A DNA stretch of 15,461 nucleotides from Gemmatimonadota bacterium (lineage in GTDB: Bacteria > Gemmatimonadota > Gemmatimonadetes > Gemmatimonadales > GWC2-71-9): assembly GCA_039586365.1 (NCBI GenBank), contig JBDHKN010000105.1, positions 1-15,461 on the forward strand, written 5' to 3'. Numbering within the stretch: position 1 is the first letter of the stretch; every line of letters begins with the position of its first letter. The translations under genes and the position numbers were made by a program. A model generated the notes under the pieces. That model was given only the letters and a program-made list of their open reading frames with translations. It did no database searches and was not told the origin of the DNA. Shown piece by piece: positions 1-15,461 of the stretch.

Positions 1-509
1 AGGTTGAGCCTGAAGAGGAGCCCGAGGAGGAGCCTGAAGAGGAGCCCGAGGAGGAGCCCGAGGTTGAGCCTGAGGAGGAGCCCGAGGAGGAGCCCGAGGA
101 GGAGTCCGAGGAGGAGCCCGAGGAGGAGCCCGAGGAGGAGCCCGAGGAGGAGCCCGAGGAGGAGCCAGAGGAGGAGCCAGAGGAGGCCATCGAGGCCGCT
201 CCCAAGGAAGAATGGGAGGAGGAGCCAGAAGAGGTCTTGGACGAAGAGCCTGAGGAAGCTCCCGAGGAAGAGATTGAAGAGGAGCCTGAGGAAGAACCTG
301 AAGAGGAGGACGAGGATCCCAAGGCCAAGGCGCGGGACAAGCTAGACCAAGAGCTGGACGAGCTGGACAGGCTCCTCGAGGAGATGAGCCAATCGAGCGA
401 GGACGAGGAGCCGAAGAGGAGCACGCGCTGGAACCACGAGCCCCCCGATGGGAGCAGCGACGAGCTCCCCGACCCGGATGAGGAGACGGTCGACCCCGGG
501 GCCCGATGA
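1..509 (+). CDS. 3' end of a hypothetical protein with a low-complexity acidic Glu/Pro-rich region (5' truncated by window)
   Basis: Frame starting at base 3 reads VEPEEEPEEEP... with no stop and is in frame with track ORF 237..509 (stop TGA 507-509). Glu-rich codon usage matches neighbouring genes. Confidence 0.8.
   Translation, partial: VEPEEEPEEEPEEEPEEEPEVEPEEEPEEEPEEESEEEPEEEPEEEPEEEPEEEPEEEPEEAIEAAPKEEWEEEPEEVLDEEPEEAPEEEIEEEPEEEPEEEDEDPKAKARDKLDQELDELDRLLEEMSQSSEDEEPKRSTRWNHEPPDGSSDELPDPDEETVDPGAR
3..185 (+). repeat. Coding tandem repeat, 12-nt unit GAGGAGGAGCCC (EEEP)n
   Basis: About 15 degenerate copies visible directly; positions 1-13 and 61-73 are identical (aggttgagcctga). Confidence 0.9.
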
Positions 510-566
510 GCGGCTCCGGCGATACCCTTTTAATGAGAAAAGGTACATTCATCGGTAGGTGGGATA

Positions 567-1196
567 ATGCTTGAAGCGGTGCTCTCCATCGAGACCCCGA
601 TGGAGTGGAAGCAGGAGATCAAGGCCAAGTACCACGCCAAGATCAACATCATCGATTGCCTGCCCTACGAGGAGTCTGGCAACAAGGACCTGGTGGAGAT
701 CGAGGTCGACCCAGAGTACATTGACATGCTCATGGAGGATGTCAAGAAGAATCCAGACGTAGACCTGACCGACCTGAACATCGTGGACAGCGGGCGCATC
801 AAGGGCGCCGTGGCCACCAACGACTGCGTCGCATGCTGCACCATGGTGGGCTCGGAGGCCTTCCTGATCGAGTCCAGCCTGGACAAGCAGGGCAAGACCA
901 TCTGGAGGCTGCTGACCTCCGACAAGGAGTCCGTGAGGCAGATAATCGCTGACCTAGAGTCCCACCGCTACTTCGTCGAGCTGATGAAGCTGACCTCCAT
1001 CGACAACGAGGAGCTCATGACCTCCCGTCAAGAGGACATCCTCCAGATAGCCTACGAGCGGGGCTACTTCGATTACCCAAAGCGCATCTCGCTGAGGGAG
1101 CTCGCCTCCATGTTCGGCATCTCCATCTCGACGCTATCCGAGATGCTGAGAAAGGGTCAGCGCAAGATAATGGAGTTGTACTTCGCGGAGGAGTAG
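567..1196 (+). CDS. Archaeal transcription regulator with C-terminal bacterio-opsin-activator-type HTH (HTH_10)
   Basis: C-terminal MTSRQEDILQIAYERGYFDYPKRISLRELASMFGISISTLSEMLRKGQRKI matches the HTH_10 pattern (LT.RQ...L..A...GYF..PR......LA..LGIS..T....LR). TATA-like ttttaat at ~527-534. Confidence 0.9.
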   Translation: MLEAVLSIETPMEWKQEIKAKYHAKINIIDCLPYEESGNKDLVEIEVDPEYIDMLMEDVKKNPDVDLTDLNIVDSGRIKGAVATNDCVACCTMVGSEAFLIESSLDKQGKTIWRLLTSDKESVRQIIADLESHRYFVELMKLTSIDNEELMTSRQEDILQIAYERGYFDYPKRISLRELASMFGISISTLSEMLRKGQRKIMELYFAEE

Positions 1197-1209
1197 CGGG
1201 GAGGAGTCC

Positions 1210-2010
1210 TCACCTGCGTCGCTTCTTCTTGCCCGTGACCGCGAGGGCCGCGAGGATCGCCAGGACCGCGACAGCGCTCACTGCGGGGATGACGCCGTCG
1301 TCATCGTCGTCGTCGTCACCGACCTCCTTGGGCGTGAACGTGTAATTCTGGGTCCAGGCCTTTAATCCGGAGTCGTACGTCACAGTGATGTTGTACTTAA
1401 TTTCCTCGGTCTCGTCGAAGGGACCGATCTTCGTGTGGTAGGTCCCATTCTGCAGCTGGGTCATCTCGACGGGGGCGTAGCAAACGTCCCCCTTGCAGTG
1501 GAAGACGTGGACGGCCGCAACGCCGGTCTCGTTGGTAAGGTCGGCGAAGATCTCGACCTCCTTGTCCGTCTCCACCTCGACGGGGACATTGGTGACATTG
1601 TCAACCTTCAGGTCCGTCGAGAAGGGCTCGACCGGTGTGAAGTAGATGTACTCGGTGGAGACTATTGTGGTGTTGACGTACTTCACCGAGATGTAGTAGT
1701 AGTGCTCGCCCATCTCCTCTATGGGGATTTCACCGGTCGCACTGTAGTAGTCCTCTCCGTCCTTGGCCATCTCGATCGGTGCGTAGCAGATCATGGGAGA
1801 GCAGTAGAAGAACAGGACATTGGAGACGTTGGTCTCGTCCAGGAGGGTGACGTGGACCTCGATGGTCTCGCCGAAGACGGCGGGGTCCGGGATGAGCTCG
1901 GTGGATTCGACCTCGAGGTACTCCTCGGCGGCGCCCGGCATAGCTAGGATCGCTATGGCAAGTAGCATTGTGCCGAGGAAAATTATGGTGGCGCTTCGGT
2001 CGACTGGCAT
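1210..2010 (-). CDS. Secreted/cell-surface protein: signal peptide, two tandem Ig-like repeats, acidic linker, C-terminal membrane anchor
   Basis: Hydrophobic N-terminus ending PGAA; internal repeat (CSPMICYAPIEM / CKGDVCYAPVEM); D7 linker; IPAVSAVAVLAILAALAV-TGKKKRRR tail; several N-X-S/T sequons. Confidence 0.8.
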   Translation of the reverse strand: MPVDRSATIIFLGTMLLAIAILAMPGAAEEYLEVESTELIPDPAVFGETIEVHVTLLDETNVSNVLFFYCSPMICYAPIEMAKDGEDYYSATGEIPIEEMGEHYYYISVKYVNTTIVSTEYIYFTPVEPFSTDLKVDNVTNVPVEVETDKEVEIFADLTNETGVAAVHVFHCKGDVCYAPVEMTQLQNGTYHTKIGPFDETEEIKYNITVTYDSGLKAWTQNYTFTPKEVGDDDDDDDGVIPAVSAVAVLAILAALAVTGKKKRRR

Positions 2011-2148
2011 GTGTTCATCCGCCTGAGGGGGCCGCTAATGGAGGGGCCATATTTAAACATTGCCATGTACGGATATTATCACAAGGCGCTGGCATTATAA
2101 AGGGTGTGGGGATGCCAGGACCACCCTTCTATTTAAGTCGTTCCCCGT

Positions 2149-3087
2149 TCACTCCGCCTCGTCCGGCCCAACCTCGTCGGTAAGGGGCTCCAGTATCCCG
2201 CGGGCGACGGGGGCTGGGCACTCCTCGCCTCCCACACGCCTGGAGTGGAAGAGATACTGGCCAGCGTAGCCGGCGTACTGGCCGAAGTGTTCCCTCGCCC
2301 ACCGTCCGATCCGCTCCTGGGTCATGGTCCCGCCCCCGAGGTACCAGTCCTGGATCGCCCTGATCACCCACCGGTCGACGGGGAATGCCCGAAGCTGGTC
2401 GAGGGAGAACAGGAGGGTGCAGTCGGCCACCTTGGGTCCCACGCCCGGGAGCCCCATCAGCTCCTTCCTGGCCTCTTCGTAGTCCATGAACTTCAGCGGC
2501 TCGAGGAAGAACGAACCGTCCGCCACGGCGTTGGCTATCGAGTGGATGTGGGGCGCTCTGTATCCAAGGCCGAGGAGCCGCAGGGAGGATTCGTCCACCT
2601 GGGCAAGCTCGGAGGGACCAGGGAAGGAGTTGCTGATGCCGTCCCCCAGGTGGTGCCCGAAGTTGGTGGCGAGGGTCTCCACGGACTTCGAGATCCTTGG
2701 GACGTTGCTGACCTGGGAGATGACGAATGAGATCAGGGTCTCCCAGGGATCCTGCCGGAGGATGCGCAGCCCAGGATACTGGTTGAAGGCGGAGTCGACC
2801 TTGGGATCGCCGATGGTCTCGCGGATGGCCTCCAGGTCATCGTCGAGCCGGAAGTACGTCGTGACCTCCGAGATGGACAGCTCCTTCGGCCCCGATTCCC
2901 ACCTAAGCTGATCGGGCCGCTTCTGCCATATGTCGACGACCGTGCCCCCGACGACCCCCCTGAATCCACCGTCCGGCCTTTGTCCCCATCGGAAGGCCTG
3001 ACCGCAGAGCAGCGAGAGCCCCAGGTCGAAGGGCACCCTCAGCTCCATATCCTTCCTGTGGATCGGCCACGGAAGTCCGTCCTTCAT
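2149..3087 (-). CDS. ogg1: 8-oxoguanine DNA glycosylase/AP lyase, OGG1-like (HhH-GPD superfamily)
   Basis: N-terminal LLCGQAFRW, LRILRQDPWETLISFVISQ, LGYRA, HhH motif LPGVGPKVADC with catalytic Lys, FPVD with catalytic Asp. Start overlaps the sfsA stop (ATGA) and has an upstream GGAGGTG. Confidence 0.88.
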   Translation of the reverse strand: MKDGLPWPIHRKDMELRVPFDLGLSLLCGQAFRWGQRPDGGFRGVVGGTVVDIWQKRPDQLRWESGPKELSISEVTTYFRLDDDLEAIRETIGDPKVDSAFNQYPGLRILRQDPWETLISFVISQVSNVPRISKSVETLATNFGHHLGDGISNSFPGPSELAQVDESSLRLLGLGYRAPHIHSIANAVADGSFFLEPLKFMDYEEARKELMGLPGVGPKVADCTLLFSLDQLRAFPVDRWVIRAIQDWYLGGGTMTQERIGRWAREHFGQYAGYAGQYLFHSRRVGGEECPAPVARGILEPLTDEVGPDEAE

Positions 3088-3815
3088 CGGCCCACCACCT
3101 CCGGGAGGAGTGCCTCCAGGTCCACTGGCACGGGACCTGCGAGGTCCACGCCCCGACGGGTGACCTCCGTCCTCCTGACGACGACCTCAACTCCCGCCTT
3201 TGCTGCGGCCCTCAGGGCGTCGCCGAAGGCGGGGTCCGTGCGATCGTTGGGTGCGAACAACCTGCCGTCCGACCTTTGGACGACGATGACCACCGCCGCC
3301 CCTATGCCCTCCGAGACCGCCCTCGACAGCTCGCTCACGTGGCGCGCGCCCCTGACCGTCGGTGCGTCGGGGAAGAGGGCCCGTCCCTGGCCGTCGACGA
3401 GGGTGCAGCTCTTGACCTCGACCAGGGCCTCCCTCGTGCCATTGGAGAGGTTGAAGTCGAAGCGCGAGTTGCCCCAAGTGACCTCGGGTCGCACACTGTC
3501 GTACCCCCGAAGCTGGCTGATCTCCCCCGCGCGCAGGGCGTCGCCGACGACGATGTTGGGCACCCTGGCGTCGATCGCAACCAAGGTATGGGGCAGCTCG
3601 ACCGCCACCAGGTCCCACCGGGTCGCCCTCCCCGGATGGCCTCGCTCGACAAGGAGCACCGGATGCTCGGGCCTCAGGAGCTCCTCCATCCTGGCGGTGT
3701 TGGGGATGAAGGCCCTCTCGGTGGACCCGTCCACCTTGACCTCGGCCGCGAACCGGTTCTCGCGGCGGACGAAAAGGGCCTCGACCAGCGGGCGCTCGAA
3801 CCTCACGGACCGCAC
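3084..3815 (-). CDS. sfsA: DNA/RNA nuclease SfsA (sugar fermentation stimulation protein A family)
   Basis: Family motifs RENRF, PNTARMEELL, SRFDF, VEVKSCTL, FPDAPTVRGARH; GTG start. Confidence 0.93.
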   Translation of the reverse strand: MRSVRFERPLVEALFVRRENRFAAEVKVDGSTERAFIPNTARMEELLRPEHPVLLVERGHPGRATRWDLVAVELPHTLVAIDARVPNIVVGDALRAGEISQLRGYDSVRPEVTWGNSRFDFNLSNGTREALVEVKSCTLVDGQGRALFPDAPTVRGARHVSELSRAVSEGIGAAVVIVVQRSDGRLFAPNDRTDPAFGDALRAAAKAGVEVVVRRTEVTRRGVDLAGPVPVDLEALLPEVVGR

Positions 3816-3907
3816 ATCACGGGTGGCTTAGAAATATTTTGGGGGCTGCTTTCCAACCCGATAAAATTAGCGCAGCCTTTTTGCCGCACGTCGCGCTACC
3901 CCGACCG

Positions 3908-4339
3908 ATGGACTCCGGTCGCTACGCCCTCCTGCTCCACGTGCCTGATGAGCTCGTCCTCGACGTGGGTGGCCTAGGGCGACTTGAGTTCCCAGCCGGG
4001 CTCTATGGGTACGCTGGCTCGGCAGCGAGGGGGCTCCGGCCGCGCCTGCTCCGGCACGCGAGACGCGAGAAGGCCGTCCACTGGCACATAGACCGCCTGA
4101 CCGCACGGGACGAGGTCCGGGTGCTGGGTGCCGTCGTGCTGCCGCTCGCGGGACCGTCGGAGTGTGAGGCCGCAAACGGGCTCGTCCGCACCGCCCGTGG
4201 GGAACGGCTCCATCCTGGCTTCGGCTCCTCGGACTGCGGGTGCCCGGGCCACCTCGTGTTCCTGGGACGGATCGAGGACGTCCCGGACGCGATAGCACCG
4301 CTGGAGGTCCTTGGTGGTCACTGGTCCGAGATAGGATGA
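3908..4339 (+). CDS. GIY-YIG/Uri-superfamily nuclease (DUF123 family)
   Basis: G-R-Y-A-L-L-L, GLYGYAGSA, RLLRH, HWHIDRL, ECE, GFGSSDCGCPGHL. ATG 3908 preferred over the track's TTG 3839 because the family pattern starts there. Confidence 0.85.
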   Translation: MDSGRYALLLHVPDELVLDVGGLGRLEFPAGLYGYAGSAARGLRPRLLRHARREKAVHWHIDRLTARDEVRVLGAVVLPLAGPSECEAANGLVRTARGERLHPGFGSSDCGCPGHLVFLGRIEDVPDAIAPLEVLGGHWSEIG

Positions 4340-4344
4340 ATCCG

Positions 4345-4530
4345 GCGACCGGGGGGCCCCTAGAAGGAGACGGAGGTTAGGGATGAGTCTGACCATTCCG
4401 GGCTGAAGAACACGAATTGGACCCTACCATAGGAGTCGGTGCAATTTCTTCGGTAGGCAGGCTCATGAGGCGATATGCCCCCCGGTCACACGACCCACTG
4501 CAACCATCCCCCACGAGATGCCGAGTGGGC
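4345..4530. ncRNA. Candidate structured non-coding RNA or 3' UTR element (unknown family)
   Basis: Perfect 11-bp inverted repeat 4347-4357/4477-4487 encloses nested stems 4383-4391/4458-4466, 4403-4410/4446-4453 and 4415-4419/4442-4446. A second hairpin lies at 4493-4530. No credible ORF. Confidence 0.35.
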
Positions 4531-4708
4531 AACCATTCTCTTTGGCCGCTCCGTCTATTAATAGTTTGCGTGAGCAGGGAGCCAGGCTGGGGCCAGACCT
4601 CTGTGTGGCGGCCTGATACCCAAACCCCAAAGTTATTAAACCGCACGTCCTATTCGACGGCGCTGGAAACCCGGGAGGGAACATCCAAGTAAGACTGGGG
4701 GTATAGAA

Positions 4709-5149
4709 ATGGAACACTTCGACGTCGCAGCCATGAGCGAGTTCCGGAAGGAGGCCATGTGGCGGAAGGTCCTGATCGACAGGAACGGTATGTACGTCTC
4801 TCTCCTCACCTTCGAGCCCGGTCAGGAGCTGAGGGTCCACAGCCATCCTGGCTGCGAGGTCTGGATCTACGTGGTCGTTGGCGACGCGTACGTGCACTGC
4901 GGGGACGAGGAGAAGGTGCTCAGGGGAGGCCAGGCGATGCACATCCCGCCGAACACCTGGCACGGCTTTTTGAACGAGAGCGACAGCCCAACGGTCGTGA
5001 TGTCGGTCCAGGCCCCGAAGGCGAAGATCTCCAACTGGCGGGATTACGAGATCGGCGAGTGCCCGGAATGCGGGTACGCCATAGGACACCCCCCCAAGTG
5101 GGACCGCTGCCCCATGTGCGACGCGGACCTCGAACCCCTTAAGCTCTGA
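4709..5149 (+). CDS. Cupin_2 domain protein with C-terminal rubredoxin-like/zinc-ribbon domain
   Basis: Cupin motifs FEPGQELRVHSHPGCEVWIYVVVG and GQAMHIPPNTWHGF; C-terminal CPECGY...CPMC. BRE/TATA-like aaagttattaaa at 4629-4640. Confidence 0.85.
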   Translation: MEHFDVAAMSEFRKEAMWRKVLIDRNGMYVSLLTFEPGQELRVHSHPGCEVWIYVVVGDAYVHCGDEEKVLRGGQAMHIPPNTWHGFLNESDSPTVVMSVQAPKAKISNWRDYEIGECPECGYAIGHPPKWDRCPMCDADLEPLKL

Positions 5150-5274
5150 TACCCTGCCCATTTAGGGAAAAGCTAAAGAAGGGTCAATCATTTGTTTCGC
5201 CTCACCTCGGGGGTTCGGATTCGGTCTGCCGGACACATTCGAGGTCATGAAGCGCTCAAGGGAGGATTGCCCCG

Positions 5275-5553
5275 ATGCCCGAAACAGTAAAGAGAGTCAT
5301 GCTCTACGCCATAAGCACCTGTGGCCACTGCCGCAATACCAAGAAGTGGCTAAAGGAGAACAACATCGAGTACGACTGGCACGATGTGGACCTGCTCCAC
5401 GGCGACGAGAAGCGCAAGTGCCTGGACGACGTTCGGCAGTACAACCCGAGGCTTACCTTCCCGACGATGATCATCGATGGGGAGACAGTCATCATCGGCT
5501 ATCACCCGGAAGAGTTCGAGGAGGTGTTCTCTAATGGCGAAGAAGACGGCTGA
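5275..5553 (+). CDS. Glutaredoxin (NrdH-like)
   Basis: LYAISTCGHC active site, TFP cis-Pro motif, IIGY; SD GGAGG upstream. Confidence 0.9.
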   Translation: MPETVKRVMLYAISTCGHCRNTKKWLKENNIEYDWHDVDLLHGDEKRKCLDDVRQYNPRLTFPTMIIDGETVIIGYHPEEFEEVFSNGEEDG

Positions 5554-5884
5554 GGAGCTCTACCCGATACTGCTGAGGTTCGCGAACAAGAAGGGGATCA
5601 CGCTGAATCCTGACGTGGAGTTCGCCCAGGACCTCATCAAGGGCTTCCTTCACAACGAGGAGCGCTACGGCTACAGGTCCTGCCCGTGCAGACTGGCGGT
5701 CGGGAACAAGGACTGGGACAAGGACATCATCTGCCCCTGCGACTACATGATGCCGGACGTGGATGAGTTCGGTGTATGCTTCTGCTCCCTCTACGTCTCC
5801 AACGAGTTCGCTGAGAGCGGGAAGATACATGAGTCCATCCCGGAGCGGCGCCCCGAGGAGAAGCTTTACTACCCAGGCGAGTAG
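5534..5884 (+). CDS. Ferredoxin:thioredoxin reductase catalytic (beta) subunit-like protein
   Basis: RYGYRSCPCR, DIICPC and CFCSLY are the three CxC motifs of FTR-c. GGAGGTG at 5520-5526 supports ATG 5534, which overlaps the glutaredoxin end. Confidence 0.9.
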   Translation: MAKKTAEELYPILLRFANKKGITLNPDVEFAQDLIKGFLHNEERYGYRSCPCRLAVGNKDWDKDIICPCDYMMPDVDEFGVCFCSLYVSNEFAESGKIHESIPERRPEEKLYYPGE

Positions 5885-5930
5885 AATCGGGCCATTCACA
5901 CTCCGATGAAACACCTTGAATTCCTGATTC

Positions 5931-5971
5931 TATTTTTAGTCATAATGAGTCATTAGATATTTTTAGCATAA
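5931..5971. promoter_or_regulatory. Putative operator/promoter upstream of the SDR gene
   Basis: Palindrome TAATGA-G-TCATTA (5943-5955) lies between near-direct repeats TATTTTTAG(T)CATAA (5931-5945, 5958-5971) in an AT-rich intergenic tract. Confidence 0.4.
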
Positions 5972-6035
5972 ACTAGTGACTTGTTCAACGTATCCTCGCT
6001 CGGCCGCAAGTTCTTTCTCGGGTGGGATTGTTTCC

Positions 6036-6803
6036 ATGGCAGGTGAGCTCGTGAGATGGGGACTCGATGGCCGGATCGCCCTCGTTACGGGGGGTTCGAG
6101 GGGCATCGGGAAGGCCATTGCACGCCGCCTCGCGGAGGAAGGGTGCGACGTGGCCGTCAACTTCCATCGGAGCCACGTTGAGGCTGACGAGGTCGCAGCG
6201 TGGGTGAGGGAAAGGGGCCGGAGGGGCGTCGCGGTCCAGGCCGACGTGGCCGACCCTGGGGCGGTCGAGACGATGCGAGAGGGCGTCCTCCGGGAGCTCG
6301 GGAGGGTGGACATCCTCGTGAACAACGCGGGGATCCACCAGCACCTGAGGAGCTGGGAGCTTACGGCGGAGGACTGGGACCGGGTCATCGACGTCAACCT
6401 CACCGGTGCCTACCTGGTGTCGAGGGCCTTCGCGCCCGACATGGTCGAGGCCGGCTGGGGGAGGATCATCAACATCAGCTCGATCATCGCCGACCTGGGG
6501 ACCGACCACGAGGCGCACTACGCCGCATCGAAGGCCGGGATGCACGGGCTCACCAAGTCCCTCGCCCTCGAGCTCTCCCCCAATGGCGTCATGGTCAACG
6601 CCGTCGCGCCCGGCTACATCGCAACGGACATGACCGCGGGCGCTACCGAGGAGGAGCTGGAGGAGGCGATGAGGAACATCCCCCTGGGTCGGTTGGGCGA
6701 CCCGTCGGAGATCGCCTCCGTGGTGGCCTACCTGGCCTCCGACGACGCGTCCTACGTCACGGGTCAGGTCCTCCACGTCAATGGGGGGCAGGGCCTGTAC
6801 TAG
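6036..6803 (+). CDS. Short-chain dehydrogenase/reductase, 3-oxoacyl-ACP reductase (FabG)-like
   Basis: TGGSRGIG, NNAG, catalytic Ser and YAASK, PGYIATDM, TGQVLHVNGG; ATG 6036 chosen as start. Substrate cannot be determined from sequence. Confidence 0.9.
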   Translation: MAGELVRWGLDGRIALVTGGSRGIGKAIARRLAEEGCDVAVNFHRSHVEADEVAAWVRERGRRGVAVQADVADPGAVETMREGVLRELGRVDILVNNAGIHQHLRSWELTAEDWDRVIDVNLTGAYLVSRAFAPDMVEAGWGRIINISSIIADLGTDHEAHYAASKAGMHGLTKSLALELSPNGVMVNAVAPGYIATDMTAGATEEELEEAMRNIPLGRLGDPSEIASVVAYLASDDASYVTGQVLHVNGGQGLY

Positions 6804-6910
6804 CCGCAGGAGCTGTGGCCGCAGACCCTGCAAAGGGCGCAGCCCTCACCGTGGGCGAGGGGTGCACCGCAGTCGGGGCAGGTATCCAAAAGGGCGGGCG
6901 CAGCTTCCAT
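6800..6910 (-). CDS. 36-aa Cys-rich zinc-ribbon microprotein (not in the ORF track)
   Basis: Hand translation: MEAAPALLDTCPDCGAPLAHGEGCALCRVCGHSSCG*. Six Cys, all TGC codons; its stop overlaps the convergent SDR stop (CTAG 6800-6803). Confidence 0.75.
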   Translation of the reverse strand: MEAAPALLDTCPDCGAPLAHGEGCALCRVCGHSSCG

Positions 6911-7040
6911 GTAAAGACCCGTTTATTCCCTAGGGCACCGCACCTTTAATCCCTTCACTGGGGGGGTGAGTGAAAGTCCCTCGGGAACCCCTTCCTTATA
7001 AGGGAGCGATATATTTATATCGAGGATGTCCGCGACTGAG

Positions 7041-7080
7041 AGAAAGATTTATATCCTCAAACTTACAGATATTATTGGTT
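7041..7080 (+). promoter_or_regulatory. Archaeal BRE/TATA promoter, module A
   Basis: Purine-rich agaaaga followed by TTTATA (7048-7053); the downstream sequence aligns with the module B promoter. Confidence 0.65.
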
Positions 7081-7241
7081 GAGGCGCATTCCGCAATGGT
7101 AGCGTGCCCGTCCCGCTTGCCCCCGGTCTCGTACCGGGCGAAGGGTGTCGATTCTTCCGAGTCGATTTCGAGCGAAGCAGAGCGTAGCTGCGTCCCTTCA
7201 CGCATTACAATATGCGATCGGGCAACGTGTGTTGCGCCTTC
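7081..7241 (+). ncRNA. Candidate structured RNA motif, copy A (5' leader or small RNA; unknown family)
   Basis: 47/58 nt identical to 7800-7857 without gaps. Closing stem 7081-7088/7233-7240; hairpin 7122-7138; stems 7140-7145/7194-7199 and 7105-7110/7219-7224. Confidence 0.65.
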
Positions 7242-7447
7242 GGTGTTCCGAAAGTGCAAGAGATGTCTGTGGGATTCTGTTCGGTTGAGTTAGGTTCCGT
7301 CGTAAAGCTACCGGTCATTGGCGATGATGGGTTCCCTGGTGGACCCCCACAGGTTCTTCAAGTTCCACAGTTGGAGCATCCTGGAACAGCTCAAGCCAGG
7401 ATGCTAGATATGGGTTCAGGATCAAGAAATTGAAAAGGAGGTGTCAG

Positions 7448-7600
7448 ATGTTCGATATAGCATTCGGGTTCTTCTGCTTCGGCTTCGTGGCCGGAGCGCT
7501 CGTCACCGATTTCATGTACAGGATCTTCGTCAAGAAGTCCAGTGATGAGTCCAAAGACGGGAGCGACGAGGACGAGCGGTTCTGGGCTCGAATCGCGTAA
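7448..7600 (+). CDS. 50-aa single-pass membrane microprotein (not in the ORF track)
   Basis: MFDIAFGFFCFGFVAGALVTDFMYRIFVKKSSDESKDGSDEDERFWARIA*. Strong SD AAGGAGGTG at 7435-7443; GC3-rich codons like host genes. Confidence 0.75.
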   Translation: MFDIAFGFFCFGFVAGALVTDFMYRIFVKKSSDESKDGSDEDERFWARIA

Positions 7601-7604
7601 CCGG

Positions 7605-7694
7605 ACCCGCAAGGGCGCGTCTTGTGACGACGTCCGCGGGTAATAGGATCCTCAGGTGGGACCGCCACACGGTCGCGTACCGTCCCGCCCTGAG
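7605..7694 (+). terminator. Two hairpins directly 3' of the 50-aa ORF (3'-end/stability elements)
   Basis: ACCCGC/GCGGGT (7605-7610/7636-7641) with inner CGTC-TTGT-GACG; CTCAGGTGGGAC/GTCCCGCCCTGAG (7651-7662/7682-7694). No clear U-tract. Confidence 0.35.
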
Positions 7695-7759
7695 CCCCCT
7701 GAGTCGACCCTAGATTATATCAGTATAAATTACTTTATCCGAATAATTCACTCGTAATA

Positions 7760-7799
7760 GTAACATTTATATTCACAAACATACAATATATAATGAACA
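7760..7799 (+). promoter_or_regulatory. Archaeal TATA promoter, module B
   Basis: TTTATA at 7766-7771, 34 nt before the RNA motif (33 nt in copy A); atttatattcacaaacataca versus atttatatcctcaaacttaca in A. Confidence 0.65.
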
Positions 7800-7955
7800 G
7801 AGGCGCTTTCCGAAATGGTAGCGTGTCCGTCCTGCAAGATCCCGGCGTCGTGCCGGGTAAACGGGTCTGGTGGCAAAGGATTCTTAGCGAGCAGCGACTT
7901 TGACTCGCCCCGTACCACCGAGCTTGCACACAACGGTAGGCTCGGAACCGCCTTC
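7800..7955 (+). ncRNA. Candidate structured RNA motif, copy B (leader of the SPFH operon; unknown family)
   Basis: Homologous to copy A. Closing stem GAGGCG/CGCCTT (7800-7805/7949-7954); hairpin 7841-7857; stem 7861-7865/7909-7913; 10-bp hairpin 7918-7945. Confidence 0.65.
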
Positions 7956-8117
7956 TAAGTATCAGAAAAGGTAACGAGAGATGCTTGGAACATTAACATT
8001 GGGATTTGGGGCATTGGGCAACAAGATCCTTCAAGGCGTGCCCATAAGCGGACCTGATGAAACAGGATCCGGCCCTGATTTCGTATCGTACTCACTTTAA
8101 GCAAGGAGCGAGAGAAG

Positions 8118-8345
8118 ATGGCAGCAATCTTGGGAATGTTCGTGATAGGAATCGTGATCGGAGCAGTCGCGACGTACCTGTTCAGCTGGACCTTCGGTGC
8201 CAGCCTCGTGGACGCCGCCGGCAAGTCCCAGGCCAGGGTGGCCGAGGCGGAGAACAAGCGCCTGACGACCCAGGTCGAGAAGCTGGAGGCGGAGCTCAGC
8301 CGCGCCCTCCAGAGCATCGAGGAGCTGCGCGAGGATAAGGGGTGA
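8118..8345 (+). CDS. Small protein with N-terminal TM helix and C-terminal coiled coil
   Basis: ILGMFVIGIVIGAVATYLF, then heptad-like ENKRLTTQVEKLEAELSRALQSIEELR. SD AAGGAG 8103-8108; GTGA overlap with the next gene. Confidence 0.8.
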   Translation: MAAILGMFVIGIVIGAVATYLFSWTFGASLVDAAGKSQARVAEAENKRLTTQVEKLEAELSRALQSIEELREDKG

Positions 8346-9289
8346 AGGAATTGGAGATTCAGCAGAAGAGACTGGCAATATTCGTGGGCTTTCTAATAAT
8401 TGTGATCGTAATCGTGGCGCTACTGGTCGCCTCAATCGAGGTCGTGCCTGCAGGTTACAAGGGCGTCATCGTGAACTCGCCCGACGGGCCCAGCGAGGAG
8501 GAGATCCCCGAGGGCTGGAACGTCAGGGCGAAGTACATCTTCGCTGACATCGAGCACGTGGAGTGGCGTACCCAGAAGATGAGCTTCGTGGGCGCCGACA
8601 CCGCTGGCGACAACGTCGGCAGCATCGTAGTGTCCTCCAAGGACAACATCCAGGTGACCATGGACTTCTCGGTCATCTACCACATCGAGCCGGACAAGGT
8701 CTCGGAGCTGATCATCGACAACGGCATGGACTACCAGAGCCGGATCATCAACCCGATAGCTAGGTCCGAGCCCCGCAACATCGGGGCCAAGTACCTCGCG
8801 ATAGAGATCCGCGGCGAGATGAGGGACGAGGTGGAGAAGGCCATCGCCGAGAACATAGCGAGGGAGCTGGCCAAGAAGCACATCATCGTGGAGAGGTTCA
8901 CCCTCCAGGACATCCGGTTGCCGGCCAAGCTGGAGGAAGCCATCGAGCAGAAGAAGGTGGCGGAGCAGAACGTGCTCACCCAGCAGTACAACCTGGCGGC
9001 CGAGCAGTACGTGGCCAACAAGACGATAGTGAGGATGGAGGCCACAGCGGCCGCCATCGTCATCAACGCCACGGCCGCCGCGAACGCGACCGTCATACGG
9101 GCCCACGGCCAGGCCGAGGCCATCGGCATCATCATGGAGTACCTCAACTCCACCGCCGACAACGAGACCCGGGAATACCTCCAGTGGGTCTACCTCCAGG
9201 CGCTGACCGACCCGAACACGAGCATCCAGTACGTGATCATACCCTCGGAGGGCGGCGTGCCGGTCCTCCTCGAGGTGCAGCAACAGTAG
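8342..9289 (+). CDS. SPFH/band-7 protein, prohibitin-like
   Basis: N-terminal TM, VPAGYKGVI, SKD..QVTMDFSVIYHI, LQDIRLP..LEEAIEQKKVAEQ, Ala-rich coiled coil (A.GQAEA). Confidence 0.88.
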   Translation: MKELEIQQKRLAIFVGFLIIVIVIVALLVASIEVVPAGYKGVIVNSPDGPSEEEIPEGWNVRAKYIFADIEHVEWRTQKMSFVGADTAGDNVGSIVVSSKDNIQVTMDFSVIYHIEPDKVSELIIDNGMDYQSRIINPIARSEPRNIGAKYLAIEIRGEMRDEVEKAIAENIARELAKKHIIVERFTLQDIRLPAKLEEAIEQKKVAEQNVLTQQYNLAAEQYVANKTIVRMEATAAAIVINATAAANATVIRAHGQAEAIGIIMEYLNSTADNETREYLQWVYLQALTDPNTSIQYVIIPSEGGVPVLLEVQQQ

Positions 9290-9303
9290 GAAGGTTGAAA
9301 AAC

Positions 9304-10071
9304 ATGTTAGTTTGGATAATCGGAATTTTCGTGGGTTTGGTAGTATTAGGACTGGTGGCCGCCTCCATCAAAATCGCCCAGGAGTACCAAAGAGGGGTGG
9401 TCTTCCACCTCGGCCGCTACGAGGCCATCAAGGGCCCGGGCCTGTTCTTCATCAATCCGATCCTGGAGAAGTCCAACCTCGTCGACATCAGGACGAGGAC
9501 GGTGGACATCGAGCCCCAGGAGGCCATCACAAAAGACAGCGTGACCGTGCGGGTCAACGCGGTGCTCTACTACAAGATCACCGACCCGAAGAAGGCGGTC
9601 ATCGCCGTGGCAAACTACAGGGCCGCCATCAACCAGGCCGCGCTGACGACCCTGAGGAACATCATCGGTCAGAACGAGCTCGACGACCTGCTCCGAGAGC
9701 GGGACCGCATCAACGATACCCTCGAGGAGATCATCGACAAGGTATCCGACCCCTGGGGCATCCTGGTCGAGATGGTCGAGATCAAGGCCGTTGAGATCCC
9801 CGAGGGCATGCAGAGGGCCATGGCGAGGGAGGCCGAGGCCCAGAGGGAGAAGCGAGCCAGGCTGATCAAGGCGGAGGCCGAGGAGCAGGCCTCAGTTTTG
9901 CTGTCCCAGGCCTCCAAGGAGATCTCCGAGAACCCAGCAGCTCTGGAGCTCAGGCGGATGCAGATGATCTCCGAGGTTGGCGCGGAGCAGAACACGACGA
10001 CGATCATCCTGATCCCATCCGACTTCGTGATGCTAGCCAAGGCCCTCAGCCAGAAATTCGCGGAGGAGTAG
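9304..10071 (+). CDS. SPFH/band-7 protein, stomatin/slipin-like
   Basis: EYQRGVVFHLGR..KGPGLFFINP, ITKDSVTVRVNAVLYY, TTLRNIIGQ.ELDDLL.ERD.IN, AMAREAEAQREKRA, NPAALELR; ATG 9304 used. Confidence 0.93.
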   Translation: MLVWIIGIFVGLVVLGLVAASIKIAQEYQRGVVFHLGRYEAIKGPGLFFINPILEKSNLVDIRTRTVDIEPQEAITKDSVTVRVNAVLYYKITDPKKAVIAVANYRAAINQAALTTLRNIIGQNELDDLLRERDRINDTLEEIIDKVSDPWGILVEMVEIKAVEIPEGMQRAMAREAEAQREKRARLIKAEAEEQASVLLSQASKEISENPAALELRRMQMISEVGAEQNTTTIILIPSDFVMLAKALSQKFAEE

Positions 10072-10153
10072 GGCCATTCCTATGAATAGGTCGACGCTCA
10101 AGAGGTGAGAGACAGAAGCTTCCGATAACGCCAAGGTAGAAGGGGGCACGGGA

Positions 10154-10370
10154 CCCGGGGGTGGCCCGTCTTTTCCTCCCCACGGGCCATCCCCGGGATT
10201 ATATCTCCCTCCGGAAAGGGTCCCGTCCCCCGAACACCGTCAAGATGGCATTCTCATGTGAGGGGGCTCGCAGCCTGGGGACGGTCCTTTTTAGGGGGTT
10301 AGGGGGGCCGTCTCCAGGCTATTTCTTTACAATGGGCGGGGGTCCTCCGGGCTCCCGCCGCTTCTTTTCT
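10154..10370 (+). terminator. Cluster of long hairpins after the SPFH operon; the last two are followed by U-rich tracts
   Basis: 16-bp stem 10154-10169/10182-10197; 20-bp stem 10272-10291/10301-10320 then atttcttt; 11-bp stem 10335-10345/10349-10359 then cttcttttct. All contain G-U pairs on the + strand. Confidence 0.5.
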
Positions 10371-10661
10371 TCTATCTACGAATAAGAGGATTATCGGAAT
10401 CCATCCGGCTTCCTTACCAGCTCGCCCTCCAAATCCTTGGCCGAGTCCCACCTGATGGTTTTATATTTACCTTACTATTTCCATATCAAGTTTAATCATT
10501 AGTATTACTATTTTGATAGTCAACTACATTAATAGTATGACGATCATCAGCAAAGGTCGGATCCTATGATAAGGAGTTCCTGTGCCAGTTTAATACCTTT
10601 TAATTATCAGGACTGTCCACAAAACCCACTAAATAAAATAATATATCACCGACCAAGATGC

Positions 10662-11024
10662 TCATTCGAAGGTTTCATCATGGTCGTGGGCGCATTTCGC
10701 GCGATACCTGTCCCTCTGATCGAAGAAGGTCACGTCGGCATACCCGGCATGGACCCTTGCCGAATGGGGGATGCCCGCGGGGATGTAGTATCGGTCCCCC
10801 TTGTTGAAGGTGTGCTCAACCCCATCTATGGTCAGCTCCAGCCTCCCCTCCACGACGATCGCGAACTGACCCTCATGACTGTGCTCGGGTAGCTCGGCGT
10901 CCTCACTGAATTCCATGAACAGGATCTGATGACCGTCAGCCTGGGAGAGATAGGCCTTTAGCCCGCTGAGAGGGATGTCGGCCTCCGGCAGCTTCTTGAC
11001 GGGTTCTGGAAATATCTCCTCCAT
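10662..11024 (-). CDS. Cupin_2 domain protein
   Basis: LPEHSHEGQFAIVVEGRLELTIDG and KGDRYYIPAGIPHSA cupin motifs. Confidence 0.9.
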   Translation of the reverse strand: MEEIFPEPVKKLPEADIPLSGLKAYLSQADGHQILFMEFSEDAELPEHSHEGQFAIVVEGRLELTIDGVEHTFNKGDRYYIPAGIPHSARVHAGYADVTFFDQRDRYRAKCAHDHDETFE

Positions 11025-11188
11025 CTGATCAACCGAAACCCTATTGGGACTGACCTAGAATACCTTTGCCCATCCTGATTGCCAGACCATGGTGAGAGCT
11101 ATAATAGGATTTCATGCTGGTTGTGGGAATTCTCGATTATCAAACTAAAATGGGAATATATAAATATTTGAACCCCCATTCATGAATT

Positions 11189-12433
11189 GTGGTTCATAAA
11201 ATTGTTACGAGGAACATATCCAGACAAATCGAGGCCAACCCAGGATGGTCTCTTCTCTATGGAAGGAGGAAGGTGGGCAAGACATTCCTTATCGAGAATT
11301 TCGTGCCCCATGATAACTACTTCTCCGTCCGTGTGGACCGAAGCATCTCTGCGAGAGGATTTGCCATAGACGGGTTGGAGGACCTCAGGACCTTCTCGAG
11401 GGTTGCATCGGAGCTTCTTAGGAATGACAAGACAGTGGTCATCGACGAGTTCCAGAGGTTGCCGATGTTCGTTCTGGAGGACCTTGCGTCAGTTCATCCT
11501 AGCGGCAGACTCATCCTCACAGGCTCGAGCATGCGGGTGGTTGACAGGCTTACCGGGAGGAACTCCCCGTTGCTGGGCTTGCTAAGACCGTTCAGGATAG
11601 GCCTCGTGTCGCCCTCGGACCTGCTGCTCTCCTTGCGAGAGGACATGACTGCCGAGGAGGCCGTGTCCTTGGCACCGCTCCTCAGGGATCCATGGACGAT
11701 ACCCTTTCACAGGTCCGGCAGCCTCCTCGAGGATGTCGTTGCCATGTTGCCCAACATCGTCCCTGGGCTCGTCGGGGAGATATTCACCGAGGACGAGAGG
11801 GAGTTGACCCGAACCTATTCGTCGATCCTCTCCCAGATTGGCTCGGGCACCGCTGATCACCACCGGATCGCCGACACGCTGCACAGTCGTGGTATCATCA
11901 AGTCTGGCTCATCATCCCATGTGATCCCATATATGAGGAACATGGTGGAGATGGGGTTGCTGGAGCGTACCAGGATATTCAGGAGGAAGAAGTACGTCTA
12001 CAGCATACCCTCCCTTCCCATCCGTATGTACTACTACTTGGATTCTCGCTACGGAATCTCCGACAGGCTGGTCAGCTACAGGGAGGTAGCCCCCGCGGCC
12101 GAGGGTCTCCTGAGGACCGGCATCGAGGAGTTCGTCTTTGACCTCATGGCCGAGGTCGTCGGAGGGCGGAAGGAGTTGCTCAAGGACCCGGACCGAGAAC
12201 TGGACGTGCTGGTCACGGTCCGGAACCGACCTGCTCTGGTGGGGGAGGTCAAATGGGGGAAGGTGACGAGATCCGATGTCGGTAAATTCCTCGCGAAGGT
12301 GGAGAACATGAGGTGCCGCAAGGTCCTGGTCAGCCGCTCCACCCTTGACACAGACGAGGTCGAGGTCTTGACCCCTGACGGGTTGATGGAAGAGGCAAGC
12401 AGGTACTCAGAGACGATGCTTAAATCCCGGTGA
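11189..12433 (+). CDS. Archaeal AAA+ ATPase with C-terminal PD-(D/E)xK-like domain (ATPase_2/DUF234-type)
   Basis: Walker A YGRRKVGKT, Walker B VVIDEFQ, sensor LILTGSS, probable winged-helix region, C-terminal ELDV...GEVKW. TATATAAA 11157-11164 precedes the GTG start. Confidence 0.88.
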   Translation: MVHKIVTRNISRQIEANPGWSLLYGRRKVGKTFLIENFVPHDNYFSVRVDRSISARGFAIDGLEDLRTFSRVASELLRNDKTVVIDEFQRLPMFVLEDLASVHPSGRLILTGSSMRVVDRLTGRNSPLLGLLRPFRIGLVSPSDLLLSLREDMTAEEAVSLAPLLRDPWTIPFHRSGSLLEDVVAMLPNIVPGLVGEIFTEDERELTRTYSSILSQIGSGTADHHRIADTLHSRGIIKSGSSSHVIPYMRNMVEMGLLERTRIFRRKKYVYSIPSLPIRMYYYLDSRYGISDRLVSYREVAPAAEGLLRTGIEEFVFDLMAEVVGGRKELLKDPDRELDVLVTVRNRPALVGEVKWGKVTRSDVGKFLAKVENMRCRKVLVSRSTLDTDEVEVLTPDGLMEEASRYSETMLKSR

Positions 12434-12528
12434 ACTCCCGAGTCTTTCGGGTATGAATTGCGCTCCTAAATTGAGGATTTTCGATTCAACGATTCGAAAA
12501 ACAATGGTATATTTACAGATCGAATGTT

Positions 12529-13428
12529 CTAGAAAAGGAGCCTACTGCCTTGATACAATTCCAAGAGGAACTCGATGAACGGCCTCAGGTTCCCTTCAAC
12601 CTGGGCCTCCCGAAGGACATCATAGTATCGGTTCTTTTTAGCGTTGGGGATGTTGACCATCGGTAGACCGTTCCTGTGAAGGATGAAGTTCATGAGCAGC
12701 CTTCCCACCCTTCCGTTCCCGTCGACGAATGGATGGACCGTCTCGAAGCCCACATGAAAGTAGATCGCCAGCACCAGAGGGTGGACCCTATCCCTGTTCT
12801 TCGCATACCAAGAGAGCAGAGAGGCGATGTCCTTGGGAACATCGTCAGGCGATGGGGGGAGCCATTCCACCCCACGGATGTAGACCTGGACGGACCTGAA
12901 GGCACCGACCTGGTCCTCCATGTCAGCGTCCATGGTGTCCTTGACAACGAGACGATGAAGCTCCAGGATGAGCTCCCTCGAAACATCACCGTCGAACTCG
13001 AGGATGTGGTCGAAGGCTCGCTTGTGGTTCAGGACCTCGTTGACCTCCCTGAGGCTCTTGCCAGGTGTGATGCCGTCGAAGAGGAGGCTCGCCGTCTCCT
13101 GCAGGGTCAGGGTGTTGCCCTCGATCGCAGTGGAGTCGTTGGTGAACATGGATACGAATGATTCGTACCTGTTCTCCCTGGTAGAGGATGGTTGATCGGA
13201 GTAGGCCTTCTGCAGTTCCTCCAAGAAACCCTGCTCCTCCATGCTTAGCAGAGCCTCGAGGACGCCCAGCTCAATATCCGCCTCTCTCTCAGCATCCCTG
13301 AGTGCCTCCGGGCTCAGGTCGGTTCCGAGGTACTTCCGTACCTTCTTTACATTATCGCCCTCGCGAACGGAAACGGTCCTGTAATAGTAGGTCCTACCGT
13401 TCCTTTTCTGCTTCTCGGTATATGCCAC
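12529..13428 (-). CDS. Fic-domain protein (class II, N-terminal inhibitory helix) with an extra N-terminal basic beta-domain
   Basis: Canonical HPFVDGNGRVGR catalytic motif; inhibitory motif STAIEGN; N-terminal KRNGRTYYYRTVSVREGDNVKKVRKYLG. Confidence 0.92.
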   Translation of the reverse strand: MAYTEKQKRNGRTYYYRTVSVREGDNVKKVRKYLGTDLSPEALRDAEREADIELGVLEALLSMEEQGFLEELQKAYSDQPSSTRENRYESFVSMFTNDSTAIEGNTLTLQETASLLFDGITPGKSLREVNEVLNHKRAFDHILEFDGDVSRELILELHRLVVKDTMDADMEDQVGAFRSVQVYIRGVEWLPPSPDDVPKDIASLLSWYAKNRDRVHPLVLAIYFHVGFETVHPFVDGNGRVGRLLMNFILHRNGLPMVNIPNAKKNRYYDVLREAQVEGNLRPFIEFLLELYQGSRLLF

Positions 13429-13435
13429 ATAAATA

Positions 13436-13482
13436 TGTACGTCTACATCATATATAGATTTGTCGATTGATGTAGACGTACA
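13436..13482 (-). promoter_or_regulatory. Perfect 15-bp inverted repeat bracketing the Fic TATA box
   Basis: TGTACGTCTACATCA (13436-13450) / TGATGTAGACGTACA (13468-13482); the 17-nt spacer contains TATATA (13451-13456). Confidence 0.7.
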
Positions 13483-13600
13483 GTTACTTCGAGCACGGAC
13501 GGGAATCTTGAGGCGTGATGGATATCATCCGTTAATAAGTACCATCGGTATGCCTTCGGGCATAGTACTGGGCCTTAATGCCTCAGAATCAATAGCTCGA

Positions 13601-13646
13601 ATGTTAAAAAATAATTAACATCCATAAATGTTAATATTTTATTAAC
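13601..13646. promoter_or_regulatory. Tandem GTTAA-N7-TTAAC palindromic operators
   Basis: ATGTTAA-N7-TTAACAT (13601-13621) and GTTAA-N7-TTAAC (13630-13646), directly before ORF 13649. Confidence 0.55.
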
Positions 13647-13648
13647 TT

Positions 13649-13852
13649 GTGATGAAGGCGGAGGCCTACTACGACAGGATGGCCGGACCTGGGCATGAGA
13701 GGTTCAAGGACGACATGGTCCAGATCGTGGAGAGGACCAAGAGGACGGGTAAAAGCGTTGATCATTCCGAGGTCCAGAGACTGGTGCTCATGAGGGACCC
13801 TCGGAAGCGTGCAATCATGATGGACCTGTGCGCTTCGGTCATACCTGCATGA
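13649..13852 (+). CDS. Small hypothetical protein (67 aa; start GTG 13649 or ATG 13652)
   Basis: Abrupt switch from an AT-rich promoter to GC3-rich codons typical of host genes; no family recognised. Confidence 0.6.
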   Translation: MMKAEAYYDRMAGPGHERFKDDMVQIVERTKRTGKSVDHSEVQRLVLMRDPRKRAIMMDLCASVIPA

Positions 13853-14022
13853 GGTCGATGTTGCAGTAGGTTAATCATGGAGCATCGATTGATAGGATGA
13901 CCGTTATCGGAGTTATCAACCCCATGAACAATTAGGATCATCGGCTGATTGCATGAGAAGTAGAATTTCGTCGAATGATGCACATAGAAAACACCATTGA
14001 AGTGACATTTCACCTCGTATTT

Positions 14023-14089
14023 TGTATATTATGATATACATATAGGAAGGTATTTATACCATCAAGATGTACATAAACACGTGTACATC
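14023..14089 (+). promoter_or_regulatory. TATA promoter with flanking palindromes for the DUF4143 ATPase
   Basis: TGTATAT-N4-ATATACA (14023-14040), GGTAT-TT-ATACC containing TTTATA (14049-14060), GATGTACA-N8-TGTACATC (14066-14089) overlapping the GTG start. Confidence 0.55.
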
Positions 14090-15289
14090 GAGCGAGATAT
14101 CAGACGGCGGTTCTTAAGGGCAGCTGATAACTATGGGATCGTCGCTCTCGTTGGTGCCCGACAGACGGGAAAGACGACCTTCCTCAAGCATCACATGAGA
14201 CAGAACGATGCCAAGTACGTCCTATTCGATGATCTCGTGGCTAGGACACAGTTCAATGACGAGTTCAAGCAGTTCGAATTAGAGTACGTATCCGGCGTCG
14301 ATCTCACGGTCCTTGACGAGGCCCAGTATGGAGACGAAGCGGGCACCAAGCTGAAATACCTTGTTGATAGTGGGAACAGGCTCTGGGTAACCTCTTCCTC
14401 CGAGCTCTTGCTGGGAAGGGATGTGTTGTCCTACCTCGTCGGAAGGGTGAAGGTCCTCCGACTGCACACCTTCAACTTCCCCGAGTTCCTCAGGGCCAAG
14501 GGACACAAGGTATTACCAGCTGTGGCCAGGAGCGGCCTCGTTACGGAGCACATCATCTACGGAGGATACCCGAGAGTGGTCCTGTCGGAGGACACGGAAT
14601 TCAAGCAGGATTACCTGAAGGACCTCCTCGAGACGCTGTTGCTCAAGGATGTCGCGAGGACCTTCGGGCTGAGGAACATGGTGGGTCTCGAGAAGTTAGT
14701 AAGGTATCTGGCCCTGTCTCCCGGCGACCTTCTGAACAAGGAGAAAGCATCGTCGAACCTGGAGATGAACAGGCATACCCTGACCCAGTACCTCGATGCG
14801 ATGGAGAAGAGCTACATCATCCATCGGGTCGGCCCCTTCTTTACCAACAAGCGCAAGGAGATGGTCAAACAGGAGCGGGTCTACTTCCTCGATACGGGCC
14901 TCCGCAACGCCGTCGTCAACGATTTCAGAGCCCAGATCGACGGCCATGTCTTCGAGAACTATGTGCTGGTGGAACTGTTGAAGATGGGATACAGGCCCAA
15001 GTATTGGAGGACGAGGGCGAAGGCCGAGGTGGATTTCGTCATCGAGGAGGAGGACGTTGTCCCGATCGAGGTCAAGTCACATACGAACCCTAGGAGGGTC
15101 GAGAAAGGACTTCGATCGTTCATCGAGTCGTACAAACCCGAGCGGGCCTATGTGATCGGACTGAGGGGCACATCGGGCGAGTCAGAAGTCGGCAGATGCA
15201 GAGTGGTTTTCACCGACCTCCCAGGACTCTGGGAGCATATGATGGACATCGACTTCTCAGGAACATCAGAATCTTATTCACTGGACTAG
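14081..15289 (+). CDS. AAA+ ATPase, AAA_14 + DUF4143 family, with C-terminal PD-(D/E)xK-like motif
   Basis: GARQTGKT, LDEAQ, TSSS, YLVGR, YGGYP, YFLDTGLRN, FENYV..EL, YWRT...EVDFV...PIEVKS. Confidence 0.92.
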   Translation: MYIERDIRRRFLRAADNYGIVALVGARQTGKTTFLKHHMRQNDAKYVLFDDLVARTQFNDEFKQFELEYVSGVDLTVLDEAQYGDEAGTKLKYLVDSGNRLWVTSSSELLLGRDVLSYLVGRVKVLRLHTFNFPEFLRAKGHKVLPAVARSGLVTEHIIYGGYPRVVLSEDTEFKQDYLKDLLETLLLKDVARTFGLRNMVGLEKLVRYLALSPGDLLNKEKASSNLEMNRHTLTQYLDAMEKSYIIHRVGPFFTNKRKEMVKQERVYFLDTGLRNAVVNDFRAQIDGHVFENYVLVELLKMGYRPKYWRTRAKAEVDFVIEEEDVVPIEVKSHTNPRRVEKGLRSFIESYKPERAYVIGLRGTSGESEVGRCRVVFTDLPGLWEHMMDIDFSGTSESYSLD

Positions 15290-15461
15290 CGATACGCAAA
15301 ACGGTCCTTTATTGCGTCCATGGCTCAGAACCTCTGAAGAAATCCTGCGTATAGTAAGGATTGTTGGCAGGTTTTCAGAAAATGTTGCCGATGACTAGAA
15401 GATTCGGCAGGTTCCGGGATTGTCGGTAAGTCACTTAGGTCTATGAACTGTTTAGTAAATC

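Follow-up and report, generated by a model that had tools for sequence, protein, structure and literature searches.

A candidate structured leader associated with SPFH genes and duplicated in a Thermoplasmata-like contig

The window, a 15,461-nt stretch of DNA that makes up the whole of contig C38 in assembly G000, contains two copies of a promoter followed by a candidate leader RNA. Our preferred reading, to which we assign a probability of about 0.45, is that in a small Thermoplasmata-related lineage an operon of SPFH (membrane-scaffold) genes carries this RNA as a structured 5′ leader, that the leader gates translation, and that in the window it has been duplicated and has partly decayed. 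With homologs in genomes G108 and G144, four copies are available. All four lie behind a TATA box and share one layout, in which the RNA begins at the expected start site and is followed by an SD-like AAGGU and a start codon 23–27 nt past a conserved CGCCU. The leader appears to be a so far undescribed, narrowly distributed archaeal RNA tied to SPFH genes and lying outside every Rfam family.

The duplicated unit and its contig

Assembly G000 carries a tmRNA with a bacterial-type tag. Contig C38 ranks 125th of 132 contigs by tetranucleotide distance (a noisy measure for short contigs), none of its first eight genes has a homolog in the rest of the assembly, the records matched by its proteins carry Thermoplasmata or Thermoplasmatota in their titles, and the same gene block is present in an 'uncultured Thermoplasmata archaeon' (G061) at about 60–75% protein identity for most genes. 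On the basis of composition, absent in-assembly homologs, protein matches and synteny, we conclude that the contig is archaeal (Thermoplasmata-like) and was misbinned into a bacterial genome; an archaeal reading of its TATA boxes is sound. A search of 60 relatives of G000 gave 0/60 matches and is uninformative, G000 being bacterial. Contigs C93, C108 and C83 are further composition outliers in the assembly. Elsewhere in the window, positions 1–350 hold a 12-nt tandem repeat that encodes EEEP runs in the terminal part of an acidic protein truncated by the contig end, and positions 10072–15461 form a variable island with a long AT-rich spacer, a cupin, a pair of AAA_14 ATPases (DUF4143 in one) and a Fic-domain gene; the syntenic blocks compared from relatives contain none of the island genes.

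The features of the locus are as follows.

7042..7080, + strand: promoter 1, with a purine-rich BRE-like stretch, TTTATA at 7048–7053 and an AT-rich initiator region; 33 nt before the motif
7081..7241, + strand: leader RNA copy 1, the more decayed, with P1 at 7083–7108 (CC-GCAAU-GG), a CCCGGU/ACCGGG hairpin at 7122–7138, the anchor at 7164–7173 and CGCCU at 7235–7239
7263..7433, + strand: 56-codon ORF starting 23 nt past CGCCU; doubtful, perhaps a decayed gene start
7448..7600, + strand: 50-aa single-TM protein, a probable paralog of the 8118–8345 product
7760..7799, + strand: promoter 2, with TATA box TTTATA at 7766–7771
7800..7959, + strand: leader RNA copy 2, with P1 at 7802–7827, a CCCGGC/GCCGGG hairpin at 7841–7857, the anchor at 7879–7888 and a possible 3′ hairpin with loop CCGCC at 7941–7959
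7968..7983, + strand: putative SD (AAGGU) and ATG (7981), the ATG 27 nt past CGCCU as in G108 and G144
7981..8100, + strand: 39-codon ORF, weakly constrained; a leader peptide or a remnant
8118..8345, + strand: 75-aa TM and coiled-coil protein, the conserved partner upstream of SPFH1
8342..9289, + strand: SPFH/Band 7 protein 1 (SPFH1; prohibitin/HflC-like), PF01145 E 1e-23
9304..10071, + strand: SPFH/Band 7 protein 2 (SPFH2; stomatin-like), PF01145 E 8e-41

The first-pass annotation had described 7081–7241 and 7800–7955 as homologous across some 160 nt, with 47/58 ungapped identity at the 5′ ends and the first base of TTTATA 33 and 34 nt ahead of the motif. The identity and both spacings are borne out, and archaeal TATA spacing would place the transcription starts of both leaders accordingly. 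The homology is real, with most of the resemblance in the promoter (26/35 identical between the copies) and the first 65 nt (51/65 identical, z 13.1 against shuffles) and little in the remaining 95 nt (z 2.0); past about nt 65 the copies can hardly be aligned. Promoter and 5′ part together match by blastn at E 4e-12 and 1e-11, and these two copies are the only significant ones in the 5.4-Mb assembly by blastn or profile (next best profile match E 1.4). We read the locus as a tandem duplication of a promoter–leader–small-TM unit, in which copy 2 keeps most features and copy 1 mainly the 5′ domain.

The 50-aa and 75-aa proteins are probably related (pairwise z 4.4, p 0.004), a value that hydrophobic bias may inflate. 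In L060 and L061, homologs of the 75-aa protein immediately precede SPFH1 (z 11.8 and 7.2, also by tblastn); the 75-aa protein gives a LapA-domain hint below the cut-off and falls into unnamed clusters only, at 0.90, in the protein atlas. The 56-codon ORF has no Pfam match and at the DNA level weakly resembles the beginning of the SPFH gene of G144 (uncorrected p 0.02). For the 39-codon ORF, sediment run X1 keeps the stop, with seven of the ten changed codons examined being non-synonymous (three more differences, at 8030–8033, were left out). SPFH1 relatives are found in records labelled Thermoplasmata or Euryarchaeota, and SPFH2 orthologs lie directly behind the leader in G108 and G144 (67 and 66% identity).

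Some further features were seen near the unit. Extra TATA-like words occur upstream of each main promoter (6990–7035 and 7705–7760), with a similar tandem arrangement in G108, and may be second promoters or regulator sites. A GC-rich hairpin after the 50-aa ORF (7650–7695) folds within chance (z −0.28). On the minus strand, 6800–6910 encodes an unlisted 36-aa micro-ORF with two CxxC motifs, which is found at the same site in G108, G126 and G061 (50–54% identity) and resembles the Zn ribbon at the C-terminus encoded by the nrdJ-like gene nearby.

Homologs and conservation

Copy 1 with its promoter gave seven matches in 401 genomes of the phylum, the sole real one being in G108 (E 2e-5), whose promoter is 26/35 identical to promoter 1. 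The G144 homolog was exposed by a search with the SPFH2 protein in nine genomes of the order. When the G108 RNA was searched against the 401 genomes, 13 matches were returned, full length in G108 and G144 only; model R2 did not pick up the short ones (best E 0.09). With a model of the four copies together, high scores came from exactly these two of 12 genomes of the class; a third match (E 0.04) was rejected as apparent coding DNA. Model R2 found two real and two weak matches in 151 genomes, the weak ones again in apparent coding DNA, and model R1 found none in 151 genomes of another class, a search made without a positive control. A short pattern matched in 26 of the 401 genomes; the 28 distinct other loci had neither promoter nor model score and were discarded (two places had no locus), as were 57 exact matches in metagenome contigs, none of which extended past the pattern or had a promoter. 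The DNA examined for the SPFH1 relatives L060–L068 contains no such leader.

Gene order in G108 runs from conserved core genes through an SDR gene, the Zn-ribbon micro-gene, promoter and RNA to an SPFH2-like gene, with nrdJ further on; in G144 it is promoter, RNA, SPFH and nrdJ. In both genomes the promoter–RNA cassette occupies the same chromosomal position, following SDR and the Zn-ribbon micro-gene; the site is present without the cassette in G061 and in G126, a close relative of G144 (97% in nrdJ). The TATA box is the same in G108 and G144, and their SPFH ATG lies 27 nt past CGCCU, equal to copy 2 (23 nt for copy 1). An SPFH gene follows the leader directly in these two genomes and further down the same strand for the two window copies. 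This association at a fixed start-codon distance, as read from the four loci, points to a leader acting in cis rather than to a free small RNA or a MITE. The first-pass view of an archaeal promoter-proximal RNA ahead of membrane genes is thereby strengthened by the homologs, whereas its riboswitch label and shared multi-branched 160-nt fold are not. In both genomes the leader is followed by a truncated SPFH gene (L221, G144:C529, 3609–3997; L220, G108:C23, 9555–10124). In G144 the truncated gene is an SPFH2-like N-terminus fused to the last ~20 residues of SPFH1, the two meeting at a TDP word that they share; this fusion implies a gene order other than that of the window; an assembly artefact is also possible.

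A model built from G108 and G144 only, without the promoter (R3), placed copies 2 and 1 at the top of 30 window matches. Copy 2 scored 28.5 bits over its full length (E 1e-8) and copy 1 scored 16.9 bits over its 5′ 68 nt (E 6.5e-5), the E-values being rough; the next window match reached 10 bits. Homology to the outgroup RNAs thus has support beyond the promoter. Unlike this structure-aware model, a sequence-only profile of G108 and G144 did not find the window copies (best window E 0.095). Copy 1 (7052–7295) also appears in a second sediment run, X2, on one low-depth contig with five differences, none in the promoter; by our reading of the local fold four are unpaired and one breaks a pair. 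The ACAA of copy 1 is UCAA in the X2 strain.

Between G108 and G144 the RNA is 147/164 identical (89.6%), compared with 212/297 (71.4%) in the opening 300 nt of the neighboring SPFH gene (Fisher p 4e-6) and 17/28 at its fourfold sites. The 3′ part of nrdJ is 88.6% identical, equal to the RNA, and the 3′ 100 nt of the RNA are themselves about 88% identical. Because RNA identity is 90% against 71% for SPFH, selection on the leader is suggested, and a non-coding leader conserved like nrdJ is probably constrained; a recent exchange limited to the leader may also account for the identity. The window is more distant. Its RNA 5′ domain is 58–60% identical to that of G108, inside the range of other intergenic stretches (36–63%), and for this reason we consider the window copies to be diverged paralogs or decaying. 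Between the window copies and the outgroups, the promoter (66–74%) and the first 65 nt of the RNA are best conserved, and AGGCG/CGCCU is invariant in 4/4 copies while the surrounding 100 nt barely align.

Helices and covariation

Four elements are common to all four RNAs: (i) a GGCGC/GUGYC hairpin (P1) with a GNRAU loop, (ii) a CCGG hairpin at nt 43–57, (iii) a GAYYYYKAGC anchor and (iv) a 3′ CGCCU. P1 consists of GGCGC paired with GUGYC, a 3 × 4 internal loop and CC-GNRAU-GG; its pairs are kept at 100% in 4/4 copies; one G-U is invariant, and one pair changes from G-C to G-U. Its pair probabilities are 0.6–0.8, and lower in three of the four when other sequence ends are used. The 3′ CGCCU present in all four can pair with the 5′ end instead of P1.

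Several first-pass structural claims can be revisited in this frame. The CCCGGY/RCCGGG hairpin with its U-A to C-G change is indeed present in both window copies, and the closing AGGCG/CGCCU can pair in each. GATTCTT of copy 1 is not, however, a homologous position, as the four-way anchor aligns GAUUUCGAGC (7164) with GAUUCUUAGC (7879); the AAGGG/CCCTT and ACGGG/CCCGT stems, offered as equivalents, are one register apart and compete with other helices; and the 3′ ACAA-loop hairpins said to be common to both copies are located at non-equivalent places.

For G108 and G144, extra helices are predicted: a GACA/UGUC-closed junction, a UKAGC-loop hairpin and a 7-bp hairpin with a CCGCC loop. The latter two recur in copy 2 at identical spacing (5/6 and 6/7 pairs, two double changes each) and are not kept in copy 1. 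In copy 2 the shared fold lies >20 kcal/mol above the copy's own minimum, and its own 10-bp ACAA hairpin competes. Folding energies are unremarkable for the two window copies (z −2.1 and −1.3) and ordinary over 165 nt of all four (z −0.7 to −1.7).

The covariation evidence that the first-pass annotation had called suggestive divides according to how it is obtained. In a 68-column alignment 90% of cells pair and five pairs change on both sides, with 3/500 shuffles as good, a result that is overstated since the structure was picked from the same sequences; a second fitted alignment beats the shuffles (0/500), and fitted alignments lean to their structure. In the held-out comparison, by contrast, copy 2 keeps 8/14 changed pairs (p 0.07; 6/8, p 0.036, for two helices chosen post hoc) and copy 1 keeps 5/15 (p 0.78). 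The copies total four, about two to three of them independent. A shared fold of the leader is thus suggested by the sequences. Neither a riboswitch nor a shared 160-nt multi-branched structure is established, because the evidence comprises four copies, all from three genomes within a single small class, there is no metabolic gene context, held-out covariation is non-significant and copy 1 lacks the 3′ helices.

Relation to known RNAs and proposed mechanism

As the first-pass annotation anticipated, searches of copy 1, copy 2 and G108 against Rfam 15, with the whole window or short pieces, gave nothing at E ≤ 10 over the RNA body; the lone hit, porB (E 3.1), falls on the AT-rich promoter. The lysine riboswitch (RF00168) has a model length of 182 nt, near the ~165 nt of the leader, and its first word is similar to the AGAGGYGC of copy 2, G108 and G144. 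The genes behind the leader are not lysine-related, and the 3′ P1 strand of the lysine riboswitch has no counterpart in the leader; only the first word is common. The RF00168 model (30-bit cut-off) exceeded the cut-off in 0/5 genomes, with no match at the leader loci even at E ≤ 10, compared with 4/14 known genomes in the control. The AGUA/GAAAGG loop E, GCCGAA, YUGUCA and GGAGYGCUA words are absent from 4/4 leaders and present in two to three of three true lysine loci. With model and signature words both failing, lysine-riboswitch identity was dropped. ARAGORN found no tRNA or tmRNA in the window, nor on C38 with introns allowed, and there is no T-arm word; the RUGAUGA C box of C/D guide RNAs and the CUGAUGA hammerhead core are missing from 4/4 leaders. 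Possible likenesses with SRP Alu, HDV-like ribozymes, SAM-I, c-di-GMP-I and vault RNA were also dropped, as none matched in Rfam. Literature searches did not list the motif, nor any paper treating SPFH, riboswitch, motif and upstream together; large supplementary motif lists outside Rfam may contain it.

The nearest functional parallels are three. Pyrococcus abyssi ncRNAs derived from 5′UTRs, such as sRkB and sRk28, are described in PMC3124441 as lineage-restricted, conserved, riboswitch-like leaders with no proven ligand. They resemble the SPFH leader in being lineage-restricted and conserved, but have K-turns and belong to another lineage and other genes, and the SPFH leader has no C box. 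The fluoride riboswitch (crcB) is, according to PMC8241225 and PMC11549558, the one natural archaeal riboswitch that has been tested. It too lies in an archaeal 5′ leader and presumably controls how genes for membrane proteins are translated; its genes are different, and the SPFH leader lacks an Rfam match. The fluoride motif is about half as long as the SPFH leader RNA. Bacterial RNA thermometers and SD-masking leaders likewise have alternative folds proposed to mask or expose the SD of a gene related to stress, but for the SPFH leader there is no Rfam match and temperature opening is predicted for G144 only.

In our preferred reading of a translation-gating leader, the 5′ GGCG would either fold onto GUGYC (P1) or pair with the 3′ CGCCU, in mutually exclusive states; both pairings are invariant across the four copies. 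In the P1 state, the 3′ end would fold on itself or onto the SD region, giving low translation; in the long-range GGCG/CGCCU state, the SD region would be more open. Physical stress (temperature, ions) or an RNA-binding protein might shift the balance. The two states are within 3 kcal/mol in three of four copies, and forcing the long-range state raises predicted SD-region access in 3/4 (0.16 to 0.45, 0.63 to 0.90 and 0.49 to 0.87; these values have no null control). Access in copy 2 is 0.94 in both states, and the SD of copy 1 does not open at any temperature tried. Only G144 opens on warming, its predicted access rising from 0.41 at 37°C to 0.80 at 60°C; the other three do not. SPFH proteins scaffold membranes and have links to envelope stress, and a physical or protein trigger therefore seems more natural than a metabolite. 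A more elaborate version, which we consider decidedly unlikely, is a pseudoknotted leader, an undescribed archaeal riboswitch or stress sensor, whose CCGCC loop and 5′ GGCG would pair on a membrane-stress signal (ion or osmolyte), thereby turning on the SPFH cage proteins, the paralogous copies being tuned to different operon genes.

Conservation could instead operate at the DNA level, with the promoter and downstream palindromic operator sites (GGCGC..GYGCC, CCGG-N..-CCGG) serving a transcription factor, the RNA folding as palindromes do and the remaining leader drifting. Inverted repeats yield compensatory-looking changes in DNA too, and the concentration of window–outgroup conservation in the promoter and first 65 nt, the ordinary folding z-scores and the non-significant overall held-out covariation all fit. 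The high G108–G144 identity across the 3′ 100 nt speaks against it, however, as do the several C-to-U or A-to-G changes that keep G-U pairs, tolerated by RNA only, and the preserved CGCCU and SD spacing; we hold an operator to be unlikely, though worth serious consideration. A stable small RNA, with its own promoter or cut from the leader and either trans-acting or bound by the SPFH cage while downstream genes are passengers, would explain why the RNA stays 90% identical although the SPFH gene behind it is truncated in both genomes. Closure of 5′ to 3′ ends is possible for such an RNA, and leader-derived stable RNAs are reported from Pyrococcus (PMC3124441). No copy has an oligo-U terminator (a run of five U), though, the distance to SD and ATG is fixed in 4/4, the same kind of gene is always downstream and antisense matches in five related genomes are none better than E 0.03, which makes this reading distinctly unlikely.

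The size, position and two competing folds of the leader also fit a metabolite- or ion-binding riboswitch of an undescribed class, as do its conserved, unpaired-looking words (GNRAU loop, UKAGC and CCGCC loop) and the GUAGAGGCGC start of G108 and G144, resembling the lysine riboswitch 5′ end. Aptamers are, however, strongly conserved in sequence (PMC8241225), and the middle of these RNAs is unalignable between window and outgroups. Together with a range of three genomes, regulated genes that suggest no ligand, and the unmatched lysine model with 6/7 of its signature words absent from the RNA body, this renders a riboswitch quite improbable. The cassette's presence in G144 and absence at the same site in G126 and G061 might recall a small mobile element (MITE-like) or viral remnant. 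The dispersed copies or shared flanking repeats looked for in G108 and G144 were not found; instead there is one copy per genome at one site, always with its own promoter and with unlike flanks. Three patterns gave 0 matches in viral contigs, which contain no SPFH2 relative either, and blastn against phage and plasmid sets returned just short matches at E 0.7. A mobile origin is largely refuted and very improbable.

If the leader does gate translation of its SPFH operon, its narrow range and uncultured host limit the reach of the finding. The RNA is short enough for in vitro probing and archaeal reporter work. Any validated structured archaeal leader extends a very short list, and leader control of this kind would give a first handle on post-transcriptional regulation of SPFH scaffolds in uncultured sediment archaea.
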